Shown in pieces: positions 1 to 32,000 of a stretch of 32,000 nt of DNA. The notes beneath the pieces were generated by a model. The model saw only the letters and a program-made list of their open reading frames with translations. It was not told the origin of the DNA and searched no databases. Numbering within the stretch: position 1 is the first letter of the stretch; every line of letters starts with the position of its first letter. Both the position numbers and the translations under genes were made by a program. The stretch is from Promethearchaeota archaeon (GTDB lineage: Archaea > Asgardarchaeota > Heimdallarchaeia > Hodarchaeales > Hodarchaeaceae), in the NCBI GenBank assembly GCA_048938105.1, contig JBHLMN010000014.1, positions 111,839 through 143,838 of the forward strand. Direction: 5' to 3'.

Positions 1-945
1 ACATATTGTAAAAAGCATTTCACAGACTTAATTGAGGATCGAGTAAGAAAGACCATTAATCAATATAATATGTTGAATAGAGATGATCACATTGGTTTGG
101 GGTATTCGGGGGGGAAAGACAGCACAGTTCTCCTTAATATACTCTTTAAGTTTAAAAAACGATTTTCTCAGTGTAATTTGACCGCATTGACTATTGATGA
201 AGGCATTAAAGGATATCGAGATGAATGTTTAGAACTTACTCGGAAAATTACTGAGAAATATCATATTCCTCATGTTATAATATCCTTCAAGGATATTTAT
301 GGTGTAACACTAGATCAAATAGTGGAAAAAAGCCTTTCTAAGAAACATGCATTATCTGCTTGTTCAATTTGTGGTATCCTACGTCGTAGGGCTTTAAATT
401 ATGCAGCTCGACGGATTAATGCCACAAAAATTGCCACTGCACATAATTTAGATGACGAAGCACAATCAATTCTGCTGAACCTGTTACGAGGAGATTCAAA
501 TAAATTCATTCGTTTTTCTCGTTTTCCTATTCAAAAGTTTCAGACCTTAATCCCTCGTATACGACCGTTTGTACGAATATCTGAACCAGAAATCGTCCTC
601 TATGCATATGCAAAAGATTTGGAGTATCATTCATACCCTTGTCCTTATGCTTTTTCTGCTATGCGAAACAACATCAGGACATTTCTTTCCGAAATGGAGG
701 AAAAACGCCCTAGTACTTTACGAAATATAGTGAATCTTCATGATTCCGTCTCTCAATATTTCCCTCAAGTACATAAGCTTGAAGCCCCATTTTTATGTCA
801 GAACTGTGGTGAAGTTTCCACACATGAAATTTGTCCGATATGTAAGCTCTTAGATGATCTTGGGTTTGAAAATAGACTGAAATCTGAGGAATCTCTCAAT
901 CCTCACCCACAGTCAGATATTTTTGATCACTCTCGATCCTTTTAA
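1..945 (+). CDS. PP-loop ATPase, tRNA 2-thiolation protein (NcsA/Ncs6/TtuA family); 5' end lies outside the window
   Basis: Frame 1 is open from nt 1 (TYCKKHFTDLIEDRV... precedes the first Met at 70), so the N-terminus is upstream of the window. It has the SGGKDS PP-loop motif, CSICGILRRRAL and AHNLDDEAQ motifs, and a C-terminal Cys pair CQNCGE...CPIC. These are typical of Ncs6/NcsA/TtuA thiouridine synthetases. Confidence 0.8.
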   Translation, partial: TYCKKHFTDLIEDRVRKTINQYNMLNRDDHIGLGYSGGKDSTVLLNILFKFKKRFSQCNLTALTIDEGIKGYRDECLELTRKITEKYHIPHVIISFKDIYGVTLDQIVEKSLSKKHALSACSICGILRRRALNYAARRINATKIATAHNLDDEAQSILLNLLRGDSNKFIRFSRFPIQKFQTLIPRIRPFVRISEPEIVLYAYAKDLEYHSYPCPYAFSAMRNNIRTFLSEMEEKRPSTLRNIVNLHDSVSQYFPQVHKLEAPFLCQNCGEVSTHEICPICKLLDDLGFENRLKSEESLNPHPQSDIFDHSRSF

Positions 946-1177
946 TCATCCGTTGATTCTTTTTAATAGATTGAATGTGGATTAAACCTTTTATTTCTAA
1001 TTTCATTAAAGCTCGGTTCAATTCTCGTTCAGAGAATTCTCCAACATCGTTTTTAAGCAAACGAATCAAATCATCTTCTAATAGTACGCCTTCACGTCGT
1101 TCTACAATATTCATGATTGAAAATGTCAATGGGAATGGTCTCCAATAAGGATCTTTATTTACCACGATCTTTGTCAC
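896..1177 (-). CDS. small hypothetical protein (93 aa), possibly winged-helix-like
   Basis: The ORF has a GTG start. Its composition looks protein-like (LLEDDLIRLLKND...SERELNRALMKLEIKGLIHIQS), but I recognise no motif. It overlaps the convergent upstream gene by 50 nt. Confidence 0.4.
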   Translation of the reverse strand: MTKIVVNKDPYWRPFPLTFSIMNIVERREGVLLEDDLIRLLKNDVGEFSERELNRALMKLEIKGLIHIQSIKKNQRMIKRIESDQKYLTVGED

Positions 1178-1427
1178 CTTTTATTTTTTGTCAGAGATAA
1201 CAATATTGAAATAGGAGCGATATTAGGGGTATATCCATTTGGTAGAGAATTGATTCGATTGAGGTGAACACCTTGATGAGAAAAATATAATTGAGTTCAA
1301 GATTATTCATCTAATGAATTTTTTGGTAGATTCAATTATTCTCTCTTGAAAATATACTTAAGATCATCTTCTAAGCAATAGTAATTGGAAGTCCTCGTAA
1401 CTAGTCATAAAAGCATTAACGAGCATA

Positions 1428-4400
1428 TTATCCAAATAGGGGAACAGTTGGTTGAGAACCAAGAGCTATTCTTCGTCTGAATTGAGATTCTTGATTTTCA
1501 TACCATTTCATCATTTCTGGAGTGCAGGAGGAATGAACTCTCGACAGAGAGGACTCAAAATGCCGCCATTCAACAATATTGGTATCTAAACCTTCACGAA
1601 GAGCTATCATACCAGCTTCGCGGCATATAGCTTCAAGATCAGCTCCTACATAATATTCTGTTTCCTTTGCCAGCCGATCTAGATTTACATCTTCAGCTAG
1701 TGGCATATTCTTTGTATGGATGTCTAATATTAACTTGCGACTTTCTTCATCAGGAGGAGGGATGTAAACAACACGATCAAATCTTCCAGGTCTGAGAAGA
1801 GCGGGGTCAATCATATCTGGACGATTTGTAGCTGCTAGCACCACAACATCTCTTAAAGGTTCTATTCCAGCTAATTCAGTTAGAAGTTGGCTGATGACTC
1901 GTTCATTTACCCCAGAAGAGTCACCAGTTCCTCTTCGGGTAGCAACAGCGTCAATTTCATCGAAAAATACAAGGGCTGGCGAGGCAGTTCGTGCTTTACG
2001 AAAAACTTCTCGAACTGCTTTTTCACTTTCCCCAACCCATTTTGATAAGAGTTCGGGACCTTTTACACTGATAAAGTTCACTTGGCTTTCTGTTGCTAAG
2101 GCTTTAGCTAAAAGAGTTTTTCCAGTTCCAGGTGCTCCAAATAAAAGAACAGCTCGAGGAGGATTTATCCCTAATCGTTGGAAACTACTTTTTTGCCTTA
2201 GGGGCCATTCGACAATTTCAATGAGTTCCTGTTTGATGGAGTCCATCCCACCAATATTCTCCCATTTCACGTTAGGAACCTCAATAAATACCTCTCTAAT
2301 TGCAGAAGGATGGATCTCCTTTAGAGCATCCTCAAAATGGCGATCCTCCACCTTTAGATTATCAAGAACAGTCGGTGGGATGGTATCCTCGCTTAGATTG
2401 ATCTCAGGTAAGATTTCTCGCAGCTTTTTCATTGCAGCTTCACGTCCTAATGCTGCAAGATCCGCACCAACAAACCCATGTGTTATAACTGCAAGTTTTT
2501 CTGTATCCACATCTTCTATTCCTGGCATCCTTCTCGTGTGAATCTGAAGGATTTCTAAGCGTTCATTTTTGTCGGGAACCCCAATTTCAATTTCACGATC
2601 AAAACGTCCAGGTCGACGTAAAGCAGGATCGACTGCATTGGGCCGATTGGTCGCTCCAATAACAATTGTTTCTCCACGGCTTTCCAATCCATCCATCAGG
2701 GCTAAAATTTGTGCAACAACACGTCGTTCGACTTCACCAGTGACTTCCTCTCGTTTAGGAGCAATAGCGTCGATTTCATCAATAAATACTATACTTGGCG
2801 CGTTATCTTCAGCTTCTTTGAATATCTCGCGTAGTCTGGCTTCGCTATTATGCACTAATAATCCGTTTGCAATAAAATTATGGTGTTTTGGTACTTCAAA
2901 ATCATATACATGCGCTTGACTTCGTTCAATTCGTCGAATTGGTGTCCATATTACTTTCAAATCTAGTAAGTAGTTGATTTTGTCAAGTAAGATACTATCT
3001 AAGCCTTTTTCTTTGAATATAATATATGCTTTACGCAGTTGTTCAATAGTTAACCCTTTAACAGCAGGATTAATCCCATTTCGTAATAATTCTCTATGTC
3101 CAATATTCGCTTTTTTAGCATTCTTGTATATCCACTTAGCTATAGGGATTCTATCATAAGTAGGACGAGAATATTCTCTTTCGATTTTACTCATCATTTT
3201 TTCTCGTTTCCTCTGATGGATAAATGAAATATACTTCTTAAAATTCTCTATTGATGAATTATTTGATATAAACAATCTCCAAGTTCCATCTCTCTTTCTG
3301 TGAGAAATAGTCGAGAGAATATCAAACCTAAGAAGACAGAGCTTGATACCTTGGATTAGCTTTCTGCTTTTTGAAGTATATGTGATTTGAATACTCCTTT
3401 TTTCAGGATTCTTCTCCGAAATAAATTGTACTCCACCATCAGAATCAAATAATCCCCGCAAATAGGACTTTAATAATTTTATAGGTGTATTTATTACGTA
3501 ATGAGGAACAGTTACGGTTTCTGACTTTTTAGAAACAGGCAATCCTAAGTTATGTAGGAGATCACCAATAGGTCGTGAATTAAAGTAATACGAATAATCA
3601 GCTTTAGAATATTCGTGAGGAGTAATATTGAAAGTATTTTTTATCGCTTTAATATACTGATTTTTAACAGCTTCATCTTTTGATGTTAAAATTATTTGAG
3701 TAACAGTTCCGTATGAATGTGAATATCTAAGATGACCGTCTCCAGTAAGTAAGCCAAGTATATACATAAAATCTTCAGTCATATAAAGAGGGACTTTTCT
3801 ATTATGTTCCAAATATAAATCGTATTGATCATCAACGGGATATAATGAAAAAAGCTTTTTTACATATAAAGCAGGAATTTTCCCTTTAGAATACTTTAGG
3901 GTTTCAAATTTCCTCTTATTAATCCCTAATTCTTTTGCATACTCTCCACTTTTTCCGTATTCTGACATATTTGAAAATAGATTTTTAACAAGTTCGCCAC
4001 AAATGAGAGTATTGTCCTTCAGACTATTGAGAACTAGTGGTGTTTTCGTATCTATAATCCTTAACGTTCTAGGACTAGCAATTTGATCTCCAACCTTTAA
4101 TTCATCTGCGTAGATCCAATTTAATTCTCCATCATACAGAGTCAGAAACCTTGAAGAAGGTGTAACCTCAAGTTGTCCATGTGGAGTTGTTATCTTTAAT
4201 GTGATTTGGGTTCCTTTGTCAAATAATTCTTTCACAGGTAGAAGGTTTATCTCTCCGGTATCAAAATTCAATCCTGCAATCGAATGGACTTTCCCATTTT
4301 GGATTGTCTTTCCAATGGATTTCAATCCGTTTCCATTTGTAAAAACCAAAGAATCTTTAGCGACACATTCACCGTAGAACTTAGACATGATTTCAGGCCC

Positions 4401-5144
4401 TTGAATAGGAATGAAATGGGCCTCTGATTCATTAGCAACTGCTTTAGCAATGAGTGTTTTACCTGTTCCTGGGGGTCCGTGTAATAAAACTCCTTTAGGT
4501 GGATCAATTCCCAATTTTTTAAAGAGTTCAGGATGTTTCAAAGGTAATTCAACCATTTCACGAATTCGTTGAATTGCATCTGATAAACCACCAATATCCT
4601 CATAGCTTACCCCTGGCATTCCAGTTTCAATTTCAGAAACTGGTTTTTCTGAAACATTAAGTTTTGTTGTATCAGTGATTAATACAATATCTGTTGGAGT
4701 TGTTGAATTCACAACAAATGGTATAGATCTACCTAGAATAGGGATGAGAACCGTATCATTCTTGGAAACAGGATATCCTAACAATTTTCGTTTTACAAAG
4801 GCTTCAAAACCATAATCGAGGGAAATTTGGCGAGTTGGTGCAATATTGACCGTTTTGGCTACTTTTATCTGGGCTTTTTGGATCCGAACATTCTCTTCTA
4901 ACGATACCTTGGCATTCCTACGAATTATTCCATCCATTCGTACAATACCAGCTCCCTGATCTTCAATGTAAGCAGGCCAAGCGATAGCTCCTGTTTTTTG
5001 CCTTCCTTTAATCTCGACAACGTCACCAGTTGTGATACCAATTTCTCGCATATTGATATCATCCATACGGATTTTTCCCCGTCCCACATCACGTTGTCTC
5101 GCCTCGGCAACCTTTAATACAACTTCCTTTGCCAATATCCTCAA
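1428..5144 (-). CDS. cdc48: CDC48/VCP/p97-type double AAA+ ATPase, interrupted in frame by an intein (731 aa after splicing)
   Basis: It has a CDC48 N-domain ([25 protein letters not shown]). Walker A is GPPGTGKT in D1 and GAPGTGKT in D2. Walker B is IVFIDEID in D1 and LVFFDEID in D2. A second region of homology carries RPGRFDR in both halves. Confidence 0.95.
2847..4367 (-). mobile_element. Intein (507 aa) with LAGLIDADG homing-endonuclease domain inside CDC48 domain D1
   Basis: It starts with Cys (CVAKDSLV, codon 4365-4367) directly after the D1 motif SKFYGE. It ends ...NGLLVHN (Asn codon 2847-2849), followed by the +1 Ser of SEARLREIF. The uninterrupted D2 paralog motif [15 protein letters not shown] fixes the junction. 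Block B is TTPH. The two LAGLIDADG motifs are [10 protein letters not shown] and [11 protein letters not shown]. Blocks F/G are [18 protein letters not shown]. Confidence 0.9.
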
Positions 5145-5307
5145 CTTTATACATTAATTAACAAAGTATTGAACTCTTGTCTAGTTGTCCTGATTCTTGT
5201 TTAAAATTAGTTTCTATTTAATCCTATTAATATTACCTCTAGATGTCAGGAAAATTCTAATGCTTCATCACCCAGAAAATTTTTTAATACCTAAAAACAT
5301 TGTGAAA

Positions 5308-5595
5308 TTAATAATCAATGATTGTTTGAAGTTCAATTTCGCAATTGTCCACTTCTTCCAGAGCTATAAGACGATCCTCAAATTTTTGAAGTGTTTCAGT
5401 TCCTTCATCAGAGTCAGCTGTTTTTACGAAGAGTTTAATGGCATATAAGCCGAAAAAAAGGGGCTCCTCTTCGTTCTTAAGTATTTCTAAATTTAAGTCA
5501 CTTATTAAGTTGGTTTGGACGTGAGAAAGCACCTCATTGCGATTTACTTCTGGGGAAGTGGGAATTATCTTCAATATCGATAGAACATTAGACAT
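5308..5595 (-). CDS. ef1b: translation elongation factor aEF-1 beta
   Basis: The 95-aa size and the sequence pattern (VLSILKIIPTSPEVN..., EPLFFGLYAIKLFV, DSDEGTE, EVDNCEIE) match archaeal EF-1beta. It lies downstream of the usual Zn-ribbon gene. Confidence 0.85.
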   Translation of the reverse strand: MSNVLSILKIIPTSPEVNRNEVLSHVQTNLISDLNLEILKNEEEPLFFGLYAIKLFVKTADSDEGTETLQKFEDRLIALEEVDNCEIELQTIIDY

Positions 5596-5665
5596 AATTG
5601 AGCCTCAATTAGTTACATTTAAGACTAGCAGTTGAATAAACCGCATTATATTAAACAAAATGACA

Positions 5666-5848
5666 TTAAGGTCCTGAGAATCCACAATTAGGACAAGTAT
5701 ATCGGTTCCCCAATTTTCGACATCGTTCACAACGAATTATGGGGATCATTCCACAGGAAGGACAAGGAAATCGTGTTGTTCCATGTTGACTAGGCATAAC
5801 AGCAACTTGACAGGGATTACATCTTTGCATTCGGATGATTTCGCTCAT
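5666..5848 (-). CDS. small Zn-ribbon protein (four CxxC pairs), of the type conserved upstream of aEF-1beta
   Basis: The 60-aa protein carries CNPC, CPSC, CERC and CPNC. Its position immediately upstream of ef1b on the same strand is the conserved archaeal arrangement. Confidence 0.7.
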   Translation of the reverse strand: MSEIIRMQRCNPCQVAVMPSQHGTTRFPCPSCGMIPIIRCERCRKLGNRYTCPNCGFSGP

Positions 5849-6188
5849 TACAAGTACCTCAGTGTCTATTTGCCTCGCCTAAAGAAAGCATAATAAATTC
5901 TTCTCTTTGTTTCAATCCTTCCTCTAGTTTTCCTATCATTTTCTAGCTATAGATGAAAAGAGTATTCTCACAATTAAACCAGATGAATGAATTTAGTAAT
6001 GATGTAAACAAAAGCAATGGATGAATACGATTTATCAGTTGGATGTTCACGATCTAGCAAGATAGATTTATTTTAATAGAAAAAAACAAGAAAATGTTCT
6101 TCAAACAACATTCGAATTTAGGGATATTTTGGAGCTTAAAAATGACAGAGAGACATAAATTTTGTGAAAGTATAGACCTTTAATTTAA

Positions 6189-6617
6189 GTGATTAAATTG
6201 GCAACATATGAACATATCACCATTGATAGAGATGAAGAATCTTCATCTACAGAAAAGATTCAAAAGATATTAGATAGTCTAGGTGCAGTTCAAGGAGTGG
6301 AACAAGCACTTTTAGTAAGCGAAGAAGGATTTCCTATAATGTGTGCACGAACTACACCAATTTCCGAAGAAGTTGAAACATTGGTGTCTGCCATGGTCGC
6401 TGGAATTGTCAGTACTTTTGCTGGGGCTTGTGTTCAACTTAATTTGGGAAAGGAAATAAATTTCATCCATGTTCAGACCCCCCTTGGTTTAGGCTTAATC
6501 TCTAGTGTAGGGAGTACCATTCTCGTATTGATAACAAAACCCAAAGTCAAGCTTGGATTAATGCATTATCTTATTACTTCAACTAGGACTAAAATGTTAA
6601 AAGTGCGGGAATTTTAA
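6189..6617 (+). CDS. Roadblock/LC7 (MglB-like) domain protein
   Basis: The pattern ILDSLGAVQGVEQALLVSEEGFPI...VSAMVAGIVSTFAGA...INFIHVQTPLGLGLISSVGSTILVLI is typical of Roadblock/LC7. The start is GTG or TTG and is uncertain. Confidence 0.7.
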   Translation: MIKLATYEHITIDRDEESSSTEKIQKILDSLGAVQGVEQALLVSEEGFPIMCARTTPISEEVETLVSAMVAGIVSTFAGACVQLNLGKEINFIHVQTPLGLGLISSVGSTILVLITKPKVKLGLMHYLITSTRTKMLKVREF

Positions 6618-6766
6618 TTTAATCCCGACAAAACTTTCTCTTTGCCCTATTTTAATTTATTAGTTACTACAAAGACAAATCTTTTATTTTTCACTAGATG
6701 CCATTGATTATAAAGGAGAGAGTAAATGCAATCAATTGCAAAAATTCTGATTAGGATGAATCTTAT

Positions 6767-7228
6767 TTGCCATTATTAGAATCTAATTTAGTGTTACAAT
6801 CCGTTAAATGTGATAAAACAGGAGTCGAACCGATATGCGTTCTTTGTCCTGACTGTGAGGGCTGTGAAACGGCTCTTCGCGAGATTATTAATTTTAAAAA
6901 TGGTCAGTTAATTAGACAAGGCAATTCAGCTATTGCTTCCCTCAAACTTCGCTTCAATGATCCTGTTGAACAGTTTATTTTCGAACGAATTCGAAATGAG
7001 CTATGGCGAGATGCTGGATCGAGATTAAAAGTTATACGAGAACCAGAAGAAGGATACCAAATTTCATTTTTTCTCAATACAGAAATGGTAAAAACTGTAG
7101 AACAACGAGAAACTTTAATTGACTATTGGGAGAAATTCAGTATAAATATGCGGCGAATCTTAACAGATGGAAAAATGGTTATCAATAAATACGTTCGTAG
7201 TCGTGCTGAAGCTTCCCGTTTATCTTAA
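6767..7228 (+). CDS. hypothetical protein with N-terminal Cys cluster
   Basis: The ORF codes for 153 aa and there is no upstream in-frame ATG, so a TTG start is assumed. A Cys cluster CDKTGVEPICVLCPDCEGC suggests metal binding. I recognise no family. Confidence 0.45.
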   Translation: MPLLESNLVLQSVKCDKTGVEPICVLCPDCEGCETALREIINFKNGQLIRQGNSAIASLKLRFNDPVEQFIFERIRNELWRDAGSRLKVIREPEEGYQISFFLNTEMVKTVEQRETLIDYWEKFSINMRRILTDGKMVINKYVRSRAEASRLS

Positions 7229-7345
7229 TTTATGTAAAAACATCCAATTATGATATTTTTCATACTTAAGTATATTTTAACGACAAAATCTAATTTAAAA
7301 AGTCAAAATTTGATTTTAAAAAAAGGAAATGAAAAAGGAATTATT

Positions 7346-7786
7346 TTATGGGTTAAATTCTCTGGTTAAAGTCGAAGGTGTTGCTTTAGCATCATCAGTG
7401 GGTCTAAATGAGACTGTGACTCTCCACTTAGTTATTGTACCAGCGATTTCTTCATCAAAAGTATATTTTAATATGTCTCCCTGTCCAGCTTCAATTGAAA
7501 TTTCGGTAAAATCAAATTGTGCTTCTACCCATGTACCGTTATTTGCCTCAAGCTTAATATCTGTTATTGTCGCACTTTTGGTACCTGTACTCTTAATCTC
7601 AATTTTTGCTGTGCCATTAGTAAAAACAGGAGTTCCTTGAAATTCTATCTTCGTGCTTGTGGAGATCATTGGTATTATTACGAAAAATAACGCTGCACCT
7701 GCAGCGACTGCAAGTCCAATTAATAGAATTGCAGCTATAACGGGACTGACTGCACGCTTTTTATGATATAATCTTAGGATTTTCAT
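7346..7786 (-). CDS. archaeal type IV pilin-like protein (class III signal peptide)
   Basis: The N-terminus MKILRLYHKKRAVSPVIAAILLIGLAVAAGAALFFVI matches the archaeal pilin N-terminal signature: a basic stretch, then (G/A)VSPVI and a hydrophobic helix. The rest is Thr/Ser-rich and looks beta-structured. Confidence 0.75.
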   Translation of the reverse strand: MKILRLYHKKRAVSPVIAAILLIGLAVAAGAALFFVIIPMISTSTKIEFQGTPVFTNGTAKIEIKSTGTKSATITDIKLEANNGTWVEAQFDFTEISIEAGQGDILKYTFDEEIAGTITKWRVTVSFRPTDDAKATPSTLTREFNP

Positions 7787-7993
7787 TATGATTCATTCTC
7801 CGCTTTTTTTTTTTGATTTCAAAATGTCAGAAATTGACTTGTTGAAACATGTATTACATATTACTTAAACTTTTCATTATACTAATTTCTCAATATAGAA
7901 ATATATTACTTTAAAATTTGAAAAATTTTCAGGCATATCAGTTCTTACTAATAATAATGTGAATATTAAATTTGAATAAAAAAAACAGAATAT

Positions 7994-8503
7994 TTACAAT
8001 GTTGAGAGTAAAATACCAATATTTTGTCTTAATTTGGCCATTGTCTGTTCAAGGGTTTCAACCAAGACTCTTGTTTTTAATATCTCCATAAAGTTTAAAT
8101 CACCAAAATAGCGAGGTACAATGTGCCAATGTAAATGTTTTACACTTCCTCCTGCTGCATTTCCAATATTTAATCCAATATTAAAAGCTCTTGGTTGATG
8201 AGTGATTTTTAGTAATTTAATTCCTCGCTGTAATAATAAAGCAAGATGAGTGACTAAATCTGTCGGTACCTCTTCATAATGTTCATAATGTTCCAAAGGT
8301 GAAACCAAGAGATGTCCTGGATTATAAGGAAAACGATTGAGTAAAATCATGCTCTGATCATCACGAAAAAGTTCCCATGCTTCTATTCCTGCTGTTTTAT
8401 GGGTGATAGCGCAAAAAAAACACTGATTTGGATCTTTCTTTTGTTTAACATATTCAACTTTCCACGGGGCTGTAAGATAGGTACGAAACAATGGTTTTGG
8501 CAC
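7994..8503 (-). CDS. HIT-family nucleotide hydrolase/phosphorylase (Ap4A phosphorylase-like subgroup)
   Basis: It has the histidine triad HLHWHIVPRY followed by GDLNFM. The N-terminal APWKVEYV...CFFC and NRFPYNPGHLL motifs are characteristic of this HIT subgroup. Confidence 0.85.
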   Translation of the reverse strand: MPKPLFRTYLTAPWKVEYVKQKKDPNQCFFCAITHKTAGIEAWELFRDDQSMILLNRFPYNPGHLLVSPLEHYEHYEEVPTDLVTHLALLLQRGIKLLKITHQPRAFNIGLNIGNAAGGSVKHLHWHIVPRYFGDLNFMEILKTRVLVETLEQTMAKLRQNIGILLSTL

Positions 8504-8623
8504 AGAAATTCTCCTCTTTAGTGAGCTTTTGGCAATTAAAATATCTAATCTGTCTTCTCTGAACTTCTTTATTTACAGATTGCGGGATATTGGTTCGGAA
8601 AGATTTTTTTTATCTGAAGAGGA

Positions 8624-10141
8624 ATGTTGAAATGTCGGTGTAAGCAGAACATGGATTGCCAAAAACGAAAGTTTCACAGGCGAATAGCGATAAGAATATT
8701 TATTATAGTAGGATTTTTATTAATAAGTAATTTTATGCCAATTATGGAAGCAATAGGGAACGGAGAAACAGAAGAAGGTATAATAGCTGTTTTTTATGGT
8801 TCAGCTATGGATAAAAAGTTAAGTCAGGAGATGGTGAGGTTATCAGGGAGAGTAGCTAAGTATTACAACCTCTCTGTTGTCCAAGCTGATTCATCATTTG
8901 CATTTGACAATGAAAGTGTTACAGCCATATGGTGGGTCAACGAATTAGCTTTACCTATAGATTTGACATTTGTGGGCGACATTAGTGAATGGAAACTGAA
9001 TGGGAGAGGCATGTTTGTATTGAATCGTTATTTTAATGAGACTCCCCTCCAAGATTTATCACATCTAGGTATCGCTGCTTATGCCCCAGTTGTATATCCA
9101 CTTAATGGTTCATTCGCAAAACAAGAATTAAGCATAGTGGAGAATCAGTTGCCAATGCTTAATTTGAGTAAAACCATCTTTGATTTTAATGGTAGTACAG
9201 CATGGGTGGAGATGAATAGCCAATCTCAACTGCTAGCAGAGGTTACAACGCCCAAGGTAGACCCTATCTTGGAAGATCTAAAGTCAGGAATTTGGAAGGT
9301 AGACAATCGTGTGATTGTTTGCAGTTTCTCAATTGAAATGAATTTAGAAGTGGAAGAATCCAAGTTTAGGTTACTTGGGGTCGGATTAGAGGCACCAGAA
9401 AATGTGATTGAACTTTTAGGGCAACTTGCACAATTGACAATAGGAACCTTACCTTCAGGCCAAGAAGGAATTTATCCACAACTAGGAGGAGTAGACGAGA
9501 TAGCAGCAATTGGTATCGCTGTGATTGCAACCATTTTATCTGTTATCATATTGATTAAAATAGGAGTCTTTTCTAAAGTCCGCGAAATCGTGGTAGGAGT
9601 TTTTATGAGCCTGGTTTTATTTATAGCTCATATTACATACTCACCACAAAGACGACGAATCAATGAAACTGAACTTCTGGAAAATGAGTTGAGAAATCAA
9701 ATTGTAGAATATCTAGAGCTGAAAGGGGAACAGGGAGCTCATTTACGTGAGATTCAGCGGGAAGTTAAGTGTGGTATTTCTTCCTTGTTATGGCATTTAC
9801 AAGCATTAGATGACTTTAATTTAATAACCCATGAGAAAATTGGGAAGTATCATATTTTCTATTTAGTTGGTGCAAAATCTGTGCAAATATCAGAAATTGC
9901 CTTGGCATTAAAAAGTGATGTAGCGAAAGAACTCTGTCGTGTATTGATAAGGAAAGGAAAACCGTTACCACTGTCAAAAATTTCACAAGAAATCGATGTA
10001 CATCATTCTAGTGTACAACATCATATCAAGAAATTAGTTGAGTTAGGAATCATAATTACACTAAAAGAAAAAAAGCGATCAAAGTATATCATAGGCCCAA
10101 AGCGATTAACATGGTTGAAAAGCCATTTGGAGGCAGCCTAA
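8624..10141 (+). CDS. membrane-anchored protein: N-terminal TM, ~250-aa external domain, two TM helices, then two cytoplasmic winged-helix HTH domains
   Basis: Hydrophobic segments are IAIRIFIIVGFLLISNF, IAAIGIAVIATILSVIILIKIGVF and IVVGVFMSLVLFIAHI. Two ArsR/TrmB-like wHTH-looking repeats follow: RNQIVEYLELKGEQGAHLREIQREVKCGISSLLWHLQALDDFNLI, and AKELCRVLIRKGKPLPLSKISQEIDVHHSSVQHHIKKLVELGII. Confidence 0.65.
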   Translation: MLKCRCKQNMDCQKRKFHRRIAIRIFIIVGFLLISNFMPIMEAIGNGETEEGIIAVFYGSAMDKKLSQEMVRLSGRVAKYYNLSVVQADSSFAFDNESVTAIWWVNELALPIDLTFVGDISEWKLNGRGMFVLNRYFNETPLQDLSHLGIAAYAPVVYPLNGSFAKQELSIVENQLPMLNLSKTIFDFNGSTAWVEMNSQSQLLAEVTTPKVDPILEDLKSGIWKVDNRVIVCSFSIEMNLEVEESKFRLLGVGLEAPENVIELLGQLAQLTIGTLPSGQEGIYPQLGGVDEIAAIGIAVIATILSVIILIKIGVFSKVREIVVGVFMSLVLFIAHITYSPQRRRINETELLENELRNQIVEYLELKGEQGAHLREIQREVKCGISSLLWHLQALDDFNLITHEKIGKYHIFYLVGAKSVQISEIALALKSDVAKELCRVLIRKGKPLPLSKISQEIDVHHSSVQHHIKKLVELGIIITLKEKKRSKYIIGPKRLTWLKSHLEAA

Positions 10142-10186
10142 ACGAAAGCATACAACTATTCATTTAGGAAATCATGGCTCCTAGGT

Positions 10187-11767
10187 TTGTGTTTAGTATT
10201 AGTTACCTCAGGAAATACTGTATCAGGTATTGGGAGAAGTGAATATCATTTTATACAATTAGATTCATTTTTTGAAAAAAACCTGTTTGGAGTAAGGTTT
10301 GATTATAATCCTAGAGTTTCTAGTGGTCAACCATTACGAATAATCAATGATTTGCTAGATCAATCATGGGATCCAAATACTACTGACCCAGACCTCAAAG
10401 AAGATAATATTCTATCATTAGTAGGATACGAAGCTCAAGACATCAGTTCAGCATTTCTGGCTTTAGAACAGGTGAAACGGACACAAGACATTCTAATTGA
10501 TTCGATAGAATGGCAATCTGCAGCCCCCTTTGTTAAGTATTTACATCATTTCTCTCTTCCAACAGGAGAGGATGTCCTATTAGCTCAGGATTTTCTTGGG
10601 ATGGCATTAACGGTAAATGGAAGCGGATTTAATCCTATTGATTATCAGCTTGGATATGCTAATGTACCATTAGAATTTTTAGAGTTTTTAATTCCAAATG
10701 ATAAGGGATATTCCTTTAATTTGTCAGTAGAAACTTCCATAATGATCCAAGAATCTGTTAACGAGCTACAAATCGATTTAACATTTTCTAATCTGACCTT
10801 TCTATTCCAAACTAGTGGTGTTGCTTTAGATAATTTTGGATTGGAGATTGCAGAACATTTTATGATTGTTCAGTTTGATTACATATCTTTCTCCCTGACT
10901 TTGAGAAAATACTCACATTATGGGACTTCTGGAGTAGAGACTCTGTCAGAGATTTCAATAGGAAATGTAATGAATTTGATCATTAATGAGGAATTACCAC
11001 GCGAGCAAAATTGGTTAAATGCCCTTAATTACACGATACAAGAGGATTTCAAGGATTTAATCCCAATTAACGAAACATTCTCCTGGTATCAGGGCCCAGA
11101 TATATCAGAACGGTTACAAATGTTTTCTAATCTTTCTTTCTCCCTCATCACAGCTCAAAACATTGGTGTATTAAACGGAACCCAAGTGGTAAATGATCTT
11201 CAGGTAGTTATAGATGATCAGAACAGAACAAAAGCAGAATTATCTCAGTTGGAGTTTACTGTAAAAGATGGAATTTCAGTTATTCATGATGAACGAATAT
11301 TATTCTCAACCCAAGTTAAAGGCCGGAATTTTGCAATAATTCAGGAAGATGGTATAAATGAAATCTCCCTGGTTCCAATGGAAGCGCGAGTAATTGCTTT
11401 GAACCAACAAACTGGGTTTGCAGACAATCTTTTATTCCTACAAGAAACATCATTACTAAAAGAACTGATTGTTGAATGTATTAAACGCTTCATTGCAAAT
11501 CCAGAGATTTCTACATTAGGGATCAGTGAAGTATTAAATAAAGTAGGTTTAGATCTGACTTCAGCACAATATATACAAGATTTTCAACTAGTAGAATGGT
11601 CAGGGATGAGTTTCAAAATTAACTTAATACAATATGCAGTTAAAACCGCTCCATCTTCTACCATTAAATCAAAAATGAGTCAAGTCACACTCATTCCAAC
11701 CGTATCAGTATTATTGGGGCTTCTAATTCTGGTAGTCATTGTTAAACGAGGAAATAGGGGAAAATGA
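10187..11767 (+). CDS. exported protein with C-terminal TM anchor; distant paralog of the next gene
   Basis: The C-terminus TLIPTVSVLLGLLILVVIVKRGNRGK is a TM segment plus a basic tail. Several blocks align with the 12098 protein (listed under the paralog finding, 10187-13789). The 5' end is uncertain. The TTG start gives a poor signal peptide, and an SD-preceded ATG at 10174 lies in the +1 frame. Confidence 0.6.
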   Translation: MCLVLVTSGNTVSGIGRSEYHFIQLDSFFEKNLFGVRFDYNPRVSSGQPLRIINDLLDQSWDPNTTDPDLKEDNILSLVGYEAQDISSAFLALEQVKRTQDILIDSIEWQSAAPFVKYLHHFSLPTGEDVLLAQDFLGMALTVNGSGFNPIDYQLGYANVPLEFLEFLIPNDKGYSFNLSVETSIMIQESVNELQIDLTFSNLTFLFQTSGVALDNFGLEIAEHFMIVQFDYISFSLTLRKYSHYGTSGVETLSEISIGNVMNLIINEELPREQNWLNALNYTIQEDFKDLIPINETFSWYQGPDISERLQMFSNLSFSLITAQNIGVLNGTQVVNDLQVVIDDQNRTKAELSQLEFTVKDGISVIHDERILFSTQVKGRNFAIIQEDGINEISLVPMEARVIALNQQTGFADNLLFLQETSLLKELIVECIKRFIANPEISTLGISEVLNKVGLDLTSAQYIQDFQLVEWSGMSFKINLIQYAVKTAPSSTIKSKMSQVTLIPTVSVLLGLLILVVIVKRGNRGK

Positions 11768-12097
11768 ATACCTAAAAAGCTCTAAGAAAGGAATAATCCA
11801 CATCCACTAATCAAAAATGAAGCTAAGAAGGTTATTCCAATCCAATAAGATTGGAACCTATAATATATTATTGAACATAAAGTAATTCTTTTAAAAGCAA
11901 GGTTTTAAGGGATTTAAAAAACATTATAAACTTTTTTTGGCGGATTTTTGTTTCGCACATTTTTTTAAAGGATGATAAATGCATAGTTCTTAGACCAATT
12001 ACTCGACTTCAGATGTGACTCAAAACTTTAAATTATGAGTTTCATAGTCGAGAGTTCAATTAAAGTAATTTAAAAGTTATTTAGGTGAAATCTAATA

Positions 12098-13789
12098 ATG
12101 AAAAAACAAAAAGTATTGATTCTACAGCTGGCATTGTCTACAATTGCTATCTTAGCTAGTTCGATAATTTTTTCAGCTGCTAATACAACGGCTCCTACTG
12201 AATTCGTTCTCTCTCATGACTTTAGTGAAGATTACTTCCATGAAACAATCGATGTTCCACTTAAACCATATTTCCCTGATGATAACGCCTCGGTCTTTCT
12301 ATCCTATATTAATGCATCAGGTATTGAAGTTGGTTACACTGGCTTAGAAAAAGTTGAGATGGATCTTAAACTCAGTGATATTTTTAGATCTTCAGCCATG
12401 GCTGTACTAGAGGATCTTGGTTTTCCAGATGAACCGATCGCAACTGTAAATGCAACAACACCATTTCAATTCCTGCTCGAACATTGGACAACAACAGAAG
12501 ATGGTTCCACTTCAGAGATGTTTGCTGCAAATGATTTTGTAGCGCTTCTCGCATACTCTACTACTCCATCTGAAAAAACCTTGACTCCTGATGACACAAT
12601 CTACGTTGGATACACATTAGCTCTAGATCAACTAACTAATGGTATAAACGCACTAATAACCGATCCTTCTCATGGTTACGATGCTATTCCGAAATATGAC
12701 GTTGAAACCTCATTTGAAGTTGTAGACAAAAACGAAATTCATTTTGGTATTAATTACACCAATATGGTGACATTTTGGCAAAAAGCAGACGAGAGCGCTT
12801 ATGACCCAGTTAAAGACATTCCAAAAGCATTATTAAAAGATAAAATAGATAAATTAAAAGCAATGATTGCAGGGTTTCAGGCAGCAACAGTATTTGACTA
12901 TCTAGCTTTTAACTACAACGTAACATGGTCCACGTCAACTGAAGGTGAAGTTACAGAAGTTAAAACTGACATTGTTACCCATTACAATATTGGGGAAGTC
13001 AGCTGGTTATTCACATTAGACTCTGGATCTCCGATTGACTCAAAATATACTGATTCATTCAAGGACTCAATAACTTATGAAATTGATTTACCTGGTGCTG
13101 GTTTGAACATTCTAGGAACACCTATTCCTGACAAACTTTCTCATGAGTTTATAGTTGAAGCTTATCCATTTGATGATGCACAAGCCCGTATAAATGATGC
13201 AAACGGATTTGGTTTCGCTGTAATGACACAGACTAATTCTTATGGATTGAATTTCAAGGATGCCATCTGGGATGATGGAATGCTGACTATCTCGGCTGAA
13301 GATGACTTTGAAACTTCTTTTGTTGATAAAAACACCTACAAATTAAAGGGTGTTGAAGAGCTTGGCTTCGATGCTGATCTTGACCGCAATGTTACTTTTC
13401 TTGCTAAATACCATTCAGATATGACTCATGTAACAACTCCCCTAGTCAAAGGATATTTGGATATTTCTCACGAACTCTATCACGACTTTATCAAGTGGAT
13501 ACTCGAAAATGGATTTGGTTATCACAAAACCTATGGCTACAGAGCTGAGGAGGCAAATTACTTGACCCTCACTCAGTTTGGTGATTGGGTTGGTGGAGAA
13601 ATCGTCCACGATCCCGCGTATTCCGCCGTTGCAGCGATGGCTGCTGTTGAGTCAAGTGCTTCATCATCATCAAAGACCAGTGGGCCTCCACCAACTAGTA
13701 CCACTGGTGGTGTTCCTGGATTCGAGATTCTCATTGTGTTATTTACCCTTCCTCCTCTGTATACAATGCACCGTAAGCGACATCATTAA
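12098..13789 (+). CDS. secreted cell-surface (S-layer-like) protein with PGF-CTERM sorting signal
   Basis: A GGTGA ribosome-binding site precedes the ATG. The signal peptide is MKKQKVLILQLALSTIAILASSIIFSAA. A Ser/Thr/Pro linker SSASSSSKTSGPPPTSTTGG is followed by PGF (codons from 13715), the hydrophobic stretch EILIVLFTLPPLYTM and the basic tail HRKRHH. This is the archaeosortase-type PGF-CTERM architecture. Confidence 0.75.
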   Translation: MKKQKVLILQLALSTIAILASSIIFSAANTTAPTEFVLSHDFSEDYFHETIDVPLKPYFPDDNASVFLSYINASGIEVGYTGLEKVEMDLKLSDIFRSSAMAVLEDLGFPDEPIATVNATTPFQFLLEHWTTTEDGSTSEMFAANDFVALLAYSTTPSEKTLTPDDTIYVGYTLALDQLTNGINALITDPSHGYDAIPKYDVETSFEVVDKNEIHFGINYTNMVTFWQKADESAYDPVKDIPKALLKDKIDKLKAMIAGFQAATVFDYLAFNYNVTWSTSTEGEVTEVKTDIVTHYNIGEVSWLFTLDSGSPIDSKYTDSFKDSITYEIDLPGAGLNILGTPIPDKLSHEFIVEAYPFDDAQARINDANGFGFAVMTQTNSYGLNFKDAIWDDGMLTISAEDDFETSFVDKNTYKLKGVEELGFDADLDRNVTFLAKYHSDMTHVTTPLVKGYLDISHELYHDFIKWILENGFGYHKTYGYRAEEANYLTLTQFGDWVGGEIVHDPAYSAVAAMAAVESSASSSSKTSGPPPTSTTGGVPGFEILIVLFTLPPLYTMHRKRHH

Positions 13790-13832
13790 TCTTTTTTTTT
13801 CTTTTTTTTCTTTTTTTTCCCTCTTTTCTTTG
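13790..13832 (+). terminator. oligo-T archaeal terminator, three tandem C(T)8-9 units
   Basis: Directly after the stop codon the sequence reads t cttttttttt cttttttttc ttttttttcc ctcttttctt tg. Archaeal RNA polymerase terminates at oligo-T tracts. Confidence 0.55.
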
Positions 13833-14076
13833 TATTCTGATTAATTTTATTAAAATTAGCCTCAATACATTATGAGATTCTTTATTAAGATGAACTTAAA
13901 GGCAAATATCTATTACCCAATAAGCTCAAACTTCAAACTTGGTAAATAGTCTAGCTATGACCATTATAACAAATTTAGAATAATCTTTTAAATAAAGTTG
14001 AAATCTTTTATCTCACAAAGAGCTAAAAAACTAAAGATCTTTTTAATCAGAGTTAATTGCAATAGGATGAGAAATA

Positions 14077-16662
14077 ATGGTATCAATTGCCTTATTAATG
14101 GATCCAATTAACCTTTTTGCCTCGTTACTTCTCACGTTCTCCCCCATAATAATTTTATTCTTTCCTTATCTTATTACACGGCGAAAAGATGAAAATATTT
14201 TTGCAGTCATCTTTAATCGTGCTTATATTGGCTTTATTGTTTTTTATTTGGCATATTTCATCTTTCCCAGTATCTTAAACGCTTTTGTGCCACACCCGAC
14301 TCAATATATGGATCAGGAGTATTATCCTGTTTCAGGTACAGGTGTGTGGGAAGGAGACTATACTACTATATGGGATTCAGCTGCGAGTCCTGTACAAGCT
14401 ACAATTCCAGGAATGCCCATGTTAGTTCGCTATCTGTTTCAGCATTTTGTAAATTCAATTGTTAATTATTTATATTATCCAATCATTATTCTAGCGTTTG
14501 TTTTCGGTATTTCCCCAATTGTTTCAATGATAATACTGTTATACCAGACTTGGAGCGATAAACGTAACGAAAAGAAACCTCTCAGACGGCTAATCAAGCA
14601 AAATAATGAGGAACTTAAAATTCTTTTGAACAGGCAAAGAGCTGCCAGCGAAGACGAGCTTCAAGAGATTGGCCGAGAAATTAATGAGTTAGAAAAAGAT
14701 ATTCTTAGTTTAAAGCAGCAAACAGAAGAAGTCCGAAGTGTTACTCAACGATTAAAAGAGATTCAGTTTGAAATGGAAGTTTCACCGTTTCAAGAAATCA
14801 GAAAACGGGTGAAAGAAAAAGAGTGGGCAAATGAAAGGGAGTTATTAAAAGTACTCATTGCCATCCTTCCCATTACACTATTTTTACTTATGACGATCTT
14901 ACGTCTCCTAGGAGAAACCGAAAATCCCAGCTTACTTCAAGGTACTTCAATGGGTTGGTTTTTAGAGATATTCTTTGCATACATTGCAACACTTGTATTT
15001 AGTGTGTACCTGATTAAAGCAAGTAACTTGTCTCGTAAAGGTAAATTCCTAGGAAATCAACTATACATTGCAATGGTTCAGAGCTTATCGACTGTAGGGG
15101 CAGTTACATCAGGATTAGCTGTTATTCTCTTCTTATTCGAGTATTTCGATCAGATTTTTGTTATTTCCTATTTCGTGGTTTACTTCATTATGGTTTCGAT
15201 ATTCTTTGTACTTTTTCTGGATATTTTTGAACCTTTTTCGATTTATTTGCTAATAAAGCTCATCGAATCATTTAAAAATCTTAAATTGACAGTTAAAAGA
15301 ATTGATCGTACTAATATCCTAAAATCAACCGCTGTGGGAATTGTTATTGGTTTTCTTCTTGCAATTGGGTTTCTCGTTTACCGTGTTATTCTCACAGGTA
15401 TAGCCCGTAATATTGAAACTGTTCAATATGATACCTTCTTTTGGATAACTCAAAATTGCATTAGCTTTCTTATCTGTGCTGCGTTGATCTTATTCTTTAG
15501 AAGATGGAATTGGAGTGTATTTGGAACAACACTAGTGATATTTGTGTCAATATCTACTGTTAGTTTCTTGGTCTTTGGCTGGTTTGATCTAAAATGGTAC
15601 ACGCTATTAGGTTTACCCACCTCGATTTTCCGGATTGGTGGTGTTCCTTTAATTCCTCCATTTATCACTCTCACTTCCATCTTTGCTGGTTTGACTCAGG
15701 GGTGGGAACTAAAGTGGCTAACTTCTGTCTGGAAAGAAGGTGTCTTCAATGAGGTACAATTTATAATCCCTGAATTACGTCAGATTCCTGTGATCTGGCA
15801 AGGGCAGGGAGGAACCTTCCTCGGAATTCTATCTATTCCCTATAACCTTTTACATCCTTTTGCAATAATATTAACCTATGGTGCGATTTTATTCTTAGCT
15901 CGGCGAAAATTTCATGTAAAAACACAGAAAAGTGACAAAGAAGGGGAAGAAAAAATCCAATTTAGGTCAATTTTTTCTGAAATGGGAAGATTGCCTAATT
16001 TAGGTGAATTACGGAATAAATCGGATATAATTCTGGTTGGAACGACACCTAGTGATGATCCTGAAGTGAGGCAAAAGGTAGATGAAGCCTGGGTATCAAT
16101 CGAGAATGGACAACAGCTGCGTGATGCTATCACTGGGACACTTAAACCTTTGAATGAAATAGATATGCCTATTACTGAGATCTATCGAATTTTAGATGAA
16201 TTAACTTTTGATATTGAAGTTCCTTTTAATCAAATACTTACTCTATTGCATAGAGAATTCTCATACTCCTTTGAAGAAGTAACTATTGATTCGCTCCATA
16301 TAATGATGCTTGATGGGCGTGCTGTGTTATCACACACTTTTGCAACGGAGTCACTAGTCGAGCCAGCGTTAGTAGCTGGTCTTTTCTCAGCCATTACCTC
16401 TTTCGCGAAAGAAGCAGTGCGGAGTGAACAGTTATTAAAGACTATAGATCATGGTGACGTGGTTCTAACCATAGAATATGCAAAATGGGTTTTTGCTGCA
16501 ATTTTTGCAGATAGTACCTCTACCGAGTTGAGAAAAAAGCTTAACGAATTTTTAACAAACTTTGAAGAAAGATATGCTAAGACTCTTCCGACTTGGTTAG
16601 GAGATCTTGATATTTTTAAACAGGATATAGAAATTATAGATGAAGTTTTCTCTCCTGGGTAG
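14077..16662 (+). CDS. large polytopic membrane protein (861 aa) with an internal coiled-coil loop and a C-terminal cytoplasmic longin/Roadblock-like domain
   Basis: There are many hydrophobic helices through aa ~1-620. A charged heptad-like loop reads NNEELKILLNRQRAASEDELQEIGREINELEKDILSLKQQTEEV. The soluble C-terminal ~240 aa ends in a domain (nt 16279-16659) that is also present in the adjacent HerA-like ATPase. Confidence 0.75.
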   Translation: MVSIALLMDPINLFASLLLTFSPIIILFFPYLITRRKDENIFAVIFNRAYIGFIVFYLAYFIFPSILNAFVPHPTQYMDQEYYPVSGTGVWEGDYTTIWDSAASPVQATIPGMPMLVRYLFQHFVNSIVNYLYYPIIILAFVFGISPIVSMIILLYQTWSDKRNEKKPLRRLIKQNNEELKILLNRQRAASEDELQEIGREINELEKDILSLKQQTEEVRSVTQRLKEIQFEMEVSPFQEIRKRVKEKEWANERELLKVLIAILPITLFLLMTILRLLGETENPSLLQGTSMGWFLEIFFAYIATLVFSVYLIKASNLSRKGKFLGNQLYIAMVQSLSTVGAVTSGLAVILFLFEYFDQIFVISYFVVYFIMVSIFFVLFLDIFEPFSIYLLIKLIESFKNLKLTVKRIDRTNILKSTAVGIVIGFLLAIGFLVYRVILTGIARNIETVQYDTFFWITQNCISFLICAALILFFRRWNWSVFGTTLVIFVSISTVSFLVFGWFDLKWYTLLGLPTSIFRIGGVPLIPPFITLTSIFAGLTQGWELKWLTSVWKEGVFNEVQFIIPELRQIPVIWQGQGGTFLGILSIPYNLLHPFAIILTYGAILFLARRKFHVKTQKSDKEGEEKIQFRSIFSEMGRLPNLGELRNKSDIILVGTTPSDDPEVRQKVDEAWVSIENGQQLRDAITGTLKPLNEIDMPITEIYRILDELTFDIEVPFNQILTLLHREFSYSFEEVTIDSLHIMMLDGRAVLSHTFATESLVEPALVAGLFSAITSFAKEAVRSEQLLKTIDHGDVVLTIEYAKWVFAAIFADSTSTELRKKLNEFLTNFEERYAKTLPTWLGDLDIFKQDIEIIDEVFSPG

Positions 16663-16742
16663 AGAACATTATTAGTCCTAACATAAGTTTGAGTCCATTG
16701 GTTGTATATATTCAATATATTGCCTAAAATGCGTTTAAAGTT

Positions 16743-19367
16743 TTATTCACCCTCTCCAATGATAAAACAATAATCACCAGTTTTTAATTGGGTAATTGAG
16801 CAAATGATTGTTGTAAGATCTGTCTTTAGGGTTATTTTTAAACCATTTAAAGGATTTTTGGCTTTTGAATGGAATATAAATCCTTTTTGAGTCATTAAAG
16901 TGGCCCAATGTAATAAATCTGATTTGGAGTAAGCTTTTATACGGATTGAAGTAGTTTTTATTCTTAATTCTGATTCAAATATTAGGTCTCGTTGTAGAAT
17001 ATCTGATATAAGAGATTCGGGGAGAGAATTTGTTTGAATTTCTGGAATTAGTGTAATAAACCAATCGATATCTAGTTCTCCAATTTCTAAAGGTTCCTCA
17101 CCAGGAACATATTCTGATACTTCAGGAAATATTTGTTCATCAGCTACGGCTTCTTCAACCTTTAGTTGTTGCAGATCTGCTGGAGGTAGTGTAGAGATAA
17201 GCAGTGGTAGTTTTCGGTTTTGATCTACAAGTACAAGAACCTTATCGTGCAAATACGAGATAATTACTTCAGTAATTTCTCGATAATTGTAATCTGAATC
17301 CAGAAGACACTGATTAACGATCTCTAAAGCAAAAAGTCCTTCGTTTATAGCAAGCTGGTCTATTTGTTTATAAATAATCTCGTACAAAACAGGATGAGGA
17401 ATTTCGCCTTTATATGATCGATTGATTTGGAGAGGAGTTATTAAGGATAAACCTAGATGAAGATCAAGTATTTGTATTGTTGGAGCAAAATCATCAATAA
17501 CACCAACGAATTCTTCCAGAGTGGTTCGGAACTCTGTTTCGAAGGCGTAAGAGAAATTCCTGATTCGCCGTTTTAGGATGTTCAGGTACTTTGGAGTCCG
17601 ATCGAGGATAACTGCAGCAACAGAGTTGGTTCCCTCAACCGTGACAATTTTAAAAGCACGATCTCCAATTTCTTCAGTAAATATTCGTAAAATTGTACGT
17701 TCTTTAACGAGATCTTCTTTCAGTTCACTAAAAAGCCCTGAAATAGCGCTCAGAAATCCTGAAACCAGTTGAGGATCTATTTTCAGCATGGTTATTCCAA
17801 AATCAAAGATACAAATTCCAGTTTTTTTGTGTAGAATTAAAATGTGTTTACATGCAAGTAGATTTGTTAAATCTTTGTGACTAAACGCTTCAATCTCTGA
17901 AGAATCCCGCGTCATTGTACTAAACTCATCTTTAGGAAGACTAGAAACAACTTTTAACTCTATTTTCTCCATTCCTCCTCTATATCGCGGGATAGTATTA
18001 GGCATTTCATCTTCCTGAGGATCGATATGTTTAGATAAACGGGGACGTACACGAATTTTAATAGGTTCTTGGCTCCCTCTTTGTAGTCCTACAATTAATG
18101 CTTCTCCCCTAATAAGATGAGGTAATCTTGAAACAATTTCAGTGCTTATTCCTTCCATCAAGCGAATTTTATTAATGTCCTTATCAGATCTTATCCTTAG
18201 CGCAATTAATGTGTTCATGTTTGCTATAATGTTATCTGGAAAATCTGCAGGTCGTTGAGAAATGAGAATCTCATAAATACCAAATTTCCGTCCCTCTCGA
18301 GCAATTTTTGTAATTATCTCATTTGTAGAGGCAAAACGATGTGCTTCTTCAATGACAAGTATAATTTCATTCTCACGCGCTAGATCCCCATGAATTTTCT
18401 TCTCAAATACTAAAGTAAGTATTTCATTAACTAAAAGATTACTTTTACGTTCATCAAGAAATTGATCTAACCGAACAATCGAGATCTGTCCTGGGCGGAT
18501 AAAGGTCTCCAAATCTAGTTCTTCTTCAAAAAGGTTCAGATTTTTCAGGGAAAATATCTTTGAAATTAAAGTTTCTCGTGTAGAACTATGGATATTTGAA
18601 TTTTGTATCAACGAGATTAAGTCTTCTAATAAGATTGGTTTTTCGATAATATTTGATAAAGAATTTTCTTGTGCAGCCGTTAAATCGGTTAATCTACGTA
18701 GTCGTGGCAAATCGAAGCTTTTTCCCAGACTTAAGGTATCTTTTTCAAAAAGAAGGATACTGTCTTGAAAGCCACGAGGCGAGTAGTCCTCATAATCTAG
18801 TTTTTCGATCTCTGTACCATCATTTGGTTGAGCTAATCCCCAGTATTCGTTATGGATATCGAATAACAAGACAGATGCAGTATCAAACTTCATAAGAATT
18901 TCTTCTAATAATACACCAACACTGTACGATTTTCCAGCACCTGTACTAGCCACACAGAGTACATGTCTTTCCAAAAATTTTGGTGATATGAGAAAAGGGT
19001 CTGTATTATTATCAAAAGTAATTACGTCCCCTAAATAAACCCCTTGGTCACCACGGTACGAGATAATCTTCGATACTAGTCCTTTAGGTGGATGTTGGAT
19101 TTGTGCTTGGGAAGATATTGGAAACTTGCAGGGTGAAAGTGAAAAATCTTCAGAGTTGATTTCTCCAAGAATTGTGGCTGTGCCTTTTATTTCTTCTCCC
19201 TTGGTTTGGATTAAATTCGTTACTTGGGCCAGATACTGTTTTTGTGGAGTTTTTTTAGATTCAGTAATCAAAATAAAATCCTGTTCATAAATCGATGTTT
19301 TTGTCGTGTCTATGTTAAAAGAAATTTCAGATGTTGAGGACTTCAATACTTCCATTGTGCGTGGCAA
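16743..19367 (-). CDS. HerA/FtsK-superfamily (DUF87-type) ATPase with a ~400-aa C-terminal extension containing a longin/Roadblock-like domain
   Basis: The N-terminal region looks like a HAS barrel. Walker A is VASTGAGKSYSV. FDIHNEY corresponds to the HerA DxHGEY motif. Walker B is ILVIEEAHRF. The HerA signature is AREGRKFGIYEILISQRPADF. Aa ~506-635 (nt 17463-17852) align with the C-terminus of the 14077 protein. Confidence 0.8.
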   Translation of the reverse strand: MPRTMEVLKSSTSEISFNIDTTKTSIYEQDFILITESKKTPQKQYLAQVTNLIQTKGEEIKGTATILGEINSEDFSLSPCKFPISSQAQIQHPPKGLVSKIISYRGDQGVYLGDVITFDNNTDPFLISPKFLERHVLCVASTGAGKSYSVGVLLEEILMKFDTASVLLFDIHNEYWGLAQPNDGTEIEKLDYEDYSPRGFQDSILLFEKDTLSLGKSFDLPRLRRLTDLTAAQENSLSNIIEKPILLEDLISLIQNSNIHSSTRETLISKIFSLKNLNLFEEELDLETFIRPGQISIVRLDQFLDERKSNLLVNEILTLVFEKKIHGDLARENEIILVIEEAHRFASTNEIITKIAREGRKFGIYEILISQRPADFPDNIIANMNTLIALRIRSDKDINKIRLMEGISTEIVSRLPHLIRGEALIVGLQRGSQEPIKIRVRPRLSKHIDPQEDEMPNTIPRYRGGMEKIELKVVSSLPKDEFSTMTRDSSEIEAFSHKDLTNLLACKHILILHKKTGICIFDFGITMLKIDPQLVSGFLSAISGLFSELKEDLVKERTILRIFTEEIGDRAFKIVTVEGTNSVAAVILDRTPKYLNILKRRIRNFSYAFETEFRTTLEEFVGVIDDFAPTIQILDLHLGLSLITPLQINRSYKGEIPHPVLYEIIYKQIDQLAINEGLFALEIVNQCLLDSDYNYREITEVIISYLHDKVLVLVDQNRKLPLLISTLPPADLQQLKVEEAVADEQIFPEVSEYVPGEEPLEIGELDIDWFITLIPEIQTNSLPESLISDILQRDLIFESELRIKTTSIRIKAYSKSDLLHWATLMTQKGFIFHSKAKNPLNGLKITLKTDLTTIICSITQLKTGDYCFIIGEGE

Positions 19368-19673
19368 CCGTTCTGGGTGGAACTGAATCTTTTACGATAT
19401 GATAAGTAATCTAAATAATTGTACTCCTTGGCTTGATAAATTAGTAGTACTATTACCTGTAAAATCTTGAGCTTCAACTTAAAAATACATTCAATCTCTA
19501 AGACAAAAAAATTTGGGGATAACTTCTTTTTGGTCTACAAACTCGTTTTCATATTAACATATGAATTTCACACTTAGATTTTCTCAAACCAAGCTTCAAA
19601 AAGTTAATATTTGAATATTAACACAGGAATTGTTAAATCACCTAATCCATTATTAGGTGGAGAGTACTTTATT

Positions 19674-20630
19674 ATGGGAATGACTTCTGATTTCGACATG
19701 ATAATAGTCGGTGGTGGGCCAGGAGGTATGGCTGCTGCTATTTATGGTTCACGCATGGGTTGGAAGACATTAGTACTAGAAAAGGAGGCAATAGGAGGTT
19801 TAGCAGCGAAAACTCCCACGATTGAAAACTACCCTGGTTTTTCTGAGATTAGTGGTATGGATTTTTCAGACAGACTACGAAAACAAGCGGAAAAGTATGG
19901 AGCAGAGATTCGAGAGTTAGTCGAAGTGACAGATATTAAGGCTGATCAAGTTCCCATAGAAGTAATAACTGCAACTGGTAGTTTCAGGTCAAAAGTAGTC
20001 ATTTTGGCCACTGGTACGTATCATCGCCATTTGAATATTCCAGGAGAAAAGGAGTTAGATGCAAAAGGAGTCTCCTATTGCGCAACCTGTGATGGCCCAT
20101 TATATAAATCTAAAAAAGTGGCAGTTGTTGGAGGCGGAAACTCTGCAGTCACAGAAGCTTTGTATCTTGATAATGTAGTTCGGGAGGTATATTTAATCCA
20201 TCGTCGCGATCGGTTACGTGCCGAGGAATCACTTCAGAATGAAATTCTCAACAATTCTAATGTAAATATAATTTGGGACACCATTGTTCAAGAGATTCAT
20301 GGGAGTGAAGCTGGTGGAGTCAAGAAAGTGACCCTACTGAATAAGAAGACTGGAGAAGAAAGCTCTCTTCGTGTTAAAGCTGTTTTCATTGCCATTGGTA
20401 TCATTCCCAATAACGAATTAGCAAAGAAAATCGGGATTGAGTTAACGGAAGAAGGTTTAATCAAAGTTGATGAGAAACAGCGTACAAATATTCCTCGAAT
20501 TTATGCTTGTGGTGATATTACTCCTGGTCAAGGGCAGATTTCCGTTGCTGTTGGTGAGGGTACGACTGCAGCAATATCTGCTTTCCTTGATATGAAAGGT
20601 GGGGATTGGTATGGGGAAGAAACTCTTTAA
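19674..20630 (+). CDS. trxB: thioredoxin-disulfide reductase
   Basis: The FAD motif is DMIIVGGGPGGMAAAIY, the redox centre is CATCDG, the NAD(P)H motif is VAVVGGGNSAVTEA, and the C-terminal motif is ACGDIT. I prefer the ATG at 19674, preceded by GGTGGAG, over the TTG at 19611 in the ORF track. Confidence 0.9.
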   Translation: MGMTSDFDMIIVGGGPGGMAAAIYGSRMGWKTLVLEKEAIGGLAAKTPTIENYPGFSEISGMDFSDRLRKQAEKYGAEIRELVEVTDIKADQVPIEVITATGSFRSKVVILATGTYHRHLNIPGEKELDAKGVSYCATCDGPLYKSKKVAVVGGGNSAVTEALYLDNVVREVYLIHRRDRLRAEESLQNEILNNSNVNIIWDTIVQEIHGSEAGGVKKVTLLNKKTGEESSLRVKAVFIAIGIIPNNELAKKIGIELTEEGLIKVDEKQRTNIPRIYACGDITPGQGQISVAVGEGTTAAISAFLDMKGGDWYGEETL

Positions 20631-20645
20631 TGGCAGAGAACTCTC

Positions 20646-21158
20646 TTGAATCTCAAAGAATCTTCTACTTCGGTTGCTCTTGATAAAGTATCTGCTCATT
20701 TTAGTGCCTCCCATGCACTAATTTCTGATGATTACGAAGAAGGATTTCATGGACATAATTATCAGGTTGAGGTAGAAGTTGAGGGGGAAATAGATGAGAA
20801 TAACATGATAATTGACTTTGTTTTTCTAGAGAATCTCATTTGCAGAATCGTTTCATCCTGGGATCATTATGTTCTGCTTCCATCAAATAATAGGTACATA
20901 GAATTCAAAGAAAACAACCATAATATGGAAATTATGTATGGAGATCGTTACTATTCTATTCCCAAAACAGAAATTAAAATGTTAGATTGCACTAACGTTA
21001 CCACAGAAGCGTTAGCTAGATTATTAGGAGGGAAAATCCGCGATCATTTGAAGAAAGAGGTTTTTTGGAAAAGAATCGAGGCTATTAAAGTTACAATATG
21101 GGAAACATCCCGTTATCGCGCAAGTTATACTATTAAAACCAATTTCTCAGAATATTAA
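20646..21158 (+). CDS. 6-pyruvoyl-tetrahydropterin synthase / QueD-family (COG0720) enzyme, Glu-type active site
   Basis: The Zn-binding His triad is FSASH...HGHNY. This is followed by QVEVEVEGEIDENNMIIDF, typical of the PTPS/QueD fold. Glu (E31) occupies the position 4 residues before HGH where QueD/PTPS-I carry the catalytic Cys. The start is TTG. Confidence 0.8.
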   Translation: MNLKESSTSVALDKVSAHFSASHALISDDYEEGFHGHNYQVEVEVEGEIDENNMIIDFVFLENLICRIVSSWDHYVLLPSNNRYIEFKENNHNMEIMYGDRYYSIPKTEIKMLDCTNVTTEALARLLGGKIRDHLKKEVFWKRIEAIKVTIWETSRYRASYTIKTNFSEY

Positions 21159-21945
21159 CAATATTAGTTTTTGGAAATCCTGAAATTTGTTGCCCTTGGC
21201 AAGTTAAATTGTAACGTAGTCCATTATGTTGAGAATAATAAGTGTCTATTAAGTTTAGAGCGATTCGGAATTTTTCAAGTTTTTTTCTTTGTGTTTTCTT
21301 GATTGGGGAGTTTAATGTGCTATATTCCCCGATTTGTGTTCCAAAATCAAAACCAATTAATCCAATTAAAGGGGATTGAAAATGAATTGCCATAAAAATC
21401 GCACGATCACCATCAGTAAACCCACCAAAATTAAAAAGGACTTGCCCTGGATTACACTGAGTAGTTCCCCAAACATCATTCTTGGTAATTAAATCATTAT
21501 TTTCGTCAAAAAACCAAGAAATACATTGTTGATTATCACCATGGGCATGAATTAATGTCAAAGCACCTTTTTCTATGGCCCAACTAATTGCATTTAAATC
21601 CCCATCAAGATCGGTGACTACTATGGATGGAATAACATTCCTTTGATTGAATAATGTTGTTGCACCATCAACAGCAATCGTATGAAAATTTTTAGTTGTT
21701 TTATTTGAATAAGGGCCCAAGAAAATAGCTGAAAAATCCTTTTTTAAGGAGGGGCCAGCTCCTGCAATAATCACAGGTTTTTGATGAATTATTTTCAATT
21801 TTTGAAGGATTTTATCTTTTTTAGCGAGATTTAACTCTTTTAAATATGTTTCTAGTAATTTCGCTGATTGTTCATCGGCCTCTGTATCGAAACCTAACTG
21901 TCCAATTATCTGATAATAGCTTTTCTTCCATTCTAGCCAATTCAT
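21133..21945 (-). CDS. mptE: MptE-like 6-hydroxymethyl-7,8-dihydropterin pyrophosphokinase (archaeal HPPK, DUF115)
   Basis: The motifs PVIIAGAGPSL, VVTDLDGD and LIHAHGDN are characteristic of the MptE/DUF115 family. It overlaps the PTPS gene convergently by 26 nt. Confidence 0.75.
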   Translation of the reverse strand: MNWLEWKKSYYQIIGQLGFDTEADEQSAKLLETYLKELNLAKKDKILQKLKIIHQKPVIIAGAGPSLKKDFSAIFLGPYSNKTTKNFHTIAVDGATTLFNQRNVIPSIVVTDLDGDLNAISWAIEKGALTLIHAHGDNQQCISWFFDENNDLITKNDVWGTTQCNPGQVLFNFGGFTDGDRAIFMAIHFQSPLIGLIGFDFGTQIGEYSTLNSPIKKTQRKKLEKFRIALNLIDTYYSQHNGLRYNLTCQGQQISGFPKTNIVNILRNWF

Positions 21946-21970
21946 TCTAAAAATCTCTGGTTAACGGTGA

Positions 21971-21979
21971 ATATTTAAA
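21971..21979 (+). promoter_or_regulatory. TATA box candidate for the 5S rRNA precursor (may also serve divergent mptE)
   Basis: ATATTTAAA is preceded by purine-rich GGTGA. The expected transcription start is ~25 nt downstream, near 22000, which would give a ~60-nt leader. Confidence 0.4.
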
Positions 21980-22029
21980 GACTCTTGAATGCGCTCCTTT
22001 TGGTTTGTAGCTGCGACTATAACCATTTT

Positions 22030-22204
22030 GCGCCAATAACCTGCGAGACTCTGCCGGAAGTTAAGTTAGGTTCCGTTTCGATCTGTACTGTTGTGCGCGA
22101 GCCAACGGGAACATTGGAAAGCTGAGTATTGCTCGGTCAAAGGGCCTGAGTTACACCCGGTCTCATTCCGAACCCGGAAACAGAGTTTCCTTATCATTAG
22201 GCGC
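22030..22204 (+). other. processing stem with bulge-helix-bulge-like motif flanking the permuted 5S
   Basis: GCGCC (22030-34) pairs with GGCGC (22200-04), and AAT (22035-37) pairs with ATT (22196-98). GAGACTCTG (22045-53) pairs with CAGAGTTTC (22181-89), giving 9 bp with one G-T. The central 4-bp helix is CCGG (22054-57) with CCGG (22174-77). It is flanked by bulge AAA (22178-80) on one strand and AA(G) (22058-60) on the other. Confidence 0.65.
22060..22179 (+). rRNA. rrf: 5S rRNA, circularly permuted gene order (3' two-thirds encoded before the 5' third)
   Basis: 22060-22130 carries GTTAAG, then the helix II 3' strand TTAGG-TT-CC, then TTTCGAT, CTGTACT, GTTG-T-GC, the GCGA tetraloop, GC-CAAC, GGGAAC, ATTGGAAA and GCTGAG. 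This matches the archaeal 5S 3' domain (compare GTACTGGAGTGCGCGAGCCTCTGGGAA in haloarchaea). A TATTG loop follows. 22132-22179 carries CTCGGT (helix I 5' strand), CAAAG, GG-CCTGA (helix II 5' strand) and the conserved ACACCCGGTCTCATTCCGAACCCGGAA. The total is 120 nt. Confidence 0.8.
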
Positions 22205-22212
22205 TATTTCCA

Positions 22213-22219
22213 TTTTTTT
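22213..22219 (+). terminator. oligo-T terminator of the 5S precursor
   Basis: A T7 tract lies 9 nt after the end of the processing stem. Confidence 0.5.
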
Positions 22220-22471
22220 CTTGTATGTTTCCATCAGAATGTGATTTTATCATTATCAATTCTCTCCTTTCACACCTTGATTTCAGTACATGAAATCATT
22301 AATGTTTTATTGTTAGTAGAAAAGAAGTACTTTTGATCCTCAACACAACAATTGGTATTTCAATATTGCCTTCAGCTCTTGTAGCGATAACAGAAAGGTA
22401 TTTATTCCCTAAATCTTACGAAGTTGGCTATACATATTTTGTGTGGGTTTATACCTACATGGAGGTATTGA

Positions 22472-23383
22472 ATGGTATTCTCATCGATCGCTCAAAGTTA
22501 TTTCGATGAATTTCCATTTCGACATCGAGCTCGTCGGAAACCATCTTCAGGATATTTTTTCCTGTCCCACGCTCACTCTGACCATACATCTGGTCTTAAA
22601 TCGAGTTTAACTGATCCTGATGCTATGATAGTTTGTTCTAAGGAGACAGAAGCAGTTATAAGGGTACTTTATGGTATTCCCCAAGAAAAATGTCTTATTA
22701 TAAACCCCAATCAATCCTTGGACTTCGATCATTTTATTGTTCACGCTTTGGATGCCAATCATTGTTTGGGTAGTATAATTTATGTAATTGAATCAAAAGA
22801 AGGATTGAAAGAGGTATATACAGGTGATTTTAGATTAGGATCCCCCATTTTCGATGAACTTAGTTTGATTAAAGGAGCTAATCATCTCTGGGTTGACTAT
22901 ACTTATGGGAAAGACCCGATTTTTAAATTTCCAACAAGAGAAGAATTAATTTCACAAATTATCTCTTTAATCTTATCAGAAGAGAATTATCCTTCAAGAG
23001 ATGTATGGATTGCTGCATATCAAATCGGTAAAGAACTTCTCCTTAAGACAATTAGCGAAGCGTTGAAAATAAAAATTTGGGCTTCAGATCAGAAAGTCTC
23101 AATCTACAAGGAAATTGGAGGAGAATGGGATATTTTCACTAATGATACAGATTCGAGAGTGTTTGTTGGAAGTCGTCGAATGGTAGAGGGATTATATGGA
23201 ATTAAAAAACAATATCAAACAAAAATGTCAGATGCTTTACGAATCTCACCTACCGGTTGGTCAGCACGCTTACAAAAAAAACACTTAGACGTGCATTTTT
23301 TCCCTTACTCTGATCATTGTTCATATTCAGAGGTTCATAAATTCATTGAGTTAGCCACAGCAGAAAGAATCACAAAAATCTGA
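22472..23383 (+). CDS. SNM1/PSO2/Artemis-family (DRMBL) metallo-beta-lactamase/beta-CASP DNA nuclease
   Basis: A GGAGGT site precedes the ATG. The motifs FFLSHAHSDHTSGL (HxHxDH), LDANHCLGS, YTGDFR, LWVDYTYG, SPTGWS and FPYSDHCSYSEV each parallel the SNM1A/Artemis motifs as I recall them: THFHSDHYAGL, DANHCPGA, HTGDFR, LDTTYC, PTGWT and PYSEHSSY. Confidence 0.85.
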   Translation: MVFSSIAQSYFDEFPFRHRARRKPSSGYFFLSHAHSDHTSGLKSSLTDPDAMIVCSKETEAVIRVLYGIPQEKCLIINPNQSLDFDHFIVHALDANHCLGSIIYVIESKEGLKEVYTGDFRLGSPIFDELSLIKGANHLWVDYTYGKDPIFKFPTREELISQIISLILSEENYPSRDVWIAAYQIGKELLLKTISEALKIKIWASDQKVSIYKEIGGEWDIFTNDTDSRVFVGSRRMVEGLYGIKKQYQTKMSDALRISPTGWSARLQKKHLDVHFFPYSDHCSYSEVHKFIELATAERITKI

Positions 23384-23444
23384 GGACTCAGAAAAAAGGC
23401 ATAAAGGTAATTTAAAATTCTCCCAAATTAATTATTAAATATGA

Positions 23445-25658
23445 ATGGAACCTACATTGAGTGTAATAAATCTTCGAGACATACGCGGAATCGGCCCATC
23501 AGTTGAAGAAAAACTGAAAACATATTTTGGGAGCGAAATGGCTGCTCTTACGGCATTACGTGAATCTAGGATAGCAGAAATATCCTCTATTGAGGGAATT
23601 GGGGAAAGGTTTGCCTTGAGTCTGTGCCGTAACCTGCATTTTCAGGAAACTGGAGAACAAATACAGAATTTTCTTAAAACAGAAGATGCTGTTTTGCTTT
23701 ACAATCGAACAACAGATATAATTTCAAAATTTGCAAATACTATTTATTCTAGATCAAAATTATTTCTATTTTTTCCATTACCAATTTCAGCTTTGGAAAA
23801 AATCAGGAAAAGGCAAGAAATTACTCAACGCGCACAAAAATTGGTCACTTTAATAAAAAAATCTCCTTATTCTTTCAAAGATTACAATAGATTACTCAGA
23901 AATCTCTCTCCTCTTAAAGATCAAGTTAACCAGCTAGATACAGCGTCACGAATTATTGCGACTCCTGATAGGCAGATTTATGAAGAGCTAATAACCAATG
24001 AAGTTGGATATCATTGTGAAATCCTCTTGATTGAGGAATCTGAACAGGTTTCAGAAATCATTTCAGGTTATGATGAAGTTATTTGGATTGGTTCGGATAT
24101 TTTAGTTGAAGAAGGGTTGTCTAACACAATTACAATTTCCGAGAGTCAACGTAATGATCTAATTCAGATAATCCCAGAAAAAATGCTTAGCTTCTTCGCA
24201 CGTAATAAGAAAGCCCTTGAGTCAATTTCTGGATTATCTCAATTACTTAAGTCAATCCCTCCTGTGGAGCTAAAAACGATTCTTGGGGAGATAAACCTTG
24301 AAATGCTTATACAAATGGGCAATGAGCTTGTAAATTTAGATGAATCAGGTGAACCAACCCAAAAGTTTAACGAGGAATATTCACGTCTTTTAATGGCAGA
24401 GCAAACCTTTGAAAATAAATTAAGTGAAGTTTTACTTGGATTAAATGAAGAACTGGAGCAGAAGCTTCAGGATACAACTGTTCACTTAGAAGGAGAAAAG
24501 ATTCTTGCCCTTCTCAAAGGGATGACCGAAGAGGATCATAGATATTCAGGAGATAGCGGAAAAGCAGAATTACGTGAATATTTAGATGATGAATTATATT
24601 TGGCAATTGAAGAAATAATCACTAAAGCAGAAGAAAAACTCATTAAAGAATTAGATTTAAGAAGCGATGAAACTGACTATATTGTTGGTATTTTTCCTAG
24701 AGAATTGAGATATCCCGTTGACCCTGTTGATGATGTTGTCAATAGGATTAAAACTTATCTACGGCAAAGAAGAGCAATAAAATCTTTTGAATTGAAGGTT
24801 ACATTAGCTAAATCTCTCAAACAATTTGAGGATGTAGCTAAAACGGCTTTAAATTACATGTTGGAATTGGATTACCATTTAATGATTGGGAGGTTTGCCC
24901 TTTCTTATAAATTGGCCTTACCACGGCTTGTAGAAGGACACGGTACAGGATTATTAGTAGAAGAAGGTCGAAATCTGTTTCTAATTCAACAAGAAAAGCG
25001 AGGAGTTTTGAATGTGGAACCTGTATCTTATGCAGTGGGAGAAATTGGAAAGATTGCTGGTAATGTCGATGGTGAAAGAATTATTCTTCTATCAGGAGCT
25101 AATAGTGGAGGAAAAACGACATTAATTGTATCAATTGCAGTAATGGTGATTCTTGGACAAATGGGCCTTCCCATTCCATGTAAAAAAGCAATCATAGGAG
25201 GTTTCAAGGAATTACACTATTATCGTAAGGCCTCTGGACAGATGGATGCTGGTGCGTTTGAAACTACACTCCAGACATTGTCTCAAATGATTATGAGTCC
25301 TAATTCGAGATTGGTGTTAGCTGACGAAATGGAAAGTATGTCAGAACCAGGTGCGTCAGCTCGGGTAATTGCAGCATTTTTAGATCTATTAGGCCGTTCC
25401 CCTGACTCTGTAGGAGTATTTGTGACTCATCTAGCACAATTGATAGCCAAATATAGTAAAGAAAAATTACGAATTGATGGAATTGAAGCACAAGGGCTTT
25501 CATCAGATTTAGAGTTAATTGTGAACAGAACTCCGATTTATTATAAATATGCAAAATCAACTCCAGAATTAATTGTTCGCAGATTACAACAAGTTTCAAA
25601 AGGCAAGGAAAAGGAGATATATTCCTACATTTTAGAGGCTTTTGATTATCAAGAATGA
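23445..25658 (+). CDS. MutS-family ATPase (domain V) with N-terminal helix-hairpin-helix motifs and long helical middle region; no Smr or mismatch-binding domain seen
   Basis: The HhH-like motifs are IRGIGPSVEEKL and IEGIGERFALSL. The MutS-type Walker A is LLSGANSGGKTTLIVSIAVMVILGQMGLPIPC, the Walker B is LVLADEMESMSEPG, and VFVTHLAQL corresponds to MutS THxxEL. It lies 61 nt downstream of the SNM1-like gene on the same strand. Confidence 0.8.
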   Translation: MEPTLSVINLRDIRGIGPSVEEKLKTYFGSEMAALTALRESRIAEISSIEGIGERFALSLCRNLHFQETGEQIQNFLKTEDAVLLYNRTTDIISKFANTIYSRSKLFLFFPLPISALEKIRKRQEITQRAQKLVTLIKKSPYSFKDYNRLLRNLSPLKDQVNQLDTASRIIATPDRQIYEELITNEVGYHCEILLIEESEQVSEIISGYDEVIWIGSDILVEEGLSNTITISESQRNDLIQIIPEKMLSFFARNKKALESISGLSQLLKSIPPVELKTILGEINLEMLIQMGNELVNLDESGEPTQKFNEEYSRLLMAEQTFENKLSEVLLGLNEELEQKLQDTTVHLEGEKILALLKGMTEEDHRYSGDSGKAELREYLDDELYLAIEEIITKAEEKLIKELDLRSDETDYIVGIFPRELRYPVDPVDDVVNRIKTYLRQRRAIKSFELKVTLAKSLKQFEDVAKTALNYMLELDYHLMIGRFALSYKLALPRLVEGHGTGLLVEEGRNLFLIQQEKRGVLNVEPVSYAVGEIGKIAGNVDGERIILLSGANSGGKTTLIVSIAVMVILGQMGLPIPCKKAIIGGFKELHYYRKASGQMDAGAFETTLQTLSQMIMSPNSRLVLADEMESMSEPGASARVIAAFLDLLGRSPDSVGVFVTHLAQLIAKYSKEKLRIDGIEAQGLSSDLELIVNRTPIYYKYAKSTPELIVRRLQQVSKGKEKEIYSYILEAFDYQE

Positions 25659-25682
25659 TCTTTATATTACAAACAATGCTAG

Positions 25683-25756
25683 TGGGCCGGGACGGATTTG
25701 AACCATCGATTTGCTCCGTGTGAGGGAGCCGTCATACCGAGCTAGACCACCGGCCC
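25683..25756 (-). tRNA. tRNA-Val (anticodon CAC)
   Basis: The reverse complement reads GGGCCGG TG GTCT AGCTCGGTAT GAC G GCTCC CTCACAC GGAGC AAATC GATGG TTCAAAT CCGTC CCGGCCC A. The acceptor, anticodon and T stems pair fully, T33 and A37 are present, and the T-loop is TTCAAAT. CCA is not encoded. Confidence 0.9.
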
Positions 25757-25773
25757 ATTACGTTTTTATGTTT

Positions 25774-25783
25774 AATTTTAAAT
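25774..25783 (-). promoter_or_regulatory. TATA box candidate for tRNA-Val
   Basis: On the minus strand, ATTTAAAATT is centred about 23 nt upstream of the mature tRNA 5' end. Confidence 0.35.
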
Positions 25784-25864
25784 GAATTTGTAGTGTTGTC
25801 TGATTTTGTTAAAATTGATAAAAAAATTGTGTCAAATTCTTCATTAAGAGGTTATTTTAGATAA

Positions 25865-26575
25865 TTATTTTAGCGGTTCCACTTTAAGGATGAGTTGATT
25901 TTTAGCGATTCCAACGACTTTAACTGCCTCATTCTCATTAATTGGTCTATCAGATTGAGCTTTCCAAATGGTACTCCCTAACTTCACCCGTCCCTCCTGA
26001 GTGGGACTGATTACTGAAATTGTCATTCCATTCATACCAATCAAGTGCGTACGTTCCCCTGCTACAGGAATTCTCTGTTGTGATCCCCGAACCCTTAACC
26101 AGATAACCATAATTAAGATACCTAATAACCCAATACTATAAGCCAATCCACGAATTGCATCATTCCATAGTACCAAACCGCCTGCGACTCCCAGAATCCC
26201 TATACCAAGAACAATAGGCAAAAAAGGTACAATAAAACTCAGATCACCCCCTTGTGTACTAAAAAAAGCAATTATGATGATTAATACAAGTATAATTAAG
26301 GGCCAAGTGAATAGTTGTGTTTCTTCGGATTGTGATACAAAATCACTACTTAATGTTAAGACAATGGCTAGAATCATTATTATAGGAAGCCAATTAAGCA
26401 GCTCAACAACCCCTCCACTAATCAGCCATTGTACAAATACAATTATGATAGAACCTAGAAAGATGAAAAATCCAATGTTATAAATAAATGGTTGGTCCAA
26501 TAAAGATCCAAGAAACATTAAAAAAATCCCTATTGGGATTCCTGAAATCGGAACTTGCTGAGGATCGACAGTCAT
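25865..26575 (-). CDS. NfeD-family membrane protein
   Basis: There are several N-terminal TM helices. The C-terminal OB-like NfeD signature is GMTISVISPTQEGRVKLGSTIWKAQSDRPINENEAVKVVGIAKNQLILKVEPL. No stomatin/SPFH partner is adjacent. Confidence 0.7.
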   Translation of the reverse strand: MTVDPQQVPISGIPIGIFLMFLGSLLDQPFIYNIGFFIFLGSIIIVFVQWLISGGVVELLNWLPIIMILAIVLTLSSDFVSQSEETQLFTWPLIILVLIIIIAFFSTQGGDLSFIVPFLPIVLGIGILGVAGGLVLWNDAIRGLAYSIGLLGILIMVIWLRVRGSQQRIPVAGERTHLIGMNGMTISVISPTQEGRVKLGSTIWKAQSDRPINENEAVKVVGIAKNQLILKVEPLK

Positions 26576-26796
26576 TTTCGCTCGTTTTACTCAGTATGAC
26601 ATGTTCCTTTTTAGACTTTTCCTTAGAAGAACAGTTTTTCCATTATTATTCGTTGAATTGTTAAATATTATGGAGTTTTATCTTTGAATTCTTTTTTCAT
26701 AACTTACTGGTATCTGAAGGTAAAACACAAAATTTCTTTCCCAGAAGGAAACTTGATGTTGTACAGCAAAAAATATCTCTGGAGATCAAGCGAAAT

Positions 26797-28179
26797 ATGT
26801 TAGAAATCATGGTATTCGGCGCTTCTGATTCTGTAGGAAAATCCTGTATTATGATTTCTGATCGTGATCGTCATGTCCTCTTAGATGCTGGCATCCAACT
26901 CCACCCTCGGAGGACTGGCTTACTTTCAACTCCACCTGAAGGTGTAGATGAATTTTGTGAGGAAATCTTATCTGTACTCCTTTCTCATGCACACATTGAT
27001 CATTCTGCTTATGTACCAGCTCTTTACCGGGCTGGGTATAAAGGTCAAGTACATATGACCTCACCTACAAAAGATATCGTTGACATACTCTGGAAAGATC
27101 ACCTAAAAATTGAGGGTCCACATCATTACGGTATTTCTCATATACGTTCAGCCCTCGCGAAAACTGAAACACATGAATATAATCGAAGATTTCGGATTGC
27201 ACCTGGAATTTCAGCTGAATTTCTTGATGCTAGCCACATTTTAGGAAGCGCAGCTATCCTGGTTGATTGGGAAGGAACACGAATATTATACACGGGGGAT
27301 TTCAATGACGCAAAAACTCCTTACCATGATCCAATTGTTTATCCTGATCCTGATGACACTATTGATGTATTGATAACTGAAACAACAAATGCAAATCGAA
27401 ACATTAGCAGTAGTAGGAAAATAGCTACATCAAATCTCACAAAATCGTTGTTAAAGTGTTATTCTCGCGGTGGAAAAGCAATTATTCCATCATTTGCATT
27501 AGGAAGAAGCCAAGAAATTCAAGCGTACTTAACTAGCGATTTTGATTCTTTTCTTTACAAATTCCCCCTTTATATTGATGGAATGATCTTGGATATGAAT
27601 TCAATTTATCAAAGATATCTGAATGAAAAGTGGGTTTCACCACGTATTCTCATCGAATTAAAAGAAAGAGGGTATAGAACTCCTTTTGAGCATGAGGGGC
27701 TTAGAACTGTTGATGAAGTTTCTTACACAGGAACGAGAGGAAAAAAACGCGAAAAATTGGCTTCTCAAGATAAGGCAAGTATCATTTTGACAACTTCTGG
27801 AATGCTTGAGGGAGGACCTGTTTATGATTATCTTCGTTTTGGAGGAAGTAATCCTCTTAATGGTCTGTATATCGTTGGATATCAGGTCAAAGGAACCCTT
27901 GGATCGGATATTATATCTGGTAAAAGAGATATATCATTAGATAATGGATTTGGAGAAGTTTTTGAAATACACTTAGAGTTAGAAGTCCAAAAATTCGAGT
28001 TTTCAGGCCATTCTTCATTAGAAGGTCTTGTCCAGATGGTTCGTTATAGTTCACCCTCATTAGTATATGCAATCCATGGAGAACCTGAAGCGCAGCATAA
28101 GTATTCACAAGCTCTCGAGACAGTTGGACACAGAGCCATAATATTATCAGAATATGAAGTTCTTCCTGATTATCCTTAA
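26797..28179 (+). CDS. metallo-beta-lactamase/beta-CASP ribonuclease without KH domains (aCPSF2 / RNase J-like)
   Basis: The HxHxDH motif is LLSHAHIDHSAY. DASHILGSA and YTGDF are present. The beta-CASP motifs are LITETTNA and a C-terminal GHSS...AIHGE. Confidence 0.8.
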   Translation: MLEIMVFGASDSVGKSCIMISDRDRHVLLDAGIQLHPRRTGLLSTPPEGVDEFCEEILSVLLSHAHIDHSAYVPALYRAGYKGQVHMTSPTKDIVDILWKDHLKIEGPHHYGISHIRSALAKTETHEYNRRFRIAPGISAEFLDASHILGSAAILVDWEGTRILYTGDFNDAKTPYHDPIVYPDPDDTIDVLITETTNANRNISSSRKIATSNLTKSLLKCYSRGGKAIIPSFALGRSQEIQAYLTSDFDSFLYKFPLYIDGMILDMNSIYQRYLNEKWVSPRILIELKERGYRTPFEHEGLRTVDEVSYTGTRGKKREKLASQDKASIILTTSGMLEGGPVYDYLRFGGSNPLNGLYIVGYQVKGTLGSDIISGKRDISLDNGFGEVFEIHLELEVQKFEFSGHSSLEGLVQMVRYSSPSLVYAIHGEPEAQHKYSQALETVGHRAIILSEYEVLPDYP

Positions 28180-28280
28180 AGATAAATTAGTGAATGAAGT
28201 AATTCTAAAACTCAAATAGTAATGTCTTTTATTAGATGGGAGAATATCTTTATTAGATTGCAGAAAAAGAGGAATTTATT

Positions 28281-28724
28281 GTGCAAATACAAACAGTGGT
28301 AATATATTCCCCTGTTTTTCGTCGAATAAAGCAAATTCTCAAAGAAAATCCTATAATTGAAAGTGTTGGTCTTTGTTTTGGAATCTACGAGGAAAGTAGA
28401 GGTGTAATTAGAAATTTTGTATCAATGATAAATTTAGATGATTCAGCCATAAGCTTTTCATTGGATTACGAAGTTTTGTATAAAGAGATACAAAATCATG
28501 AAGAAAAAGGAGAAGTATTTGTAGGTATATTTCATAGTCATCCTGAAGAAGCTAGCCTTTATCCCTCGCGAAAAGATCATCATTTTATGCGTTATTGGCC
28601 TTACCCATACTTGTGGTTAATTGGTAGTATTAGAAAAGATGAATACGATCCTAAGTTAGCCATTTTTTCGCTTTTAAACGAGACAATAATAGAAATTCCC
28701 TATTTGATAGTCAATATTACATAA
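28281..28724 (+). CDS. JAMM/MPN+ metalloprotease (Rpn11/JAB1-like, stand-alone)
   Basis: The JAMM motif is GIFHSHPEEASLYPSRKD (HxHx7Sx2D), with an upstream Glu (EES). The GTG start is preceded by AGAGGA. Confidence 0.8.
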   Translation: MQIQTVVIYSPVFRRIKQILKENPIIESVGLCFGIYEESRGVIRNFVSMINLDDSAISFSLDYEVLYKEIQNHEEKGEVFVGIFHSHPEEASLYPSRKDHHFMRYWPYPYLWLIGSIRKDEYDPKLAIFSLLNETIIEIPYLIVNIT

Positions 28725-28740
28725 GAGTTATTGTAGAGTT

Positions 28741-29772
28741 TTAAGAAAAAACACCAGGAATGGGGGTCTGACATTTATTACATTTTCCATCCGTAATATC
28801 ATGAATCGTTGTGTAGAATCCTGCTCGTTGAATTAAAAGATGATTACAATGATGACAATAAGTATCATTACCTTTACGACTCCTTACATTTCCTAAATAG
28901 ACGTAATTTAGACCAATATCCTTAGCAAGATGATATGCAGCTTCTAATGTTTCTATGGGTGTGAATGGTAAGTTACGAAGCTTATAGTCTGGATGGAATC
29001 GAGAAAAATGTAAAGGTATATTGGAACCTAGGTTGTTCAAAATCCATTCACACATTTCTCGGATCATATCCATAGAGTCATTTTTCGTTGGAATTACTAA
29101 ATTAGTAATCTCTAAATGAACCCCTAGTTTGTGAAATATTTCACAGGTTCTTAATACAGGTTTCCAAGAAGGTGAACTGCAAATTTCTTTATAAAAATCA
29201 GATGAAAATCCTTTCACATCAATATTTGCTGCATCGATTAATTTTCCCAGTTTTTCAGCTAATCTCTTCGTAATATAACCATTATCAACAACAACCATCT
29301 TTAAATTGTGTTTATGTGCAATTTCGGCAATATCTCGTACATATTCAAAAGCTATCATTGGTTCATTGTACGTTGAGGCAATTGACGGGACATTCTTCGC
29401 AAGAGCAGCTCGTACTAATTCTTCTGGCATCATTTTCCTTAGAGACGAAATATTTCGATTCATTGAAATTGAGTAATTCTGACAATGGAGACAACCCATA
29501 TTACAACCATGGGAGCCAATTGATAGGATACCTGTTCCTGGAAGAAAATGATAAAGTGGTTTCTTTTCAATAGGATCAATCGCAAGTGATGAAATTAAAC
29601 CATAAGTGCGGGGGATAATTTTTCCATCTTTATTGATCCGTGCCCCACACCATCCAATTTCATTATCTGAAAGTTGACAATGTCTGGGGCAAGCGAGACA
29701 TTGCATTTTTCCTGATTTCAGGATTCTGTGAAATATCCAATCGTTTTCCTGGGCTGATATTTCTTCTACCAA
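28741..29772 (-). CDS. amrS: AmmeMemoRadiSam-system radical SAM enzyme (PflA-like activase family)
   Basis: An N-terminal Cys cluster reads CLACPRHCQL...WCGAR. IDPIEKKPLYHFLPG is followed by the radical SAM motif GCNMGCLHCQN (CxxxCxxC). A C-terminal Cys cluster reads CHHCN...CNKC. The start is TTG. Confidence 0.85.
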   Translation of the reverse strand: MVEEISAQENDWIFHRILKSGKMQCLACPRHCQLSDNEIGWCGARINKDGKIIPRTYGLISSLAIDPIEKKPLYHFLPGTGILSIGSHGCNMGCLHCQNYSISMNRNISSLRKMMPEELVRAALAKNVPSIASTYNEPMIAFEYVRDIAEIAHKHNLKMVVVDNGYITKRLAEKLGKLIDAANIDVKGFSSDFYKEICSSPSWKPVLRTCEIFHKLGVHLEITNLVIPTKNDSMDMIREMCEWILNNLGSNIPLHFSRFHPDYKLRNLPFTPIETLEAAYHLAKDIGLNYVYLGNVRSRKGNDTYCHHCNHLLIQRAGFYTTIHDITDGKCNKCQTPIPGVFS

Positions 29773-29796
29773 ATGGAATACATCACCTTTGGCCTT

Positions 29797-30531
29797 TTAT
29801 CGGATGGAAATAACATCATTTGATTCATCATAGTTAAGTAAATTCTTCTCAGCCATACGACCAAGAGTACGAGTAATAATTACTGGAGAAATTTGGCCTT
29901 CAAGAGCTTTTTTCAATTGATTTTTCGATGTTCTGCCTAACTTCATCGTTGCTGCAAGTATGTCCACTTCAGGAATATCTTCTGCTGATTCCTCAAGAAG
30001 AAACGAGATGACTGCATTATCAGCTTTCAGAGTTTCGAGTTCATTCCTTAGTTTTACGTTTTCAGTCTCTTTTACCTCAATCTCTGTTTTTAACTTTAAT
30101 TCAAGGTCTTGATTTGTTTTAGTAAGTGTTGCGATTTTTTCTCTTTTTTGAGAGATTTCAGATTTTAAGTTGGTAATTTCATCATTAGTAGTTTGAAGAG
30201 TATCAATAATTTGATTTTTCTCTATTTGGATTTCCTCCAATCGATTTTTTTTCTCTTGTAATTCTCCTACGCTATCAGTTTGTTTCCTAACTAGTTTTTC
30301 CTTCAAATTTGCTTGGTTATTAATTTCATCTTGAAGAGAAGAAATTTTTGCTTCCTGTTCAGTAATTTGAGTATCTACTGCTTGTTTCTCTTTAATGAGT
30401 GTTTCAAGATACTCTCTTGATCCCCGAAGATCTTGAACTCTAGTAAAAACTAATTGTTTTGTTTCATCCCCCAATCTATTCAGAGATTCTTCACTCCTAA
30501 TGAATTTTTCTCTTAAAGTATCTGTATCCAT
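29797..30531 (-). CDS. coiled-coil protein with C-terminal winged-helix-like domain (paralog B)
   Basis: About 180 aa are heptad-rich, Glu/Lys/Gln-rich sequence. The C-terminus is IPEVDILAATMKLGRTSKNQLKKALEGQISPVIITRTLGRMAEKNLLNYDESNDVISI. A strong AAGGAGGTT site lies 7 nt upstream of the ATG, inside the end of the preceding gene. Confidence 0.6.
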   Translation of the reverse strand: MDTDTLREKFIRSEESLNRLGDETKQLVFTRVQDLRGSREYLETLIKEKQAVDTQITEQEAKISSLQDEINNQANLKEKLVRKQTDSVGELQEKKNRLEEIQIEKNQIIDTLQTTNDEITNLKSEISQKREKIATLTKTNQDLELKLKTEIEVKETENVKLRNELETLKADNAVISFLLEESAEDIPEVDILAATMKLGRTSKNQLKKALEGQISPVIITRTLGRMAEKNLLNYDESNDVISIR

Positions 30532-30533
30532 GA

Positions 30534-31328
30534 TTAAACCTCCTTGTCAAAGAGATCTATCTTTGTTAATAGCGTGATAGTTTCTGCAGATTCATTGAAA
30601 TCTAAAACCTTTCTAGCTTTTAGCAAATTCAATACAGATTTTAGTGTGTTGAAATCCATACCTAGTGCCGATCGAACCTCTGTCAGGGTTGAGTGTGGAC
30701 TTGGCTTTTTAGCTAAAAATTTAATCAATCCCACCTCAGGACTTTGGATATAATCTTTAGAACATAATATTCGAATTGCTTGAAATCTATTTGCAAGCAT
30801 ATCTTTTTCAGTTTTCAATCGATCATATTGTTTGTTAATAGTGTTCATGCGTACTTCAAATTTAGGTTTTAATTCATTATGCGTATTTTCTAATGAGGTA
30901 AGTTCGACATCCAACGAGCGAAGATTAGTTGTAAGATTCGTTTTTTCAGAGTCAAGGATTCCTAATTTATTTTTATTTGCTAACAAATCAGACTGAATTT
31001 GAGATGCTTGCGAATTTATTATATCAATATTACTCTGAATTGTGGATATCTCATTCTCGATTTGACCAATTTCGCTACGAAAGGTTTGAAGATCATTTGT
31101 AAGATCGGAAATCTCACGTGTGTAATCGTTTGAGATACGTCTTCTTTCATTTATATAATTTCTAAGGGACTCAATGTCATTTACAAGAGATTTTAGATCT
31201 TCTCGTATTAACTCAACCCGACTCTGAAATTTATTTACTAATTCACTTAAGCTGAGTTCTAATTTTCGAATTTCTTCAGCAGATTTGGGGGTACTCATAT
31301 GCTTATCTCCAAAGAGTTCATTAAACAT
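30534..31328 (-). CDS. coiled-coil protein with C-terminal winged-helix-like domain (paralog A)
   Basis: It has the same architecture as its neighbour. The C-terminus SPEVGLIKFLAKKPSPHSTLTEVRSALGMDFNTLKSVLNLLKARKVLDFNESAETITL aligns with the neighbour (PEV, L..AL, K.L...ES...I). Its stop is 2 nt from the next start. Confidence 0.6.
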   Translation of the reverse strand: MFNELFGDKHMSTPKSAEEIRKLELSLSELVNKFQSRVELIREDLKSLVNDIESLRNYINERRRISNDYTREISDLTNDLQTFRSEIGQIENEISTIQSNIDIINSQASQIQSDLLANKNKLGILDSEKTNLTTNLRSLDVELTSLENTHNELKPKFEVRMNTINKQYDRLKTEKDMLANRFQAIRILCSKDYIQSPEVGLIKFLAKKPSPHSTLTEVRSALGMDFNTLKSVLNLLKARKVLDFNESAETITLLTKIDLFDKEV

Positions 31329-31989
31329 CTAACTGATACCTTAAAATTCTTTTCTAAACTTTTTTGGTAGAATTGCTCTTTCAATAATAACTGAGAATTC
31401 GTATATAATAATAATATATATTCACTAAAAAAGTGTTATCAAGAAGGTTCAATGATATTCAAATGATTTTGTCAATTAGAACGAGGAGGAAGTAGGACTT
31501 TAAGATATCTTCTTAACCAGATAGAAGGCCTAAATAATGAAGGAATTTCCTTTATAAGCTAGAATTTTTCAATTGTAACAAATGGATTCACTATATTTCC
31601 CTCTACCACTTTCTTAAAAATTTAGAAAAGCTTCCAACTCAAACATCTCAATAAATCTTAAAACTCCTTGATAGTAGCTGAATAAATCTTTAAGATCCTA
31701 AACCTAAACACCTAATGGTAAAAGGGGAAAAATAATTGAAAAATTGGTCTCCCCAAAGAATGGACCAATCAACACAAGAAATCCTCCTCATATTATCTGA
31801 TAATTTTTAATTTCATGTGATGTGAATTTAATTTTTATTTTGGTTTTCTCCAATATTCAGCTAAATAACAAAGGTTCATTCCCCCCAAAAACTTCAAAAT
31901 GTTTTTATTCACACAAAGCGAAAGGTTTATGTGATTTTGTGTATAATGCTTTAATTGAAATATTCACTTAATTTATGGAGGTTAATTCA

Positions 31990-32000
31990 ATGTCAGATCC
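31990..32000 (+). CDS. possible start of a CDS cut off by the window end
   Basis: An ATG at 31990 is preceded by GGAGGT 7 nt upstream. Only 11 nt are visible, so neither the product nor whether this is a real gene can be judged. Confidence 0.2.

Follow-up and report, generated by a model that had tools for sequence, protein, structure and literature searches.

A convergent pair of genes in a Heimdall-group Asgard archaeon, one encoding a polytopic membrane protein and the other a HerA/FtsK-superfamily ATPase, forms, by comparative gene order, a two-gene module that is conserved within the Heimdall group, both in Hodarchaeales and in some deeper relatives. Both proteins carry a homologous domain with a predicted longin fold, and the ATPase probably serves the membrane protein as an accessory motor restricted to some lineages. 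Longin domains belong to the eukaryotic signature proteins known from Asgard archaea and have been connected with how membrane trafficking arose. From the locus studied here, a large longin-fold family that has not been curated emerges as chiefly a cytoplasmic module close to the membrane, joined to membrane proteins of many kinds and found time and again together with ring-forming P-loop ATPases. Within the lineage closest to eukaryotes it provides a tangible example of two proteins whose proposed contact is testable with isolated domains, as well as a confidently modelled 11-TM protein that has no structural relative in the PDB.

Gene pair and protein architectures

Within the 32,000-nt stretch of DNA that was analysed (the window), the ORF list contains both genes where the initial annotation placed them: the membrane protein gene at 14077..16662 on the + strand (861 aa) and the ATPase gene at 16743..19367 on the - strand (874 aa as listed). 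Because orthologues of the ATPase begin with ME[VL][IL]KSST, its translation probably starts at the ATG at nt 19355, giving a protein of 870 aa. The stop codons of the pair are separated by 80 nt (16663..16742), and the corresponding spacer in orthologous loci is approximately 20-130 nt. The two genes are convergent and form separate transcription units, which was counted against functional pairing. At two orthologous loci a 1.6-kb radical-SAM gene is inserted between the membrane gene and the ATPase gene, an observation that was likewise counted against it.

Upstream of the membrane gene, g09 (12098..13789, + strand; 563 aa) encodes an exported or surface protein with a signal peptide and a PGF/Heimdall-CTERM-like anchor; these sequence features, together with a weak match to NCBIfam Heimdall-CTERM (E = 0.005), bear out the earlier recognition of exported-protein genes in this region. 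A T-rich tract with an oligo-T run at 13790-13830 comes after the stop codon of g09 and marks this gene as a separate transcription unit. Homologues of g09 adjoin the membrane gene in several divergent lineages (L030-L033, identified by tblastn). Apart from the weak Heimdall-CTERM match, g08 and g09 had no usable match in Pfam, NCBIfam or PADLOC, and no matches were found for either against PDB sequences or between the two. The neighbours of the ATPase gene encode a pyridine nucleotide-disulphide oxidoreductase (Pyr_redox_2), PTPS, an MptE-like protein, the membrane protein and exported proteins. As had been noted before, neither NurA nor Sir2 is present among the neighbouring genes according to Pfam and the neighbourhood annotation; Mre11 and Rad50 were not found nearby either. 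A Roadblock gene (6189-6617) is located 7.5 kb upstream. No composition anomaly was found at the locus.

The membrane protein belongs to a family that is restricted to Asgard archaea (65 of 65 homologues), and its full-length AF2 model is of high quality (pLDDT 86.6, pTM 0.87). Its transmembrane core (aa 1-606; 14077..15894, + strand) is predicted to contain approximately 11 TM helices with the N-terminus outside, based on hydropathy, the positive-inside rule and the AF2 model, which agrees with its initial description as polytopic. The K/R-rich loops all lie on one side, and the C-terminal domain is predicted to be cytoplasmic, as docking of a soluble partner had presupposed. Conserved motifs with acidic and aromatic residues lie within the membrane portion of the core (GWFLEIFF, FLDIFEPFS and RRWNWS). 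Between TM3 and TM4, a charged, coiled-coil-like helical hairpin (aa 157-252; 14545..14832, + strand) with 22 K+R and 22 D+E is predicted in the cytoplasm, with helices H115-189 and H192-217 in the model; it is missing in several divergent members of the family (gapped in P0057, P0061, P0064 and P0065). The core is followed by a cytoplasmic linker module (aa 610-734; 15905..16278, + strand) of beta strands and three helices in the AF2 model, which is possibly winged-helix-like and has no Pfam match, and by a C-terminal longin-fold domain (aa 735-861; 16279..16659, + strand) identified by AF2 and Foldseek, which is the best-conserved part of the family. Searching the PDB with the full-length model using Foldseek aligned only the longin domain, leaving the TM core without a solved counterpart, and therefore gave no functional clue about the core. 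The protein has no usable match in Pfam, NCBIfam or PADLOC, and PF28006 is a precomputed annotation on three of its orthologues.

The second protein matches Pfam DUF87 (E = 6e-18), consistent with its initial assignment as a HerA-like ATPase, and HerA chains are its best matches among PDB sequences (E = 8e-24). Its core (aa 108-447; 18027..19046, - strand), delimited by an alignment of eight orthologues at 50-86% identity and by Pfam and PADLOC coverage, contains Walker A (ASTGAGKS, aa 140-147; 18927-18950, - strand) and Walker B (IEEAHR, aa 339-344; 18336-18353, - strand). Both motifs are invariant in the eight orthologues, as are the REGRKFG and SQRP motifs, and the ATPase appears to be catalytically intact. 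The DUF87/HerA core, the Walker motifs and SQRP are shared with HerA, the archaeal helicase of double-strand-break repair, but the protein described here has an extra C-terminal extension of 430 aa in which the longin domain is followed by a helical and a terminal module, and its scores against the HerA equivalogs NF040819 and NF040937 lie far below the thresholds (110 bits with a cut-off of 970, and 81 bits with a cut-off of 800). The internal longin-like domain (aa 506-640; 17448..17852, - strand) was delimited by BLASTP, hhalign and the domain HMM (E = 1e-41). The remaining C-terminal region (aa 641-874; 16746..17447, - strand), composed of the helical module, a variable acidic linker and a conserved terminal alpha/beta module, has no Pfam match and is conserved in divergent ATPases, including those of lineages L029 and L030. 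No TM helix is present in the orthologous ATPase ORFs, suggesting a soluble protein without an anchor of its own.

The shared longin-fold domain

It was initially proposed that the two proteins share a domain, and the two segments map exactly to the positions then given (membrane protein aa 735-861, nt 16279-16659; ATPase aa 506-635, nt 17463-17852). Whole-protein BLASTP between the two gave 36 bits (E = 7e-6, 29% identity over 107 aa), and cross-matches recur among orthologues, for example between the membrane protein domain of the window and the ATPase of locus L018 (E = 2.8e-8). Alignment of the two separately aligned families by hhalign yielded a probability of 97.5% (E = 5.6e-12, 106 aligned columns). 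In the joint alignment P-x-L-V-x-G-x-x-x-A-I-x-x-x-x-x-E, G-D, F-E and G-x-x-x-x-F are invariant or nearly so. Judged by these alignments, the two segments are homologous and represent one domain. They are not, however, each other's closest relatives: the ATPase copy scored 59-89 bits against copies in unrelated carriers and 44 bits or less against that of the membrane protein, so that sharing the domain is not a specific signature of the pair. A local duplication, by which the ATPase would have acquired its domain from the neighbouring gene, was rejected because the ATPase domain is closer to the domains of other carriers.

The modelled structure of the domain has a longin fold. The AF2 model of membrane protein aa 734-861 (pLDDT 85.8, pTM 0.80) contains the elements E4-11, E16-21, H30-47, E56-58, E63-68, E72-78, H83-99 and H111-125, that is, the longin order b-b-a-b-b-b-a-a with five strands in the sheet, a single helix on one face and a pair of helices at the C-terminus, and the full-length model reproduces the same elements. 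When this model was compared with the PDB using Foldseek, the top 24 matches were all longin domains (E = 1e-4 to 4e-3, TM-scores 0.6-0.74), the best being those of AP sigma/mu, COPI zeta/delta, Sec22b, VAMP7, TRAPP and Mon1-Ccz1; examples are AP2 sigma (E = 1e-4), Sec22b (TM 0.69) and the VAMP7 longin (TM 0.74, rmsd 2.6 A). Of the longin, AP-sigma and Roadblock class to which the domain had initially been assigned, the longin and AP-sigma part is supported by the element order and by Foldseek, whereas the Roadblock/LC7 fold was rejected. The model lacks an N-terminal helix and has two C-terminal helices, compared with the Roadblock order a-b-b-a-b-b-b with its N-terminal helix; the MglB, LAMTOR and Asgard Roadblock structures rank lower in Foldseek (TM 0.47-0.53 over 93-101 columns), and neither segment has a Pfam match to Robl_LC7 (PF03259).

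Although its element order is that of the eukaryotic longins (the N-terminal domains of AP sigma and mu, COPI zeta/delta, Sec22b/VAMP7, TRAPP Bet5/Trs23 and Mon1-Ccz1), the shared domain has no match at the sequence level to Pfam longin families or PDB longins. Neither segment matched Longin, Clat_adaptor_s, Sybindin, Sedlin or the other Pfam longin families at E-values up to 10, NCBIfam and PADLOC yielded nothing usable for them, and the domain profile found no longin among PDB sequences; the top match of that profile search, multicystatin, was considered spurious. Eukaryotic longins sit in coat, SNARE and GEF subunits, while the shared domain is fused to P-loop ATPases and to membrane proteins, either polytopic or single-pass, and no GTPase partner was identified for it.

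In word-indexed searches, neither the ATPase C-terminal half nor the domain profile retrieved anything beyond fragments of these two families, and it was an exhaustive HMM search that revealed the true spread of the domain: 4,477 protein clusters at 50% identity, in many architectures. The domain thus belongs to a very large family in archaea for which Pfam has no model, and it cannot be viewed as a private link between the two proteins, as had been suggested. Being so common in archaea, it is no proof that they work together. Its usual place is on the inner side of the membrane, immediately behind a TM helix: of 110 other carriers, 86 are membrane proteins in which 30-50 residues separate such a helix from the domain, among them receptor-like proteins with large ectodomains, several of which then carry KaiC-like ATPase domains (PF06745, DUF835, DUF7504). 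The domain is repeatedly combined with ring-forming P-loop ATPases, both KaiC-like and HerA-like. In those of its carriers that correspond to archaeal membrane-anchored KaiC-like ATPases, which have been proposed as signal-transduction hubs, the TM helix, the longin-like domain and the KaiC-like RecA-fold ATPase lie in one polypeptide, whereas the present locus splits them over two and its ATPase is a separate soluble protein of the HerA/FtsK branch. The shared domain probably falls among the Asgard longin or NPRL2-like longin asCOG families, which are abundant and form many lineage-specific fusions, including fusions with signalling domains (bioRxiv 10.1101/2020.10.19.343400). In the literature searched, fusions of the domain to a HerA-like ATPase or to the 11-TM family, and the conserved gene pairing, were not found.

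Conservation of the gene pair

Approximately 26 loci of the HerA-longin ATPase, from at least three deeply diverged lineages, had enough flanking sequence for comparison (approximately 20 GTDB species representatives, four metagenome contigs and the diverged lineages L029, L030 and L034), and in all of them the ATPase gene is convergent to a gene of the membrane protein family. The pair recurs even where the membrane proteins are only 34-39% identical and the ATPases 25% identical; in L029 (34% and 25% identity, respectively) it is kept while the genes on the other side of the membrane gene differ. This recurrence bears out the expectation that the two genes occur together in other genomes. 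Across approximately 20 species of Hodarchaeales, a whole 20-kb block of unrelated housekeeping genes is equally collinear, so that adjacency within this order is weak evidence. The membrane gene also often occurs without an adjacent ATPase (L024, L027 of Lokiarchaeum ossiferum, L028 and L031-L033, representing Loki-type and other lineages). The longin domain of the membrane family is highly conserved in these lineages, which argues that it is not there to dock this ATPase. In both L029 and L030, PTPS and MptE-like genes stay beside the ATPase gene.

A putative membrane-recruited motor and its alternatives

Our preferred reading, held tentatively and at somewhat less than an even chance, is that the membrane protein recruits the ATPase to its cytoplasmic face as the accessory motor of a two-gene module, with longin pairing as a possible contact. 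There the ATPase, which presumably forms a hexamer as other HerA-family enzymes do, would power or gate the activity of the membrane protein. It would be an accessory since it is always found beside the membrane gene, while in many lineages no ATPase gene adjoins that of the membrane protein. Longin domains are known as homo- or heterodimeric platforms on membranes (PMC10933270), and the most economical contact would be a pairing of the two longin domains, as in AP sigma/mu, TRAPP Bet5/Trs23 and Mon1/Ccz1. We infer this docking, as we do any translocated substrate, for which a polymer, or the handling of the adjacent exported surface proteins, is as plausible as DNA. Counted in favour of pairing were the intact ATPase motifs, the homologous longin domains, their cytoplasmic placement and the constant company of the membrane gene. 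The absence of an anchor in the ATPase, whereas most other carriers of the domain are membrane proteins, was counted likewise.

A somewhat unlikely alternative is that the two proteins are independent neighbours, each copy of a promiscuous adaptor domain binding something else (its own copy, a small GTPase or a longin/Roadblock protein), and that their adjacency is inherited gene order. Such a scenario would accommodate the wide spread of the domain, the distant relationship of the two copies, the collinear housekeeping block, the persistence of PTPS and MptE-like genes near the ATPase in L029 and L030, and the many lineages of the membrane family without it; potential partners are also plentiful, as dozens of longin/Roadblock proteins and small GTPases are encoded in Asgard genomes (PMC10933270; bioRxiv 10.1101/2020.10.19.343400), and the Roadblock gene mentioned above is close. 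It is less easily reconciled with an ATPase that was found only beside the membrane gene, also where identity falls to 25-34% and the flanks have partly changed, and it would need to explain a soluble carrier of an otherwise juxtamembrane domain. It is quite unlikely that the pair is a signalling module in which the membrane protein senses, the longin-like domain relays and the HerA-like ATPase serves as an ATP-driven switch or hub, even though the KaiC-like ATPases fused to the domain behind receptor-like proteins could be viewed in that way, Liu et al. (bioRxiv 10.1101/2020.10.19.343400) described many longin fusions with two-component signalling domains in Asgard archaea, and both proteins have helical modules, possibly of winged-helix type, on the flanks of the domain. 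HerA/FtsK-family enzymes are known as translocases rather than switches. With acidic residues conserved inside the membrane, the 11-TM core has more the look of a transporter or an enzyme than of a sensor, and no output domain was identified.

Known HerA-type systems fit the locus less well than recruitment of an accessory motor. In the Ced system of Sulfolobales, the HerA-clade ATPases CedB and CedD work with polytopic CedA/CedE (PMC11868833), a combination similar to the pair described here, and NCBIfam CedD matches the ATPase in one stretch (aa 5-427, E = 1.8e-17); together with the lack of a NurA partner, this could suggest a Ced- or T4SS-like apparatus for DNA import or export, in which the membrane protein would form the channel and the ATPase would pump DNA. 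However, the match to CedD reaches 63 bits where the cut-off is 600, the ATPase is soluble and lacks an N-terminal TM anchor, and the membrane protein is unrelated to CedA/VirB6 and unlike any solved channel, only its longin domain having been aligned by Foldseek. No pilin, CedA1/A2 or Ups-like genes occur nearby, and coupling would run via the shared longin domain instead of a TM anchor. We consider such an apparatus very unlikely, and membership in Ced or T4SS was rejected on partner genes, score cut-offs and context. Hardly credible is a role in HerA-based anti-phage defence or in a mobile element, for which PADLOC matches to HerA (E = 1.7e-37) and mad8 (E = 1.6e-23) were obtained on the ATPase core only. 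No Sir2, DUF4297, nuclease effector or other mad genes are adjacent, the membrane protein has no PADLOC match, the composition is unremarkable, and the stable collinear housekeeping synteny in approximately 20 species is unlike a defence island; membership in Sir2-HerA, DUF4297-HerA or MADS was thus rejected.

If docking of the ATPase as accessory motor is true, it would couple a HerA/FtsK-type motor to its membrane partner in a new manner. A bolder version, which we regard as unlikely, would be an undescribed Asgard membrane machine in which a HerA-type hexamer sits on a novel-fold 11-TM protein via a longin-longin heterodimer and drives translocation or surface assembly of a polymer or of the neighbouring Heimdall-CTERM surface proteins; the longin fold would then ancestrally be, in archaea, a juxtamembrane adaptor that coupled membrane proteins to ring ATPases, a prokaryotic precursor of the longin pairs that organise eukaryotic coats, tethers and GEFs on membranes. 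Fusions of a TM helix, a longin-like domain and a KaiC-like ATPase are a related architecture and were also counted for pairing.

Locus and shared domain

The window (G+C approximately 35%, with no break in composition) is DNA from a Heimdall-group Asgard archaeon, and the nearest relatives of the 861-aa membrane protein (64–80% identity) are annotated as Hodarchaeales, Hodarchaeota, or Heimdallarchaeota. Both named genes are present in the ORF list, the membrane gene at 14077..16662 (+) and the convergent gene of a HerA/FtsK-superfamily ATPase at 16743..19367 (−), 874 aa as listed, with a spacer of 80 nt between them. Since orthologues of the ATPase open with ME[VL][IL]KSST, its probable start codon is the ATG at nt 19355. 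An oligo-T tract lies directly 3′ of the gene of an upstream exported protein (g09; 12098–13789, +) and 287 nt of AT-rich DNA lie upstream of the membrane gene, indicating that these two genes and the ATPase gene are separate transcription units.

The segment that the initial annotation had aligned by eye is real and lies where it was placed, at aa 735–861 of the membrane protein and within aa 506–640 of the ATPase. BLASTP between the two proteins gave E = 7e-6 (29% identity across 107 aa), and cross-matches between the families recur among orthologues from other genomes. When the two families, each aligned on its own, were compared profile to profile, the probability was 97.5% (E = 5.6e-12, 106 columns). 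Across both families there is little or no variation in the motif P-x-L-V-x-G-x-x-x-A-I-x-x-x-x-x-E, in a G-D pair, in F-E, and in G-x-x-x-x-F.

Neither segment matched a Pfam family, and no match to the domain was found among PDB sequences. The AlphaFold2 model of the membrane protein's domain (pLDDT 85.8, pTM 0.80) has the element order β-β-α-β-β-β-α-α, and Foldseek against the PDB returned almost exclusively longin domains, including the σ and μ N-terminal domains of AP-1/2/3/4, COPI ζ and δ, Sec22b, TRAPP Bet5/Trs23, Mon1-Ccz1, and VAMP7 (TM 0.74, rmsd 2.6 Å). Structures of the Roadblock class (MglB, LAMTOR, and an Asgard Roadblock) ranked below the longins with shorter aligned lengths. 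The longin/Roadblock class guessed initially is thereby borne out, with longin as the more precise label; judging from the model, the tie to known longins is one of fold and not of sequence family.

Architecture of the two proteins

Hydropathy and the positive-inside rule give the membrane protein approximately 11 TM helices and an external N-terminus, with every K/R-rich loop on one side together with the 250-residue C-terminal tail. Because the full-length model (pLDDT 86.6, pTM 0.87, 68 diverse sequences) agrees with this topology, the longin domain is predicted to be cytoplasmic, as had been supposed. In the model, residues 520–538 are a weak hydrophobic stretch and not a TM helix, residues 545–572 form a β-hairpin in the would-be external loop, and residues 610–734 form a small α/β module running into the longin domain. 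The TM core carries strongly conserved motifs (GWFLEIFF, FLDIFEPFS, and RRWNWS); Foldseek of the full-length model against the PDB aligned the longin domain alone, so the core is without a recognisable relative among solved structures. The longin domain is the best-conserved part of the protein, also in lineages without an adjacent ATPase. Three membrane orthologues (P0018, P0031, and P0032) have a precomputed Pfam match to PF28006.1, which may be a recently created family spanning part of the protein.

The HerA-like label of the ATPase was confirmed by Pfam (DUF87/HerA, E = 6e-18), and HerA chains are its top PDB sequence matches. NCBIfam models of HerA, anti-phage HerA, and CedD all match it far under their equivalog cut-offs, and membership tests for the Ced and defence analogies failed. 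No TM helix was found in the ATPase. Down to 50% identity, the orthologues share unchanged Walker A (ASTGAGKS), Walker B (IEEAHR), REGRKFG, and SQRP motifs; the protein is an active enzyme under selection. The core is followed by the longin-like domain, a helical module, an acidic linker that varies, and a terminal module that is conserved, an architecture kept even in ATPases with 24–28% identity over this post-core region.

Domain family beyond the pair

An exhaustive search of 1.84 billion cluster representatives with the domain HMM retrieved 4,477 proteins at E ≤ 1e-3 (902 at E ≤ 1e-10), with named carriers in several Asgard lineages and Methanomassiliicoccales. The membrane family accounts for 33 of the best 150 matches; among these matches, 86 of 110 other carriers have at least one TM helix, and the domain typically starts 30–50 residues past a TM helix, which is either the last one in proteins with 4–11 such helices, MFS transporters among them, or the only one in receptor-like proteins whose N-terminal parts are large. 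Some carriers have KaiC-like ATPase domains after the longin-like domain, and others have PCI/DDRGK-type winged helices. Metagenomic loci L041–L047 encode giant proteins (1,300 to >2,200 aa, with ORFs running off contig ends) in which a single TM helix lies approximately 50–70 residues ahead of the same domain, suggesting receptor-like proteins of the cell surface whose longin tail is cytoplasmic.

The window holds only two copies of the domain, those of the membrane protein and the ATPase. The ATPase copy scores 59–89 bits against other carriers and ≤44 bits against the membrane family, and on such sequence grounds the two copies are members of a big family and not a pair matched by descent. 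Earlier work on Asgard archaea reported approximately 130 asCOGs of the Roadblock/longin type, as well as many longin fusions confined to particular lineages (bioRxiv 10.1101/2020.10.19.343400; PMC10933270). Our literature search found no description of a HerA-ATPase or 11-TM longin fusion or of their pairing; compared with the longin fusions of Asgard archaea and with HerA-clade ATPases that have membrane partners, the pair is a variant of these known kinds.

Conservation and possible partnership of the gene pair

The pairing pointed out initially recurs in other genomes. The ATPase gene is convergent with and adjoins the membrane gene in approximately 20 Hodarchaeales-type species representatives in GTDB, two of which have a 467-aa B12-binding radical-SAM gene in between (L004 4343–5746; L016 10290–11693), so the pair tolerates interruption. 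In these genomes the whole block g03–g17 is collinear, and since its genes are unrelated (Roadblock, ARPC4-like, HIT, pyridine nucleotide-disulphide oxidoreductase, PTPS, MptE-like, DRMBL nuclease, and MutS-like), adjacency within Hodarchaeales says little. The main rival explanation, that the two proteins carry a promiscuous domain independently of each other and their synteny is inherited, is a substantial one. Deeply diverged lineages tell more: convergence and adjacency of the pair persist in L029 (membrane protein 34%, ATPase 25% identical), L030, and L034 (ATPase cut by the contig end), where far-side neighbours are partly different; in L029 and L030 the ATPase still has PTPS and MptE-like genes close by. 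A reciprocal metagenome scan seeded with the ATPase longin plus C-terminal region yielded six further ATPase loci, and the membrane gene is adjacent in all four with enough flank. Considering adjacent genes only, membrane-family genes stand without the ATPase in L024, L027 (Lokiarchaeum ossiferum), L028, L031/L033, and L032/L022.

The initial annotation proposed that the shared domain may dock the ATPase onto the membrane protein, forming a translocation machine. A functional partnership is the best single explanation and a plausible one, with a likelihood slightly short of even, because the ATPase always occurs with the membrane gene (not the reverse), is a soluble carrier of an otherwise juxtamembrane domain, and is paralleled by recurrent fusions of TM, longin-like, and ring-ATPase parts. 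In such a partnership the ATPase would be a lineage-specific accessory motor, and longin–longin pairing, favoured because of what longin domains do elsewhere, would be the most economical contact. Only the family of the ATPase suggests DNA as the substrate; the locus offers no other pointer to it.

In the divergent lineages L030–L033, the membrane gene has homologues of g09 (24–27% identity) next to it. The 563-aa product of g09 has a PGF-CTERM-like C-terminal anchor (...GGVPGFEILIVLF...HRKRHH) and weakly matches NCBIfam Heimdall-CTERM (17 bits, cut-off 24). In L031/L033, a soil lineage without an adjacent ATPase, the membrane gene is preceded, at a distance of approximately 4 kb, by an Arf/Ras-like small GTPase gene (L031 3772–4299; L033 2157–2684). 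A 505-aa protein (8624–10141, +) looks like a membrane-bound transcription regulator; its N-terminal part is exported, TM helices are present, and two winged-helix HTH domains (HTH_20, HVO_0163_N) lie at the C-terminal end. In L032 a homologue of this protein, 47% identical over 199 aa (C-terminal HTH region), adjoins the membrane gene. Genes of a DRMBL-type metallo-beta-lactamase nuclease and a MutS-domain-V protein (22472–25658, +), 3–6 kb past the ATPase, are collinear within Hodarchaeales and were not found at divergent L029 and L030. A 142-aa Roadblock/LC7 protein (6189–6617, +; PF03259, E = 1.4e-9), syntenic across Hodarchaeales loci, is a possible partner of domains of the longin/Roadblock type. 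Synteny is also conserved for a 153-aa protein (6767–7228, +) matching ARPC4, the 20-kDa Arp2/3 complex subunit (PF05856, E = 6e-8); this is an Asgard eukaryotic-signature protein. The sole tRNA gene of the window is tRNA-Val (CAC) at 25682–25756 (−).

What the first reader, a model, noticed from the sequence alone, without database searches (positions are those of the whole stretch)
22030..22204. Circularly permuted 5S rRNA gene flanked by a BHB-like processing stem that would rebuild the canonical molecule
**Permuted order (seen in sequence).** All recognisable 5S elements are present on the + strand, but in rotated order.
- 22060-22130 is the 3' part: GTTAAG, the helix II 3' strand, helix IV, loop E GTACT/GGGAAC, and helix V capped by a GCGA tetraloop.
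- GCTGAG (22121-26) and CTCGGT (22132-37), which are the helix I strands, are joined by only TATTG. The natural 5' and 3' ends are therefore fused.
- 22138-22179 is the 5' part. It ends in the conserved ACACCCGGTCTCATTCCGAACCCGGAA.
- In colinear archaeal 5S genes, CCCGGAA is immediately followed by GTTAAG. Here those two strings sit at opposite ends of a block of exactly 120 nt.
- The split is 49 nt plus 71 nt. By my count it is 52 nt plus 71 nt in a haloarchaeal 5S recalled from memory.

**Flanking stem.** The flanks pair extensively (22045-53 with 22181-89, and 22030-37 with 22196-204). The repeated CCGGAA on both strands forms a two-fold symmetric 4-bp helix with a 3-nt bulge (AAA) and a 2-3-nt bulge (AA/G).

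**Established knowledge.**
- The archaeal splicing endonuclease EndA cuts BHB motifs between the 2nd and 3rd bulge nucleotides.
- RtcB ligates the products.
- This route circularises pre-16S and pre-23S rRNA.
- It also matures permuted tRNA genes and the permuted SRP RNA of Thermoproteus.

**Inference.** Cuts at 22059|22060 and 22179|22180 followed by ligation would give ...GAACCCGGAA-GTTAAG... exactly. The product would be a 120-nt 5S rRNA that is either covalently circular or re-opened in the TATTG loop. I am not aware of a described permuted nuclear or archaeal 5S rRNA gene matured this way.
Basis: partly seen in the sequence, partly recalled or inferred. Interest (0 to 1): 0.92.

Follow-up and report, generated by a model that had tools for sequence, protein, structure and literature searches.

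The report
Circularly permuted 5S rRNA gene
This Asgard archaeon, like its relatives across the phylum, encodes its 5S ribosomal RNA with the two halves in swapped order between a conserved processing stem that looks built for the tRNA-splicing enzymes to cut and rejoin, which would explain why 5S genes "could not be found" in Asgard genomes and predicts a circular 5S rRNA.

Summary
Window 22060-22179 is a complete 120-nt 5S rRNA in rotated order: the 3' part (71 nt), a capped helix I, then the 5' part (49 nt).

- **Order test.** Rfam's 5S model gives only two sub-threshold pieces in swapped order. A profile of 77 colinear archaeal 5S genes scores the rotated sequence as one 90-bit hit, against 43 + 38 bits for the native order.
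- **Distribution.** A pattern specific for the permuted order found 42 such genes among 185,579 species genomes. Nearly all are in MAGs titled as Asgard lineages (Heimdall, Hod, Hermod, Njord, Jord, Frey, Thor-labelled, unspecified Promethearchaeota). Twenty-five more turned up in metagenomes.
- **No colinear copy.** No colinear Asgard-type gene was seen among 94 colinear controls.
- **Selection.** All five 5S helices and the leader-trailer helix covary.
- **Processing motif.** The flanks form a relaxed bulge-helix-bulge. The predicted cuts at 22059|60 and 22179|80 rebuild ...CCCGGAA-GUUAAG....
- **Natural variants.** One lineage shifts both cuts by 1 nt. Another moved the breakpoint 17 nt. 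Both still rebuild a canonical 5S.

Cleavage by EndA, ligation by RtcB and a circular product are inferred, not shown. I found no prior description.

The parts
21971..21979 (+). TATA-like box (ATATTTAAA) of the 5S transcription unit. The predicted transcription start is about 22000-22006 (inferred).
   Evidence: A TATA-like motif is conserved at the same distance upstream of the leader in the syntenic Heimdall/Hod-group loci. Similar boxes occur in the Njord and Jord types. The start site itself is inferred from the usual archaeal TATA-to-start spacing.
21980..21997 (+). Conserved block GACTCTTGAATGCGCTCC between the TATA box and the leader. Its role is unknown; it may be a promoter-proximal element.
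   Evidence: The block is conserved (..CTCTTGAA..GC.C.) in L043, L017, L037, L053, L013, L044, L039, L051 and L052, whatever the sequence of helix H1.
22030..22034 (+). Outer processing-stem strand (GCGCC). It pairs with 22200-22204.
   Evidence: An outer leader-trailer stem exists in relatives with different sequences: AACCACAT/ATGTGGTT in the Loki type and AGGCG/CGCCT in L013. It is present in the minimum-energy fold of the precursor.
22045..22053 (+). Helix H1, leader strand (GAGACTCTG). It pairs with 22181-22189.
   Evidence: Nine bp. It covaries across 51 unique precursors, and 9 of 9 pairs show a change on both sides on alignment A1.
22054..22057 (+). Central 4-bp helix, leader strand (CCGG). 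It pairs with 22174-22177.
   Evidence: There are four standard pairs in 38 of 50 true unique precursors and 3 bp plus one mismatch in 12. One further row is a spurious pattern match in L112. The helix is compensated as CGTG/CACG in the Jord/Frey type and CTGG/CCGG in L041. The precursor constrained to this pairing folds at -62.7 kcal/mol, against an MFE of -66.1.
22058..22060 (+). Leader-side bulge AA|G. The predicted 5' cut is between 22059 and 22060.
   Evidence: The position is fixed relative to the central helix in all relatives. The discarded nt 2 varies (AT|G in L010, AC|G in L030), while the retained G is invariant.
22060..22130 (+). 3' part of the 5S rRNA (71 nt).
- GUUAAG
- helix II 3' strand, 22066-73
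- helix V, 22076-81 with 22114-19
- loop E region, 22082-87 with 22109-13
- helix IV, 22088-96 with 22101-08, capped by GCGA
- helix I 3' strand, 22121-26
   Evidence: RF00001 alignment to model positions ~52-113. HMM hit to positions 53-123. Helices V, IV and II covary.
22127..22131 (+). Cap (UAUUG) that joins the natural 3' and 5' ends of helix I.
   Evidence: Relatives have 3-7-nt caps at this point: GUU; UUCG in a C(UUCG)G context in the Loki type; GUUA or UUCG on an extended stem in the Njord type. Helix I is paired in 99.5% of cells, and 5 of 6 pairs show double changes.
22132..22179 (+). 5' part of the 5S rRNA.
- helix I 5' strand, 22132-37
- loop A
- helix II 5' strand, 22142-49
- helix III, 22157-62 with 22170-77
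- loop C, 22163-69
- ends in ...GAACCCGGAA
   Evidence: RF00001 hit 22155-22179 to model 27-51. HMM hit to positions 13-58.
22178..22180 (+). Trailer-side 3-nt bulge AA|A. The predicted 3' cut is between 22179 and 22180.
   Evidence: A 3-nt bulge lies between the central helix and H1 in all 50 true unique precursors. The retained AA is invariant (GA in the shifted Jord/Frey register). The discarded third nt is A, T or G.
22181..22189 (+). Helix H1, trailer strand (CAGAGUUUC).
22200..22204 (+). Outer processing-stem strand (GGCGC).
22213..22219 (+). Oligo-T run (T7), the likely archaeal terminator of the unit.
   Evidence: Runs of five or more T lie 20-60 nt downstream of the trailer in most relatives.

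Best explanation
The locus 21971-22219 is the functional 5S rRNA gene of an Asgard archaeon of the Heimdall/Hod group. The gene is circularly permuted, and this arrangement is probably the norm in much of the Asgard phylum.

**Proposed pathway**
1. A ~215-nt transcript runs from a conserved TATA promoter to an oligo-T run.
2. It carries, in order: a leader; the 3' 71 nt of 5S; a short cap joining the two strands of helix I; the 5' 49 nt of 5S; and a trailer.
3. Leader and trailer pair into a processing stem: an outer helix, an internal loop, and the 9-bp helix H1.
4. Next to H1, the leader's CCGG pairs with the 3' strand of 5S helix III. This makes a 4-bp central helix, with a 3-nt bulge on the trailer side and an AA(G) bulge or junction on the leader side. 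The result is a relaxed bulge-helix-bulge motif of the hBH / bulge-helix-loop kind.
5. The tRNA-splicing endonuclease EndA cuts two nucleotides 3' of the central helix on each strand, at 22059|60 and 22179|80. In Asgard archaea EndA is the broad-specificity (alpha-beta)2 type.
6. The ligase RtcB joins the 2',3'-cyclic phosphate of ...CCCGGAA to the 5'-OH of GUUAAG....
7. The universally conserved helix III / loop B sequence is restored. The product is a 120-nt 5S rRNA that is most likely covalently circular, with helix I closed by the cap.

**What is shown**
- the permuted order;
- conservation and covariation of the 5S fold, of H1 and of the central helix;
- the exactness of the rebuilt junction.

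**What is inferred**
- the enzymes;
- ligation;
- circularity;
- that this is the only 5S gene in the genome.

**My sub-probabilities**
- functional permuted 5S gene: ~0.97;
- EndA cuts at the predicted sites: ~0.8;
- the ends are ligated: ~0.7.
For: **Order**
- RF00001 gives two partial hits in swapped order.
- The rotated sequence gives one 90.4-bit hit to a profile of 77 colinear archaeal 5S genes. The native order gives 43.4 + 37.6 bits.
- The rotated sequence folds into the three-armed 5S shape.

**Conservation**
- The permuted-order pattern hit 52 places in 185,579 species genomes. Forty-two are this gene. By record title, 35 carry an Asgard-lineage name, four are 'uncultured archaeon', one is a kingdom-level 'Promethearchaeati archaeon', one is 'Thermoproteota' and one is a bacterial-labelled contaminant. 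The other 10 hits are chance matches in coding-like DNA.
- Model R1 matches all 42, and 38 of them over its full length.
- On its alignment, 95.7% of cells are paired and 31 of 38 pairs have double changes. Slid controls give 28-46%.
- The locus is syntenic with Hodarchaeota WORE3 (84% nt identity over 8 kb) and with other Heimdall-group genomes.
- The promoter and terminator are conserved.

**Processing motif**
- All 50 true unique precursors share the same geometry, and H1 covaries.
- The central helix is compensated as CGTG/CACG in the Jord/Frey type, with a concerted 1-nt shift of both cuts that keeps the junction canonical.
- The Njord type has leader CCGG opposite the 5S strand ACGG. The leader therefore follows pairing rather than duplication.
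- Sequence variation begins exactly at the predicted cuts.
- A Loki-type variant (L055 = L144) has its breakpoint 17 nt upstream, in loop C. It has its own H1, 4-nt helix and bulges, and it rebuilds a 121-nt canonical 5S.
- The BHB conformer is within 3.4 kcal/mol of the MFE. It is more stable than the conformer that keeps helix III.

**No colinear copy seen**
- A pattern that matches both arrangements returned 94 colinear 5S genes, all of non-Asgard sequence type. All 25 Loki- or Heimdall-type hits were permuted.

**Enzymes (literature)**
- Asgard archaea carry the (alpha-beta)2 EndA with the L1 loop, which is the relaxed-specificity type (PMC5829648).
- EndA and RtcB were found in all the archaeal genomes examined in one study, and circular 16S and 23S transcripts were seen in Asgard archaea (PMC12918454).
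- The permuted SRP RNA of Thermoproteus is cut at a BHB by EndA and is circular in vivo (PMC4731332).
Against: - No RNA data were available. Cleavage, ligation and circularity are all untested.
- The motif is not a strict BHB. There is no inner helix in the strict register (H2 = 0). Only a 3-bp GUU/AAC pairing is possible, and only if the leader bulge is 2 nt.
- In 12 of 50 precursors the fourth central pair is a mismatch.
- The central helix competes with 5S helix III. The unconstrained MFE pairs the leader CCGG with 22157-60 instead.
- Folding-energy z-scores are weak, at -1.8 and -1.3.
- Most central-helix pairs are invariant because they lie in conserved 5S sequence. Support for that helix therefore rests on a few lineages.
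- The rest of this genome could not be searched for a colinear 5S gene.
- The metagenome sample was cut at 120 rows.
- Only a minority of Asgard species in the collection were hit. That may reflect pattern stringency and missing short contigs, or genuinely different genes. The cultured Prometheoarchaeum and Lokiarchaeum did not appear by name.
- Some Asgard MAG descriptions report 'a 5S rRNA gene' (PMC9723677).
Confidence: 0.72

Rival explanations
1. Linear permuted 5S rRNA. The transcript is trimmed, by EndA or by other nucleases, but the ends are never ligated. The mature 5S works as a nicked, permuted molecule with helix I capped and with termini in the helix III / loop B region, as in brown-algal mitochondrial 5S.
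For: - Permuted 5S rRNAs that stay permuted in the final product exist in stramenopile mitochondria (PMC4267664).
- The native-order 120-mer folds into the same arms without ligation.
- Nothing here demonstrates ligation.
Against: - The flanks keep a geometry that fits EndA. The rebuilt junction is exact to the nucleotide even where both cuts shift by 1 nt or the breakpoint moves 17 nt. That precision matters most if the ends are to be joined.
- EndA products (2',3'-cyclic phosphate and 5'-OH) held together by the central helix are the standard RtcB substrate.
- Asgard archaea do circularise 16S and 23S rRNA, and the analogous SRP RNA is circular.
Confidence: 0.17
2. Circular intermediate that is re-opened. 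EndA and RtcB circularise the RNA, and a second nuclease then removes the UAUUG cap to give a conventional linear 5S with ends at helix I, as happens for permuted tRNAs in Cyanidioschyzon.
For: - Permuted tRNA genes are matured in this way (cited in PMC4267664 and PMC10085705).
- Pre-16S rRNA circles are re-linearised in model archaea.
Against: - The caps are short (3-7 nt).
- They are often thermodynamically special hairpin loops, such as C(UUCG)G in the Loki type and GUUA or UUCG on a lengthened stem in the Njord type.
- This looks like a structural cap under selection rather than a disposable linker.
- No conserved motif for a second cleavage is visible.
Confidence: 0.07
3. Non-functional relic or assembly artefact. 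The locus would be a rearranged pseudogene or a mis-collapsed tandem 5S repeat, with the working colinear gene lying elsewhere.
For: - The rest of the genome could not be searched.
- A truncated pseudo-copy does exist next to the intact gene in L041.
- A Logan contig of this organism breaks inside the gene.
Against: - Sixty-seven independent assemblies from many studies show the same order, flanked by unique leader, trailer, promoter and terminator.
- Compensatory changes in every helix across lineages show purifying selection.
- The locus is syntenic across genomes down to 65% nt identity.
- No colinear Asgard-type 5S was found among 119 genes sampled.
- Authors of complete Heimdallarchaeum genomes found no 5S gene with standard tools.
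Confidence: 0.02

Closest known systems
Permuted SRP RNA gene of Thermoproteus tenax / T. uzoniensis (Plagens et al. 2015, eLife, PMC4731332)
   Same: - It is a universally conserved structural RNA encoded as a circularly permuted gene.
- Standard gene finders had failed to find it.
- A leader and trailer fold into a BHB at the junction.
- The BHB is cut by a relaxed-specificity heterotetrameric tRNA-splicing endonuclease.
- The ends are joined into a functional circular RNA, which restores a conserved region.
   Different: - The RNA is different: 5S rRNA, a ribosome component.
- The taxonomic scale is far wider, covering many Asgard lineages rather than a few species of one genus.
- The breakpoint lies inside the helix III / loop B region and borrows one strand of a native 5S helix for the central BHB helix.
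- Processing and circularity are shown for the SRP RNA but only inferred here.
Circularly permuted tRNA genes (Cyanidioschyzon merolae and other algae; Soma et al. 2007)
   Same: - The 3' half is encoded upstream of the 5' half.
- A BHB-like or bulge-helix-loop motif forms between leader and trailer.
- Maturation passes through a circular RNA.
   Different: - These are eukaryotic nuclear genes.
- The circle is re-opened at the acceptor stem by RNase P and tRNase Z, giving a normal linear tRNA.
- In the 5S gene the junction of the natural ends is a tight hairpin cap that is probably retained.
Permuted mitochondrial 5S rRNA of brown algae and other stramenopiles (Valach et al. 2014, PMC4267664; Rfam mtPerm-5S)
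   Same: - It is a 5S rRNA in which helix I is replaced or closed by a hairpin and the termini lie elsewhere.
- It was missed by the standard 5S model.
   Different: - It is organellar.
- The termini lie at the junction of domains alpha and gamma.
- The RNA stays permuted and linear, with no BHB, no EndA and no ligation.
- It did not match the window in the Rfam scan.
Archaeal pre-16S/23S rRNA processing stems with BHB, circular pre-rRNAs, circular or permuted 23S (Pyrococcus furiosus, PMC7758197; PMC12918454)
   Same: - A leader-trailer stem carries a BHB.
- EndA cuts and RtcB circularises.
- Circular rRNA can be the form present in the ribosome.
- The pathway has been observed in Asgard archaea for 16S and 23S rRNA.
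   Different: - Those genes are colinear, and circularisation joins the natural ends.
- 5S rRNA is explicitly described as not using this route.
- Here the gene itself is permuted, and ligation is needed to restore an internal conserved sequence.

Membership tests
5S rRNA (Rfam RF00001) | Scores at or above the family gathering threshold (38 bits) with the covariance model | tested here: not met
   In native order the best hits are 20.8 and 19.2 bits. This is as expected for a permuted gene. The rotated sequence could not be given to cmscan with these tools.
5S rRNA (Rfam RF00001) | All conserved sequence blocks are present and contiguous once the sequence is rotated (loop A, helix III / loop C ACCCGGUCUCAUUCCGAACCCGGAAGUUAAG, loop E GUACUG...GGGAAC) | tested here: met
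   The rotated sequence gives a single 90.4-bit nhmmer hit over HMM positions 13-124 of a profile of 77 colinear archaeal 5S genes. The RF00001 alignments of the two pieces agree.
5S rRNA (Rfam RF00001) | Three-armed fold with helices I-V, supported by covariation | tested here: met
   The MFE fold is a three-way junction. On 40 distinct sequences, helices I, II, III, IV and V are paired in 99.5, 92.1, 96.7, 93.8 and 99.6% of cells, and 27 of 34 pairs show double changes. The alignment was fitted to the model, so it leans towards the structure. Slid controls give 28-46%.
5S rRNA (Rfam RF00001) | Free 5' and 3' ends at helix I | tested here: not met
   At gene level the helix I strands are joined by UAUUG, 22127-31. 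The state in the mature RNA is unknown.
Bulge-helix-bulge (BHB) substrate of archaeal EndA | Central helix of exactly 4 bp | tested here: met
   Window pairing is 22054-57 with 22174-77 (CCGG/CCGG). There are four standard pairs in 38 of 50 true unique precursors and 3 bp plus one mismatch in 12. The helix is compensated as CGTG/CACG in the Jord/Frey type.
Bulge-helix-bulge (BHB) substrate of archaeal EndA | A 3-nt bulge 3' of the central helix on each strand | tested here: inconclusive
   The trailer side has a clean 3-nt bulge in all 50 precursors. On the leader side, AA plus G opens into a junction rather than a closed bulge. This meets the looser definition of 'at least one 3-nt bulge' (PMC4731332).
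Bulge-helix-bulge (BHB) substrate of archaeal EndA | Flanking helices on both sides (h and h' of the strict hBHBh' motif) | tested here: not met
   The outer helix H1 is present and covaries, at 3-16 bp. The inner helix is absent in the strict register (H2 = 0). Only GUU/AAC can pair, and only if the leader bulge is 2 nt. The motif is therefore a relaxed (hBH / bulge-helix-loop) one.
Bulge-helix-bulge (BHB) substrate of archaeal EndA | Cleaved by EndA two nucleotides into each bulge, leaving a 2',3'-cyclic phosphate and a 5'-OH | not testable with these tools
   There is indirect support only. Sequence variation starts exactly at the predicted cuts, and both cuts shift in concert in one lineage. 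The cut position within the bulge comes from my own knowledge of EndA, not from a paper read here.
Permuted non-coding RNA gene matured by the tRNA-splicing machinery (as for Thermoproteus SRP RNA and permuted tRNAs) | The 3' part is encoded upstream of the 5' part in one transcription unit | tested here: met
   One conserved TATA box lies upstream and one oligo-T run downstream.
Permuted non-coding RNA gene matured by the tRNA-splicing machinery (as for Thermoproteus SRP RNA and permuted tRNAs) | Joining the processed ends restores the canonical sequence exactly | tested here: met
   The predicted junction is ...GAACCCGGAA^GUUAAG.... The same sequence is contiguous in 94 colinear archaeal 5S genes. 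The junction is canonical in all 50 precursors, with core lengths of 120-131 nt plus three expanded variants.
Permuted non-coding RNA gene matured by the tRNA-splicing machinery (as for Thermoproteus SRP RNA and permuted tRNAs) | The organism has EndA of suitable specificity, and RtcB | not tested
   Neither gene was looked for in this genome, and none of the 11 window ORFs scanned against Pfam is one. Literature: Asgard archaea have the (alpha-beta)2 EndA with the L1 loop (PMC5829648). EndA and RtcB were found in all the archaeal genomes examined in one study, which included Asgard archaea (PMC12918454).
Permuted non-coding RNA gene matured by the tRNA-splicing machinery (as for Thermoproteus SRP RNA and permuted tRNAs) | Junction-spanning or circular RNA detected in vivo | not testable with these tools
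   No transcriptome data were accessible.

The most novel reading that the evidence does not exclude
The ribosomes of Asgard archaea contain a covalently circular 5S rRNA. These include the Heimdall/Hod group, which is closest to eukaryotes.

- The RNA would be made from phylum-wide, anciently permuted genes by the tRNA-splicing endonuclease and the ligase RtcB.
- The permuted gene would be the only 5S gene in these genomes and ancestral to the group.
- The eukaryotic lineage would then have had to revert to a colinear 5S gene.
- The permutation point can migrate, as the second breakpoint found in loop C shows.
Probability: 0.55. Interest if true: 0.93.

Novelty: new variant of a known kind. 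Interest (0 to 1): 0.88.

Why it matters
- **Textbook exception.** 5S rRNA genes are regarded as trivially recognisable in archaea, bacteria and eukaryotic nuclei (PMC4267664). This would be the first permuted 5S gene outside organelles, and the first 5S rRNA that depends on the tRNA-splicing machinery.
- **A practical puzzle explained.** It accounts for why 5S genes 'could not be predicted' in circularized Heimdallarchaeum genomes (PMC8813620). It may also explain why Asgard MAGs can fail the MIMAG rRNA criterion.
- **Immediate fix.** A rotated covariance model, or model R1 built here, would find these genes.
- **Testable prediction.** It predicts a circular 5S rRNA inside the ribosome of the closest archaeal relatives of eukaryotes. 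This can be checked in existing transcriptomes and in cryo-EM maps of cultured Asgard archaea.
- **Evolutionary marker.** It adds a discrete, easily scored character (permuted or colinear, plus the breakpoint position) for Asgard phylogeny and for reconstructing the archaeal ancestor of eukaryotes.
- **Gene evolution.** Two breakpoints and a 1-nt register shift show how BHB-dependent genes can be remodelled without changing the product.

Tried and rejected
- **RNAalifold on the plain MAFFT alignment.** It recovered only H1, helix V and helix III, because MAFFT misaligns the helix I, II and IV regions between the Loki and Heimdall types. I replaced it with a model-based alignment.
- **Strict BHB with an inner helix.** I searched for it and did not find it (H2 = 0), so I call the motif relaxed.
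- **Model R1 as a discriminator.** It does not separate Loki-type permuted genes (42-47 bits) from colinear 5S genes of other archaea (22-49 bits, aligned with large deletions). The seed was Heimdall-type only. I classified arrangement by sequence context instead.
- **Folding-energy z-scores.** They are not significant on their own, so I did not use them as evidence.
- **Faulty anchor pattern.** My first generic script used the wrong anchor pattern. I discarded its numbers and redid the analysis. One row (L112, 'CGAA') is still a spurious upstream match. The true L112 leader reads ...AAAGCG-CCGG-AA|G.
- **Linking chromosome records to the Heimdallarchaeum paper.** I tried to tie CP070665, CP070695 and CP070760 to that paper and could not.
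- **Other checks.**
  - The weak CRISPR-DR39, DLEU2 and SOX2OT Rfam hits next to the gene are chance matches (E 4-10).
  - ORF 22091-22336, which overlaps the gene, is spurious.
  - I did not use the bacterial sigma-70 promoter scanner, because it does not apply to archaea.
- **Literature.** Ten full-text searches found no description of an archaeal or Asgard permuted or circular 5S. Subscription-only papers are not covered.
Full report
**1.

- GTTAAG begins at 22060.
- The helix I strands GCTGAG (22121-26) and CTCGGT (22132-37) are joined by TATTG.
- The conserved ACACCCGGTCTCATTCCGAACCCGGAA ends at 22179.
- The block 22060-22179 is 120 nt, split 71 + 49.

At its gathering score Rfam finds no 5S gene in the window, only a tRNA-Val at 25683-25756. 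With relaxed thresholds, RF00001 matches 22155-22179 to model positions 27-51 (20.8 bits). It also matches 22060-22129 to model positions ~52-113, inside a 19.2-bit hit. The two halves of the model are therefore present in swapped order.

I could not feed a rotated sequence to cmscan.
- The rotated window sequence gives one contiguous hit of 90.4 bits (HMM 13-124).
- The native order gives two hits, 43.4 bits (HMM 53-123) and 37.6 bits (HMM 13-58), in swapped order.

The rotated RNA folds into the three-armed 5S shape. Its energy z-score is weak, at -1.8.

**2. The arrangement is typical of many Asgard archaea**

A DNA pattern that can only match the permuted order was scanned over one genome for each of 185,579 species. 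The pattern was GTACTG..GGGAA, then 40-70 nt, then YCCGAACNCGGAA. It returned 52 places.
- Ten are chance matches in coding-like DNA of bacteria and one archaeon.
- Forty-two are the same kind of gene.

By record title, the 42 genes fall as follows:

| Label | Count |
|---|---|
| Hodarchaeota | 8 |
| Heimdallarchaeota | 6 |
| Hermodarchaeota | 1 |
| Njordarchaeota | 1 |
| Jordarchaeia | 1 |
| Freyarchaeota | 1 |
| Thorarchaeota | 1 |
| unspecified Promethearchaeota / -ia / -ati | 17 |
| 'uncultured archaeon' | 4 |
| 'Thermoproteota' (neighbouring genes resemble those of the Jordarchaeia loci) | 1 |
| bacterial-labelled contig carrying a Loki-type sequence (a contaminant) | 1 |

The window itself is syntenic with Hodarchaeota WORE3 (84% nt identity over 8 kb) and with 'Heimdallarchaeota bin76' (83%). 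Synteny is weaker but recognisable with a dozen other Heimdall-group genomes. The window therefore comes from a Heimdall/Hod-group Asgard archaeon, and the gene has sat between the same neighbours for a long time. Those neighbours are an MptE-like kinase and PTPS on one side, and a metallo-beta-lactamase and a MutS-like protein on the other.

**3. The gene is under selection as a 5S rRNA**

I built covariance model R1 from 13 Heimdall-type precursors. It includes the 5S helices in permuted order plus 4 bp of the leader-trailer helix.
- R1 matches all 42 genome loci and none of the chance hits. Thirty-eight match over the full model. The other four (L014, L015, L016, L050) are cut by a contig end.
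- On the model-guided alignment of 40 distinct sequences, 95.7% of base-pair cells are standard pairs.
- Thirty-one of 38 pairs show changes on both sides. No shuffle out of 500 reaches the observed values, and slid registers give 28-46%.
- Per helix, the paired fractions are 99.5% (I), 92.1% (II), 96.7% (III), 93.8% (IV) and 99.6% (V).

The alignment was fitted to the model, so these numbers lean towards the structure. Even so, the plain MAFFT alignment already shows strong covariation for H1 and helix V.

A TATA-like box (window 21971-79) and a downstream oligo-T run (22213-19) are conserved in relatives. This is an autonomous transcription unit, not a fragment.

**4. The flanks form a conserved, relaxed bulge-helix-bulge motif**

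Fifty-one unique precursors were drawn from genomes and metagenomes. One of them is a spurious pattern match in L112. The other 50 all share the same geometry.
- Leader: helix H1, then 4 nt, then AA|N.
- Trailer: 5S...4 nt, then NA|N, then helix H1.

H1 is 9 bp in the window (22045-53 with 22181-89).
- Its first three pairs are formed in 51/51, 50/51 and 49/51 sequences, with 3, 3 and 6 pair types.
- Over positions 1-5, 86% are paired. Slid registers give 27-40% and shuffled partners give 53% (maximum 62%).
- H1 sequences are entirely different between lineages. Examples are GAGACTCTG/CAGAGTTTC, AAGCG/CGCTT, TGGCGTCGTTG/CAGCGACGCCA, CCAGCACTCTGGG/CCTGGAGTGCTGG and CTGGGCACCGTGG/CCACGGTGCCCAG.
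- A second, outer helix is also kept with different sequences.

The 4-nt central helix uses the 3' strand of 5S helix III (22174-77) and a leader tetranucleotide (22054-57).
- It is CCGG/CCGG in most sequences.
- It is CTGG/CCGG in L041.
- It is CCGG or CTGG opposite ACGG in the Njord type and L047, giving 3 bp plus a G.A mismatch.
- It is CCGA/CCGG in one Heimdall subgroup, giving 3 bp plus an A.C mismatch.
- It is CGTG/CACG in the Jord/Frey type.

The Jord/Frey case is the most informative. The helix is shifted by one nucleotide on both strands. The predicted cuts move with it (AA|A and GA|A), and the joined product is still the canonical ...CACGGA^AGUCAA.... The leader tetranucleotide there is the complement of the 5S strand, not a copy of it. 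A leftover from a tandem duplication would not explain that.

A second natural test comes from where sequence variation starts.
- Leader bulge nucleotide 2, which would be discarded, is A, T or C (L010 reads CCGGAT|G and L030 reads CCGGAC|G).
- Trailer bulge nucleotide 3, also discarded, is A, T or G.
- The nucleotides that would be retained never vary.

By the strict definition (hBHBh') the motif fails on one count. There is no inner helix in register, so the leader-side bulge opens into a junction. [quoted passage not shown] Asgard archaea are reported to have the (alpha-beta)2 EndA with the L1 loop, which is the broad-specificity type (PMC5829648).

Energetically, the precursor constrained to the BHB conformer folds at -62.7 kcal/mol. 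The MFE is -66.1, and in it the leader CCGG pairs with the other helix III strand. A conformer that keeps helix III folds at -60.0. The motif is accessible but not the unique ground state.

**5. No colinear Asgard-type 5S was seen**

I scanned JGI metagenomes with CCGRAAGTTAAR-N8-CGTT-N7-GTACTG, a pattern that matches either arrangement. The scan stopped at 120 stretches.
- Ninety-four are ordinary colinear 5S genes. All are of GTTAAGCC or GTTAAGTCC sequence types unlike the Asgard ones. They serve as a positive control that colinear genes are found.
- All 25 sequences of Loki type (GTTAAAC) or Heimdall type (GTTAAGTYAGG) are permuted.

[quoted passage not shown] I could not search the rest of this genome, so 'sole 5S gene' remains an inference.

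**6. A second breakpoint**

Two metagenome contigs (L055 and L144) carry a Loki-type gene whose break lies in loop C, 17 nt upstream of the usual point.
- Leader: ...TTAGTG-ACGG-AA|A-CATCCCGAACCCGGAAGTTAAAC....
- 3' end: ...ACCCGG-TC|A-CACTGA....

This variant has its own 6-bp H1, its own 4-nt helix (now using the 5' strand of helix III) and its own bulges. Joining the predicted ends rebuilds a 121-nt canonical 5S. The outer stem is homologous to that of other Loki-type genes, so the breakpoint appears to have migrated. This is hard to explain unless the BHB-defined ends are actually joined.

**7. Mechanism and the final form**

*Shown:* the permuted order, selection on the fold, a conserved and covarying processing stem, and the exact canonical junction.

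*Established elsewhere:*
- EndA cuts BHB motifs and RtcB joins the products (PMC4731332).
- This route circularises pre-16S and pre-23S rRNA, including in Asgard archaea (PMC12918454).
- The permuted SRP RNA of Thermoproteus is cut by EndA and is circular and functional (PMC4731332).

*Inferred:* EndA cuts at 22059|60 and 22179|80, and RtcB ligates to give a 120-nt circle.

I favour a circle that stays closed. The helix I caps are short and often of the especially stable kind. Examples are C(UUCG)G in the Loki type, and GUUA or UUCG on a lengthened helix I in the Njord type. That looks like a retained structural element rather than a disposable linker.

The rivals are a nicked, linear permuted RNA (0.17), a circle re-opened at the cap (0.07), and a relic or artefact (0.02).

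**8. Comparison with what is known, and novelty**

- The closest analogue is the Thermoproteus permuted SRP RNA.
- Permuted tRNA genes use a circular intermediate that is re-opened.
- Brown-algal mitochondrial 5S rRNAs are permuted but stay linear and involve no BHB (PMC4267664).
- A 2023 survey of natural RNA permutations lists 5S only from organelles (PMC10085705).
- A 2026 paper states that 5S rRNAs, unlike 16S and 23S, are not processed through circularisation.
- Ten full-text searches found no report of an archaeal permuted or circular 5S. Subscription-only literature is not covered.

I therefore rate this a new variant of a known kind. The mechanism class is known. The RNA, the phylum-wide scale, the use of a native 5S helix strand in the BHB and the mobile breakpoint are new.

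**9. Caveats**

- No RNA-level evidence was available.
- The BHB is relaxed rather than strict.
- Support for the central helix rests on a few lineages.
- Only a minority of Asgard species in the collection matched the stringent exact-match pattern. The cultured Prometheoarchaeum and Lokiarchaeum did not appear by name.
- I can therefore say 'widespread in at least seven named lineages', not 'universal'.
- Taxonomic labels are those of the record titles.

Noticed in passing
L055:10400-10720 (- strand) and L144 (same sequence); JGI contig Ga0180432_10002584: A Loki-type permuted 5S gene with a different breakpoint, in loop C, 17 nt upstream of the usual one. It has its own leader-trailer helix (TTAGTG/CACTGA), a 4-nt helix (ACGG/CCGG) and bulges, and it rebuilds a 121-nt canonical 5S. 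This suggests that the permutation point can migrate.
   Followed up: partly
L122:198-362 (- strand); also L112:7777-7940 and L171: Permuted Loki-type 5S genes with insertions. L122 has about 30 nt inside the helix III / loop C region (...CATCCGAAAAACCAGCTAATTTCGAGATGGTTCGGGAACCCGGAA). L112 and L171 have about 30-45 nt in the helix IV/V arm, giving cores of 149-164 nt. I did not examine whether these are expansion segments or mini-introns.
   Followed up: no
L070:3656-3860 (- strand): A colinear 5S gene of an AT-rich, non-Asgard-type archaeon carries a ~30-nt insertion in loop C (cacccggtctcat[attatgtcggtgcgagccgcgtaagagaag]tccgaacCCGGAAG). It may be an intron, and it lies close to the L055 breakpoint.
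   Followed up: no
L041:3196-3275: A truncated pseudo-copy lies 350 nt upstream of the intact permuted gene (3560-3696). It holds the leader plus the first ~60 nt of the 3' part and then breaks off after GGGAG. Its leader resembles the window's leader more than that of its intact neighbour.
   Followed up: partly
L016:1-129 and L050:3042-3174 (both MAG YT1_021); L009, L014 and L015 likewise at contig ends; L001 starts at window 22157: One Hodarchaeota MAG has two permuted 5S copies, each at a contig end. Several other assemblies also break inside the gene, including the Logan contig of the window organism. This may contribute to the gene being missed in MAGs.
   Followed up: partly
window 21980-21997: The block GACTCTTGAATGCGCTCC, between the TATA-like box and the leader, is conserved across Heimdall-group loci whatever the H1 sequence. 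Its function is unknown.
   Followed up: partly
L064, L065, L080, L094, L095, L133, L145, L147, L153, L164, L167, L169 (metagenome loci): Many colinear archaeal 5S genes of one GC-rich sequence type carry an insertion of about 100 nt or more right after the loop E GGGAA (e.g. GGGAAACCTGCCCTCCTTTGAGGAGGGCTTGGGCCGGCGACC...). This looks like a large 5S expansion segment.
   Followed up: no
window 1428-5144 (- strand): The CDC48/VCP-type AAA ATPase gene is interrupted by an intein with a LAGLIDADG homing-endonuclease domain. The Pfam matches are Intein_splicing at residues 288-766 and LAGLIDADG_3 at 560-639.
   Followed up: yes
window 22091-22336 (+): A mechanical 81-aa ORF overlaps the 5S gene and its trailer. 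It is almost certainly spurious but could be called as a hypothetical protein in annotations and so mask the RNA gene.
   Followed up: no
L026 (DATKTW010000142.1, titled Candidatus Nanopelagicaceae bacterium): A contig in a bacterial MAG carries a Loki-type permuted 5S gene almost identical to those of several Promethearchaeota MAGs. It is probably a mis-binned archaeal contig.
   Followed up: no
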